A stretch of DNA of 62,792 nucleotides, counting the filler. It is 4 parts of 4 records of this genome, joined end to end, with 100 filler letters (N's around TTAATTAATTAA, not from the genome) between each part and the next. Parts side by side here need not be neighbours in the genome. Positions count along the whole stretch, not along the records: positions 21,046 to 46,896 come from SRR20825019_1874; 3 more parts are not named here. One strand, given 5' to 3'. How positions within the stretch are numbered: position 1 is the first letter of the stretch; each line of letters opens with the position of its first letter. The notes under the pieces are model-generated. The model ran no database searches and had not been told where the DNA came from. It was given only the letters and a program-made list of their open reading frames with translations. The position numbers and the translations under genes were made by a program. Shown piece after piece: positions 1 to 62,792 of this stretch.

Positions 1-521
1 AACCCTATGCAGAGCCAGGTCACGAATGGGCGCACTCGGTTGGCGCATTTGCAGGTTTTGACAGGCCCGAAAGTTCGGTGCCTGGGAACTGCTTGGAGTT
101 TAAAGTCTGGAAATGGATACCAGAAATCCGTCACTTTAGCCCTCGGTGATTTGGTGTCTGTCGCTTCATTGGAGGGTGACGGAAAATGCCGTGGTGAGAA
201 TACGCAATACGACATACCGTGATGAGCCGCCGGGAAAAACTTTGGTACCGGCGATGAGGTGCCACCCTCGCAGGTGCCCGCCGGATGACTCCGAGTGTTA
301 GCCAGTCCCGCCCCCGCCTGGCAACCGCCGCGAGTGCCCGGCGGTCGGCCCGGGCAGACCCTCGCCGCTTAGCCTCCGAGGCCGGCGCCGCCGCTGGATG
401 GGGTCGGCTACCACTCAAGCTTCTTATCCTTGTTGGCAGGGCAGCTGTTGCTAGCAAAAGACGTTTACATACTCACTGCGATTTTTAATTTCTTCGTATC
501 TTTACACGAAATATTATTATT

Positions 522-2698
522 ATGGAGTTTGTGTCAAGACGGTAAGTTGGAAGGCATTGCTTGTCAACTTTTAGGCTCAAATTGGGACTGCAGGAGCAAC
601 GTTTACGGCACACGGGGAGCATGTGCCTCCTCCCAACCGCTTGCTTCGGAGGCTGGCTTGCAAGTGCTACGTGAGGGGGGAAACGCCGCAGATGCTGCTA
701 TTGCCATGGCTGCTGCTCTTAACGTGCGCGAATATATCTACCTCACTCTCATTTCACATGACTGACTCTGATTGATTAGGTGACCGAACCGTGCTCGACA
801 GGCCTAGGCGGTGACTGCTTTGTTTTGTACTACAACTCTAGGGAAGATCGTGTACACGCTGTCCTTGGAAATGGGAAAGCCCCTACGAACCTAAATGCTA
901 CTGATATTATCAACAAGAAGGCACTTGATATGCATGGGATCGACTCAGTCACAATTCCTGGGGCGTGTGCCGGGTGGTGTGATACCATTGAAAAGCATGG
1001 CCGCTTGCCCATGAAGGCTGTTTTGCGACCAGCGATTGAACTGGCAGAAGGCGGTTTTCCTGTCCACGAAGTTGCTGCGCATCATTGGAGAAACGGCTCG
1101 CACTTGCTGAAGAAGGACTGCAACACGCACGGAGGAGATATGCTGATAAATGGGGAGGCACCAAAGGTATGTATTGAAAATTTGTGGAAAATGGTTGTCG
1201 AGCTCATTCGCTGGAAGGCGGGAGACCTCTTCAAGAATCCCAAGCTCGGTGCTGTCATGAGGTCTATTGGAGAGAAGGGGAAGGATGGATTCTACCGCGG
1301 TATGTCATATTGCTGCCTCCGTTTAGCGGAACGGACTCTAATTGATCTTGAATAGACTTCCCAAGCAAGGCAATTGTTCATCTTTCCGAAAAACTTGGCG
1401 GCTCTCATACAATAGATGACTTTCACGTATGTAGGTAGCCTGCGCTGTCTGATGTCATCTAACATGTCTTGTGTAGAATCACGAATCCACTTTTCCAGAT
1501 CCAATTAAGGTCAACTACCATGGTGTAGATATCTATGAGGTGCCACCACCAACCCAGGGAATAGCGGCTCTGATTGCGCTGAATTCGGTTGAAAATATGA
1601 ATGTTGAAAAGATGGAGCACAATAGCGCCGAGTATCTTCATTGCCTTGCTGAAGCCACGAGGTACTCGACTGCTTGCTTTTGCACCGCAACGATTTTAAC
1701 ATTTGTGAAGGATGGCATTTGCAGATATGCGTGCATACGTCGCAGACCCTGAAAAGGTGTCTGTACCCGTCAAAGGTCTCCTGGACAAAGGCTATGCTCG
1801 CAAGAGAGTTGAAGAGCTTTTCAATAAGGATAGAATCAGTCCAAGCATACAGCATGGGTGAGTGCATGTGTATCGAGTTTTCATTTTGAATTAATTTGTT
1901 AATGTGATGACGCAGCACACCCCTGGGTGGCTCTGAAACTGTTTACATGTGTGCAGTGGATGGGGATGGTAATGCATGTAGTATGGTCAACTCCAATTAC
2001 ATGGGTTTTGGCACCGGTTTGGTTCCCGAGGTATGGCTGTGTGAATGTTTGATGTTGTTGTCCAACAGTCGTAGTGCTTACTATTGCCAAGGGTTGTGGA
2101 TTCACCTTGCAGAACCGTGGATATAATTTTTCATTGGATCCAAACCATCCGAATTGTATTGCTGCTGGCAAGAAGCCTTTCCACACCATTATCCCTGGAA
2201 TGGCTGTTCAAAACGGGAACCTGTACGCAGCATTCGGTGTTATGGGAGGGTATGTGCTGTATATCACTCAAAACATTTTACTGATAGCTTGGAAGGTTCA
2301 TGCAGCCTCAGGGACACCTGCAGGTGCTAGTTAGCATGATTGATCACGGAATGACTCCTCAGGAAGCTCTTGATGCGCCTCGATACTGCATCTGTGACGA
2401 TGACAGTGGGGATGCACATGCATCCAAGGGCGGCGCAAGACCTGGAATCCTTGCTCTTGAGAAAGGAATACCGCAGAACACAATGGACAACCTCGTGAGC
2501 ATGGGGCACAAGATTAACCCAGTGGAAGGGCATGGCCGCGCGCTCTTTGGCCGTGGACAAATCATTAAGTGAGGGCTTGGAGTGCTCTTTATTTTGTGTT
2601 AAGCTAATAACTTTCCTAACATCAGGAGGGACCCAAAGACAGGGGTTCTGTGCGCTGGCTCGGACCCCCGCGCTGATGGTTGTGCAATGGCATTCTAA
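522..2698 (+). CDS. Gamma-glutamyltranspeptidase family protein (11 exons)
   Basis: Manual splicing gives [24 protein letters not shown]...[10 protein letters not shown]...[12 protein letters not shown]...[22 protein letters not shown] (nucleophile Thr)...LQNRG...GVMGGFMQPQGH...[13 protein letters not shown]. Introns: 542-593, 724-779, 1167-1217, 1300-1355, 1427-1476, 1662-1710, 1858-1915, 2031-2091, 2250-2295, 2569-2625. Confidence 0.93.
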
Positions 2699-3235
2699 AC
2701 ACTGTGTTTGCTCAGTGAACTCGATTTCCTCAATGTTCTAATAATAATACATTGCTTGTTTTGATTGTTTCCAATCGATCACTGATTATTGTGATCTCCA
2801 TAGTATCTCCCAGTGGCTGTTATCAAACCTATCCACACGCCGGGGCCGTGCCATGCACCGCCACCACCCCTCATCAGTCTGGGGCGCCGGCACGAGTCAT
2901 CAGTGTTGTCTCGGGCGGGCCGCGTCCATCCTCGGTTCGGCCGGGGATTCGGGTGTGGGGGTGCGGCGTTGCCCACCAGCTGCTCTGGGGCCCGGCTGCC
3001 GGTGGCCAACAAAGAGCACAAGGGCCGGTTCAGCAAGGCATTTGCAGCCACCGGCCAGAGGGGGCACCGGCCCTTGCGGCACCACAGTTAGCTGCCAGTG
3101 GTGGCCCCAAGACAACGACTTGCTCCTCATGAGTGGTGTCAAAAGGCCATTCCACTTCAGAGTGTATACATAGATCAAGCAATGAGGCCTGCTGTATTCG
3201 TTTGAAACTAACTTATTTATTTATTTTGCGTCACA

Positions 3236-6200
3236 ATGGAGTCTCCGGGCGTGAAAACTCCTGGCATCAAGACGCCAGTTGAGCGCGAACTAAGTGCGCG
3301 AAAGCATGGGGCAAACCCAATTTTCAATGAAACCTTTGTGGATGATATGGAAAAAAAAATGGAGGTCAAGAAAATGCGCCTGAATGTGGGAGGAGCTGCA
3401 AGAGATACGTCAGTTGGTCCATCTGCCGCGATAAGCAGGATGAACACGGGACGGAGTGTTCGAAGTCAAACAATGTCGGAAAGGGCAAACATGGAAGAGC
3501 GCTTGAAGCTTGTAAAAGCGGCAGAAATCCTTCGAAAAAAAGATGTCACGAAAAAGAAAGATGCAGAAGCTTATGAGAAATGGAGGAAGCACAAAGATGC
3601 GGATGAAATTCACAGGAAAACCGTGATGAAACGCTTGGAGAATCTGTTAGTCTTCACTGGAGGCCAAACAGTCTCAGGAAAGCAAGTGCAAGAAGATATT
3701 AAGAGAATCAATAGGAACGAGGAGTTCCGCCAGAAGCGTCTGGAGTGGGAGGATGAGGCCAAGGAGAAGGCGAAAGAAGCAAAAGAATGGGTCGAAGACA
3801 CCGTGGAGACATACTTTGACCCGAAGCCTGAAAAGGACGTTGTTTACAAACAGGGTGACAAGTTGTCAGTAGTAGAGTTCTGCCGATCATATCTCAGTCA
3901 AGTCGATGGTGAGGTGGACTTCTTGAATGACTCGAAGAGTCTTCTAAAAGATATTATGTCAAATGCTGTGGGCCTGGATTCACAGACCATGTCTGAGGCA
4001 CTGTGGAAGGCAGGCGAAATTATGAGCACATTCAATAACTTTGAAAAGTTTTGTAGTCGCTGTGAACAAGAGGCATACGAGAATTACGATTCTGACAAGG
4101 ACGAGGATGAGCAACGAAATGTCAAGATGACATACCACTCGCTAAGAATGCTAGTGGTGCGCGCCGAGAAAACTCTCCGAGTAACGTCCGAATTTGCGAA
4201 AGCGCTCTACGAGGGAATAGAACGTAGGAAGAAGTGGTTCTTGTCTTATCATCCCCAGCGAAGGGCGAAGATGCGTTTCCGTGCGGCAGCTAGAACCATC
4301 ATCAAGTGTCTGAGGGTCATCAATACCAATACAGTGAAGACTGATGTCACAGAGAAACAGTATCAAATCGAGAGATTGAATATTGTTATAGACAAGACTA
4401 ATCACAAGGTTGCCGAACTAACACACGAACTCGCTGATATGACGAAAAAGTATGAAGAGCAGTTCATGCTTAACAAAGACGCCCAACACGATGTCAAGAG
4501 GTTGAGAACTGTAAGTGCCTACTTCGTCATGCCATTAATCATTGCTCATTCGACATACAGGAAGTGCAACACGTCAAAAAAATGTACAAGGAGTGCTATG
4601 CGAGAAATTTAGAATGCGAGAAAGAAACCGCTGAAGCGCAGAAGCAGCTGAGAGAGTATCAGGACTTTCCGCAAGACGAACTCAGTATCGCTAAGAGGCA
4701 GATTAAGGAACTGGAATTAGAAATTGCTAGATTTAAGGAGGTCGAAGAATGGTCAAAGAGCGAAATTGCTAGTCAGAAAGAAGAGATATTGAACTTAAAT
4801 AAGACCATAGATAAGATCGAAAATCCTGACATCGGAAATATGGGATTGAATATGGAGGACTTAGAGAAAGAAGTCAAAGCACAGAAAGATATCATCGAAG
4901 ATTTGAAAGAAAGAAACCGATTCATGCGGAACAAGATTTACGTGGAAAAGTTTTCGGTTGATTGCCAAGCCCCAAATGATTTGGAGGATGAAGGAATCAC
5001 GCCGCAGATTAGCAAGAAGAACAGGGTGAGAATCGTGGAGAATTTCAAGGAATTAGGGGACGAGGATGGAGGAAGTCCAGACAGGTCCCGTCGAAACAGC
5101 GGGAGTAACCAACCTAGTAGAAAAAATAGCCCTAGAGAACGGAGAAAGGTTTCCACGATGCCAGCTTCGAGACGGACGAGAGATTCCAAATCCCACAAGA
5201 AAACTTCCAAAAAAGTTGCAGAGAAGGTCAAGAAGGTGAAGACTGCCAACAAGCATACTCAAACTGTGGCAGAAGGAGAAGAAATAACAGCAGAAACCAT
5301 AGCACTTCACCTGCCCGATGAGCTACAATCTGATAATGAGAGCATTGATAATGAGGATGGTTACACAAGTGCTCCCATGACAGCTCGCACCGAAGCAACT
5401 ACAACTGGTGGCGGCGTACATGATATACTGGAGAAACTGACAGAAACCGAAATCGAGCTTGAAGATGCAAAGGAAGAGCTGGAAGCGCTGAAAAATGATA
5501 ACGACAACCTCGAAAGACAGCTTGCTGACGCCAACGCGAGTATATACATGATGGAATCTGACATGGCAGCCAACGTGTACGGTGCTGAGCAGATGTCAGT
5601 CGCACTCTTCGCTATGTCCCGGCAGTCCAGACATATGGAAGAAGAACTGGAGACATTACGGGAATTGAGCGCTATGATGGGAGAGGGAGAGGGAGAAGGA
5701 GAAGGAGAAGGTGAAGGTGAAACGAACGAGGAGACTGACGAAGATGGCTCCGATGAGGAGGGCTCAGAGGAGGAAGGTGAAGCAACCGAAAGCACAGAAG
5801 AAGAGAGTGAAGACGAAGCTGCTGGAAATGACGACGAGGAGCCGGGGTCACTTAGGCAGTCAACGAAATCTTCTGGGCGGCCTTCAAAGAGTCGGCGTCC
5901 CTCCAGCATTCGGATTCCGAGCGATTCGGACGGTCCTCCAACTCCGAAGAAGTTAAAGACCAAAAGCAGGCGGAAGTCGGTCATCAGACGGAAGTCGTCC
6001 CTTGGTAGGACTCTAGAAGAACCGGGCAGCGCCAAGAAGGCTTCGCCCAAACGAGTGACTCCTAATATCAAGGTCTTGGTGCAGGAGAAGGTCTCTTTGA
6101 AACGAGAAGTTGGAGATTTGAAATCTGAGCTGTCGATGGTGAAAGGCCAGTTTACTGATGCAAAGAAAGCATCCCGCGCTCTTAGCGAGACCATGCGCAA

Positions 6201-9200
6201 GGTTGTTGATGAGAATTTGAATTTACGAAAGGAAATAGAGGCGCTTGAAATGCGCCTTGCAGATGCCAAGGCGGAGTTGGACCTAGCAGAGGACGCTCTG
6301 AACGATGCCGAGGAGGCACTCGAAGTGGAGGATGGTCCTCCCCGGAAGAAGGCGGATGAGGTTCATGTGGAATTGTCAAGCGAAGAGTTGAACTTGCTGG
6401 ACATGGCAGCCACAACTACTGCAGCAGCGGGAGGAAAGTTGCGAGCGGCCAGAAAGAAGGACCAGTATCGGGCAGGATCGTCTATATCTGTTCTTCCAAC
6501 ACACACCATGACAATGACCACTGGAATGATGGCCAAGAAGAAGCGGAGGGCTCTAGTTCATGACAGTCTAGAAGAGATGCCTTATCAAGAGCTTCTAGAT
6601 CACGCACGCCATCTGAGTCAGCAGGCTGCTGAGGCAGAGATGAAATCTGCAAACTTTGATAAGGCTGAAGAGGACTTCAAGGAAAGGTTGCGGGACATGA
6701 CGCAGCTACAGGATGAATTACAGATTCGCGTGGAGGAATTATCGGTTCAAAATGCCGATAAAAAGGTGGAGATAGAAAAATTACGAAAAAATATTGACAG
6801 CTTAAAGGATGGAAGCCTGGAGATGAAGAAGTTGAAGCAGCAAGCGAAGGGCTTTGAGGATGCTCTGGCTCAAGAGCGCAGTAAGAGACGCCAAGACGCC
6901 AACAAATTCGAAAATCAATTAGATCAGCTCAGATCTGAATTCGAGAATGAATTGAGGTTCCTTCAAGGCCTTGTCAAGAGTGAGGATGTGCAAGAGAACA
7001 TGGACGAGGCTAACAAGAAAATGAAAATCTCTCAGCGTCATGTTGTTATGAGCACCCTTGCGTCAGTTCAGGGAGACGAGTTGCTGGCGGAACTTGATAC
7101 CCACATCGAGCAAGTGAGCAACAATAACGAACAGCTCTCGAAGGATTTGATTTCGGCCCATGAAGAAATCGCACGTCAGACTGAGGACATAGAAAATCTT
7201 AATTCAACCATATCCCAACAAGATGATAGGATCATCCGCTTGGAAGAGAAGGAGCGTTTCCGCATGTTCCATGCCGGTACTCAGACGGATCCTGTATCGA
7301 TCATGGGAAAGACCCTTCGAAGCTCCTATATTCCTAGAGCTGAAAGTCCGTGCTCAGTGGGTTCGGATATTCTGCGCGATTGTGACAGCGCTAAGGCATC
7401 ACTCTTTGCAAGAAACATTCCCGATACCATGATCTTCGAGGATAAGAAGAATCCATCTGGCATGAAGCGTTCCCGGAGTCACATGGAACTAGCGAAGGAC
7501 ATGGAAGACTATGTAGCCACCCTCAAGCCAAGCGACTTGATATTTGATAAGGATGCCGCTTTCACACGTCAAACCACGATGTGGTCCCCAATGACCACGC
7601 TCGAGATGGAAAACGATGAAGAAGAATTTGAAAATGATGTAGCCGATGGCACGGATCCCCGCGTCAAGCTGATGGACAAGGTCATCCCGCTCATTGAGGG
7701 CCAGATTGAAGCGAAAGAGCACATGACTAGTGTAAAGCGTGGAGCATTCAAAATGCAATTCGGAGAGAAGTACAAGGTTGATGCAACAGTTGACTTAACT
7801 GTACGCACGGAAAGGTACAGAGATCTTCACGCAGGAGCCCAGGTAATGACTAAGGCGATTCAACTTCGAGAGAGGTTCATGTCTTTGTTTGGCCGAGACG
7901 ATCTCGCACCTATTGGTGGTTTCAACCTGCATGATGAGACTCGGCAATTGCAGCAGTCGATGAGCAGTGGTGTTCGCCAGGTACTGGAAGACATTCTACC
8001 AGTGTTGGAGAGCATTGATCGTGCCATATGCCAACTTTCGGTTGAAAAGTATGAGAATGAGACTTTCATAACCCATTGGGTAGATGCTTCGCTCGAGTGC
8101 TACGATGGCGGGCTTGTTGGCAACACATTTGGCCCTGGTCCTCAAGTGATGTATGACACGCTTCCTACTTGGAACACAGATCCAGAGACAGCAGAGAAGT
8201 TCCTTGAGCTCACTGGGCGTATGGAGCTGTTTAGACGCCAGGCCATGTCTGCGAACTCAACTTCAATTGACTTCAAGTCACAGTTTGCAGGATTTGGAGT
8301 CCGCACAAATCAGGGTGGGCCTCTGCCGGCCATCCCCTTTACTGGATACGGGCATCGCCAGAAGCAGGATCAGGAGCCCGTTTCCCAGTCTTTGTCGTCG
8401 CCTACACTATCCCCAAAGAAATCCCCCAAGCGGAGGAGCCCTGGAACAAGTCCTCGTGTAAAGAAGACGCCAGTGACTAGTCCCCGGAATGAGGACGGCC
8501 AGAGTGCGCATCCCATTGCCAAGAAACGCTCAAAGAAATCGCCTCCATCTCCCCAAGCAGTCCCGAAGCCGATGACATCTGGAAAGATTGCGAGTAGCAA
8601 GAGACCCATGGGCGGAATTGGTGGGGATGTAGACAATCGCAGTCCACATAAGGTAGGGGGTGCTTATGCCTCTTACGGAGTGAACAAGCCCCGCCCCCAT
8701 AGTGACCTGTACGTGCGAGAACAGCAGGAGCAGTCCATCATGTCACCAGAACCCAGCACAGTTCAAATGAACGTGGACCGCATGTTGAATCCATCGTCAG
8801 ACCCCCGGCCGATCCGTGAAAGAAACAAATTCTACAGCGACATCCCCATTTTCGCACAGAAGTTAATGGTGGGGCAGAAGATGACACCCTCGAAGTTCTC
8901 CGTCAGTCCACTGAACTCGGATACCGTGTCTCCACGACCTACTAAGAGCAAACTGACCGTGGTACCGCTGGGAGGCAACGATTCAAAATCGGAAAAGGAG
9001 GTCGAGCCGCTCCTGCAGTATAAGAGTCCCGAACCGAAGAAACAAACGCTAACCATGCCACCTATCAGTACCCCCATGCGAGGAATCGACGAATTTCAAC
9101 CATCAGAAGTAGAAGGGGAGATCGTATCCTCCATGCCACTGGTATTGCCTAAGATTGACTCCCAAGTGGGAAAGGCGGAGCAGCTCGTTCCAACCAGCAA

Positions 9201-9315
9201 CTTTGTCAGTTATGGTTCACATCCCATAGGCGAGGCCCACCATCTGAGCGACTCGTCCAAGGATCCCAAAGATGTTTGGATAGAAAATATGCCAACGCTT
9301 GGGCACGGTCGGTAG
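3236..9315 (+). CDS. Large coiled-coil/low-complexity protein of unknown function (~2009 aa, 2 exons)
   Basis: ORFs 3236.. and 4564..9315 join in frame across a 50-nt phase-0 intron, 4511-4560 (GTAAGT...CAG). The protein has long E/K/L heptad-rich segments, an acidic (GE)n tract near 5680-5720 and an S/P-rich C-terminus. Confidence 0.8.
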
Positions 9316-9409
9316 CATACTGTAGCATACGTAGCAATACAGGCTGCAAGTAAAACATCCCCTCATAGAACCTGTTTCTTAAATGATGATTTATATCTGA
9401 AATGCGTTA

Positions 9410-11370
9410 TTATCGACCATGCAGGCTAGGGAACATGGGTAGCTCCAGCTTGTCTTCTCGTCCCTTCAATGCCCGTTCCTTGAGTTCTTGCTGCTTCTTC
9501 CACACCTCGCGAAGCTCATTTGCCCTCTTTTGCTTGTACTCCTTTTCTAACACCTCGCGCTGAGTTTCACTAAATATTGTTCAGTAAGTCCCACACCTGT
9601 TCTCTCAATTCACTTCACTGTACCCACCCTAATGCTTGGTTTTCCAGCATGTTCTTTTCGAGTTCAAGGACCTTCAGGCGCTCCTCTTCCTTTCGATCCT
9701 TCTTTCCCTTGACCTACCGACATATAAGCACGCGTACACCCCCGCTATGACATAATATGCAAACCTGGTCATCAAGTACATGCCGAAGGTTTTCCTTTCG
9801 TTGCTTAGCCACGTCCTTGTCCTCAACCTTCCCGACATTGGTGATTGCTGTTGCACCCTCTTGTCCACTGCGATCGTATCGAGCCTCTGCCTCTTCTTTT
9901 CTCCTTTTTTCGTTCTGCTTCATCTGCATCTGCAAGTACAACTTATTTTTGACTGCTTGCTCCCTAATATCTGCTCTCTTCTTCCTGCTCTCTAGTTGCT
10001 AAGAAGTTGATGTGGTATCAGAAACGGAGTTGCAAATGTGGTCATTCGGTACTCACTGCTCGAAGTCGCATTTCTTCTGCGAGAAGCTGTTGTCTCCGAA
10101 GCTCATGCCACCTGTTGTCCAGGTGCTCTTGGATACGGGTATATGCTTCTTCAAAGGCAAGATCTTCGGCTTTACCCTGTGTTTCTGATTGCTCATGTTT
10201 AGCTATTGCCTTGATGTGAATCTCGTCATTGTTCAGCTTGGCCTCGTGAATTCTTCTGTTAGTGTCGTTCATTAGGCCCTGATATACTCCCTTCGGCAGC
10301 TGCATTCTGTCAGTTGAGAATGGGAAAAATGCGGCAACACACTTACCACAGATCGCGGGGATGGAAACCGGGAATAGCGGGTGCTGTGCGTTCGTTCAGT
10401 CATTGCGCCACTTCCATTGACCGACATCGCAAGAGGGCGTTCCGACTTGCGATCACGGCTACATGATCTGTGCGAACGGGACCCACTGTGGTGTGAGCTC
10501 CTCTCCCTAGATCCACTGTGTGACCGGTGGCGAAGCCGTCGATGACTGTGGTGTGAGCGGCCGCTGCGGTAACTCGCGTTCGAGCCCGAGGCTACAGAAC
10601 TTCCTCCCTTCTGGGACATCTCTTTGCATGTGGGGCAGTTCAAGCACTCAGAGCAAGTGCATATAGAGGTGGGGCTTCCAGAGCGACGAGATCGAGCACT
10701 ACCCCTCAAATCAGATGATGAACGGCTCTGATCCAGGTATTGCTGGCTCACAACCTTGTCTCCCTTGAAGTGATACGAAACCTCGCGGCCACCAACAATA
10801 ATTTTTGCTGCCCCAAAGTCCACAGTCACACTTTCCCCTGTGGCCATGGCCTCCCCAATCTGGCGCAAGATCTCTTTCAACACGAACGAGACCACATCTT
10901 TGGTGTACTGCGGCGAAAGCTCATTCGTAATTGTGAAGTCGTTTGCCTTGGCTTCACAAATGGTAGACTGGCAACAGCTTCATCAGAAAGTGTCGGACAG
11001 TCAGTTTACAAGTCTCCTTACCCCCGACTCCAGGCGAAAACCAGACTTCGCCTTCAAGCCATAGTGGTCGCAGTACCGCTTCATCATCACAAAGGCTCCC
11101 ACTTGTTTTCCGGCCTCAGACGGTGCCGAGTTTGCGTGCAGAAACTTTCCAAACTGGGCCACCTCAACATTCTAACGAAACATCAGCACTATAACACCCA
11201 CAACAAGCAAGGCGGCAACTCACACTCCCTGCAGCAAACTGTCGCTTTACTAGTTGGGTGACTGCATTCCAGATTGCCTTAACGTCTTTTTTCTCGACAG
11301 CCTTTGCGCCTCCCTGACGTGAGGCCAATGCAGCAACATCGTCGAACACCTCGTCCAGTGAGAGCGTCAT
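9410..11370 (-). CDS. CCDC81-like protein (N-terminal HU-like domains, C-terminal coiled coil), multi-exon
   Basis: Exon peptides VKAIWNAVTQLVKRQF, QFGKF and TKDVVSFVLKEILRQIGEAMATGESVTVDFGAAKIIVGGREVSYHF resemble the CCDC81 HU-domain pattern. Several coiled-coil exons follow, and the last reads ...ANELREVWKKQQELKERALKGREDKLELPMFPSLHGR* (TAA 9410-9412). Internal junctions were only partly resolved. Confidence 0.65.
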
Positions 11371-12184
11371 CTAGGGAGCGGGATTTCCACAGAGCAGAAA
11401 CGGAGAATATATATCGCTACATGAAATTTTGAATTGTGCGCCGTTCTCGGCACGAAGTGAAACGCACGGTTTTGATGGCCTCACTCGGTCAAAGCTCGCA
11501 GAGACCGCGGAATCGGCAGGACCGTCTTGCGAGGAATGCCTGTAGGGTCGGTGGTGCTTCGGCGGCTGTCACTTGCAGTGGCAGGGTGGACACTCACTGA
11601 CTACTCGGGCGACTGGGCCCGGCCGGTCTCCGGGGGCGGTCACCGGGCCCAGCAGGCCCGCCGGCCGGCTGGGCTAGGGTACGCCGGGTTACTTAGGGCT
11701 CGTAAGCTAACGGCGCGGCAGTGCATCAGACAATAAATCGGCGGCACCCAGAGCCCTCGTAGTCAGTCGTATGGTGATTGGGCTGCGGATGTGACAGTTA
11801 CGCCAGGGGAACACCTTCAACTCGTCCCAATCGGGGTATTATTGATCGTTGGGAAACTACGCCAGCTCGGGTTTAGGCGGTTCACTCCGATTGTACACTT
11901 CGATCTCCATCAATCTCGCCCGGCCGCCCCGGCGAGGCTGCGGCTGCCCGCGGGGTCGGATCCGACTGTGCACTAACCGGACGGGGTCATCCGGGCCGGG
12001 GCCTGGGGCCCAGCCGCTGAGCTTGCGCCGGGGGCTGCGCCCCTACCTCGGATCCTTACCATTGATGCCGCGCCAGTGGCTTGAGAAGACCGGTATACTT
12101 CGCCGGTCGGCCAGCCGGCACTTCTGAAGAGGCCTTCGGAGAACTCGTTGAGGGACAAGAGGGTTCATATATGTTCCATATATC

Positions 12185-15100
12185 ATGATGTCAATCGCCG
12201 CGTGAGAGGCCACTACACACTATGTTGTACAACAAGAATAGATGGAACCTGATACACGCAAATCAGCTTTCTTTTTCTGCAAAGAATCTTGAAAGAAAGA
12301 AAAAGCTTATCCGCAAAGCAAAGGCTGATGCTGCTGCGGCTGCAGCTGAGAGAGAACGTCTTGCACGAGTGGTGTCCAAAGCTGTTGAGGAGGAGGTCGA
12401 CTACCGCATTCCGATTAAAGTGCACACTCCCGCTGGCGACATCGTCAAGTTTACACTTGAGCCAGACACTATGATCAGCGACTTGCTTAGAATGGTTCGA
12501 TTTTATCTGAGAAAGAAAGGATTGGTGGGTTGTGATGTCGAATGGTCTCAAGCGGGCTGACTCTCCTACAGGAATATGATGACTCATGGGTTCTGTTTGT
12601 GTGGGAAGGAAAGCAGCTGGAGTTTGGTTCGCTGGAGTATCACAAGGTGCCTCCTGGAGCTGAGTTTCATTACAGGGGAAGGTCCACATTCCTCACTTTC
12701 CGCAAGAAAAAGATTCCACCCCCTCCAAAACCACCCAAGCCGTAAGACTTACCATATACTCTTCTAGTGTTTTCGATATTCTAATAAGAGTAATAGTCAA
12801 CCACCGCCACCTATCATGATAGCTGGTTTCGAGTTCAACGAATTGATGCGACGGCCTACATTGATGACACCGGTGATGAGACTTAAGGTGAGGGCCCCTG
12901 TACTTGGGTATGATTCAAGTCACTGACGACAATGAAAGTTGGACCGGTACTTCTGGAATTACACTCAAAATCCTGTCCTCAGCAGCATCGAGCCCATAAC
13001 GTAACTTCACATTTTGGAGTGTGAAAAGATGCCTTAGACTGATGTTGCATTGCAGTGGGTCCGTCTGGGGAGGAACGAGGGTGACCCTTCGTGGAATGGG
13101 CTTTGGGAGCAACAATAGCGCCACCATCGTCTTGATGGACGGCGTAGAGGCCCAGGATGTCATGCTGCTGAGGTAAACTTATGATAGACACACCCTTGAA
13201 GAGAACGCATTGACATATCCGTATTTAGTGACAGGGAGATTTCGTTTGTGACGCCACCAGCTCGACGAGGAGCAAAAGGAGGGGGGTGGGTTTCGGTGGT
13301 GCTTAGAGTGCAGAACGAAGAAAGCAAGCAGTTCTTCAGGCATGATTCATTCTCTTTGTTTTTTGCGCCTATATCTGACACCGGAACTCATAGATTCCTA
13401 TACGATGGGCCGGTGGTTGAGCGGTTGCATCCTCATCGCGGGTTGGAGGAAGGAGGCACACTCGTCACAATCGATGGGACTGGATTTGGTCAGGATGCCA
13501 AGAATGTCAATGTCACTATTGGAGGGGTTCCGTGTCCCAAGGTTGAGATAGTGAAGCCAGGAGTGAAGGTAGTGGCTACCACTCCTCCAGGGAAGGGTGT
13601 CATGCTTCCTGTAGTCGTTACTGTCATCAAGCCCAGGGCAGAACAAGGAAAACATATCTTGAGTTCTATCGAGACTGCGGAGACGAAGTTTGAGTATGGG
13701 TTGACGTTTGAAGAGTTTGATCTGTTCGTAGATGTTCTTGACAGGTCATCATACCTGGAAAAACCAAAGGTGAAGGTAAACGTTCGCTCACCGTTTGTAT
13801 TCGATTGCAATGATCTGTTGAAGAACAGTCAAAATCCTGCAAAAGAAGAGAATGACATTGTTCGGATGATAGAAGAGAACCGCGTGACATTTACGAATAT
13901 GTATTTTTATTACGCATCGTTCCGGAGCTCCTCCGGTGAGGACGCCACATACGAGATGTCGGCTCGTCAGTTTCATACTGCTTTAGAGGATATGCGCGTC
14001 ATCGGTTCCGCAATGATCGGAGGTCCCGTGGACTTTCCAACTCTCTCAGCAATCATTCGAAGGTCTAACCGAAACCAAAATCTTTCGGGAGAGGTTCGCT
14101 TTAAATATAGCGAGTTCTGCAACGCAATAATCCGTGTTGCTGCAATGAAATGCTATAGTGAATTCTTCTACGTTCAAAATGAGCTTGGAGAGAAACGATT
14201 GCCTGCCATGGTGAAAAATATGTTGGAAAGAAGAAACTTGAAGAAACTGGTGGCTGGGGCGGTAATCGCAGGATCTATGCCTCTTGCAGAACGGGTGAAA
14301 CTCTTTCTCACCCAACACGTAGAGAAGAAGGCATGTGTGCTGGCATCTCAACGCCATTTTCTGTCTATCTACCTTGCCCGGCCTATTCAAGAAATTTTAT
14401 TCCAAAGGAAACCTCTCTTGGAGTCCATTTTCTCCATATATTCGACTTCAATTGGCGAGATGCTGTGGCCGGGGGCTCTGTCATTTGCCAATGAAATGCA
14501 CATGATCGATGTTGTGAACTTCAGGAGGGGCATTCTTGAGAAGACATTCCGTACACATCACATCCAAAAACTGCAAAGCCTACAAGAGGAGGATTGGACT
14601 GCCCGCTTTATGAAGCGCCTTGAAGACCAGTACGATTCCATGGCGGATATGACAATTTATCAGCGCGAGGATACAAATATCGATAGGGATTCAGACACTG
14701 ACGAAGATGAAATGTTAGCTATATATGAATCAGTGCTCAATTCAGACTTCGACATTCCTAATCATGACTTGTACGGTCGTGTTTTGGAAGATGGTCACGT
14801 GCTTAGCAGTATGATCGTAGAAGGCATGGATGATGCGGTCGACCGTACGGTGCAGAGGATTTCCGCATCCTATGATGATGACGTTTACTTCAACGAAGGA
14901 GGTGAAGCCGGTGAAGCCGTGGGAGATTTCGCTGACGAGTCCGGGGTGGCCGAGCTATTATCCAATGCTGAAGCAGAGGTTGTGGAGTCTAGTTTTAACG
15001 ACGGAGAGACTGAAATCGTAGATGACACCGAAGAGCTGATGAAGGGCATGTCTCCTGTTGAGCGTGCTTCCTTCAAGATATCTATGGGAGAGGAGGTGGT

Positions 15101-15638
15101 GGAGGTCAAAGATCACGGAGAAACAAGAATGGTCAAACCCCACAAGCTCAAGCTCAATCCAGCGCAGATTCGAGCGGCATTTACGCTCACCAATATGGGA
15201 TACTGGGCTGACGGGGACACCATTGGGTGTAAGCATGAAACTTTGTGCCGCGGCGATACTGCTGTGTGTCCCGAACCGGAAAAGTTATTGCAAACCAAGT
15301 TGGCAATGGGATACGAAGAATTCCAAGAGTTCATTGTCCGTTTGCTGTGTATGGACGCAGGATGGGATTTCACTAGTAAGAAGCATCTCACAGTCGAGAG
15401 GGTGGCAGTTCGGCTTGAGGCCGTGATTGTTGCGATGGCTCTACTTAGCGAAGGGTCTCGGATGACTGTGCAAGAAGCGGCCTCGCAGCTGAACATGTTT
15501 ACATCGTCATCTCTTGTTATGGGAGGATCGCCAATGTCTATGATTGCTGCAGCATCCAAACGCTCTCCATCAATGCCAGAAGCGGCCTCACCATCGCCCG
15601 ACAATATCCCGGATATTGATCCTTATCCCGACCAGTGA
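12185..15638 (+). CDS. Protein with N-terminal ubiquitin-like segment, two IPT/TIG domains and an EF-hand-like C-terminal region; multi-exon
   Basis: IPT1 is assembled across short introns (PVLSSIEPITGSVWGGTRVTLRGMGFG...ISFVTPP). IPT2 is PVVERLHPHRGLEEGGTLVTIDGTGFG...VATTPPG. The ubiquitin-like segment is IPIKVHTPAGDIVKFTLEPDTMISDLL. The start is uncertain: 12185/12188 with intron 12202-12241, or 12222. Confidence 0.72.
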
Positions 15639-15674
15639 ACTGCAAGGGGCAAAGGAGATGAAACCTTCCATTTA

Positions 15675-18600
15675 CTATCGCCGTGATCTAGATCCGGACC
15701 GCTGAGAACGAACACTCTCCGGTGTCGGCATTGTCTTCGCCTTCTTTGATGGCTAAAACAACATAGAATGAGTTACGTACACCCTTCGCAGCAATAAAGA
15801 GCAAACCTACCGTCTCCATCTCCTCTTCCACTTGCTGCTCCTGGTCCTCATCATCGCTCACCCGACCACGGGAGGAAGTCCTAGTCCTCTTGGCATTGGG
15901 GGTCATTTCCGGCGGAGGCGGAAGTGAATCAGGTCCATTTCGACTAGGGGGCCGCGGAGGCTTCTTCGCACTACCACCCCCTGCAGTATTGCCAGTAGCC
16001 AGTGCTGCGGCATCCTCCCTCGCCTTGCGGCGGCGCGCGGCCTCAGCTTGAATATCTTCCAGCTCCATACCGGCCTCAACCATCTTGATATACTGATGAT
16101 CAGTCAAACCGTCATAATTCACCACACCCTCACGCTGGGTCCTCTTCCGATCGCGCTGACCGCGCCCAAAGTTACCGGCCTGGTCCTCCTCGATCCGCGT
16201 TAGCTCGTTCAACGCAACTTCCATGCGACGTCCATCGTTAAGCTCAACCTCGAACATACTGCCTCCATCTAGCTCCTTCTTAACCCTCCCAACAACACCA
16301 CCGAGCTCTTCTTCCCTGTAATTCTTACGATCACCGATGGCAACGAAGTCCCCGACCTTCACAGAATTCTGAGTCAACCACTCCGGTACCTCCTTCTTGT
16401 CAATCAGTCGCGGGGGCGGCTTGCCCTTGTTGCCGTTCTCGCGCCATTCCTTCAGCACAGCCATCTCAGTTTCTTCATCCATCTTCTGGAACATATCGAA
16501 CTCCTCGTCACTACGAGCCATCAGCTTGTTGAGTGTCTTGTCCGTGGGAATTTCGTTACCCACATCAGGGTCGTCAACCTCACTGCTAATCAAGGCTAGC
16601 TTATTCTGTAGCACCTGGCGACTCTGGTGTGAGTTAGTCTTGTTGTTGAATTGACCAGCTTCAATGGCGAGATCTTCCATTTCGAGTTTGGAATTCGCAC
16701 GCTGAAGCAAGTTCTCTTCAACAGTATTCGGAGATATAAATCGGAGAACTAGCACGTCGCTCCTCTGGCCAATACGATGGGCACGGGCCTGGGCCTGTTT
16801 ATCCATCTGAGGATTCCAATCACTGTCGAATATGATGACAGTGTCCGCGGTCTGAAGGTTGATTCCCAAACCTCCGGATCTCGTGCTGAGAAGGAAGATG
16901 AAAATGGACGACTCAGCTTCATTGAACTCAGCCATCATCTGCCCTCTTTCTTCACCAGCAACACCACCATCGATACGCCTAAACTCATACTTGTACATTT
17001 CGCAGAACTCTTCAAGAAGATGCAAAACCTCGACCATTTGACTGAAGATGAGCACCTATTTCGCAACAAAAGATTAGCCACCGAAACCAGCTGTAGGACA
17101 CAAATAACTACATGTACACACAACACACTTAAAATTTTCGGGCTATGCTCCAGCCGCACATCCCCACAACTTCGAGACGCGAACCCCAATGGAGAAATCC
17201 CAAGCCATTTTGGAAGGTTGTATCGGCCCGGCAGCTAATGGTAAGCTGAGAACCTTCTTCCCTTCCTATCCCACCCATTCCCAACGAGACTTAACCACTG
17301 AATACTACTCACCCTATGCCCAGCCGCCTTCATCTTGGGCAAAATCCTGCTCAAAAGCTCGAACTTGCCACAAGAACGGATGAGAAATCGGTACTCATGC
17401 TCTAAACTCTGCATGGAATCGAAGAGAAGAGGGTGATTGCACACCTTCCTAAGCTGCATCAACGTATTGTTCAACGGTTTCATACCCTTGCCCGTGTTGG
17501 GGTCCACGCCCGACAGGGCACGATTCTGAATCTGCTTGTACAGTGTCTTCTGCAAGGCAGACAGCTCCGTCTTCACAACAACCTCCTTCTTATCCGGCAA
17601 CTGCAGCTCTGGGATATCTGACTTGATGCGGCGGAGCAAGAACGGACGCAACACTTGATGGAGACGATTGATGATAAGCAATTTCTCCTCCTCATCCAGT
17701 TCCATGTCTTCACCAGTACCCATAAATGGCGCAGCGAACCAATCCTCGAATGTCTCAGATGTTTTGAACACATTAGGAAGGAGGAAGTTAAGCAGGGACC
17801 ACAGCTCCGTGAGCGAGTTCTGCAGCGGCGTTCCAGTCAGGATGAGACGACATTTTGACTTGTAAGACTTTGTAAGTGTCTGGAAAAGGAGGGAATCCTT
17901 ATTCTTCAAGCGATGACCTTCATCGATGATAATATACTGCCACTCGATTTGACGGAGGAGCCTCTCATCCTTCTTCATCATTGGGAAGCTAAACGAAAAT
18001 CCCGGTAAGATTACAGATGACACACAATAGAAACCATCGCAACTTACTTATAAGTGGTGAGGCACACGTGAATCTTCTTTGACTTAATCTGCTGGTAAAA
18101 AGTTGCCTCACGATCCTCAGGCCTGCCTTTATACACGGCCAAGTTAATATCCGGCGCCCAGCGATTGAATTCAATCGTCCACCCAGGAATAGTTGCCAGC
18201 GGCACAATAACTAGGAAGGGGCCATTGTTCTTGCCAGACTCAATCAGATGGCACAGCAAGGAGATAGTCTGAATGGTTTTTCCCAAACCCATTTCGTCAG
18301 CAAGAATCCCGTTCAGCCGGTTGTTGTACAAAGAAACGAGCCATTGGAGCCCAGTCATCTGGTACTCCTTCATAATCATATCCTCATTGCCCCCACCCAT
18401 CATCTTGGGTTGCTTCTCGATAATCTCACTATGAGAATGCACGAGCTCGTACAGCTCCTTGCTCTTACCCTCGAACTCCTCTTCTTTTTCTTTTGCTTTC
18501 TCCAAGGTGGCCTCGCCGTCATCAGCATCCTTCCCACCGTCGGGCTTCTCCCCCTCTTTATCATCTATAACCTCTCCGTTCTCCTTGTTTTCATTTTCCT

Positions 18601-19739
18601 TATCCGCCTGTGCCTTCTCCTCTGCCTCTTTCTCTTTCGCTGCCTTGGCCTGCTCTTCCTTCACCATCTTGGCAAGCTGGTTCATGTAGCCATCCGTCTT
18701 TCCAAGCAAGGCCATAAGGCGCTTGTTCCGAGACTGCGTGACCCATTTACGGTACTCGTCGAAGTCGTTCGTCTTCAGTGCCCTCAACCGAGCCTTTGCC
18801 CTGATCCTCTCCTGTCGTTGCAACTCAATGAAGTAACTATTGACACCCTGAACCACCTTTGCACGTTTCGCACGGTTTTTCTGGTGGTGCCTTGAGAACT
18901 CTTGCTGATGACGAATAACCGATCGCAAGAACTCAGCATGTTTTGCCCTCCTGCGCTGTTCGATCCGCTGCTTCTCCTTTTCAGCACTCACGTGATGACC
19001 ACGTATCTTACCATACTCCAAGCTAGCATTATTCTTCTCGTACACAACCTTCTTGAGGTCTGGGCCCATGACGCCAGGCATCGTCACCTGCTGATGGTCC
19101 ACACAGAAACGCAAACGCAGAGCCCGCTGCTGTTCTAGCAGTTGCAGCTTGAGTTTTTCGGTCCTAATTGCCTTTTCATGTTTTTCATCCTCTGCGGTGA
19201 TCGCCTCCAGGGACCTTTTCCGAGCATCCATCCGTTCCTTCATGCGTGTGATCCTTGCCTCCCTCAGAGTTATCACATCTTCGACAACTTCAGCTGGCAA
19301 CTTTGCGTACTGCTCCCTTAAGTCAGACGAGAACGCTACGACAATATATTAAGAAGACTATACCTCCTCTATGGTCACAGCACCACCGCCAAGCTTCTCC
19401 ATTTCAATCAGAAACCTGGTAGGAACCGCGAGGTTTGCTGCAAGCCTCTTGTATGCGTGCAGCTGGTTGTTAAGAACCGCTGCGTTGCTTGCTATAGACA
19501 GCTCATCGGTTGCGCGCTGAACAAGACCATTGCGGTGATATTCAACCATCGCCTCCAAAGTCTTGTAGTCTGGATGCGTTGTTGACACTCCGTCCTGTTC
19601 CATCTGGCCTAATACCTACAGGCGCCTCACATTAGAGCAGTAGCATCATCAGGCACATCCGTCGTACCTGGACCAACTCAATAATTTCTTCGCACTCCAG
19701 CCATCGCGGCTGAGTGCCGCTAACCCCAAAACCTGCCAT
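15675..19739 (-). CDS. SWI/SNF ATPase, SNF2/BRM/BRG1-like (QLQ, HSA, SNF2_N, helicase C, SnAC; no bromodomain seen)
   Basis: Motifs: NNQLHAYKRLA (QLQ-like), an HSA-like helix, LNGILADEMGLGKTIQT, IIDEGHRLKN, LTGTPLQN, LRKVCNHP, FLLSTRSGGLGINLQTADTVIIFDSDWNPQMDKQAQARAHRIGQ. A final 58-nt intron gives the C-terminus PSKKAKTMPTPESVRSQRSGSRSRR* (TAG 15675-15677). Confidence 0.93.
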
Positions 19740-20945
19740 GTCGACTACCGAGAGACCGGCGGTGGCCTCGTGACAACATCTCAATATCTCTCCTTTCTCA
19801 AGCAAATATTTAAGCGTGAGCAATTCTTCGCTAGAGATCGTCATGAAGGACTGTGGGGCAGGGGCGACTTCTGCTAGCCGCTACTGGACAGGAACCTGAG
19901 CCGGCCAGCTTTTGGTTGGTCTTTGATCGGCGGGCCAACCACACCGAAAAAGAACATCGGCTGCTCTCCATGATGTTCGGCATCTGATGGCACCCTGGCA
20001 GCACCCTACCGACGTACCCAGCTCCCAATATTGGCGACTGGTTACAACACCAAGCAGGAACCCCTTCCCGCCAGTTTTCAGAGGGGCGCTCCAGGCCCGA
20101 GGGCGCGCTGGGCATCCGGATGAGGGTGCCGGCCGGCGCCGGTCCCGGCCAGCCTGTGCGGCAGAACGTCGAAGCAGCCCACGGCTTGTCGGTCATGGAA
20201 AATCAAAGAAGGAAAATATTATGGCGGGAATGGTATATCGAGATATATGTTATTTAAAGATTCGAGGATATGCCACGGGACGTTAAGCTGTTTGAAGCAT
20301 GGTCACAGACCGGGCCGCTGGGGGCCCAGTGTGGCCGCGCAGGCGGCTGCGCGGCCGGCCCCGGCGCGGCCCCCCGGCTAATCGAGCCGGGGGGTGGCAT
20401 TCAGTGGCCAGGACCGCCGGTACCGGCTGTGCGGCCCCCGCCGGTCGGGGTCGGCCCGGCGGGCACAACCTGGACGGCAGGCCGTCCCCCAGGGCCTTGT
20501 GCAGTGGCCAGCAAGGCCGGACACTGATGACCGTCCCATTGATCGTCCATGACTCCGTGGCGCAGCGGCAGGCGGTCCCGGGGGGGCCGGGCCGCCTGGC
20601 CCGGGGCCGCCCGACGGGCGGCGGCGCCCCGGCGTCTCACTGCCCTAGCTCTACTAGTCGTGGTGGCCGCTCCGGCGAACCGTGCGGACGGACCTAAGCC
20701 GCAGACCGACTCGGCAGCCAGGACTGGCTGCGATCGTCGATGGGGTCGGTGGGCCCCGCGCCTCGCAGGCACGGGAAGAGCGGCCGGCTCTCAGTGGCGC
20801 TCGAGCGACGACAAAAGCAGACCTGATCATCCTGTCTTCCTCCGGCGCGACTGTTCGCCGGCGGCCGCCGGTGGTCAAGCGGCAAGGTGACAAGACCGAA
20901 ACGTACTCCTTCAGACGAGTCTGTTCGCAGTGCGGGGGTGCCTGG

Positions 20946-21045
20946 NNNNNNNNNNNNNNNNNNNNNNNNNNNNNNNNNNNNNNNNNNNNTTAATTAATTA
21001 ANNNNNNNNNNNNNNNNNNNNNNNNNNNNNNNNNNNNNNNNNNNN
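20946..21045. other. Artificial contig spacer (N-run / TTAATTAATTAA / N-run)
   Basis: A 100-nt N-padded linker carrying stop codons in all six frames. Confidence 0.98.
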
Positions 21046-21046
21046 G

Positions 21047-24000
21047 TTCGCCGGAATGGACGAGGCCAGCGGTCCCCTCCCTGAACCCAACGACGATAAC
21101 AAAGCCGTTGCGCAGCCGGACCCGGCAGATTGGAGTGGAGGTGCGGGATGGGACGAAAGGGGTTCGCTTCCCCAGGAGGAAGATGACGGGCTTTCTTTTG
21201 GTGAACAGAGAGACGACAGCATGGATGATAGCATGGTCGATAGTTGGGATAGGGCAAACCCTGCCGATGACTTCAACTATGGCAGCTCCTCTCCATCGAT
21301 GGGTGAAGACGCTAGTGGCGAGGCTGCTACTGAGGGCGTTGATCACATGGCGAAGAAGGTTAAGTCGTCTGATGGCAAGGCGCACTTCGAGAGCAAGCCG
21401 TATAAGAAGGTAAAGCAGTCCACGGGCAATGACAATATTAATGCCAGGGCGGCGGAGGAAGATGCACTTCATGCAAATGACTCAGACGACGACGATGCCG
21501 ATCTGGCTGCCGCCGAGAAAGATGCGGAAAGCGCTGGAAAGGAAGGAGTTGATGCGGCCGTCGGTGACATTGTGAAGAGTATGGGGCTTGAGGGTTTGGC
21601 GGGCTATGGAGAGAAGAAGGCAACTGACTATGTATCGAGCAATGAATATAGTCAGCCACTACCCCAGCCTGACCATGCTCCCACTCCTACCGAAAAGAAG
21701 CTTGCCGCCAAGAAGGAATACGATGACCAGGTGCAGAGATTGAAAGATAACCCCAGGTATTCGGCTGAGGACTTGAACCAGGCGATCGCTCCTCCGAAAA
21801 AGTACAACTACAAGAAGGAGCATCACCATAAATCTTCACACGGGGTTGTTAAGGCAAAGGTTGTTTCCAACTTAAAGGCAGATAAGAAGGAGCCTCCAGC
21901 GCCCATGAAACCAGCTGAGATTGTGAACAAGAAGAAAACTGAAAATTCTGGTGGTTTTCACGACGTGAAGACTGTGTCTAAGGATGAATTTGCAGCCAAG
22001 GAACAGGGCAAGACCAAGACTGATGATGGCAAGGCCGGCAATGAGCCTTCGGAAGGCTCTGCGGAGCCCACTGTTGCTGCTGCCGCGGCCGGAGCATCAG
22101 CCACTGCCGCCTCGGCTGGAGCGATTTTGCCTGGATCTGCTATGGCTCCTGGGGACAAAAAGTTTGTTCAGTCACATGCGGTGATTCGTAAGTCCATCAA
22201 GGCGGAGACACACAATGAGGTTGTTGCAAAGGCAGAAAGTGCTCTAAAGAAGGCTGCTGCTGCTGGTGGAGGGATTCCTACAACTGCACCCTGGTATGCA
22301 CAGTTGCATGATGACCATAAGGTTTCCGAACGGAAGGCGGCCACTGCTAAGCATAACAAGGCGCCCAGCATTGTAATCGAGAAGGACAATAGCCGTTGGC
22401 ATGCTGCCTCTACCTCTAGCGGGAAGCCCGCTTCCACTTCCGGTGAAGCTTTGCTCGCCGTGACGGCCGGTGGGAACGAGGCAGCCGTCGATGCTGTGAA
22501 CGTAGCAGTGCCCAGTGCGAATCCCAACTCGGCCGATGCAGCTGACCCTAGGAATGCCGCTGCTCATTCGGATGCGGACGCTGTGAGAGAAGAAGACAAG
22601 ATGGTCAGCGATGCCTCCTCAATCGTTCATGACCACGACAAGGATCATGTTGCCGTGCAGCCTCCTGTCGCTAAGGGTGGCGAAGATACTCAGCCTAAGC
22701 ATCCCAAGAACATGCAGTCCCACGATAATGTTGATTTCTTGAACATGGAGTCATCAGCTAGCAGGGCTATCGAGCACATTAACCGTGCTCGTACTAAGTG
22801 CATGCCCGAGGCGCTGTCTCCATTGAAGAATTACCGCCTCGTTTCTGATAACCAAGGCGACTTGCGCTTGGAGGCTTATGGAAGCCATATTAGGATCGCC
22901 TACAGTCGCCACTCGGATGGGTCTTCCTTCAAGGTGAAGTCTGTTCACCCCTCTCCATGCATGATTTCCATGCCGAATGATCTTGGCAGTAAGCGTGCTG
23001 AACACATCAAGTCAAAGGATGTGCGCAGGGCCGCGGACATGGCGTTAAAGCTCATCAATCAGAAGAGACTCGCGTGCCACTTCTTGGACGAAGATACCGA
23101 CAAGGTTCTGTCAAAGGACGTCATGAGGATAGAGGCTGCCGAGGAACAGGTTGTACGAGGCCTTGTCTACGAACTTGTCCTGTCCTTTAACTTTGGCAGC
23201 AAGGCTAAGGCGGATCCCTCACTTGATGCCAAGTCTGCTGAAGTGAAATCTCCCGTCAAGAGAATTAGGGTTGTAGTCGAACTGACCCCCGGTGCTGGCC
23301 ACAGTCCTGATAAGCTGGAGTCTTATCAGCTCAAGGAAACCGTGCCCGACGCTTGCCAACTAAACCCGATGTCGCTGGCTCATAATAAGGTGCCTTTGCA
23401 GAGTGACGCCAAGATGGATGAAATCAATAATGACAAAAACGTCCAGTGGAAGGCTGCCAAGTATGATAGATTTGAGGGAATGTCGCTGGAGGAAGGCCAG
23501 GTGATGGCTGGTGGTGTTCTGGAGGCAACCAGAAGTTACACCACTACCAATCCCTACGAAGTGCTGAGATATTCGGAGTCCTATTCAGCCCCTGAATCTT
23601 TTGATATGCGTACTGAGTACCCCAAGTGTCCCCTCACTGTACGCGACCAAGGCGAATGCGGGTCTTGCGGTAGCTGGACTGCCACGGGCGTTCTGGCAGA
23701 CAGGTTCTGCGTTGCCACCGGTGGTGCGTTGAAGGGCCTCTATTTGTCTCCTCATGATGTCATGACCTGCGATTCTGAGAATGGCGGGTGCTGTGGTTCT
23801 GTTCAAGCGAGCAACTGGGAACACTTGAAGAATGCCGGTGCCATGGAAGCCCGCTGTAAGCCATATTTTGCCCGAAGCTCCAGCAGCGGCATGTGCAACA
23901 CCAATGGCGACACCTGCACCTCCGCTCCGGCATCTGATTGTGAGCGGTTCCGTGCAAATGGCTGGTATGTTGCTGGTCGTGCCGCCACCCCGAGCGCATC

Positions 24001-24592
24001 ATGGGATGAGATCGAGCGTACTGTGATGCACGCAATTGCTACCGGAGGATCGGTTGATGGCAGTTTGAAGACCTACGCTGACTTCTATGGGTACTCCAGT
24101 GGTGTTTACGTCGTATCAGACCAATACAAGGGTGAAGAGAACAACAATGGGCATGCGATAAAGATCGTGGGATGGGGTGAGGATAACGGAGTGAAGTACT
24201 GGCTCTGTCAGAACACGTGGAGTACTGGCTGGGGTGAAAGTGGCTTCTTCCGCATTCGTAGGGGCACGGACGAGTCGTCTATCGAGCAGTACTTTTACTG
24301 GGGGGATCCTCTCAGGTCCTGCAGCCATGCCGGAGACTGTACCAGTCTCGACAATGGCTACTGCAAGCACGCTGAAAATAGTGAGACCGGCAGCTGCGGT
24401 TGCTTCGACAATTTCTCTGGGGTCTCCTGCAACAGTACCAACTCCCTGAAGATTATGAGCTCCACCACCAAGTATTCCCATCCTACTCTCAATGAGGACG
24501 GTTATTCCCTTACGGATGAGAACTCAGCATCAGGCCTTGTGGCATCCTTGGTCACAGTGTGCTTGGTGGCTTTCTCTGTATTTTTGTTTTAG
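21047..24592 (+). CDS. Papain-family (C1A) cathepsin B-like protease with a long N-terminal extension, cystatin-like domain(s), an EGF-like domain and a hydrophobic C-terminus; 5' partial
   Basis: The frame is open to the contig edge. Cystatin motif EQVVRG; propeptide DEINNDKNVQWKAAKYDRFEGMS; catalytic QGECGSC, GHAIKIVGWG and QNTWSTGWGESGFFRIRRG; EGF-like CSHAGDC...CGCFDNFSGVSC; terminal LVASLVTVCLVAFSVFLF. Confidence 0.9.
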   Translation, partial: FAGMDEASGPLPEPNDDNKAVAQPDPADWSGGAGWDERGSLPQEEDDGLSFGEQRDDSMDDSMVDSWDRANPADDFNYGSSSPSMGEDASGEAATEGVDHMAKKVKSSDGKAHFESKPYKKVKQSTGNDNINARAAEEDALHANDSDDDDADLAAAEKDAESAGKEGVDAAVGDIVKSMGLEGLAGYGEKKATDYVSSNEYSQPLPQPDHAPTPTEKKLAAKKEYDDQVQRLKDNPRYSAEDLNQAIAPPKKYNYKKEHHHKSSHGVVKAKVVSNLKADKKEPPAPMKPAEIVNKKKTENSGGFHDVKTVSKDEFAAKEQGKTKTDDGKAGNEPSEGSAEPTVAAAAAGASATAASAGAILPGSAMAPGDKKFVQSHAVIRKSIKAETHNEVVAKAESALKKAAAAGGGIPTTAPWYAQLHDDHKVSERKAATAKHNKAPSIVIEKDNSRWHAASTSSGKPASTSGEALLAVTAGGNEAAVDAVNVAVPSANPNSADAADPRNAAAHSDADAVREEDKMVSDASSIVHDHDKDHVAVQPPVAKGGEDTQPKHPKNMQSHDNVDFLNMESSASRAIEHINRARTKCMPEALSPLKNYRLVSDNQGDLRLEAYGSHIRIAYSRHSDGSSFKVKSVHPSPCMISMPNDLGSKRAEHIKSKDVRRAADMALKLINQKRLACHFLDEDTDKVLSKDVMRIEAAEEQVVRGLVYELVLSFNFGSKAKADPSLDAKSAEVKSPVKRIRVVVELTPGAGHSPDKLESYQLKETVPDACQLNPMSLAHNKVPLQSDAKMDEINNDKNVQWKAAKYDRFEGMSLEEGQVMAGGVLEATRSYTTTNPYEVLRYSESYSAPESFDMRTEYPKCPLTVRDQGECGSCGSWTATGVLADRFCVATGGALKGLYLSPHDVMTCDSENGGCCGSVQASNWEHLKNAGAMEARCKPYFARSSSSGMCNTNGDTCTSAPASDCERFRANGWYVAGRAATPSASWDEIERTVMHAIATGGSVDGSLKTYADFYGYSSGVYVVSDQYKGEENNNGHAIKIVGWGEDNGVKYWLCQNTWSTGWGESGFFRIRRGTDESSIEQYFYWGDPLRSCSHAGDCTSLDNGYCKHAENSETGSCGCFDNFSGVSCNSTNSLKIMSSTTKYSHPTLNEDGYSLTDENSASGLVASLVTVCLVAFSVFLF

Positions 24593-24671
24593 ACCCAATA
24601 AATACACTCAATTATATCTGGTTCGAAAGAGCTATTAGCACAGAAATCGCACTCAGGCTGCCAAGGGATCC

Positions 24672-25017
24672 TCACGCTCCAGGACCAAAGTCGCCGGTGA
24701 AGTCCGTCCAACTCTGCCATGTTCCCGAGGAGTACTGGTCATCAGAACCTAGATATTGATATCGAGCATGGCAATACATCGAGCCGTCGTTCGTGTAAGG
24801 TAACACCTGTACTCCATCATAAATAAGTGGCTCTGCGCAAACAAACCCAGTCAGCCCAGCCTACATACAACCTTTCTTCCGAAAGTGACATACCACAAGG
24901 TTGGCCGAGGGTTATGTCCTTTGAGTCAAGGCACCCTGCTCTCCTTTCTGACTTGCTGCAATAGTTGCCTCTCGACCAGTGGCTGAGAAGTCTGTCGTCG
25001 TATTTAGTCATTTCCAT
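24672..25017 (-). CDS. Possible small two-exon hypothetical protein
   Basis: ORF 24817..25017 can splice through a 58-nt GT-AG intron (24807-24864) into VLPYTNDGSMYCHARY...FGPGA*. It lies just 3' (on the minus strand) of a GC island, like other genes here. Alternative donors exist. Confidence 0.3.
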
Positions 25018-25610
25018 CCCAGCCGGACAATCTCCACTTTTACGACATCAACAATGTGTGAACACCTTATACAAGTTTAAGCTCAAGGGTAGGTGTCTCA
25101 TGACACCACAGAATGGTACGGCATGATGCCCGAGAGTGACCGGCCCGGCCCTCGGGGCCGCCGAAAGCGACTCTCTTGAGAGTTAGTGGTATGGACCGGA
25201 ACTGAACCCCACCGTGCCGGACGGGACGGCGGGGCGGTCCCGACCGGGGCGCCCCGGGTCGCCCCGCGGCCGGTCGCTCGCCGGTCGCGGGCGGCTCGCC
25301 GCTGGGGCGTCGGCCCCGAGGGCCCCGGCCCGGGCCGGTCGGAGGCGGCCGGGCGCCGCCGGCCGGGCCCCGGCCGGCCGCCCACCCGTAACCGTGCGAG
25401 TGTGGCCCGCCCGCCCGCGCCGCGCCGGCGACGGGACCGCGTGCCGGGGACGGTGACGGTCCGTGAGTGAGCCCGCCGGCCGGGCGCGCCGGGTCACGGG
25501 CCGGCGTGACCCGCGCTCCGACTCCCAGTGAACCGTTGAACCCGGGCCGGGCACGGCACGGCGCGAGCCTGAACAGTCACTGGGGCTCACTAAAAGCAGC
25601 TCAGCGCTCC

Positions 25611-26091
25611 ATGGCGCTAGAGAAAAGAAATCTCATAAAGAAGCCGTGCGACAAGCCGAAACTGATGACTGGTAAAGATTAGGTTCCAGATAAAGCAAAA
25701 TATGAGTGAGGCACCATTTCTAGATGGCAATGGCCGTCCCGAGTAGGTGGTTACTTGTCGTTTGTAAGTACTTCTGACACTTTCGCGTAAGTCCTGCCCG
25801 AATGAAAGAAATGTTTCGAGAAGGAATGGCACGTGAAGCCCTGGAGCGCCTGTACAAAGTGAGGACGCCAAAACAGGGTTGAATTGCAGACTAACAACAA
25901 AATAGCGTAGTATTGTTCCAAAGTGTACAAGTTCCTGTAAAGTGGAGGCTTTTGAGAATTCTTCAGATCCTGAGCTGGTTTCATGCTTGGATAATTGCGT
26001 GACAAACTATATGCGTGCAGTGCAAATTGTGGCGAACGAGGTGAAGAAACAGGCAGCAGAGTCCAACAGACCTACGCCTTTCTTCCAGTAG
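25611..26091 (+). CDS. Small Tim chaperone (Tim8/9/10/13, zf-Tim10_DDP family), closest in pattern to Tim13; 4 exons
   Basis: Removing introns 25672-25723, 25743-25791 and 25859-25905 (CTAAC branch site) gives ...DPARMKEMFREGMAREALERLYKRSIVPK-CTSSC-x15-CLDNC-VTNYMRAVQIVANEVKKQAAESNRPTPFFQ*, a twin CX3C motif. The start is either 25611 or 25665. Confidence 0.8.
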
Positions 26092-26447
26092 CCGAGCCAT
26101 ATCCACCCACCCATACCAATCTTCCATTCACTATTTGCATCCCGTGAATGATGGTTTCATTGGTGTCGACACCGTCACCACTGTGGACAAGTTCAAGGGA
26201 CGGTGCCTCGGCATCCGGCAACTGTGGGTTCGGATCATGCGTTCTGATCGAGCTTGGCCATGGTCGGCGACAAAAGTATGGTTTTCATCTGGTCAACCCC
26301 CACATTGTTTCATGAATATGTTTGTCCTAAAACACTTGGGAAAGGTAAAAGTCAGCGGGAAATATTGTACTTTATCATTTCCGCGCAAGCAACTTGCGCA
26401 TGTCATCGTTGTCAGTCATCGGGTCACAGTTACATACTCTGGTCCGG

Positions 26448-27374
26448 TCACCTGGATGTCTTAAGAGCAGGCAATCCAAAACTTAATCCGGTGTCTGTCT
26501 TTGTTGTCCGTCGCTCCGTTTGTGTGCCGCGAGGGGTAAGCATGGGAAGAATATTATCGTCACCTCCCCGCTTCTCAGGAGAGTGTGGGGTCAGCGGTGA
26601 CTTCCCATGGGAATATGGATAATGCGAATGGTTGTAATGTTGAGAGCCCTCGTGCTGATGCCGAGAGTTTTTCAGACTCGGCAGGCCAGGGAGCTTCAGC
26701 CCGGTATTCGCACTATTAGTATTTTCGTCGCCATAGGGATCTTCTCTGCTGTACTCTTTGTATCTCTCCCTTCGATTACGTATGGGCTGGTCAGTGTTGG
26801 GCGCTGCTCTATTTCTTTGTCGTCTTGTGTTTTCGGGAGACGGCGTCCTATCATTAGACCGTGGCAGGGGTTGGCCTTTCGGTCCCTCCGCCAAATTTGT
26901 TAGCCAGCCCTTTGCAAAGTGCCGGCCCCGCACAACCCTACTTATTTCCCCTTGCCCTTCAGTGTATTCTGAGTGCTCGCGCGCCGACGACTGAGAAGTC
27001 TCCCTGCTTGTTTTTGGCTCCGCTATGCAGTAGACCTCTTCAAACTCCACGAAGTCCCCCTCGGGAGTTGTTGACTCGCCCTTTGAAGGGTCGGACTCGT
27101 CCCCGCCCTCTGTTTTCCGGTGTCCCCTTTTCCCCGTTCCCTTCTCGCGCTTCCGCCTACGTCTTCTCTTTTCTGCTTTTCTATTGTTCTTCTGTGCCTC
27201 TGCCGTCAGTAGGGCATCGCCCGTTGGGGATCGAGTTCTCTTATCATTTTCATTCCAAGAACTGCACGGCTCCTCGCCGACATATTTCTTGGGTGTCTCT
27301 GGACACTCCCCATCCTCGTTTAGTGTTGGTGCCATTATGAAAAGATATTGTATATCACTTCCTGTACAACTCAC
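26448..27374 (-). CDS. Hypothetical low-complexity/disordered protein (main exon; termini unresolved)
   Basis: A 308-codon open frame with a basic NLS-like run (RKAEKRRRRRKREK) and no recognisable domain. Confidence 0.5.
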   Translation of the reverse strand: MSCTGSDIQYLFIMAPTLNEDGECPETPKKYVGEEPCSSWNENDKRTRSPTGDALLTAEAQKNNRKAEKRRRRRKREKGTGKRGHRKTEGGDESDPSKGESTTPEGDFVEFEEVYCIAEPKTSRETSQSSAREHSEYTEGQGEISRVVRGRHFAKGWLTNLAEGPKGQPLPRSNDRTPSPENTRRQRNRAAPNTDQPIRNRRERYKEYSREDPYGDENTNSANTGLKLPGLPSLKNSRHQHEGSQHYNHSHYPYSHGKSPLTPHSPEKRGGDDNILPMLTPRGTQTERRTTKTDTGLSFGLPALKTSR

Positions 27375-28361
27375 TCACACCAACCACTCTTGACAGTTCA
27401 CGATTCCATTCCAATGGCCCCAAGCCTTGGAATACGATATGCAATGTACGGAACCGATAGACAAGTATAATTAAGTGAGTAAGATCGTGAAGGGAGTCGA
27501 ATGTCATGGAGCTGCCACCTAGAAGTCGTTGGTCGGATTCGCAGTGAAACACCAGATAGGTGGAAAAGTTGGAGCTGGTAGGCATCGCGGGTAGTGTACT
27601 CCTTCGGTTTCCAGTTTTGTCAGCTTCTCAGAGATCTCGGCGCTATGCCAACCGTGTAGGGTCCAAGCAACCGAGATTGACGGGCGGTCCGCCGGTTACT
27701 ACTCTCAGCTCCAAGCCAGCAACGAACGGCCTTGAGAGCGGACCGGACACAAGAACTGGCAGCAGGTCAGCCGGCAGCTCGCGGGGCGCGCCGGGCCCTG
27801 GCCCCGGCCATGAAGTTTGGGGTACTCAGCTGCCGGTCCTGGCATGGAGCCGTGGCACATGCGACACACTGAAAAAAAACGCTTGCAATCTCGCTTAGTA
27901 TCTCACAAGCGTAAACCTTATCCAGTTGGACTGTGAATCTCCCCACTAATACAGGATTGTTTCGAGATCGATTCGCACTGACCTCGATTCAATCATGGTC
28001 AGGTGATTGATCGGTTTTGGCGGGAGTCCGGTCACCACGGGCCGGGTGACTCCAGTCCCGTCCGGCAGGCCAGGTGCCGGCGTGCCCGGCCCGACGGTGG
28101 GCGCGCGGCCCCCCCTCGCCGGACCGGACCCGACGGGCCGCCGCCCGGGCCCGGCCGCCCGGCGCCGCCGCCGCCGCCGGGGGAGCTCGCCGCCGAGTCG
28201 CGGGGTCATGACGCCGGCGATGACAGGCCGATCAGCCGGGTCCCAACTGGATGACTGGAATGTCGGGCTCGCCACTGCCTTATGTGCATGGCCACCTGGA
28301 GCGGTCTACTAATATGTATCCAATTTCTTTGGGAACAGCAAGTACTCTTCCTTTTGTTGAG

Positions 28362-29232
<871 letters not shown>

Positions 29233-29365
29233 GGTCATTTAATACGAGATGGCCCGATATTCGCAATGGATAAGTTTGGTACTGACAAGAAATGCGGCCA
29301 CGCGCACAACACCAATATAACCTTGACATATCATACAGCAGAATTCGTTTGTGTTAATGTCAATC

Positions 29366-32300
29366 TTATCCGTCCTTGGCTTCCTGTGCTGCCAATTCTT
29401 CTTGTTCCTCCAGCGCCTTCTTCTTCTGAAGAGCCTCCTTCTTCTTCTGGATCCGCTCGAAGTCTTGTTCAAGCTTTGTGTCGGCATCTTGCCAGAACGA
29501 TCCAAGACTTTGAGCTTGAGACTTCACCGCAGCAATTGGCTGTACAAAGAGGAATTTCATGAATGCTTTGAACTCATTCTCCTTCACAGACAACATCTGG
29601 TCCACAAGCTCTGTCCTTTCTAAATCTTCACGTTCCGCATCCTTGGCCTTATTGTAAGACTCAGAAAGGATAGCAAGAAGAACATTCACTAGAATGAAAA
29701 CGAACAAAAGAATGAATGTCACAAGGAAAATAGGGGCAACCAAAGAGTTTGACCGCACCAGAGCATCATAGCCACCAATACTCTCGAATTCGCCGAGCGT
29801 CATCAAAGTGAGGGAGACTCCCGTCTGGAATGGAGTGGACATCCGCTCCATCTCTCCACCGAATGTAACCATTCCCCAGAAAATAAAGGCAAGGTACAAG
29901 AATGTAGCAATCACACTAAATGAAATAATATCCGTCTTGGCGAAATAGAGAGTGATCCAAATCACATACATCTTAATGGTGTATCGGAAGTACTTGAACG
30001 TGCGCATCAGAGCCAGAAAGAGGGCAATTCCTTCAAAATCAAAAGATACTCTCCATACATTGTCTAGCATTGTCCAATCCTTAAATGAGGTGCTGGTGAT
30101 GTCGAAGTTAAGAACATCAGGATGCACACTGTATATCAGGAAGAGAAGCTGACTGATGAACATACTAAATAGCACTACAATCTCAATGATGGCCCACACA
30201 TCCAGCCATTCGAGCAGCTTTCGGAAGCGTTTCCTCCTGACGTTCAAGGCCATGGACTCAAGTATATGCAAGACAAAAGTCACAACGTACCACAGCCAGA
30301 ACAAAAAGACGACAACAATGAAGATAAGACGTAGAACAAACGTAAAAGTAACTGTTTGGGAGTACCATACGTTGAAGCGTAGGGTACGGAAGTTACTGCT
30401 AGTGTCCACACGCCCCGAGGGATGAATATCAACAAAGAGGTTGCAGAAGGTGAATAAATCAGAAGCCGGTGTATACAGCATAAACTGCACATACACACGT
30501 CTGGTGTAGATGTCAATCCACTGATAGTCCGACTTGCCTCCTCTGTTGGAGTTGGTGTTGTCGCCTTCAGGGCCGGTGCTATAGTAAGTTGAGTACGTTG
30601 TTAACGTTCCTGTGGACGTATCTACTCCTGAGCGAATTGCTTGAAACAAATGATCTACTGCGAGCCTGTACTGGGGCTGAACAGTAGGTGTTCCGTCCGT
30701 GATAACCGTGTTGAGAGCAAAAGGGATATCAATTGCATATCCTTCTCCTAAAGCATGCACAACCTGCTTCGATTCGGGACGAAGGGTGAAAAGCTCTCCG
30801 AGCTGAGAACTGGACCGAAATCCATAACCCATACAATATAGTCGAGAGTTCGTAGTAGCAGCACCATCAGGGCACTTGGTGGTGTCAGTTGCCCAGCCAT
30901 ATGTAGCCTTGTTGGCGCTCAGATTGGAGTCATAATAGTTGAAGCAATCCCCGTTAGTGTCAGACTTGTACATCTCGCTGATTGTACACATCCCACCATT
31001 CTTTACCCTCAGCTGCTTCAACCTGAGTCCCCCCACAAGTCGGTTGAACATAGACACATAAAACTCATTCCCCGTTACTGATGGAGAATTCAAATTCCCT
31101 TGGTACAGTTCGTATTCAGAGTCGTAAAGTTCCAGCGGGAACAAGAATGGTAGCAGAGTTCGGGTCGCCCAAACCCAGAATTCATCGATAGTCCCCACAT
31201 CTTCAAAGGTAACAAACGACTGCTGAACCCACATCGGAGGTTCAGGAACATAATCAGTGTTTGCTTGTGATACATCAACCGTATAGTCTGGATATATACA
31301 TAAACCTGGTTGTAAAGCTTGCCCTCCACCTGTATTCCCCGCTAGCACTACCCCTGGCTCACAGCCTAAATCTAGCCCTGGAGTGCTACCTACTTCTGCG
31401 TCAACAAGTTGTGAAGTCATAGTTTCGGCTACACGAAAGGCGCTGGACACATCGCGCTTCAGCAGCGATGAAATGGAAACGAATAATACAAAAATCAAGT
31501 GAACAACTAATTGCCTATAGCTTAGCAGTCTACGCCTTCGCTGATAAATGATCCCTGGCTTCCACAAGGTTGCCAGCAGATACTTTTCGTCTTCAGTCAG
31601 GTTGTGTCTGTCAGTGCGGTATTTTCTTTCCAGTGCCCGCCTTTCCTCGCTCAATATCTCTCGATCCAACGAGTCCACAATCACTTCTTCTTTCTTCTCT
31701 TGCACCTTTTCATCCTTGTTTTCCTCCACTTTCTTCAGTAGCTGGCCACAAGTCTTGCACTTCACGTCGTGGGCTGAGACTGGACCGAAGCAGTACGGAC
31801 ACTCATCTACTGCGGTCTCATCTCCCTTGACCATGATTCTAATATCACTCTTGTCCTCGTTAACGTTGGAAATCTCATACAAAACTTGACCCTCAGCAGC
31901 CCACACAGAGCCTTCGTCGTCAGTGATCGCAGTCATGAGAGGGTTTAGCGACCAATACTTGGAAGCGGAAATACCCAAGTCTTCAAAGGTGGTGTAGGCA
32001 GTAATCGGGAAAACAGCACTTTGTCCTCCATATGACACCATCACTTCGTCAATACCCGACGCAAGGGCTCGCTCAGCAGCAGCCTGCTCCTCTGACCGGT
32101 GCGTGCTTCTCAGCTGCTCATTGATGTTGAAAAGTGAGTTCAGAAGGGAACTTAGCTCTTTCTTGTTGTCAACCGAAGCCATATTCTCTCCACCCTGATC
32201 CTCGAGAGCAATCTTGGCATGGAGGACGGACCTTTCATCTCCTACAGGCTCTTCTTGGTCGAGCTTTGCTTTGCGCCTGGTATCTTTCACAACACCCACC

Positions 32301-32563
32301 CTTTCCCTGATACCAGCAAAGCCACTTTTCTGCTTCTTTTGCACTTTGTCCACAGTGCTCAGTTCATAGCGAAGATCCTGATCTCTCCGTTGCAGCATTT
32401 CATACAGCTCTGCAATTCTACGCTCTTTCTTCTCCACCATTTCCTTCTCATTCTTAAGTCTGATCGTTAACTCTTTCATTCGTTGACTTTCAGCCTTAAG
32501 AAGTGTTTGAAGGTATCGTGGGTCATTCTTCTCCAAGTCAAAGGTGTCGTCTCCCCCCTCCAT
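29366..32563 (-). CDS. Polycystin-2 (PKD2/TRPP)-like cation channel, single exon
   Basis: TOP-domain motifs (FEDVGTIDEFWVW, NRLVGGLRLKQLRV, WIDIYTRRVYVQFMLY), six TM segments with LMRTFKYF, pore LGEF, and FILVNVLLAILSESY. Confidence 0.9.
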   Translation of the reverse strand: MEGGDDTFDLEKNDPRYLQTLLKAESQRMKELTIRLKNEKEMVEKKERRIAELYEMLQRRDQDLRYELSTVDKVQKKQKSGFAGIRERVGVVKDTRRKAKLDQEEPVGDERSVLHAKIALEDQGGENMASVDNKKELSSLLNSLFNINEQLRSTHRSEEQAAAERALASGIDEVMVSYGGQSAVFPITAYTTFEDLGISASKYWSLNPLMTAITDDEGSVWAAEGQVLYEISNVNEDKSDIRIMVKGDETAVDECPYCFGPVSAHDVKCKTCGQLLKKVEENKDEKVQEKKEEVIVDSLDREILSEERRALERKYRTDRHNLTEDEKYLLATLWKPGIIYQRRRRLLSYRQLVVHLIFVLFVSISSLLKRDVSSAFRVAETMTSQLVDAEVGSTPGLDLGCEPGVVLAGNTGGGQALQPGLCIYPDYTVDVSQANTDYVPEPPMWVQQSFVTFEDVGTIDEFWVWATRTLLPFLFPLELYDSEYELYQGNLNSPSVTGNEFYVSMFNRLVGGLRLKQLRVKNGGMCTISEMYKSDTNGDCFNYYDSNLSANKATYGWATDTTKCPDGAATTNSRLYCMGYGFRSSSQLGELFTLRPESKQVVHALGEGYAIDIPFALNTVITDGTPTVQPQYRLAVDHLFQAIRSGVDTSTGTLTTYSTYYSTGPEGDNTNSNRGGKSDYQWIDIYTRRVYVQFMLYTPASDLFTFCNLFVDIHPSGRVDTSSNFRTLRFNVWYSQTVTFTFVLRLIFIVVVFLFWLWYVVTFVLHILESMALNVRRKRFRKLLEWLDVWAIIEIVVLFSMFISQLLFLIYSVHPDVLNFDITSTSFKDWTMLDNVWRVSFDFEGIALFLALMRTFKYFRYTIKMYVIWITLYFAKTDIISFSVIATFLYLAFIFWGMVTFGGEMERMSTPFQTGVSLTLMTLGEFESIGGYDALVRSNSLVAPIFLVTFILLFVFILVNVLLAILSESYNKAKDAEREDLERTELVDQMLSVKENEFKAFMKFLFVQPIAAVKSQAQSLGSFWQDADTKLEQDFERIQKKKEALQKKKALEEQEELAAQEAKDG

Positions 32564-33376
32564 GGTGTAACCTTTGCACCCGAGTGCTACCCTACCCTAC
32601 CCTTAGATATGTGTTCTACTTTTGTTCATATTTCTAGTATTCAAAGGCCTTATTTCTATGCCACCCAAACAAATTCAGCCTGTGAAGCTGGCCATGGTAT
32701 GCTGTAGAGGGGTTGTCTCAGTGATAGTGGTCCATCCCGCGCGGTTGTCGTAAACCTACACCCATGAGCCGTCGGAGCGGCTCCAGCGACACTCTGACCG
32801 GTGGCGAGCGCGGCGGTCCGTGGGCGGGCGTACTCTGGTCGGGCGGTCACCGCAACCGGCCCAGCTGGGCCGCCGTCGGCCGGCCGGGCCGCGGCGGGGG
32901 CCGCGTGCGCCGCCATGCGCATAGGGGAGTGGTGAGTCGGACTCGTGCGTGCGGGGCCGCGGGGGGCCCTGATCATGATGAGAGTGCCTGCCATCATGGG
33001 GCCAGCCGGCCGGGTCGCGGTCTCTGACCGTGAAGCAGTGTAAGGCAGGTCATTATATTGAGATTTTCGCTATAATTATTTGGAAAGCAATAATACGAAT
33101 CACTTCTTTTTTTTACCTCCAATCGCTTTGATAAGCGAGCGCTCCACTGCCCCCAGATGTCTGATCATCAAGTGAAATGCTTGCCGCGGCCGTGAGTGCG
33201 CCGTGCTGCAGCAAGCAAATTGTGGTCTCGCTAGGACAAAGTTATTGAAGACTCTACTATCGATAAAGCAGTGGAATCCTTTCGAATTTAATACGTAGTA
33301 TCCTTACTTCTCTTGCATCGCGTCACTAGGTATACACTTTGAGATCTCGCATTGATAAATCGGTTGTTCAGGACAT

Positions 33377-34617
33377 CTAAGACTTGGGGGCTGTGCTCTT
33401 CCGCCGTTGTGTGAAGTCGAACAAACTGTAAATTTCCTTGTGGCGTTCAACATATCCCATCAAATCCGCGTCAAGTTCGCGGAGGAGCCCGTCGTGAACA
33501 TCGTAGACCATGGCGTGGACCCTAGGGTAGCCATATTTGATCTGGGACCGCTGCACGATTGGATTCTTCAGCAAGTTCACGCACTGCTCCACGACATTTA
33601 GTTCGACCAAACGGTCTCCGCGAGCCTTTTCGTCCTCAATTTGGCTTAGCTCGTCCTGGTAAAGGCGCTGAACATCACGGATATTGCAGATCCAGTGTTC
33701 AATGAGGCCGTGGTCGTGTTCCTTTAGGCTGGCCTTGACTCCGCCACACCCGTAGTGCCCGCATACTACATACAAGGAAAACTTAGGAACGGAAGAAAAA
33801 TATCACACACTAGCGTACCAATGATATCAGGGACATTCAAATATTCGATGGCGAACTGAAGCACAGCAAGAATGTTGGTATCTGTATTCACAACGAGGTT
33901 GGCTACATTCCTGTGGACAAAGACGTCGCCGGGCTAGCATTGGGTGTGAGAACATTATCTAGAAAGTCGACTTAAACTTACAGGAAGACCAGTGATTTCA
34001 TTCGCGGGCACCCGAGCATCGGAGCAACCAATCCACAAGAACTGGGGTTTTTGACCACTCGCAAGAGTTTCAAAGTATGTAGGATCTTCGCGCAGTTTCT
34101 GGGCAGCCCATGCGCGATTCCTCTTAAAGATTTCGTTGAAGTGATCTTTTGTGGCCCCTGTATGACCAATCCAGGGAGCATGGCCCTGTTGTAGAGTAGC
34201 AGCTACAACTGCAGGGTTGTCAGTATTCTCTTTTCCACTTTTTTCCAGAACCTGCTGTAGTGTAGGGCTTGTTGGGCGTGACACACTGCGAGATGAAGGC
34301 CGAGAGTTATTACGAGACGGTCCGGCACTAAAGCTCATGTGAGTAGATGAGGAATAGGGAATAGCACCGGCCTTGTAGCTGATGGCGTTTCGCGCAAGGG
34401 TCAGGGCAATGTTCCAGTTAACTTGTGAGTTCTTAGCAGCAGCTGAAATGTACTCATAGACAGTCAAATTCTCGGGTTGGTAAATAGCAACGGTGAGAAG
34501 ATCCTTATCTTCTTGAGACAATTCGAAGCCGGCGCTGTTCACCATGGTGACAGCTTCAAGTTTCATTTCAGACTTTTTGTCTACAAGTGGGGCGTCTGGA
34601 AGTTTAGAGGAAGACAT
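33377..34617 (-). CDS. Beta-class carbonic anhydrase with N-terminal extension (3 exons)
   Basis: Zinc-ligand motifs [10 protein letters not shown] and CGHYGCGG, plus [12 protein letters not shown] and LVELNV. Confidence 0.93.
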
Positions 34618-35450
34618 TTCTGCACTCTTTGGTTCTGCTATGAATTAGGCAAGTTAATAACGTTATATATTTTATTAGTGTGGATGGTTGTTTAGGAATG
34701 CATATTGGGGTTTTTGGGGTTCCCTAGCCCTAGAGACTCTTTCGGGTAAACCTGTCAATCCCACACTCATCATCATGACATCAGAAAGCGTGGTAGGAGT
34801 CATGTGCTGCACTGGCTGGCGTGGTGAATCTAGTCCTGGTGCGGTGCCCCTCAGGTGGGCCGTCACATGGTGCGCCGGCTCTGCGCAGTGAGCACGATTC
34901 GACCTCTAGGCGCCATAGGGGGCGCCGGGCACTCAAGTCCGCGTGACCAGTGTGGCCTGATCCACGCTGTGAGGATAATCCGCCCGACTTGACGACGACT
35001 TTCGGCGACGCCGGCTCAGCGGACGAAAATAAATGACACCTGGACGGTCCGATGAGAGTCGTCACGTGGCCTGTGTCCCGATCGCCGCTGCATGTCATTT
35101 TGGTGACCGGACTAAAGCCCCGGGCGCCGGCGCCCCGCTTACCCGCCGCGGGGCACTGAGCGGCCCGGCTCTGATCGGAATAATCCGGCACTGATGATGA
35201 CCGTCGGCAACAACATGATCACCTCGCCGGAGCCGATCACGGTTCGGTTGGCCGAACTGTCAGCTCTTGACGCTCGGCATCACTGCTTGCCTCTGCATCA
35301 CTCATCAGCCTCCTCGTCTCTCTTTTCTCTGCCTGCTCTCAGTAAACACGATCTGATGGATCTATTCATGGTCACACTCAGGTTATTTTAAGTTACACTA
35401 TATAATTGTTATTTGTAAACAGGTATTTCGAGAATTTTTCTTGTGTCTCA

Positions 35451-36813
35451 TCATAGACCCGCAATCTCGATGGAAACTTTGAAGGTGTCATTTGACACGG
35501 TGCTTGCTATCGCCTCAAACTCCTTCTGTAACTCTTGCAGGCTCCGGGAAACATCATTCTCAGACTGTGGCGTCAAGTCTGCAGGGGCTCGAGTGCACTC
35601 GTTTGGTGCACAATCTTCATCTTTCTGCGGTTTCAAGGGGAAATCGACACCATTCCCATGACCATCCCAATCGTCCAGTTCCCCCACTTGCATCGCTACT
35701 ACTTTTTCTCGCTCCAACTCGGCTTTGCTCTGTCCCATATTATTGTTACTGCTGAGTGGTTAGACTAAGGACGATAACAAATGCCACCATTACGTACATG
35801 ACTCCAATAAACAAGTTCAAGATAATGAATGATCCCAACAGCGTAAATGACACGAAGTATAGCACAGACACCACCGGTTGGCCATGTGAATCGGTACACA
35901 GGTGTGCGTGCGCGCTATCGTACCAGTCCTGGCAACCATAAATATTAATGTACATAAGGTCTGTCCAGTCTTCCAATGTTACAACACGGAACAGAGTCAA
36001 CAATGCGATAGGAAGGGATGACCAGTGGAAAGGATCATTGTCGCGGAACAAAAACACACCCAGGACTCCATACACGTAGCTGCCAGGAATATTAGTGGAA
36101 GTTCAACAAAGCAGTACATCATCTCACAATGCCACAAACAGCAAGACACTAATGTAGAAAATGGATGGAATGCTAGAAAGCAGCGTGTTGACAAGGACCT
36201 GGAGCTCGGGTATTGCCTTAAGCAGCCTCAGGACACGAACAAGCCTGCAAATTCGGAAAACCACAATAGGCCCTGCACTCTCCGGAAGCAACGAAGTGAT
36301 CACAATGAGGGTGTCAAAGACATTCCAGGGATCTTTGAAGAACCGCCAGAAAAACCTTCCCTCCGCAATGAACTTTACGGTAAGCTCAAATACGAATACA
36401 CTCAGTATGATGTAGTCAATAACCAGGAATATGTCCTTGTAGTCATGGTCCAATGTTTCATTCGTTTGCAAGCCAACTTGAATGCCTGCGAGTACAATGA
36501 ACGACACCACGAGCAACTTGAATGGAGCCCACTCTTTAAGCCAATTGCATAACCTCACCAACTTTGCTACAGTCAGTTGAGGCATAAAACTACTTGTGGC
36601 ATGACTTACATTTGCAAAGGGGCTGGTCAGCCTTCCAAAGACAGCTCGGGCACTAGACCCCCTCTTGCGAGGAATATCCTGAAAACCGGGTAACTTGGCA
36701 GCTCCAGTGGCGCTATCATCGGGGTGCTCTCCATCAGAGGGGTGAGGGTGTCCGGTTACCTCTGGCACCGTGTTGTCAGCACTACTACTTGTTACCATAC
36801 TATCGTGGGCCAA
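35451..36813 (-). CDS. Single-domain (6-TM) voltage-gated cation channel, BacNav/EukCat-like; 5' end unresolved
   Basis: S3 FFKDPWNVFD, S4 FRICRLVRVLRLLK, pore LLTLFRVVTLEDWTDLMY, S6 FIILNLFIGV and a short coiled-coil tail, interrupted by short introns. Confidence 0.88.
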
Positions 36814-37711
36814 GCGTTTGGTAGGTCTATCGCTTCACTCTGCTTCCTAAAACTAGACATCACACGCATATGTACAAGGAAGCTGCTGCTCCACAATACT
36901 GGGATCGGGTGAGCCTTCGCGACCTTAGAGTCTCGGTAAGTGTTCAACAACTGTCGACGACTGCAAACAGGGCTTCAGAGGTGTAGCCTGGTGAGTGGGG
37001 GCCGGGGGTGGGGGGAAACTACAACTGACCTTCGACGAAACGTTAGGAGGGGGTAACGCTCTCAAACGGGCGGCTCGCAGTTTATAGTTCCTGAAGTGGA
37101 TAACGGTGCGATCATCAACGATACCACCCTTTCAACAACCGAAAGGCGATGGGGATCCGTCGCCCAAGGCTGGGCTGGCCCCAATCAAAAGTTGGATGCT
37201 CCTCTGGGGGCGTGACAGTGTGCAGTGTCATGAAGGAGCACAACCCCGCCCAATGCGGCCCGGCCAGGCTCACTTCACGACAGCATCCGACGCATGCTGC
37301 GTGGCCCGGGTGAGGACCGTGCGTTTCGGATCGGGGGCCGGGATGAGATCACCCGATCTCGCACTCCGCGTGATCTGACAGTCGTAGGAGATCTCACGGG
37401 GGGGGAAAGTTCTTCTTCGTCTGTTTATATGTGTCAATTATATGACCTGCTTGATTCAATACCCTCCTCTTCATTCACCACGCAGGCGACCCTTCATCCC
37501 AATCAATGATGTGGTGAAATAGCCAAGCCGACGTTGAGCCGAAGGCATGAACAACTGGCAGTGAGCGCGCCCGAGACAGGAATTGAAGAGACTTCAAAAG
37601 ACTGTTCAGTTTTCTAATTGGAAGACGTACAGGGCAATGTGTATTGTAACAACTTTGTCACATAGAGAACTGAACCGTCGAAGAACAGTGCACAATACTG
37701 CAAGTTTTTTT

Positions 37712-40165
37712 TTACAAAGCAGATGAAATCTGGTCGACATGAACAACATTCACAGTGCAGTCACTGGCGCAAGTCGTCAGAACCCCGTTTGGTTGAGAGG
37801 GTTTGGTGCTGACTCTCCATTTTAGCCCTTCAATACTTCCATTGTGAATTCTTTTTTTGTAAACCTCTTCGCGTGACTCCGTGTCCCATATAATCAAGAA
37901 GCTGTCCCATGCAGAAGTCAATAAAAGGTCATTGGTATTAACCAGAACACCTACCCTGAAAGAGTACAAGCTGCGACACGAGTGCCTTTCGTTTCAAGAG
38001 CAGCATACGTGATAGTGTGACTAATACCACAAGTGTAGGTTGAAAACACATGCTCGAGCTCCCAAGTCTTTGGATCATACACACGTAGACTTTTGTCATC
38101 ACTGCAAGAAATGAATTTCACGCCGCTTCTTGTTTCTTGCCAGTCGACACAAGTTACAGCCATGGTGTGACCCGTAAGGATGCACTCTTGTACAAGGCCT
38201 TTCGGATTACCCTCATTGTCTACTTCTACGTTCCATATAACTACTGTCTGATCTTCTGATGCTATGAAAAGGAATAAATAATCTGTTTACCGTTACGATA
38301 GACGAGTGCATATTACCTGTCGCGAAACTAGTATTGTCTGGGCTCCAGACCACAGACCAGACCTCCGCAAAGCGGTGCAAGGAGCCAAATCTGATATTGA
38401 GGTTGGACCGTGCACAAACAAACATGAGCTACAAAAAAACGACCAACCTAAGGTCTTGTTTCTCATCTTCCGAAGAAGGAACATGTGCCAACTTTCGACT
38501 CACTATTTTTGCCTTGTTAGACAAATTTCGAATATCCAGGAGAAACACTTCTCCCCTTGTAGTACTCGCCGCAGCCATCGGCTGGCAATCCCCGTTCATC
38601 CACTGGATGCAGGTGACGGTATCGTCTTGCATCACACCTTAGTTTTGATATACTTATGTGAGAAGAACAAAGCACCTACCTAGAAAGGCGATCAGTACCG
38701 GTTCAGATGTGGTGTGCGTATCCCAAGCATAAAGCTCTCCGCCCATGCAACCAACAAGGAGGTGTGTGTGGCCATTCGTCTGCTTCCATGCCATGCTACG
38801 AACACCAGATGCTAGCTGTACACTGGCATGGGCGGAAGGCTTGCATAAACGCGATTCCACTGGCCAAAGCAGAACTGTGCCCGTAAGATCTCCAACTGCC
38901 GCGAACTTCCTACAAGGTGACAGCTCCACTCCGCAGCACGAAAGCTAAGTAGAATAGCATAATCCAATCAATAAAGTTTGATGTGAAACACAGCTTGAAG
39001 CGCATACCTTGGCTGCAGTGACTGATGTCAAGGCGGCAATATCATCAGATCCCCGCTCCAGCACATGAAGGGAATGATTCACATAAGCCCACAACTAGAA
39101 ATCAGTTAGACCGCTCAAACATGCTCATCACAACCATACCTTCTTTCTATTGGAACCCGCGCCCCATTGCATGGAGAAGCAATAGCCCTGCAAAGATGGA
39201 TCTCGCCACCTCCAGGTCGGTCCGTCCATTCCCATCTCAAGAATTTCTCGGTCTCCCTCAGAATGCACCATGAACTTTCCAGATTCATCCAAGAGCAAGC
39301 AACCAATCCGGCCAGACCCCGGCACGTCAACTTTCCATTTTTGCACTAAAGTGTCCATATCATAGACGGTGCACTCCCTCCCTACAGTTGCCACCACTAT
39401 CTCGTTCGACTCTATGCAGTGGGCAGCCATTGTCATGGGGGGGCCACAAACATTTTCTCTCCGTATCTCGGAGAGGTCGTGGCCATCAAGCATGACCAAG
39501 TCGTAGTCGAATCGACTTCCTTTATCCAGTCGCGTCTTCTCATTATCAATGACGAGTACGTTGTCGTTCTGGGTCCACGATACATATGCGAAACGACTTA
39601 GCTCCTCGTTGCTGCCGTGAAGTGGGATGGAAGCATCGATGCTCAAAGACCCATCGCTTTGAACGGACACTATTGATAGACTTTTCTGATCATTCGATGT
39701 CAACACAACTACTCTAGTTCGGTCAAAGCTGAGAGCAGCATGCCACATTGTTCCGGGCACCTGGACAGTATTCACCATATCCCAGGTATGCTTCCGCACA
39801 CGCCACGATGACACTTCCCCATTGAAAGCAAAAGTCAGAGCAAGAGCGGGCGAGTCACCATAACCTTCACGAACGCACATAAGCGACTGAACCACATCCG
39901 TGTGTGCCTCAAAGCAGTGAACGAAATCGCCTTGGGAATTCATAGAAACTCGAACGATGTTGGAGTTCAAAGGAATGTACATTTCGTTGTCGTTTGTTGT
40001 CGAAGGGTCATGATGAGGAATGGGCATCATGGCACAAAAACGCGCCGTCGGCATGCCATATGTCTTGATCGACACTTGCATTTGGTTGGGTGGATTAGTG
40101 GAGCATAAAGATGAATCTCCTTTCGTTACAACAGGCGCACTTTGGGAATTAACATGCATTAGCAT
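37712..40165 (-). CDS. WD40-repeat protein, multi-exon
   Basis: Repeated GH...WD-type units (FEAHTDVVQSL, GHTMAVTCVDWQ, SCSDDKSLRVYD, TSAWDSFLIIWD) across several minus-strand exons. The start codon is uncertain. Confidence 0.82.
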
Positions 40166-40805
40166 ACAACCTTGGCTTCGGACTCATATGGTTTACACCT
40201 CTGAGCAGTTCTGCAAATATATGTGCAAGCGTGAGTTCGATGCCGTGATGGCTCCCGTGACTGGAACACAACACTGGAGGCCGCGCGCATATGGGGAAGA
40301 GGGGTAGGCTGGGGGCAGAGAGATCGTCGTGACTAGGCTGAGGTGAACTTGAGTTGATTCGAGGGCTCCCAACCTGCCAGTGGGCCACAATTGCCGCTGG
40401 CTCAGTGAACCCCAACTCCTTCGGGGGCCTGCGGCGAACGTCTAGGGCTGGCCGCGGCACCGCTCACTCAGGGCCGGAACGGCGCGCGGCGGCCTCCAGT
40501 CACTGCCGGCTCCAGTCGGCACCGTCGAATCACGTGCGGCCGGCGCTGCCGCGCGCGGCCACCCCGGCCCGCTCCAGTTGATCGAGCCAAGGCCCCCCGC
40601 GGCGCCGAGCCCCCGGTCGCCGTCACGGAGTGGACCGGCCAAGCGCGGCCGGGCCGGGCCGGGCTGGCGTACTCAAGCCGGCCACTGAGTGGGAACGTTC
40701 ACCTGAACAAGAAAGCAGAACATTCAGTTCACTACTCCCCAAATGGGATTAATTCGCGATTTATTTTTGGCAGCACACTCCAAAACCAGGTCTTGATGGC
40801 AAAGT

Positions 40806-41045
40806 ACTCGAGAACAGGGTTGGAGGATGTTCACAAGCAACAAGCCAACTCCACCGCTTGGCGTTTCAGCCGCTAATACAAGCGAGAGGTAATAATTACA
40901 CCCAACCGAATAGGCACCGGTTCAGCCTGAGCACAGGGTTGGAGGATGTGCCCAGGCCCACCCAGGCCTTTAGACTGGAGAGATCTTTTTGGAGATGATG
41001 GGACTGCTGCAGACTTGAACACAGGGATGGAGGATGTGCTCAAGC
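40806..41045 (-). repeat. Three dispersed 33-nt stem-loop repeats (40806-40838, 40925-40957, 41013-41045); candidate structured RNA element
   Basis: Each copy has an 11-bp stem and an 11-nt loop TCCTCCA(A/T)CCC on the minus strand, with compensatory stem changes between copies. Confidence 0.8.
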
Positions 41046-41191
41046 CCTCAGCCATGTCATCATCATCAAGAATTCTTAAAACATAAATGAATGTGCTTGG
41101 ATATCGATACAAGAGCATAAAACAGACTATGTACATAATATAGGGTTGTAGATTGCCACTGACGAGTGGCTGAGTTATGGGGTGGCAACGC

Positions 41192-44100
41192 TTAGCGAGC
41201 TACAGCTTGTGCAACCGCATAAGCGCCACCATGGGAAATAGTCACCTTGATATCAGTAATACCAAGACTGCTGGCTACGCTGGAAGCGTGGCCATTGAGA
41301 CGCACGATGGGGGCACCGGATTCGGAAGGAAGAATTTCGATGTCGACCAGTGGTGCCGCAGCACCCTTCCAAAGGGAGCGGCTGTCAGGGGAGCTGTTGG
41401 AGATGGCCTTGATGACGGCCTCCTTGGCGGCCCAACGTCCAGCATAACGCTGCTGGCTATCGACCGGGGCGCTGTTGCAGTAGGCAATCTCCGAATCAGT
41501 GAAGTTGCGGGAAATGAAGGTGTTGTTCTGGACATTGATGCTCTCAATGGGCTCAAGATCCACACCAATTCCACGATCTCCAGGCTCGCGCAGTCCCTCC
41601 GCGACCTCGCGCATGGTCACCTCAAGCTTTGTGCTCACGGGGACACGAGCCTTGGGGAAGCGGTTGGCAGTGTTGTCCTTAACACCCCAAGTGTCGGTCT
41701 TGCTATCGTAGGAAGCGCGGGCACTCGGGTCAAGATACACATCCTGCTCGGATTTCTTGCTGTATGGAGCAGAGGTTTTCACCTCAATGTACTTCCTCTT
41801 GCCTGTCACAGACTCATTCAGGTAGCGGTAGGACTTCTGCTCACGCGCAGCACGGCGCATCATGTAAGTGTCCAACTCGGACTCATCCAGAGTGGCAAGG
41901 AAGAACTCGGGGTTGATGATCATCAACTCGGCACCAGCCTGGCCAAAACCGAAGGACGTAATCAAAGCGGCCTTGAAGGTGTCGGTGGCAATGGTACGGT
42001 TGGGGTACGACAGGAATTCGAAGCGGCGGAGATCTGGGTCCACGTTGTCGGCGTTGCGGTTTCCAGGCACAATACCAGCATGCATAGCCTGCATCACACC
42101 GTTGAACATCCAGCCGGCCGCGGCACCCTTGGGATGACCGGTGAGCCACTTCTGGCAAATGACGGCAACCTTGTTGCCCTTGCTGCGACCGAGGTGCTCA
42201 AGCTGCTTGTTAATAACCTCAGACTCGTTCTTGTCGTTGGCCTTGGTTCCGGTGCCGTGGAAAGTCGCGACGTCAATATCATCGGGAGACAGTCCATAGA
42301 CGGCCAGGGCACCACGGATAGGGCTAATCTGGGGATTGTCCACATAGAAGGAGTTACCCCACCTCATAAGAGCAGAACGGCGCATGCGTTGCTCTTCCTG
42401 CTCCAAGAAGAGCTTTCTCTCCTCGAGGTAATCCTCAGTATCTTTGTCCTTGCCGGTGAGCTTCTTTAGCTCCTCGGCCTCCTGCATAATTGTTTCCATC
42501 TCGGTCTCAAGCCAATCCTTGATGTGGCGCAACTCGCGGTCCAGATTCTTACGGCGGTAGCTGATATTGAGGAGAGGGCTACGGGCGGCCCCGGGAAGCT
42601 CGCGCGCAGCAGTCATAATACCCTGGCCAGGGGCAGGGATCGAACGGCCCTCCTTGTCGGTGGCGGTCGTTGTCATGGCGCAGATGGCATAGATGGGCAC
42701 GCCCATCTTAATAGCAAGGTCGCCAGCCATGAGAAGCTGCACAGCAGCACCTTGGGACTCCATAAATCCGGCACGGGAGGTAGCGCAAGGACGCGACATC
42801 TCCTTGGGTTCACGTCCCTTGGCAACTTCATCAGCATTGTTGCTGGTGGCCTTCATGCTAGCAAACTCGTTGCTGCCCTCTTCTCCAAAGTCGTCAAATC
42901 CACCAACAACCATCACCTTCGCCTTGCCGCTCATAATGGTCTCAACACCAATCTCAACAGACTCGGCAGCGGTGGCACATGCGCCGACTGGCGTCTTGAT
43001 AGGACCAGACGAGGAGAGAAGGAGCAGATTCATCCACGCAGCCGTGGTGTTGATGAAGGTCTCCTGAAGGATATCGCCCTGGATGGACTCGGCATCGTTG
43101 AAGATGCGCTCGCGGAAAGTCTTACGAAGGGAACGCATGCCTCCCATACCTCCACCAGCACTGTTTCCGACCTCACTGACGTGGACATACTCATAGAACT
43201 CGTAAGGATCGGACACACCAGCAGAAACAAAGGCATCCATGCATGACGCCAGAGAATAGAGGGTGACAGGGTCCACCTGGGTGATGATGTCATTGGGAAG
43301 ACCCAGAACTTCTGGGCTCCATCCAGTTGGTACTTGACCGGCAACGAAGCGATCAAACTTGAGAGCCTTGGGCACGTGGAGAACCGCACCCTTCTTCATC
43401 TTGACATACCATTGACCGTTACGCTCGTAGGTGTCGACATTATCACCATGCTCAGACTTGAAGTTGGCAGCCTCCTCGGCATCCTGCACCTCGATAGGAG
43501 CCATGTCGCGATCAAGAGCCACAGCGTGCATGTGGAACTTCTTCTCGGGCGTGTAGCCACGGAACAGCTCGGGCTCAATGATACGGACACCGGTGTGACC
43601 CAAGATGGTCTCCTCATAGCGAGCCTTCACCTCAACATCAGGGACAGCTTCGCCAGACTCAGCGTCAGTCCAGGTACCGTTGGCATACTTGATGAGGCCC
43701 ATCACCCAAGCAAGCTCGATGCATCCTTCAAGGGAGAACTCACCAAACGCTTCCATCTCCCAGCGGGTACGGGCATTGCCGTAAGGTCCAAGCTCACCAA
43801 ACCCAGTGACAACAACAACACGAGACGGATCCACCATTCCCTTCAAATAGGAGAGGGAAGCCAAACGCTCCTTGCTGGGGAGCTTGGGGAACTCGGGGGC
43901 AAGGTTAGCACGGGGGCTGACCTTCTTCGGGGCAGGTTCCTTGCCAAGCACAGCAGTGCGGTCAGCGATGGTATCAGCCACCACGGCACGGCGCACAGCG
44001 GCCTCATGCTCAAGAGTAGTACGGAGAAGGGTAGTGGTGTCCTTAAGATCCTCGATGGCTTGCATGCCACCACTAAGGTCGGCCCAGACGGGGCACATCT

Positions 44101-46896
44101 GCGACATGGTTACCATGCTAGGATGCATGAGGGCAGCCAAATTGAAAGCCATCTCACGAGGAGTGAAAGTGCGGCAGCCCAAATCCTCGATTCCAGGAGA
44201 CACCAAGTTGTTGGCGCTCATCAGACCAGTACCACGAGTCCAGCCAATCACAGCACCAGCGATGCTGATGTAGTCCTGCAGACCCTCGGAACTCCACTTG
44301 TTGACCATTGTCTCCAAGGCAATTTTAGATTCGGAGTACAGACCGTCGTATCCAAACAGTCCGTGGTTGGGAGAAAGGGGCAAGACTACCAAGGCCGGGC
44401 GAGTCACAATGCCACGAGCCTCCTTCGCGTTCTTGACTGTTCCCACAAGGCGAACAGTGTTTGTAAGCATGATGCGGTGGGCAAGCTCCGAGCGAGAGTC
44501 AATACCACCGATATCGCGACCATTCTCGCTTAGGGCAGCGAAGGGAAGAACAAAGTCCAGGTCAAGCTTGAGAACATCATAGATGTGGCTCACCAAGGCA
44601 TTGATGTCCTGGTTGGAGGCCTGGTTGAAGGGATAGACGTACAACTTCGAGCCCTTGCCACAGTTCTTCTCGTACGTCTCCTGGAAGAACTTGCACGTGT
44701 TCTTGCTGAAACTGCTGGTGGTAGCAATTACAGTGGCACCTCCGGCGAGCAGGCACTTGATCACCTCAATACCAATGGATCCCTTGCCACAGCCGGTGAC
44801 AAGGGCGGCCTTGCCCTTGTAGGTAACACCCTCATTGCTCATCTTCTCGAGTGTAGTCAAGTAGGTGTTGGTGCCATCAGGGTCAAAAACATGGCTGTTG
44901 GGGTCGCCAGCCGCTGCCTTCTTGACGTACAAGAAAGGCATATTCTTCCTCTTGCTACCAGCAGCCTTGGCCTTCTTATCAAGGCGTTTAGCAGCCATCA
45001 TGCGGGCATGAAGGTTGGGCTTCTGCTTGGGGTCCTTCTTCGTGGCAGCAACACGCTGTTTATCAGAGGCAGCACCAGTAGTTTCGGCCTCGGGCTCGGC
45101 GAGGAGAGCAGAACCACGCTTCATCTCCTCGACATACTCCTGGAAGTTGCTCACTTCTTCACGGGCAATCTCCTTGTACACGATCTTGCCATCTTCAGAC
45201 ACCTCAGCGAAGGGCGCGGTAGGCTTGGAAAGCTCATGATACACAGGAGGAAGGTCGAGGCATGCCTTCAGATCCTCCAAGAGGAGGTTGGTGGCACGGC
45301 TCAGGCGCGGAACATCATCTGCACCAGCCTTAGCAACATAATGCTCGACCAAGGCAACAAGCTCGGGAGTGGCGCGGTTCAATAGCCGGGAACGAACTTC
45401 GCATGAAGAAGGATCACGGTAGCCACGGCGGCCACTGCGAATGTCATGGTAAAGCTCAAGAGCATCAACATAGGACAAATTCCAGAAGGCATCGAAGTGG
45501 CGCTCCTTCACAGCGGTAAACACAGGCTTAATGCCCTGAGCATAGAACTCGCCATGTTCCGCAATGATGGCGCTGTAGTCGTCCTCGACCTTCTGCCTGA
45601 TGCTCGCTTCGTTGGCGGCCATCCTCTGGTAGTGCAGTGGATCCTCGCCTAGGTAATCAAAGTATGCCTTGACCTGATCATTGAAGAGGACGCCCATTTT
45701 CTTCTCCATGGCCTTAAGTGCCTCTGAACTTACGGCGGGTCCGGCAGCGCCGCCACCACCACCGCCACCCTGAGAGGCCCGGGGCACGCTAATGCCCGCA
45801 GCAGAGCCATAAGAGTCCGCAACGGAATCAATCCAGCTGATGGCCTCGGCATCGGAGTTGAGACGACCAGCAGGCTCCATGGTCAGAGCGTGGACAAACA
45901 CAGCGTCCATGCGACCTTCACCAAGCATACGCTCACCAGAAAGGTGAGCCCGAAGCTGGTTGGGGCCAACACCACCAGGCATCTTACCACCAAGCATCTT
46001 GGAAACGAGACCGGAGGAGAACTTGCCCATGGAGGCATAAGATCCTCCCATAGCTGACGCCAGCTGGGAGATAGGCATGTCGCCAGCGTTGTCGACGGCT
46101 TTGCCGAACTCCTTCTCGAAGTCACCAAGAATCTCATTCTGCACAGCAGACTTGCCGCCCACCATCTCCTTGATGGATGCCTCGGGCTTCACCTCCGCGA
46201 GGCTGACCTTCAATTTCAATGCAAGGAGGGCGCGCATGGTGTCCAGGGCAGACAGAGGTTGGTCGGCAACGGGGGCCGCAGCTGGGCCGGAAGGTGCTGC
46301 AGCCATAACCGGGGCGGCTGCCGCCGCGGCAGGAGCAGCGGAGCCCTTGCCAATAGAAACCCCAACCTTGGATGCATAGGCAGAGGTCACAGAGTCCAGC
46401 CAACCCTTGGCATCGCCCTCCGAACCAAGACGGGATGCAGGCTCCATAGTGAGCGAGTGAAGCAACACACCCTCGACACGGCCTTCACCAAGGCCATAGT
46501 CACCAGAGAGATAGGCCTTGACCTGAGATGCGCCCATGCCACCAGGCATCTTGCCGCCAAGCATCTTGGAAACGAGACCAGAGGAGAATTTACCAAGACC
46601 CTTGTACGAGGCACCCATAGCAGTGGCGAGTTGAGAGATAGGCATCTCACCCGCGTTGTCGACACCCTTGCCGAACTCCTTCTCAAGGTCACCAAGAATC
46701 TCATTCTGTACGGCTGACTTGCCACCAACCATCTCCTTGATGGACTGCTCGGCCTTGACATCAGCCAAAGGCTTCTTCAACTTCAAAGCAAGGAGGACCT
46801 GGAGAGTCTCCAGCGGACTTACAGGTGCATCAGACACGGGGCCAGCAGCAGCAGCAGGCGCGGGAGCAGGGGCAGGGGCAGCAGCGACAGGGGCAG
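41192..46896 (-). CDS. Fungal-type type I fatty acid synthase, alpha-like part (ACP-ACP-KR-KS-PPT); 5' partial
   Basis: Two ACPs each with GGKSAVQNEILGD, KR LVTGCGKGSIG, KS PVGACATA / FHGTGT / GHPKGAA / SFGFGQ, and C-terminal PPTase GIGVDLE...GRWAAKEAVIKA. The frame stays open through an Ala/Pro linker to the contig edge. Confidence 0.96.
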
Positions 46897-46996
46897 NNNN
46901 NNNNNNNNNNNNNNNNNNNNNNNNNNNNNNNNNNNNNNNNTTAATTAATTAANNNNNNNNNNNNNNNNNNNNNNNNNNNNNNNNNNNNNNNNNNNN
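46897..46996. other. Artificial contig spacer
   Basis: N-run / TTAATTAATTAA / N-run. Confidence 0.98.
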
Positions 46997-47051
46997 CTTC
47001 AGACGCGTGATCTGTCCCTCAGTTTGGAGAGCATGAGGAATTGTGTGGCAT

Positions 47052-48452
47052 TCATGCTGCTGCCCGCTTGTCGGCCGGATCCTGATTATCGTTTGCCATC
47101 CCCGGATACCATTTCTCGAATGTCGACCGCAGCGATCCGTCGAGGGTCTGGGTTCTGGTTTGCAAAAGGAGATGAGCGCCGGTTTTGCTCCATTGCATCT
47201 GCTGCTTTTTGGCGAAGCGCTTGCTGATGACGGCGTTGACGGTGGCCTCGACGAAGGCGGAGGATATCCGCTCTCCGGATCGATAGCGCTCGCCGTAATT
47301 GATCAGGCTGGCGTTGTTGGCAGCGATGTAGGACTGGAATTCGCCGATTGCCGTCAGGAATTTCCGCATGTTCGGATAATCGGTCTCCACGCATTCGGCG
47401 TCGCAATACAGGTCGCTGATCTCCTCCCGCGCCCGGTGCGTGTTGCCGTGCCAGAGATACCATTTTATGCGGGATAGACTATCCAGCATGCCATCGCCAG
47501 CTTCCTGGTCATGATTGCGAAGTCCCTGGGCAAACTGGCGAAGTACGGTGATCCGCATAGTGATGTGGAACCAGTCGAGCACATGCTCGCTGGCCGGAGC
47601 GATCAATTCGGCGAGCGATCGGACCTCTTCACCGCCATCGGTGATGAAGGTAATATCCTGATTGGCCTGCACATCCTGTTTTTTGAGATGGTCGAGAATT
47701 CGGCGTTGCGGCTTTCGATCATAGCCGTGGACAAAACCGATGTAACGCGGATCGCCGTCCTCGGGCAGGGAGCGGCCAACGATCAGTTCAAAGTTTTTCT
47801 TCCGGTCGTTACGATCCCGGACATATCCACCGTCCAGGCCAATGACGATGCGACCATCGGGAATGGGCAGGTCCATCCAGTCGCTCGGGCAGGAATCCTG
47901 CATGAAGGAAACCCGCTGTTCCGTCAGTTCCCGTTCGATGCGGTCAGCCGTCCGCAGCGCATGTTGCCGCACCGTCGTGGCATTGGTGCCGCAGGCGATC
48001 GGAAGCACATCGGCGAGCAGCTCGGCCGCGGCGGCATAGGGGACGAGCGAGGCCCAGCGCGTTTCTAGATACAGGCGCTCGGGTGCGATATGATCGGGAA
48101 TGAGTTGCCGCAGCGGCGAGATTGTCGCAGGACCGTTGTTCTCTTCTCTATCCTGCAGGCGATATCGTGGGCTTCGTAGCCGGACATCGCCGAAGAGGGT
48201 GTGGAAGGTGACGGGGTAGTATCCGTTGTGCCGCAGGAAACGGCCATCGCGCTCGTGGTGTTGCCGGAGCCAGGTGGATACCTGGGTCTCCACCATTTTC
48301 TGCTGGAGCTTCGTAAGCAGTGCTTTGCTCTCCGATAACGACAAGCCCAGATCCTCCGCCCCTTTCGTCACTTTTTCCAGGTCGGCGACTGTTTCGGTTG
48401 CGATCGTTTCGCCGTCCTCGCCAATCATCTCCAGTGTTATCCGCGCGCGCAT
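47052..48452 (-). CDS. ISKra4-family DDE transposase
   Basis: LGLSLSESKALL, IGLDGGYVR, FITDGG, HVLDWFHITMR and YGERYRSGERISSAFVEATVNAVISKRFAKKQQMQW. ATG 48452 is preceded by GAGGA. Confidence 0.92.
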   Translation of the reverse strand: MRARITLEMIGEDGETIATETVADLEKVTKGAEDLGLSLSESKALLTKLQQKMVETQVSTWLRQHHERDGRFLRHNGYYPVTFHTLFGDVRLRSPRYRLQDREENNGPATISPLRQLIPDHIAPERLYLETRWASLVPYAAAAELLADVLPIACGTNATTVRQHALRTADRIERELTEQRVSFMQDSCPSDWMDLPIPDGRIVIGLDGGYVRDRNDRKKNFELIVGRSLPEDGDPRYIGFVHGYDRKPQRRILDHLKKQDVQANQDITFITDGGEEVRSLAELIAPASEHVLDWFHITMRITVLRQFAQGLRNHDQEAGDGMLDSLSRIKWYLWHGNTHRAREEISDLYCDAECVETDYPNMRKFLTAIGEFQSYIAANNASLINYGERYRSGERISSAFVEATVNAVISKRFAKKQQMQWSKTGAHLLLQTRTQTLDGSLRSTFEKWYPGMANDNQDPADKRAAA

Positions 48453-48546
48453 AGCATATCCTCTCGATGAGTTTTCCAGAATAGCCGGAGTGGAAAACCG
48501 ATCACGTCTTATCCACGTGTTTCCGCCCTCCGCTTTTACCAAGAGC

Positions 48547-48752
48547 CATGCTACATCACGACGACACGGCACTATGCGGAAACGACCGCCGCGACCCTGC
48601 GCCGCAAATTCGATCAGGTCATGGCTCCGGCCGTACGGTCATTGTTGTCCGGCATCCAGCACAACCGTGGTGATGACGTGGCCCTGCTGGCCGCCGATCT
48701 CTTGTCGAACGGTCGGGGCGCTGAAAAGCAGGTCACATCTGCTGATACATGA
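48547..48752 (+). pseudogene. Remnant C-terminus of a tyrosine recombinase
   Basis: H-A-(frameshift)-ITTTRHYAETTAATLRRKFDQV... matches the integrase box II pattern H-x-x-I-x-T-T-x-x-Y. No upstream body of the gene remains. Confidence 0.55.
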
Positions 48753-49383
48753 GGACGCGGTGTTCGTCCTGTCGCAGTCGCTCGTTCACCTTCCGCCGCT
48801 CGAACGGCTTTCCCAAAAGCACTTTGCGGTCCTCGATCCGGAAAAGCGTCTCACGCAACTCCTCTGCGCGGTCCTGGTCTTTGAGAACCGCAAAAGACCG
48901 GGTGTCGCTGATTTCCTTGATGAACTCCATCAACGTGGCGAAGTCGTCATCCAGCTCATAGCCGAGCGCATCGTCCAACTGCCGAATCCAGGCTTCAGGT
49001 CCGCCGCAATCCTCAGGTGGACAAGTGCCGGCGCCACCGACGCAACAGGGATAGCGCGTCCGGGGTTTGGGCGCGAGGCGCTCTTCCAACCGAACTTCAT
49101 GCTCCCAGGGAATGTTGAGATCGTATTCGTACAAAAACCGGCTGCCCTTGCGCAGTTTCAAATCGTCGAGCACGATGTCGGCGGATTCGGCAGTCAACTC
49201 CCATGATCCGTAGCAGACGGTGTGAACGATAAACTGGTACAGATGGATGCTGTCCCAGCCCATCGCGACCTGGAGAACGCCATGGAACTCGCGCAAAGTC
49301 ATGGTCGACGCCACCTGAATACGACGCCACACCATCGGGCTCAGACCTTTCAGCCAGACCCGGAATTGCAGGATCTTGGACAT
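48733..49383 (-). CDS. Plasmid pRiA4b ORF-3 family protein (IS passenger)
   Basis: LKGLSPMVWRRIQV, LQVAMGWDSIHLYQF, FLYEYDLNIPWEHEV and CVGGAGTCPPEDCGG. The start could be 49395. Confidence 0.9.
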   Translation of the reverse strand: MSKILQFRVWLKGLSPMVWRRIQVASTMTLREFHGVLQVAMGWDSIHLYQFIVHTVCYGSWELTAESADIVLDDLKLRKGSRFLYEYDLNIPWEHEVRLEERLAPKPRTRYPCCVGGAGTCPPEDCGGPEAWIRQLDDALGYELDDDFATLMEFIKEISDTRSFAVLKDQDRAEELRETLFRIEDRKVLLGKPFERRKVNERLRQDEHRVLMYQQM

Positions 49384-49530
49384 CTCGTCTTGCATCGGGG
49401 CATTATTTGCGGCGGCGGCTGATCGGCGTCTCTTGCGGGTCGGATTCAAAACTGCGGGCCTCGGTGAAAATTATCGGCAGCCAGCCTATACCGCATTCAG
49501 CCACCTGCCACACAATTCCTCATGCTCTCC

Positions 49531-50024
49531 TAGATCACCTGGTTCTGCTCGCTGGCCGATTCATCGTCGGCAAGGTGCTCGATGCCGATATCGACTACCT
49601 GCACCGGGCCTTCGATGAACGGGTATGGTCCGCGATTCACACGCTGCGCACGCTTGAGGACCGGTTGGCAACCGACGCCTCGGTGACCTTCGTCTCAGGT
49701 GCCGCAACCGAACGACCGGACGGGAACGGCACAGCTGTCATAGCCGCCGCGGCCGCAGCGATGGAAGCCTTGGCGCGCGGCCTTGCCCTCGAACAGGCGC
49801 CGCGGCGGTTCAATACCCTCTCGCCCGGACCGATTGACAGCCCGCTGCTCGGCAAGACGCTGGGTGAGACGCGGGTTTCGGTGGTGGAGCAGATCGCCGC
49901 CAAGATGCCGCTTCGGCGGCTCGGCACGGTGCAGGAAGCCGGGGCTGCAGTGGTCTTCCTGATGACCAATGGCTGGATGAACGGGGCGACGCTCAACGTC
50001 GACGGTGGCATGCGCCTTGTCTGA
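49531..50024 (+). pseudogene. 5'-truncated short-chain dehydrogenase/reductase
   Basis: The SDR C-terminal half (LDHLVLLAG...RFNTLSPGPIDSP...LNVDGG) begins right at the IS end. The Gly-rich Rossmann N-terminus is missing. Confidence 0.85.
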
Positions 50025-50042
50025 AAAAGCGACGCCGCGGCG

Positions 50043-50618
50043 TCAGACCCGCCTTGCGGCGTCGTCCTTCGCCGGATCGCGGAGCAAGGCGCCGGCGATG
50101 AAGTCGGCCATCCGGTCCGCCCGCACGTCGAAAGACGGTTGATCGCCAATCCAGCCCGCCGCAGCGATAAGAACAAAGAGGTCCTCTCCGTCAACATCCC
50201 GGCGGGCGACGCCGGCCTGCTGCGCGTCATGAAGAAGCCGGGCACCGGCGGCACGCAGATCCTTGCAGGCCTCGTGCAGGGCTGACCCCGGATCCGCCAA
50301 GGCCTTTGCCATCAGGTCGACGATCCCGTTGAAGACCTGGACGAACTTCGTCGCCTCGAGGAACCAAGCAGTGAGCGCTGCGCCAGGTTCGTGCTCGCTC
50401 GAGATCGCCTCAGACCGGGCAATGAGAGTCCCGAGCGCCTGCTGCAAAAGGGTTTCCAGCAACGCGTCGCGCGTCGGGAAGTGGCGGAACAGCGTCGCCA
50501 GACCCACGTCCGCCCGGCGCGCAATATCCCTCAGTGACGCATCCACACCCTGCTCGGCAATGACCTCGCGCGCTACCGCGAGGAGGTGCGCGTGGTTCTT
50601 TTTCGCATCTGCCCGCAT
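50043..50618 (-). CDS. TetR/AcrR family transcriptional regulator
   Basis: MRADAKKN...ASLRDIARRADVGLATLFRHFPTRDALL helix-turn-helix, with GGGAG upstream of the ATG. Confidence 0.93.
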   Translation of the reverse strand: MRADAKKNHAHLLAVAREVIAEQGVDASLRDIARRADVGLATLFRHFPTRDALLETLLQQALGTLIARSEAISSEHEPGAALTAWFLEATKFVQVFNGIVDLMAKALADPGSALHEACKDLRAAGARLLHDAQQAGVARRDVDGEDLFVLIAAAGWIGDQPSFDVRADRMADFIAGALLRDPAKDDAARRV

Positions 50619-50639
50619 CCGGACTCCCAAGTTAAGTCA

Positions 50640-50686
50640 TTGACAAACGGATCAGTGATCCACATATATAAGCGGATCACTGATGC
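50640..50686. promoter_or_regulatory. Divergent promoter with two putative TetR operators
   Basis: TTGACA at 50640-50645; palindrome GGATCA-G-TGATCC at 50649-50661; near-copy GGATCA-C-TGATGC at 50674-50686; AT-rich -10 region between them. Confidence 0.7.
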
Positions 50687-50767
50687 GAATATAGCGAAGC
50701 GGCAGCAGATTGGAAAGGTCACGTGGCCATCGCGGCTCGGGGCCAACGCGCAAAACTGGAGACGACG

Positions 50768-51820
50768 ATGCGATATAAGATTTTCGGTGCACACACGGGC
50801 CTCAGGGTCTCGGAAATGGTGCTCGGCACCTCGAACTTCGGCACCCGCTGGGGGCACGGCACCGAATTACCCGAGGCCCGCCGCATGCTGGACGCCTATG
50901 CCGATGCCGGCGGCAACATTCTCGACAGTTCCAACGGCTACCAAAGCGGGGAGTCCGAAGAGTTCCTGGGCGAGATGCTAAAGGGGAAACGCGACAGTTT
51001 CGTCCTGGGAACGAAGTTCTCTGTCGCGACGAACGAAAGCGCGAACCTCCTGACCACGGGCAACAGCCGCCAGGCCATGGTCGCTTCGGTCGAGGCGAGC
51101 CTGAAACGTCTCGGAACCGACCGGATCGATCTCTACTGGGTTCATGTCGCCGATGGGGTGACCCCGGTAGACGAGATCATGCGCGGTTTCGACGACCTCG
51201 TGCGGCAGGGCAAGATCCTATATGCTGGCCTTTCCGACTTTCCGGCCTGGCGGGTGTCGCGCGCCGCAACGCTGGCAGAGCTGCGCGGCACCGTTCCGGT
51301 CGCCGGGCTGCAACTTGAACACAGCCTCGTGGCGCGTACCGCCGAGGCCGAACTGATCGCCGCTGGCCGCGGACTGGGCCTCGGGATCATGGCGTTCTCG
51401 CCTCTTGGTGGCGGCGTCCTGACCGGCAAGTATCGCCGCCCCCTGACGGAGACCGGCCGCGAGGAAGGCCTCGGAGGGGCGGCCTTCCATCCCGAAGACA
51501 GCGCGCAACGGACCGCGATCATCGATGCGCTGATCGAGGTGGCCGCGGAGCACGAGGTAACCCCGGGAGAGGTCGCCATCGCCTGGGTCGCCTCGAAAGG
51601 TATCTTCCCGATCATGGGCCCGCGCAGCATGGCTCAGCTTCGCGAGAACCTCGGAGCCGCCGATCTGCTCCTCTCTGCCGGGCAAATCCAGCGCCTCGAC
51701 GCGGTCAGCGCGATCCCGGACGTCTTTCCCTACACGGTGCTCAACGATCCCCGCATCCGGGGCATGCTCGACGCGGGCCAGGGCGAACGGATCGACGCCC
51801 TCGCGCTGCCGGTGGCATGA
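50768..51820 (+). CDS. Aldo/keto reductase
   Basis: TGLRVSEMVLGT, DSSNGY, SLKRLGTDRIDLYWVH and FSPLGGGVLTGKY, with a GGAG RBS. Confidence 0.95.
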   Translation: MRYKIFGAHTGLRVSEMVLGTSNFGTRWGHGTELPEARRMLDAYADAGGNILDSSNGYQSGESEEFLGEMLKGKRDSFVLGTKFSVATNESANLLTTGNSRQAMVASVEASLKRLGTDRIDLYWVHVADGVTPVDEIMRGFDDLVRQGKILYAGLSDFPAWRVSRAATLAELRGTVPVAGLQLEHSLVARTAEAELIAAGRGLGLGIMAFSPLGGGVLTGKYRRPLTETGREEGLGGAAFHPEDSAQRTAIIDALIEVAAEHEVTPGEVAIAWVASKGIFPIMGPRSMAQLRENLGAADLLLSAGQIQRLDAVSAIPDVFPYTVLNDPRIRGMLDAGQGERIDALALPVA

Positions 51821-51879
51821 CACCCCTCTCGCGGCCACCGGAAAGCCGCTTCCACGATCGTCAACACAAGGAAACCGAA

Positions 51880-52512
51880 ATGATCACTCTCTACTACCAC
51901 CGGGGGGCGTGCTCGACCTCGAACCACTTCGCCCTTGAGGACGCAGGCGTCGACTACGAAGCCATCGAGGTCCACTTGGACCGCGAGGACGATCCGATCG
52001 CACAGAAGGTGCGCAAGCTGAACCCGATGGCGATGACCCCGGTTCTGGTGCTCGAGGATGGCGAGGTTCTGACGCAGAATGCCGCGACCCTTGCCTATAT
52101 CGCCGATCTCGTTCCCGAGAAGGGTCTCATGCCGCGGCCTGGCACCCGCGAACGGGCACAGGCGGAAATCTGGATGTCCTTCGTGGCCTCCGACCTTCAT
52201 CCCGTCATCATCGAATACATCTACAAGGGGTTCGGGGGAACCGATGCCGAACGGGCGCGCCTGCTCGGGTTCTACGAGGGCCGGGTCGCGCGGCGCCTGA
52301 AGGTGCTCGAAGAGCGGCTGGCTGGTCGACCCTATATCCTCGGCAGTGATTACTCGGTCATCGATGGCTATGCCTTGATCGTCCTGAATTGGTCGGTCCC
52401 GGCCGGGCTGTCACTGGAGACATACCCTAATATCCGACGGTATATGGAAAAGCTGGAAGCGCGCCCGTCGATCCACAAGGTCCGCGAGGCAGAGGGGACG
52501 ATCCGCTGGTAA
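51880..52512 (+). CDS. Glutathione S-transferase (beta-class-like)
   Basis: LYYHRGACS, LNPMAMTPVL, LTQNAATLAYIAD, FVASDLH and YSVIDGY, with AAGGA upstream. Confidence 0.92.
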   Translation: MITLYYHRGACSTSNHFALEDAGVDYEAIEVHLDREDDPIAQKVRKLNPMAMTPVLVLEDGEVLTQNAATLAYIADLVPEKGLMPRPGTRERAQAEIWMSFVASDLHPVIIEYIYKGFGGTDAERARLLGFYEGRVARRLKVLEERLAGRPYILGSDYSVIDGYALIVLNWSVPAGLSLETYPNIRRYMEKLEARPSIHKVREAEGTIRW

Positions 52513-53182
52513 GGGCCGTCCCGACCGCCTCAAATCCTGACCTTGAAACGCAAGAGCGATGGCGATGTCAAAACTGCTACTGACACTTGCATGCGCGTTC
52601 CTTCGCGCGATTCATCTATCTTTCGAATGCGATTTTCCAGTAAAGATGGGCTTTCATTTCCGGATGTAGGGCACCGGGGACCGCGACACAAATCTCGGGA
52701 AGGTCCGCAGATTAGACGGTTACCCGAAAAAAAGCTGCCGCCGCATCTGCTTCTGTTCGCGGCGGCACAGCGCGAAATATAGCACCGTCGGTTGAAACAC
52801 TGCGTTTGCGACCTCCACTCGCCACGCTGAACAGCCCTTGGCGGATACCGCAGCGAAGTTCCACTATCCACCCTCAATAGAGCTTCGAGCATGGCGCGAC
52901 CAATGGCAGCTTTAGAGATCGCGCGGAGTTCCTTCGAATGACCGAAATGGGGGCGCTTTCCGGACCGGCAACGAAGGGGTCGACTGCTGACTGGCGGGTT
53001 ACAGACGCCCCTACGACCTAAGCCGACCTAGCTGTTATTTGCAGCGAAGGTCAGCAACGAACCCATAGTGAATATTTCTGGAACCAGCTTGAATGTCGGC
53101 GATGGCGCGATGAGCAGAGCACTGGCAGGTATTCCAACATCGCAATGGCGCCGTAGGTGCAGGAGCAAGCCTACATAGGGCG

Positions 53183-54085
53183 CTATCCCGCGACCAATGT
53201 CTTACGTAGGCAGCCAATGTCGCTTGCGGGCGGACCTCCGAATTCCCGAGAATATTCCCGCGAGAACTGCGAGGCGCTTTCGTAGCCGAGATTGAATGCC
53301 ATATTGGCGATATTGCCTGGTGAAGTGAGCAATCTGCTTCGCGCCTCGTAGAGGCGCAGACGGGTCCTGTATTGAAGAGGCGACATACCCGTCTCCGCCT
53401 TGAAGTGGCGGTAAAGTGTTGGAAGGCTCATCCCCGCAGCTTCAGCCAAGTCCGCGGCTCTGATCGGCTCTGCGTATTTTGTCCGGATTAAAGAGATTGC
53501 ACGGCCGACGCCATGGTCCGGCCCGCCGCCTCCAGCGATCTTGCGCAGAACCTGGCCCTGTGGGCCCTTCAACAGGCGAAACAAGATTTCGCGTTCGATC
53601 AACGGACCCAGCACATCTAGGTCGTCCGGCTGGTCGATGATTTGCAAGAGCCTTCGATACGCGTCCAGCAAGTCCTCGTTTGCCGAATGGACCGCGAAGG
53701 CGCGGGTCCCGGATGCGGTCGGCCCAGCCTCTGACCGCCTGGCCAGATCTGCGACCAGTGCCGGCTCAGGCCTGAGCGTCACAGCCAGATAGGGCGACTT
53801 CTGAGAACAGCCCAGTATATCGATCCGTGTAGGCAAATCGACTGCAGCCACATAGGTGTCTCCGGTCCGATAGTGCAAGACTTCGTGTCCGATCAAGAGG
53901 CGCTTCTCGCCCTGGAGGATCAGGCTGACGATCGGTTTCTGGATTTCGGGAGCGAGTTCACCGGGGGTCACAACCTTGAGAATACGGACTGAGCGTAGAC
54001 CTGTCTGCGTCTCGCCCTCGCGCAGCCTGCTGGCAAGGCGGGTCACTATTTTGGAAAGAACAGAGGTTATGTCAGTCATCGTCAT
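53183..54085 (-). CDS. AraC family transcriptional regulator
   Basis: N-terminal LILQGEK motif and C-terminal AGMSLPTLYRHFKAETGMSPLQY...LGYESASQFSREYSREFG. Confidence 0.94.
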   Translation of the reverse strand: MTMTDITSVLSKIVTRLASRLREGETQTGLRSVRILKVVTPGELAPEIQKPIVSLILQGEKRLLIGHEVLHYRTGDTYVAAVDLPTRIDILGCSQKSPYLAVTLRPEPALVADLARRSEAGPTASGTRAFAVHSANEDLLDAYRRLLQIIDQPDDLDVLGPLIEREILFRLLKGPQGQVLRKIAGGGGPDHGVGRAISLIRTKYAEPIRAADLAEAAGMSLPTLYRHFKAETGMSPLQYRTRLRLYEARSRLLTSPGNIANMAFNLGYESASQFSREYSREFGGPPASDIGCLRKTLVAG

Positions 54086-54238
54086 CAGGACATATACATT
54101 TGAAAGAATTGTGCAAGATTTCGATCATATCGGGCAGGCCGCGCCGCCCGTGGCGATATATGTCTCGTCAGGCAGGAAGCGACCCTCACCTGACAGCAGT
54201 ACCAATAGGAAAATAAACAACAATAGGGAGATCGCCCC

Positions 54239-54973
54239 ATGGAGATCGAGCATTCCACCATCATCATTACCGGCGCTTCGTCCGGCATTGGCATGGCAAC
54301 GGCAGCGGTCGCCATCGAGAAGGGCGCGCGCGTTGCTCTCGTCGCGCGGCGAGAGAATCGTTTGCGCGAAATCGCGACCGAACTCGGCCCCAACGCCTTG
54401 GCTGTCGTCTGCGACGTGACGAATGCCGCCCAGATCCAGAACTGCATGAACACGATCATCGATGCCTTCGGGCGGATCGACGCGCTCGTAAACAACGCCG
54501 GTCGTGGCTTCTACGCGCCTATTGCCGAGATCGACATTGCCGCCTATCGCAGATTGCTCGATCTCAATACAATCGCGCCACTGGCGATGATGCAAGCGGT
54601 CTTGCCCCAGATGCGGCGTCAAGGCAGCGGGGCCATCGTCAATGTCAGCTCTGGCGCGACATTTGGAATTCTTCCGGGTGCCGCGGCCTATACAAGCTCC
54701 AAGACGGCGCTGAACATGCTCTCCGACGTCGCGCGGACAGAACTGGCCGACATCGGGGTTGCCGTCTCAACAATCTACCCTTTCGTCACCGACACTGAGT
54801 TCTACGGAGCTGTTCAAGAGGGCGAGGCGGCAGCTGAAACGGAATTGAGCAACGTCGGTTCAGCCATTCATTCCCCGCACCGTGTTGCAGACAAGATCCT
54901 GGGTTTGATCAAAAGTGGTGCACGTCAGGACGACCTGGTGCCAAAGGCTTTTGGCGGAAGTCTAGAGGCATAG
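54239..54973 (+). CDS. Short-chain dehydrogenase/reductase
   Basis: ITGASSGIG, LVNNAG, NVSS and YTSSK. Confidence 0.95.
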   Translation: MEIEHSTIIITGASSGIGMATAAVAIEKGARVALVARRENRLREIATELGPNALAVVCDVTNAAQIQNCMNTIIDAFGRIDALVNNAGRGFYAPIAEIDIAAYRRLLDLNTIAPLAMMQAVLPQMRRQGSGAIVNVSSGATFGILPGAAAYTSSKTALNMLSDVARTELADIGVAVSTIYPFVTDTEFYGAVQEGEAAAETELSNVGSAIHSPHRVADKILGLIKSGARQDDLVPKAFGGSLEA

Positions 54974-55114
54974 CGTCGCATGCCAGGCAGGTACTTTGAC
55001 ATAACGACGTTGATCGTAGTGCATTCTTAGCATCATGATTATAGTGCCTTCCCGGAAGACAGGGTCAGCTTTGTCCGCAAAGCGGTGCGTCAGCAATCTG
55101 AACACAGCAGAAGC

Positions 55115-55214
55115 NNNNNNNNNNNNNNNNNNNNNNNNNNNNNNNNNNNNNNNNNNNNTTAATTAATTAANNNNNNNNNNNNNNNNNNNNNNNNNNNNNN
55201 NNNNNNNNNNNNNN
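55115..55214. other. Artificial contig spacer
   Basis: N-run / TTAATTAATTAA / N-run. Confidence 0.98.
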
Positions 55215-55444
55215 TTTTATTCCTACTTATTTTTATGTGAAAGCAATTTTTAAGTTCATTGAAAATAAAAAAAAAGTGTCAAAATTTGAAATTTAAGATT
55301 GATTCAAATGGATATTTACTGAATTTCACTTTGTTTTGCAAAGTGTGAGTTTGCCCTGTTTAACTTTTTACTATGTAAACTTTTATCTTTGTACTGTTTT
55401 ATTACAGCGAAGCGGTCTTGTATTTTAACTCAGACATTAATGTT

Positions 55445-55705
55445 TCAATACTTAAAATATTCTTTTACTAAAGCAACATAATGTTCTTTGGCTTGGTCTT
55501 CGGTGAGTCCTCGGGCTTGAAAAAGTGCGTTTGCTTTGAAAGCATTTATTATAGATCTCCTACTACTTGGGGGTTCGCTATTTTGAGTAGCTTTTTTGTA
55601 ATAGGCATATAGGCGCAACAAAAAATCGGCTGGAAATAAATTTTCATAGCTGTTTACTCGCTCTACAGCCTCTTCAAATTCTTTATGTAGTTCTTCAGAA
55701 GTCAT
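55445..55705 (-). CDS. Acyl-CoA-binding protein
   Basis: FEEAVERV, LLRLYAYYKKAT and AKEHYVALV fit the ACBP pattern. Confidence 0.88.
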   Translation of the reverse strand: MTSEELHKEFEEAVERVNSYENLFPADFLLRLYAYYKKATQNSEPPSSRRSIINAFKANALFQARGLTEDQAKEHYVALVKEYFKY

Positions 55706-55708
55706 TTG

Positions 55709-56356
55709 TTAATTTGCAATTATATCAACACCACCTTTAACTTTTTGGTTTAAAGCTACTTTAATGTCAGTGCCCAAGGGTAAAAATAAATCTACTCTAG
55801 AACCAAATTTTATAAATCCTGCATCGGTTCCTTGAACCACTTCGTCTCCTTCTTTTGCATAATTTACAATACGTTTAGCAAGCGCTCCAGCAATTTGTCT
55901 GTAAAGAACCTCCCCATAAAAAGCATTCTTAACAACTACAGTAGTTCTTTCATTTTCTTCGGATGCTTTGGGGTGCCATGCAACCAAAAACTTTCCAGGA
56001 TGGTATTTGCTATATTTTACAATTCCACTTAATGCGTAGCGAGTTACATGAACATTAATAGGGGACATAAATATGGAAACTTGAATTCGTTTGTCCTTAA
56101 AATATTCTTTTTCAAATACCTCTTCAATCACCACCACTTTTCCATCTACAGGTGCGATGATATTTTCATCTGTAATTTGTGTTGTGCGTTTAGGATTCCT
56201 AAAAAATTGAAGGATCAAAACTAAAATGAAAAGAAAAACAACTTGAATAAGAGTTTTTAGCCAATAAATGTCAATATAAAATTGAGCTATAATAATGGCT
56301 GCTGCAACAAGAATAAAGGTAATCGCAATGATTTTATGACCCTCTTTATGAAACAT
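55709..56356 (-). CDS. psd: Phosphatidylserine decarboxylase proenzyme
   Basis: APVDGKVV, IFMSPINVH, and the GFIKFGSRVD self-cleavage motif. Confidence 0.95.
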   Translation of the reverse strand: MFHKEGHKIIAITFILVAAAIIIAQFYIDIYWLKTLIQVVFLFILVLILQFFRNPKRTTQITDENIIAPVDGKVVVIEEVFEKEYFKDKRIQVSIFMSPINVHVTRYALSGIVKYSKYHPGKFLVAWHPKASEENERTTVVVKNAFYGEVLYRQIAGALAKRIVNYAKEGDEVVQGTDAGFIKFGSRVDLFLPLGTDIKVALNQKVKGGVDIIAN

Positions 56357-57161
56357 AATGAAAAATTTGAAGTGTTAAATATGCAAATGGAGCAGCAAAT
56401 ATTAAGCTGTCAAGTCTGTCTAATAATCCGCCATGTCCAGGTAAAATAGCGCCGCTATCTTTTACGCCAGCCAAACGTTTAAATTTGGATTCTACTAAGT
56501 CTCCAATAGATCCAGTTACCACCACAACAATGGCTAAGATTAACCATTGTTGTAAATTAAGTTCCTCGCTATAGCAATATAAAACATACGCTGCAACTAA
56601 GGCAAATAGTAATCCGCCAACAAAACCTTCGATAGTTTTTTTAGGGGAAACACTTGGGAAAAGCTTATTTCTTCCGATACTCTTACCTACTAAATAAGCA
56701 AAAGAATCGTTTACCCATATCAATATAAAAATACCAATTATTAAAGACTTAGCAAAATGCTGAGCTTGGTATGGAATCATGGTTAAAAAGATACATCCTC
56801 CACCTATATAACAAAGAGTGATAATAAATTTTTGGGTATTTGAATAATCTAATTTTCGTTTAGAGTAAAGTCGTCCAATTAAAACAATATTAACTGCAAT
56901 GCAAATAACGAGAAGTATGATTCTAAGTATTTCTTGTTGATCTATTTCGCCTAAGAGATATATAAAAACCCACCAAAAAGCTAAAAAAGCTAGAAAGATA
57001 TAATAACCACTTAGTCTAATAATTTTTTTGAATTCATAAATACAAGTAATTCCAAAAATTAGAAAGAGGAAATCAAAAGCATCATTACTAAGAAATACTG
57101 CTGCTAATAGTAAAAAAACATAGAGAATACCTGTTAAGGCACGTTTAAGAAGTTCTTTCAC
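56346..57161 (-). CDS. cdsA: Phosphatidate cytidylyltransferase
   Basis: SPKKTIEG, GDLVESKFKR and KDSGAILPGHGGLLDRLDS. Confidence 0.95.
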   Translation of the reverse strand: MKELLKRALTGILYVFLLLAAVFLSNDAFDFLFLIFGITCIYEFKKIIRLSGYYIFLAFLAFWWVFIYLLGEIDQQEILRIILLVICIAVNIVLIGRLYSKRKLDYSNTQKFIITLCYIGGGCIFLTMIPYQAQHFAKSLIIGIFILIWVNDSFAYLVGKSIGRNKLFPSVSPKKTIEGFVGGLLFALVAAYVLYCYSEELNLQQWLILAIVVVVTGSIGDLVESKFKRLAGVKDSGAILPGHGGLLDRLDSLIFAAPFAYLTLQIFHYVS

Positions 57162-57206
57162 ACAGTTAGGTTTAAGTTGTTTATATTGTTGCTCTTTTAA
57201 TAAGGA

Positions 57207-57815
57207 TTATAAATCCTCAAGAAGCAGCAAATATAAGTTTTTTGAACTACTTCCGTAAGTAAGAAAATCATTTTCTTCTTTTATGCTAAAGTGCTTAATA
57301 GTAGTTATGTTTGTGGGAATCTGATTTTTATTTTTATTCTTAATACCTCTTAATCCTTCTCCAATTGTGTCTACAAGCTGACTTGTAGTGGCGAAGATTA
57401 TAAAATTATCAGGTAAATCGTTTAATTTACTTTCTTTTATTTGATTAGAAGAGATAAGAATTGCACCGTTGTCTGCAACTAAATTCTCACAAGGAGATAA
57501 TAGTAGTGTTGCATTCTGACACGTATTGCTTTTGCTGAAATTATATTTTTGAAATGTAGTGCTTAATTTAGAATCAATGCAACAAACTTGTTCTTGGGTC
57601 CAATTATTTTCAGAAAGGATGCTATTAAAACAATCGTAAATTTCTTCAATAGAGTCACAATACAAGAATTTACCACCATTTTTTTTGAAATTGATTGTAA
57701 ATTTTTCGTCTGTTGGAAGCTTTATTTCTGGCATAAACTTTCCTCTTTGATCAGTTCCTGTACCAGAAGCTTCCTGTTTTTGTTTTGATCCGAAAAGTTT
57801 TTTAAATAAGCTCAT
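57207..57815 (-). CDS. LUD (lactate utilization) domain protein
   Basis: FKKNGGKFLYC, CENLVADNGAILISS and IPTNITTI, in the position typical of Bacteroidota between ftsH and cdsA. Confidence 0.78.
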   Translation of the reverse strand: MSLFKKLFGSKQKQEASGTGTDQRGKFMPEIKLPTDEKFTINFKKNGGKFLYCDSIEEIYDCFNSILSENNWTQEQVCCIDSKLSTTFQKYNFSKSNTCQNATLLLSPCENLVADNGAILISSNQIKESKLNDLPDNFIIFATTSQLVDTIGEGLRGIKNKNKNQIPTNITTIKHFSIKEENDFLTYGSSSKNLYLLLLEDL

Positions 57816-57894
57816 TCTTAATTTAATGGGGGAGTTATTTTATTGTTTATGCTATTAATATATAAAAGTATGAAATTATTAACTATAACGTAGA

Positions 57895-57928
57895 AAACGG
57901 GGGTAAATTTTATAAACTACCCCCGTTT
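57895..57928 (-). terminator. Rho-independent terminator after ftsH
   Basis: Stem AAACGGGGGTA/TACCCCCGTTT starting 7 nt after the ftsH stop, ending in a T-run on the minus strand. Confidence 0.75.
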
Positions 57929-57935
57929 GTATAAA

Positions 57936-59900
57936 TTAATTTTCTAGTAACTTTTTTTCTGGACCTTCTTCAAGGTCTCTTCCAAAAGGTCTTTTTCCGA
58001 AAATTCGTTCTAAATCGTCTTTAAAAATCACCTCTTTCTCAAGCAAGTGTTCTGCTAGCTCTGTTAATTTATCTTTATTGTCTTCTAAAAGTTTTACAGC
58101 TCTTACGTATTGAGCTTCAATAATTTTAGAGATTTCTTTATCGATAAGTTGAGCAGTTTCCTCACTATAAGGTTTTGAGAAATTATAGTCTGTTTGTCCG
58201 CTTGAATCATAATAAGTTAAATTTCCTATTTTTTCATTCAATCCGTAAATAGTAACCATAGCTCTAGCTTGCTTAGTTACCTTCTCAAGGTCGCTAAGAG
58301 CGCCTGTAGAAATTCTGTCGAACATTACTTTTTCTGCAGCTCTTCCTCCTAAAGCGGCACACATTTCGTCTGCCATTTGTTCAGGATGAACAATTAAGCG
58401 CTCTTCTGGTAAATACCATGCGGCACCTAAGCTTTGTCCTCTAGGAACAATAGTAACTTTTACAAGGGGAGCGGCGTGTTCTAACATCCAACTAACTGTT
58501 GCGTGTCCAGCTTCGTGGAATGCAATAGTTTTTTTCTCGGTTGGAGTAATAATTTTATTTTTCTTTTCTAAACCTCCTACAATTCTATCTACTGCATCTA
58601 AGAAAGATTGTTTGTCTACTGCTTTTTTACCATTTCTAGCAGCAATTAGAGCAGCTTCATTACAAACATTTGCAATATCAGCTCCTGAGAAGCCAGGAGT
58701 TTGTTTAGCTAAAAACTCTGGATCTAAAGCTTCAGAAGTTTTAATAGGTCGTAAATGAACTTCAAAAATCTCTTTACGCTCACGAACGTCTGGTAGGTCT
58801 ACATATATTTGGCGGTCAAAACGACCAGCTCTCATTAATGCTTTATCTAAAATATCTGCACGGTTGGTAGCGGCCAAAACAATTACATTAGTATTGGTTC
58901 CAAAACCATCCATTTCGGTTAGCAATTGATTTAGAGTGTTTTCACGCTCATCATTACTACCAGTCATATTATTTTTTCCTCTAGCTCTTCCGATTGCATC
59001 AATCTCATCAATAAAGATAATTGCCGGAGATTTATCTTTAGCTTGTTTAAATAAATCACGAACTCTAGAAGCCCCAACTCCTACAAACATTTCCACAAAA
59101 TCCGAACCAGATAAAGAGAAAAAAGGAACCTTTGCTTCTCCAGCTACTGCTTTTGCTAATAAGGTTTTACCTGTACCAGGAGAACCTACTAATAAAGCAC
59201 CTTTTGGGATTTTACCTCCTAGCGAAGTATATTTTTCAGGGTTTTTAAGGAAATCTACAATTTCTTGCACTTCCTCTTTTGCACCTTCCAATCCAGCTAC
59301 GTCTTTAAACGTTACTTTCATATCTGTTTTTTCGTCAAACAAGCGTGCTTTAGATTTTCCAATATTAAATATTTGTCCGCCAGCACCACCTGCGCCTCCA
59401 CCAGACATTCTTCTCATAAGGAATAACCAGATACCAATTATTAGTACAAATGGTAATAACGAAAGTAGTAAATCGCCAAAAGCGTTAGATTCTGTATCAT
59501 ATCCTACGGATGTTGATAAGTTATCTTCGGTGATGGTTTTTTTAATATCATTCTCAAAATTCTGAAGATCTCCATAGTTTAATATGTATTGAGGAACTTG
59601 AGAAGTAGAGGGGATGATGGATTTATCCGCTGTTTTTTTATGAATCTCTTTATCTTGAGCTTCTTTTGTTAGATAGACTCTTGCCTGTCTAATGTTTGTA
59701 ATAATTTCAACTTTACTAACATCTCCATCTTTAAGGAATTCTTGCAATTTTGCAGGAGTAATATCTGGGGGTGTTTGCCAGCTACTACCTCCAGAGAAAA
59801 ACTGTAGACCGATGATGAAAACTAAAATAGCTCCGTAAATCCAGTACGAACTGAATTTAGGTTTTTTAGGGCTTGAATTGTTGTTATTTTCTTTTGCCAT
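57936..59900 (-). CDS. ftsH: ATP-dependent zinc metalloprotease FtsH
   Basis: Two TM helices, Walker A GSPGTGKT, Walker B IFIDEID, SRH, and the HEAGH zinc motif. Confidence 0.97.
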
Positions 59901-60010
59901 TAATTTTTTCTTATTCAACCCAAATATGGGTATTATATTTCGTTAATAACGAAAAATGTTTATTTTTAATTCACCTTAATAATTGTGAAAACTCTAGAAA
60001 GCTAAATTGC

Positions 60011-60376
60011 TTAGTTTGAGATTGCGGTTACTTTTGCGTCTCCCCATAATCCTTCGATATCGTAATATTCTCTTACATGTTTTTGGAAAACATGCACCAC
60101 TACATTTACATAGTCCATAAGCACCCATTCGGCATTGTCTGTACCTTCTATGTGCCAAGGCTTGTCTTTAATTTCGCGACTAACAATTTTTTGTATGGAA
60201 TTTACGATGGCATTTACTTGAGTGTTCGAAGTACCATTACAGATTATAAAGTAATCACAAACCGTATTCTCAATATCTCTTAGGTCTAAAATATTTACGT
60301 CATTACCCTTAACCTCTTCAATTCCTTTTAAGATAAATGTTATTAATTGATCTGTGCTACTATTCGTTTTTGCCAT
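60011..60376 (-). CDS. rsfS: Ribosome silencing factor
   Basis: DYFIICNGTSNTQVNAI, WVLMDYVNVVVHVF and REYYDIEGLWGD. Confidence 0.95.
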   Translation of the reverse strand: MAKTNSSTDQLITFILKGIEEVKGNDVNILDLRDIENTVCDYFIICNGTSNTQVNAIVNSIQKIVSREIKDKPWHIEGTDNAEWVLMDYVNVVVHVFQKHVREYYDIEGLWGDAKVTAISN

Positions 60377-60394
60377 TAAAAATTTTTATTTTCA

Positions 60395-60402
60395 CAAAGT
60401 TA
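60395..60402 (-). promoter_or_regulatory. Bacteroidota -7 promoter element for rsfS(-ftsH)
   Basis: TAACTTTG matches the TAnnTTTG consensus, 18 nt upstream of the rsfS ATG. Confidence 0.55.
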
Positions 60403-60467
60403 TTATTTTTTTAGTTTTTGAACTATTCAAATTAACATAACATTACATATTTAATGTAGTTATTTCT

Positions 60468-61199
60468 ATGAATTTAATCAAACTTGATGCCATCGATTCT
60501 ACAAATTCTTTTTTAAGACGCTTAGCAGCGCATAAAGAATTGGAAGATTACACTATTGTTACTACCGAAAAACAAAATGAAGGAAGGGGTCAAATGGGGA
60601 CGCAATGGGTGTCCGAACCGGGGAAAAACCTTACTTTTAGTGTATATAAGAAAATTAATTGCTTGCAAAAAGAGGAGCAATTTTACCTGAGTATGGCTAT
60701 CTCTTTAGCTATTTATGATGCATTAACTTATTTTGGAATTCCACATTTAAAAATAAAATGGCCTAACGACATTTTGTCAGCAAATAGTAAAATATGCGGT
60801 ATTTTAATTGAAAGTATCATTAAAAAGGGAGAAATGAGTGCTTCCATTATTGGTATTGGTCTTAATTTGAATCAAACAAACTTTGATGGCGTAACCAATG
60901 CTTCTTCTCTAAAATGTTTAACTGGGGTGTTTTATAATAAGGAAGAGGTATTGTTAAAAATAATAGAGCATATTAAAAAATATGAAGAGTGGGTTATTAA
61001 CCGACAGTTATTTAAAATAAAAGAAACCTTTGAGAGTCAGCTTTTTCGTAAAGATAAACCTTCTACGTTTAAACTTAAAAATGGAGATTTAATAATGGGG
61101 TTTATAAAAGGAGTAGCCAATAATGGCTGTTTAATAGTATTATTGGAAGATGAAGTTTTAAAAGAATTTGATTTAAAAGAGTTGAAGTTGCTTTATTAA
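60468..61199 (+). CDS. birA: Biotin--[acetyl-CoA-carboxylase] ligase (no N-terminal HTH)
   Basis: IDSTN, QNEGRGQMG, IKWPND, KICGILIE and IGIGLN. Confidence 0.93.
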   Translation: MNLIKLDAIDSTNSFLRRLAAHKELEDYTIVTTEKQNEGRGQMGTQWVSEPGKNLTFSVYKKINCLQKEEQFYLSMAISLAIYDALTYFGIPHLKIKWPNDILSANSKICGILIESIIKKGEMSASIIGIGLNLNQTNFDGVTNASSLKCLTGVFYNKEEVLLKIIEHIKKYEEWVINRQLFKIKETFESQLFRKDKPSTFKLKNGDLIMGFIKGVANNGCLIVLLEDEVLKEFDLKELKLLY

Positions 61200-61208
61200 A
61201 AGAAGTTT

Positions 61209-61973
61209 TTAGTTGTCTTTGATGTAAATTTCTCTCACTTTTTTAAATAAATCAGAGGAATATACAAAACTAGTAACCGCTTCATTATCGGTTCTAAATA
61301 TTTCTTTATTGGTTCCTTCCCATTCTTTTAACCCATCTTTTAGGAATACAATTTTTTCGCCAATTTCCATAACAGAATTCATATCATGCGTATTAATTAC
61401 TGTTGTGATATCAAATTCTTGAGTAATTTCTTGAATTAATTGGTCAATAATAATAGCTGTTTTCGGATCTAAACCAGAATTGGGTTCATCACAAAAAAGA
61501 TATTTCGGGCGATTTACAATTGCGCGAGCAATAGCAACACGTTTCTGCATTCCACCAGAGATTTCAGAAGGTAATTTTTTGTGTGCATCTATTAATCGTA
61601 CTCTTTCTAAGACTTCGTCAACACGATCTTTCATTTCATTTCTTGGAAACTTTGAAAACATTCTAAGCGGAAACATTACATTTTCTTCTACCGTCATCGA
61701 ATCAAAAAGTGCACTTCCTTGAAATACCATGCCCATTTCTTGTCTAAGATCTGTTTTTTGGTCGTCGTCCAATTCAGAATAAATACGGTCATTATAAATA
61801 ATATTACCTTGATTTGGTTGATGAAGACCTAATAAACATTTCAAAAAAACAGTTTTTCCAGATCCACTTTGCCCGATAATAAGATTTGTTTTTCCCTTAT
61901 CAAAGCATGTGGAAATCCCTTTTAATACTTCAGTGTCCCCAAAAGATTTATGTACATTCTCTACTTTTATCAT
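61209..61973 (-). CDS. ABC transporter ATP-binding protein, MlaF-like
   Basis: GQSGSGKT, ISGGMQKRVAIAR and DEPNSGLDP. The ATG overlaps the upstream stop (TAATG). Confidence 0.92.
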   Translation of the reverse strand: MIKVENVHKSFGDTEVLKGISTCFDKGKTNLIIGQSGSGKTVFLKCLLGLHQPNQGNIIYNDRIYSELDDDQKTDLRQEMGMVFQGSALFDSMTVEENVMFPLRMFSKFPRNEMKDRVDEVLERVRLIDAHKKLPSEISGGMQKRVAIARAIVNRPKYLFCDEPNSGLDPKTAIIIDQLIQEITQEFDITTVINTHDMNSVMEIGEKIVFLKDGLKEWEGTNKEIFRTDNEAVTSFVYSSDLFKKVREIYIKDN

Positions 61974-62710
61974 TATCCAAGCAACATTTGAGTTAATAAA
62001 TAATTCGCAATAATAATGGCTACACTGGTCCACACAAAAGAGGAAGTACTTGCTTTTCCTACTTCTAAAGCTCCTCCTTTCATGTAATAACCATAAAACG
62101 AAGGGATTGTAGCTAGAATAAAGGCAAAAACAATAGTTTTAATAAAAGCATAAACTACATGGAAAGTATCAAAATCTACTTGTAGACCTCTTATAAATTC
62201 GGCACTCGTACTATATCCTCCAAAAACTACAGCCATCCAACCTCCTAAAATCCCCATATACATTGCAATTGCAATTACAAATGGATAGAGTAGCAGTGCT
62301 ATAATTTTAGGAAACACCAAATAGTTTAAAGAGTTTACCCCCATAACTTCTAGGGCATCAATTTGTTCTGTAACACGCATAGTTCCAATACTGGAAGTAA
62401 TATAAGAACCTACTTTTCCTGCCATAATTATAGAGGTAAAGGTAGGTGCAAACTCTAGAATAACCGATTGCCGAGTTGTAAAACCAATAAGATATTTAGG
62501 AATTAAAGGGTTGTCTATATTTAAAGCTGTTTGTATTGCAACAACACCTCCAATGAAGAACGAAATAAAAATTATAATACCTAAAGACCCATAAATTAAA
62601 TCGTCAATCTCTTTATAAATAAGTCTTTTAAGGATGCTCCACTTTGTAGGTCTGCTAAAAACTTCTTTTAGCATTATAAAATACCGACCAATATTTTCAA
62701 GGTATATCAT
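61973..62710 (-). CDS. MlaE family ABC transporter permease
   Basis: LEFAPT, IGTMRVTEQIDALEVMG and GGALEVGKAST. Confidence 0.93.
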   Translation of the reverse strand: MIYLENIGRYFIMLKEVFSRPTKWSILKRLIYKEIDDLIYGSLGIIIFISFFIGGVVAIQTALNIDNPLIPKYLIGFTTRQSVILEFAPTFTSIIMAGKVGSYITSSIGTMRVTEQIDALEVMGVNSLNYLVFPKIIALLLYPFVIAIAMYMGILGGWMAVVFGGYSTSAEFIRGLQVDFDTFHVVYAFIKTIVFAFILATIPSFYGYYMKGGALEVGKASTSSFVWTSVAIIIANYLLTQMLLG

Positions 62711-62792
62711 GTATCAATTATCGAACAGCTAAAGTAAAAAAATAAAATCACATCTCTTTTAACCTACATTTAAAGTTCTAAAAAAATTAAAT

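What the first reader, a model, noticed from the sequence alone, without database searches (positions are those of the whole stretch)
40806..41045. Array of three covarying 33-nt RNA hairpins with a conserved C-rich loop downstream of the fatty acid synthase gene
Seen in sequence, minus strand: GCUUGAGCACA-UCCUCCAUCCC-UGUGUUCAAGU (41045-41013), GCCUGGGCACA-UCCUCCAACCC-UGUGCUCAGGC (40957-40925) and GCUUGUGAACA-UCCUCCAACCC-UGUUCUCGAGU (40838-40806). All have the same geometry (11-bp stem, 11-nt loop) and are separated by unrelated spacers of 55 and 86 nt. The loop is 10/11 invariant while the stems diverge with compensatory changes (pair 3 U-A/C-G; pair 8 C-G/A-U). Five stem positions are G-U wobbles on the minus strand but A-C mismatches on the plus strand, which points to RNA-level selection on the FAS-sense strand. 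The array starts ~146 nt after the FAS stop, and a minus-strand AATAAA follows it at 40765-40760. Inference: this is a multi-copy protein-binding element in the FAS 3' UTR, architecturally like the tandem iron-responsive elements of transferrin receptor mRNA, with C-rich loops suggestive of KH-domain poly(C)-binding proteins. Alternatively it is a stand-alone sponge-like ncRNA. I do not recognise it as a known family.
Basis: partly seen in the sequence, partly recalled or inferred. Interest (0 to 1): 0.88.

Follow-up and report, generated by a model that had tools for sequence, protein, structure and literature searches.

The report
Three matching hairpins in FAS 3'UTR
Three small RNA hairpins that all show the same C-rich loop lie in the transcribed tail of a fatty acid synthase gene of an unidentified single-celled eukaryote; they probably dock a regulatory factor, but so far they are known from this one gene only.

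Summary
On the minus strand, three hairpins share an almost invariant 17-nt core: an 11-nt loop UCCUCCA(A/U)CCC closed by ACA/UGU. Their outer stems differ but stay paired (35 of 36 cells, 3 pairs changed on both sides). The spacers are no more alike than random sequence. A covariance model finds only these three copies in the 62.8-kb window.

New here: two coded runs turned out to be cDNA, with spliced joints and cDNA 5' primer tags. Their contigs run unbroken from the FAS-alpha coding region through the whole array to 40746, 14 nt past AAUAAA. The array is therefore part of the FAS mRNA 3' UTR.

Folding is strongly strand-specific. In the sense UTR, stem pair probabilities are 0.89-0.99 and the loops are about 100% unpaired. 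In the antisense they are 0.00-0.79.

There is no Rfam match and no relative in metagenome, prokaryote or viral scans. No genome is held and the closest FAS homologues are about 50% identical, so conservation and genome-wide distribution could not be tested.

Best reading: a multivalent cis-acting RNA platform for a loop-specific binding factor. A KH/poly(C)-type protein is only an analogy. It is a new member of a known kind, of moderate interest.

The parts
41192..46732 (-). Fungal-type fatty acid synthase alpha subunit ORF (1846 aa from the first ATG; stop TAA at 41194-41192)
   Evidence: ORF list. Pfam hits: Fas_alpha_ACP, FAS_I_H, adh_short, ketoacyl-synt N and C, ACPS. The best homologues listed are 42-53% identical.
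40746..41191 (-). FAS mRNA 3' UTR as far as cDNA contigs reach (about 446 nt)
   Evidence: The X1 contig of 961 nt covers 40746-41707 and the X2 contig of 4101 nt covers 40783-44879, with no joint inside. Contig ends are not proof of the RNA end.
41012..41046 (-). Hairpin 1: 12-bp stem (13 with G41047-U41011), loop UCCUCCAUCCC
   Evidence: 54.0 bits; stem probability 0.99, loop unpaired 1.00.
40924..40958 (-). Hairpin 2: 12-bp stem, loop UCCUCCAACCC
   Evidence: 54.5 bits; stem probability 0.99, loop unpaired 1.00.
40805..40839 (-). Hairpin 3: 12-position stem with one U-U mismatch, loop UCCUCCAACCC
   Evidence: 52.1 bits; stem probability 0.89, loop unpaired 1.00.
41004..41054 (-). Extended two-tier form of hairpin 1 (lower helix 41054-41050 with 41008-41004, 3x3 internal loop)
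   Evidence: RNAalifold consensus and the full-UTR fold. Weak: three sequences, and some lower pairs are broken.
40916..40966 (-). Extended two-tier form of hairpin 2. An 8-nt direct copy of the 5' arm (GGCCUGGG) lies just upstream.
   Evidence: background probability of such an 8-mer is 0.0026.
40797..40847 (-). Extended two-tier form of hairpin 3. A 6-nt direct copy of the 5' arm (GCUUGU) lies just upstream.
   Evidence: background probability 0.027.
40760..40765 (-). AAUAAA, the likely poly(A) signal, 39 nt after hairpin 3 and 14 nt before the end of the X1 cDNA contig
40187..40187 (-). 5' end of the next minus-strand gene's cDNA (spliced, introns of 45-63 nt), 558 nt below the FAS contig end
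   Evidence: The X2 contig has the cDNA 5' primer tag abutting 40187 and five CT..AC joints. The primer identity comes from a passage of 10.1101/2021.03.17.435796.

Best explanation
The three hairpins are cis-acting RNA elements in the 3' UTR of the FAS-alpha mRNA.

Each presents the same single-stranded, C-rich 11-nt loop on an invariant 3-bp closing helix (ACA/UGU). Below that is a helix whose sequence is free but whose pairing is kept. Together they most likely form a multivalent docking platform for a loop-sequence-specific trans-acting factor, most probably an RNA-binding protein. That factor would set translation, stability or localisation of the FAS mRNA.

Shown:
- the sequences and their geometry;
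- strand-specific folding;
- transcription as part of the FAS mRNA;
- absence of other copies in the window.

Inferred:
- selection at the RNA level;
- binding by a factor;
- any regulatory outcome.

A KH-type poly(C)-binding protein is an analogy only (about 0.15).
For: 1. Conservation profile in register: the 17-nt core is 96% pairwise identical, the outer stem arms 67% and 52%, and the flanks 21-33%. Local alignments of the spacers score no better than shuffles.

2. Pairing is kept where sequence changes: 35 of 36 cells paired; 3 of 12 pairs changed on both sides; 4 changed on one side through G-U. Controls with the partner slid by 1-3 columns pair only 14-49%.

3. Strand asymmetry:
- All 6 wobble cells are G-U on the FAS-sense strand, with no A-C cell.
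- Single-hairpin energies are -12.7/-18.0/-8.2 sense against -8.4/-15.0/-3.7 antisense.
- In the 446-nt UTR all three hairpins are in both the MFE and the centroid structure (z -3.74). In the antisense only hairpin 1 is.
- Stem probabilities are 0.99/0.99/0.89 sense against 0.79/0.29/0.00 antisense. Loops are about 1.00 unpaired in the sense strand.

4. Transcription: contigs of X1 (40746-41707) and X2 (40783-44879) bridge the stop codon and the whole array. The runs are cDNA: there are five CT..AC spliced joints, and cDNA 5' primer tags whose identity comes. A 5' tag at the high-coordinate end of a FAS contig (44551) fits minus-sense RNA.

5. Specificity:
- The covariance model finds only these three copies in 62,792 bases on both strands. 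Scores are 52-54.5 bits, and the next unrelated hit scores 12.3 bits at E=1.
- This is the only cluster of long-loop same-loop hairpins in the window (one other pair, with 7-nt GC loops and 7-bp stems, was reported). Ten shuffles gave 0 clusters.

6. The flanking stems are not a by-product of the core. Among 92 distinct prokaryotic occurrences of the 17-mer, none has 9 of 9 flanking pairs and 1 has 8 of 9. Among 68 distinct metagenome occurrences, 1 has 9 of 9. Here the values are 9, 9 and 8 of 9.

7. The copies lie 88 and 119 nt apart, so they fall in three reading frames. A repeated coding motif is excluded (coordinates).
Against: - There are only three copies at one locus in one organism, so covariation is statistically weak: 16 of 500 shuffles are as good.
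- No homologue, no genome and no second gene carrying the element could be examined.
- No binding factor is known.
- Contigs cannot show strand or RNA ends directly.
- Direct copies of the 5' arms just upstream of hairpins 2 and 3 hint at DNA-level slippage or template switching. Such events can also make arms complementary without selection.
- The three differences between cDNA and window in the UTR (40803, 40961, 40782) all avoid the hairpins. That is expected by chance about 4 times in 10 (own arithmetic).
Confidence: 0.55

Rival explanations
1. Passive repeated DNA. The hairpins would be remnants of a small foldback/MITE-like element, or of local duplications of a hairpin-prone sequence. 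They would be carried in the UTR without function, with arm complementarity maintained by template-switch (quasi-palindrome) mutation rather than selection.
For: - Inverted-repeat architecture.
- Copy-specific direct duplications of the 5' arm immediately upstream: an 8-mer at hairpin 2 (background P 0.0026) and a 6-mer at hairpin 3 (P 0.027).
- Single locus with no conservation data.
Against: - No other copy in 62.8 kb on either strand.
- No flanking direct repeats of the target-site type.
- The core is 96% identical against 52-67% for the stems and random-level flanks. This is hard to get from neutral decay of one element.
- All wobble pairs favour the mRNA-sense strand.
Confidence: 0.2
2. 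RNA-RNA docking sites. The exposed loops would pair with a small RNA, another mRNA (for example that of the FAS beta subunit) or rRNA. The stems would serve to present the 11-nt sequence.
For: - The loops are predicted fully unpaired.
- The loops are invariant over 10 of 11 positions.
- Three copies would give avidity.
Against: - No complementary partner was found. The best duplex of the loop with the FAS mRNA (-17.2 kcal/mol) is matched by 25 of 200 shuffled loops.
- No sense-strand GGGUUGGAGGA-like site was found near genes of the window.
- Other transcripts of the organism could not be searched.
Confidence: 0.1
3. 3'-end formation aid. The hairpins would act as upstream elements that promote cleavage/polyadenylation or termination, protecting the closely following downstream gene from read-through.
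For: - The array ends 39 nt before AAUAAA.
- The next gene's cDNA 5' end is only about 560 nt further on, on the same strand.
Against: - An invariant loop sequence in three spaced copies, 40-280 nt upstream of the signal, is not needed for a structural roadblock.
- No other same-loop hairpin cluster was seen anywhere else in the window, which includes the sequence after its other genes.
Confidence: 0.07
4. DNA-level sites. The repeats would be protein-binding or cruciform-forming sites in the upstream region of the next gene.
For: They lie 620-860 bp upstream of that gene's cDNA 5' end at 40187.
Against: - They lie inside the FAS transcript, before its poly(A) signal.
- The G-U/A-C asymmetry and the poor antisense folding show that the two strands are not equivalent. 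A DNA palindrome does not require that.
Confidence: 0.05

Closest known systems
Tandem iron-responsive elements in the transferrin receptor mRNA 3' UTR (recalled knowledge; Rfam IRE models were in the scan)
   Same: Several spaced copies of one small hairpin in the 3' UTR of a metabolic gene, with an invariant loop and sequence-free but paired stems.
   Different: The IRE has a 6-nt CAGUGN loop and a bulged C. Here the loop is 11 nt and C-rich, with no bulge. No IRE or other Rfam model matched the hairpins at E up to 10. The binding protein and the signal are unknown.
KH-domain poly(C)-binding proteins on C-rich hairpin loops: PCBP2 on poliovirus stem-loop IV and the 5' cloverleaf (PMC7641305, passages read)
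   Same: C-rich single-stranded tracts are displayed in loops of neighbouring stem-loops. Each KH domain takes about four bases, and three domains together give high affinity. The loop here holds three C clusters (UCC, UCC, ACCC), and there are three hairpins.
   Different: Those are viral 5' elements in a branched domain, not a 3' UTR array. Nothing here shows that a KH protein binds, and no protein of the organism could be examined.
DICE, the CU-rich differentiation control element of the ALOX15 mRNA 3' UTR, bound by hnRNP K/E1 (PMC8034617, passages read; repeat number and length are recalled only)
   Same: A repeated C/U-rich motif in the 3' UTR of a lipid-metabolism mRNA that recruits a silencing complex.
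   Different: As I recall it, DICE repeats are contiguous and not presented on hairpins. Here the motif is enclosed in covarying stems and separated by unrelated spacers.
Roquin-bound stem-loop clusters, such as the six stem-loops of the Nfkbid 3' UTR (PMC6145892, abstract passage read)
   Same: Several stem-loops in one 3' UTR cooperate, and multiple protein copies are needed for full effect. This is the logic proposed here for three copies.
   Different: Roquin elements have small loops (recalled) and different sequences. No similarity was found here.
MITE / foldback elements
   Same: A short inverted repeat around a central sequence, present in several copies.
   Different: No target-site duplications. 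No further copies in the window. The centre is far better conserved than the arms. Pairing is strand-biased.

Membership tests
Any Rfam 15 family | Covariance-model match at or near the gathering score | tested here: not met
   One search scanned 40300-41500 on both strands at E up to 10. It gave four chance-level hits (13-23 bits against gathering scores of 50-71). Only one, the sR4 C/D-box hit at 41043-41108, touches a hairpin, overlapping the first bases of hairpin 1.
Iron-responsive element | Six-nt CAGUGN apical loop and a bulged C in the 5' arm (recalled definition) | tested here: not met
   The loop is UCCUCCA(A/U)CCC, 11 nt, with no bulge. No IRE hit.
Smaug/Vts1 recognition element | CNGG(N) loop motif on a stem (recalled definition) | tested here: not met
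   The loops contain no G at all.
Targets of KH-type poly(C)-binding proteins | Several short single-stranded C tracts within reach of three KH domains (PMC7641305 passages) | tested here: met
   Each loop has the C clusters UCC, UCC and ACCC, and is predicted about 100% unpaired. This is motif compatibility only.
Targets of KH-type poly(C)-binding proteins | Demonstrated binding by such a protein | not testable with these tools
   No genome or proteome of the organism is held. This needs pull-down or EMSA.
3' UTR cis-regulatory hairpin (generic kind) | Lies in the mature mRNA 3' UTR in sense orientation | tested here: met
   cDNA contigs bridge the CDS, the stop codon and the array. Sense-strand folding is favoured. 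Strand is inferred from contiguity and from a 5' primer tag at 44551.
3' UTR cis-regulatory hairpin (generic kind) | Conservation with compensatory change in orthologues or in other target genes | not testable with these tools
   No relatives: FAS homologues are at most 53% identical. Among the three paralogous copies, 3 of 12 pairs changed on both sides.
MITE / foldback transposon | Target-site duplications and many dispersed copies | tested here: inconclusive
   No flanking direct repeats of the TSD type and no other copy in the window. The genome as a whole could not be searched.

The most novel reading that the evidence does not exclude
The array could be the cis half of a lineage-specific metabolic feedback circuit, IRE/IRP-like in logic. 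A lipid- or acyl-CoA-responsive RNA-binding protein, possibly a moonlighting enzyme or a FAS subunit itself, would read the three C-rich loops. It would match FAS-alpha synthesis to lipid supply or to the beta subunit. The same hairpin would then mark a small regulon of lipid-metabolism mRNAs in this deep-branching eukaryote.
Probability: 0.07. Interest if true: 0.8.

Novelty: new member of a known kind. Interest (0 to 1): 0.4.

Why it matters
Post-transcriptional control elements are almost unknown in deep-branching, uncultured or little-studied protists. This one has the features of a specific protein- or RNA-docking site: an invariant exposed loop, free but paired stems, and three copies. 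It sits on the mRNA of a central lipid-synthesis enzyme. If further copies turn up on other mRNAs of the organism, it would define a new RNA family and a testable regulon. If not, it remains a single-gene curiosity.

Tried and rejected
- Whole genome: none is held for this window, so no genome-wide count of copies.
- Earlier findings of the scan: none for this genome, none by sequence, and nothing relevant by words.
- The look-up of sequencing runs listed no RNA holder. The two listed runs of unknown kind were laid, and their contigs proved to be cDNA.
- Parts of the laid stretch without cover (40258-40745 and above 45523): no inference drawn.
  - Most hits are an unrelated repeat family of one metagenome and a gut-bacterial gene.
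  - The only hairpin-flanked hit (L079) lies inside a coding frame of an AT-rich bacterial contig, and I take it as chance.
- Prokaryote genomes: 92 chance occurrences, none a full hairpin. Viral contigs: 0.
- Loop pairing with the FAS mRNA itself or with the downstream gene: not better than shuffled loops.
- Repeated peptide coding: rejected, because the copies are 88 and 119 nt apart and so lie in three frames.
- Other loop-like 11-mers in the window (5 with up to 1 mismatch): the one read (13440) has no hairpin. The model gives 5058-5078 and 13440-13450 only 11.3 and 9.8 bits.
- Literature: no paper in the held library contains the 17-mer in DNA or RNA letters. The 11-mer occurs in 27 papers; the 10 listed look unrelated to RNA hairpins (primers or aptamers, judged from titles) and 17 were not listed.
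- A search for fatty acid synthase mRNA plus UTR, stem-loop and RNA-binding protein showed nothing on point among the 15 papers listed of 4,930.

Full report
**What is there**

Read on the minus strand, the region after the stop codon (TAA, 41194-41192) of a long ORF holds three hairpins. They are at 41045-41013, 40957-40925 and 40838-40806, exactly as described, with spacers of 55 and 86 nt.

The ORF is a fungal-type fatty acid synthase alpha subunit. Its Pfam domains are Fas_alpha_ACP, FAS_I_H, a short-chain dehydrogenase, the ketoacyl synthase N and C domains and a C-terminal phosphopantetheinyl transferase. The best homologues among the 120 listed (1377 with E up to 0.001) are only 42-53% identical. 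They come from chytrids, zoopagomycetes and protist transcriptomes. The organism therefore has no close relative in the protein collection.

No whole genome is held. N blocks near 21.0, 46.9 and 55.2 kb cut the window into four pieces. The FAS gene and its downstream neighbour share the second piece. The last two pieces look bacterial.

**Is it more than chance?**

- Each hairpin folds alone as stated: -12.7, -18.0 and -8.2 kcal/mol, with 0 of 200 shuffles as stable.
- The 17-nt core, ACAUCCUCCA(A/U)CCCUGU, occurs three times in the window with up to two mismatches. The expectation from 100 shuffles is 0.00.
- A covariance model built from the three copies was run over the whole window without filters (model, search).
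  - It scores the three copies at 52-54.5 bits (E about 1e-11).
  - Next come their own reverse strands (10-16 bits).
  - The best unrelated site scores 12.3 bits at E=1.
- A separate scan for neighbouring hairpins with the same loop found only this array among hairpins with long loops (one other pair, with 7-nt GC loops and 7-bp stems, was reported). Ten shuffled windows gave 0.
- The stems are not a by-product of the core.
  - Of 92 distinct occurrences of the 17-mer in prokaryote genomes, none has 9 of 9 flanking pairs, one has 8 and two have 7.
That one lies inside a bacterial coding frame, and I take it as chance.
  - The window's copies have 9, 9 and 8 of 9.

**Anatomy**

That extra pair covaries: G-C, G-U and U-A.

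In the 12-bp model:
- 35 of 36 cells are standard pairs.
- 5 pairs never vary, 4 vary on one side, and 3 changed on both sides.
- Sliding the partner by 1-3 columns drops pairing to 14-49%.
- With three sequences, 16 of 500 column shuffles still reach the observed score, so covariation alone is weak evidence.

The conservation profile, measured in register, is more telling:
- The 17-nt core is 96% pairwise identical.
- The outer arms are 67% and 52% identical.
- The flanks are 21-33% identical.
- Local alignments of the spacers score no better than shuffles.

So a sharply bounded loop plus three closing pairs is held in sequence. The rest of the stem is held only in pairing.

RNAalifold on 65-nt units adds a lower helix of about 5 bp below a 3x3 internal loop. 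It is partly covarying and partly broken. The full-UTR fold shows comparable lower helices.

One feature remains unexplained. The outer 5' arm is copied directly upstream in a copy-specific way:
- an 8-mer at hairpin 2, background P 0.0026;
- a 6-mer at hairpin 3, P 0.027;
- only a 4-mer at hairpin 1, P 0.34.

**Strand**

- All six wobble cells are G-U on the FAS-sense strand, and none is A-C. If the events were independent, that is about 0.03 two-sided by my own arithmetic. It is nearer 0.06 if the G-U shared by hairpins 1 and 3 is a single event.
- As antisense RNA the hairpins are weaker: -8.4, -15.0 and -3.7 kcal/mol, with 7, 8 and 142 of 200 shuffles as good.
- In the 446-nt UTR all three hairpins appear in both the MFE and the centroid structure (z -3.74). 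In the antisense only hairpin 1 does.
- Pair probabilities are 0.99, 0.99 and 0.89 in the sense strand, with loops about 1.00 unpaired. In the antisense they are 0.79, 0.29 and 0.00.

**Transcription**

The run search listed two coded runs of unknown kind. Laid on 38000-46890, their contigs show they are cDNA:
- One contig carries five joints with CT..AC ends. These are GT..AG introns of 45-63 nt on the minus strand.
- Several contigs end in a tag that one paper gives as the 5' cDNA primer of SMART-type libraries (10.1101/2021.03.17.435796, one passage read).

An X1 contig of 961 nt covers 40746-41707. An X2 contig of 4101 nt covers 40783-44879. Both bridge the stop codon and the whole array without a joint. 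The X1 contig ends 14 nt after the AAUAAA at 40765-40760. This fits a poly(A) site there, though contig ends prove no RNA end.

A 5' tag at the high-coordinate end of a FAS contig (44551) fits minus-sense RNA. The next minus-strand gene has its 5' tag at 40187. The array therefore lies within the FAS transcription unit and not in that gene's transcript.

The cDNA differs from the window at three UTR places. Positions 40803 and 40961 both fall in the predicted 3x3 internal loops. Position 40782 lies outside the hairpins. None of the three touches the hairpin cores. By my arithmetic that is expected by chance about four times in ten, so it carries no weight.

**What it most likely does**

An invariant, fully exposed, purine-poor loop sits on a helix that needs only to pair, and it is repeated three times in a 3' UTR. 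That is the signature of a docking site for a sequence-specific trans-acting factor, with the repeats giving avidity or cooperativity. I commit to this reading at about 0.55. A protein is the likelier partner.

The KH/poly(C)-binding idea is compatible with the loop's three C clusters. It also fits the known way PCBP2 reads C-rich loops of adjacent stem-loops with separate KH domains (PMC7641305, passages). It remains an analogy.

The loop finds no better partner in the FAS mRNA than shuffled loops do (25 of 200).

The rival explanations are:
- passive foldback-like DNA (0.2), favoured by the upstream arm duplications;
- RNA-RNA docking (0.1);
- a 3'-end formation aid (0.07);
- DNA-level sites for the neighbouring promoter (0.05).

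**Comparison with what is known**

- No Rfam family matches the hairpins.
- The architecture resembles the tandem IREs of transferrin receptor mRNA (recalled).
- It also resembles cooperating Roquin stem-loops (PMC6145892, abstract passage).
- The C/U-rich content recalls the DICE of ALOX15 mRNA (PMC8034617, passages).
- The defining features of IRE, Smaug-type and Roquin-type elements are not met.
- No paper in the held library contains the 17-mer.

I file it as a new member of a known kind: 3' UTR hairpin arrays that recruit factors.

**Limits**

The element has three copies in one gene of one organism. Genome-wide distribution, orthologues, the strand and 3' end from raw reads, and any binding partner are all untested. 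Supplementary files were not consulted.

Noticed in passing
window 1-62792 (N blocks near 21.0, 46.9 and 55.2 kb): The window is a string of at least four pieces separated by N blocks. The third piece (about 47.0-55.1 kb, 55-65% GC) holds an AraC-type regulator, GST, aldo-keto reductase and an SDR. The fourth (about 55.2-62.8 kb, about 30% GC) holds FtsH, MlaE, an ABC ATPase, a lipoate/biotin ligase family protein and phosphatidylserine decarboxylase. Both look bacterial, while the first two pieces are eukaryotic. The assembly is probably mixed: prey, symbiont or contaminant.
   Followed up: partly
window 38000-40187, minus strand: The gene downstream of FAS is spliced, with five very short GT..AG introns (45, 54, 55, 57 and 63 nt). 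Its cDNA 5' end, marked by a template-switch tag, is at 40187. Its product has only a faint beta-propeller Pfam hit (E 7e-4).
   Followed up: partly
window 40188-40745: This roughly 560-nt stretch between the FAS poly(A) region and the next gene's start is very GC-rich. It is full of GGCCGG-type direct and inverted repeats. A low-depth plus-strand cDNA with a 5' tag starts at 40153. That may be divergent transcription from the neighbour's promoter.
   Followed up: no
window 40962-40969 and 40841-40846 (minus strand), just upstream of hairpins 2 and 3: The outer 5' arm of each hairpin is repeated directly upstream in a copy-specific form (an 8-mer and a 6-mer; background P 0.0026 and 0.027). 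Possible causes are slippage next to a hairpin, an alternative pairing register, or part of the lower helix. It is unexplained.
   Followed up: partly
L001-L118, many contigs of one metagenome (for example L002, L012, L023, L052): The same 17-mer sits inside an unrelated, highly repeated element of some eukaryote-like metagenome contigs. The flanks are conserved across dozens of contigs but do not pair. It looks like a dispersed repeat family and is not related to the hairpins.
   Followed up: no
L079 1990-2033: A bacterial AT-rich contig holds the same 17-mer within a perfect hairpin of about 14 bp, but inside a 106-aa coding frame on the other strand. I take it as coincidence.
   Followed up: partly
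window 41070-41150, minus strand: The first 120 nt of the FAS 3' UTR is AU-rich, with UAUAUU and AUUUA motifs and a partial loop-like CAACCCU at 41151-41142. Its meaning was not examined.
   Followed up: no
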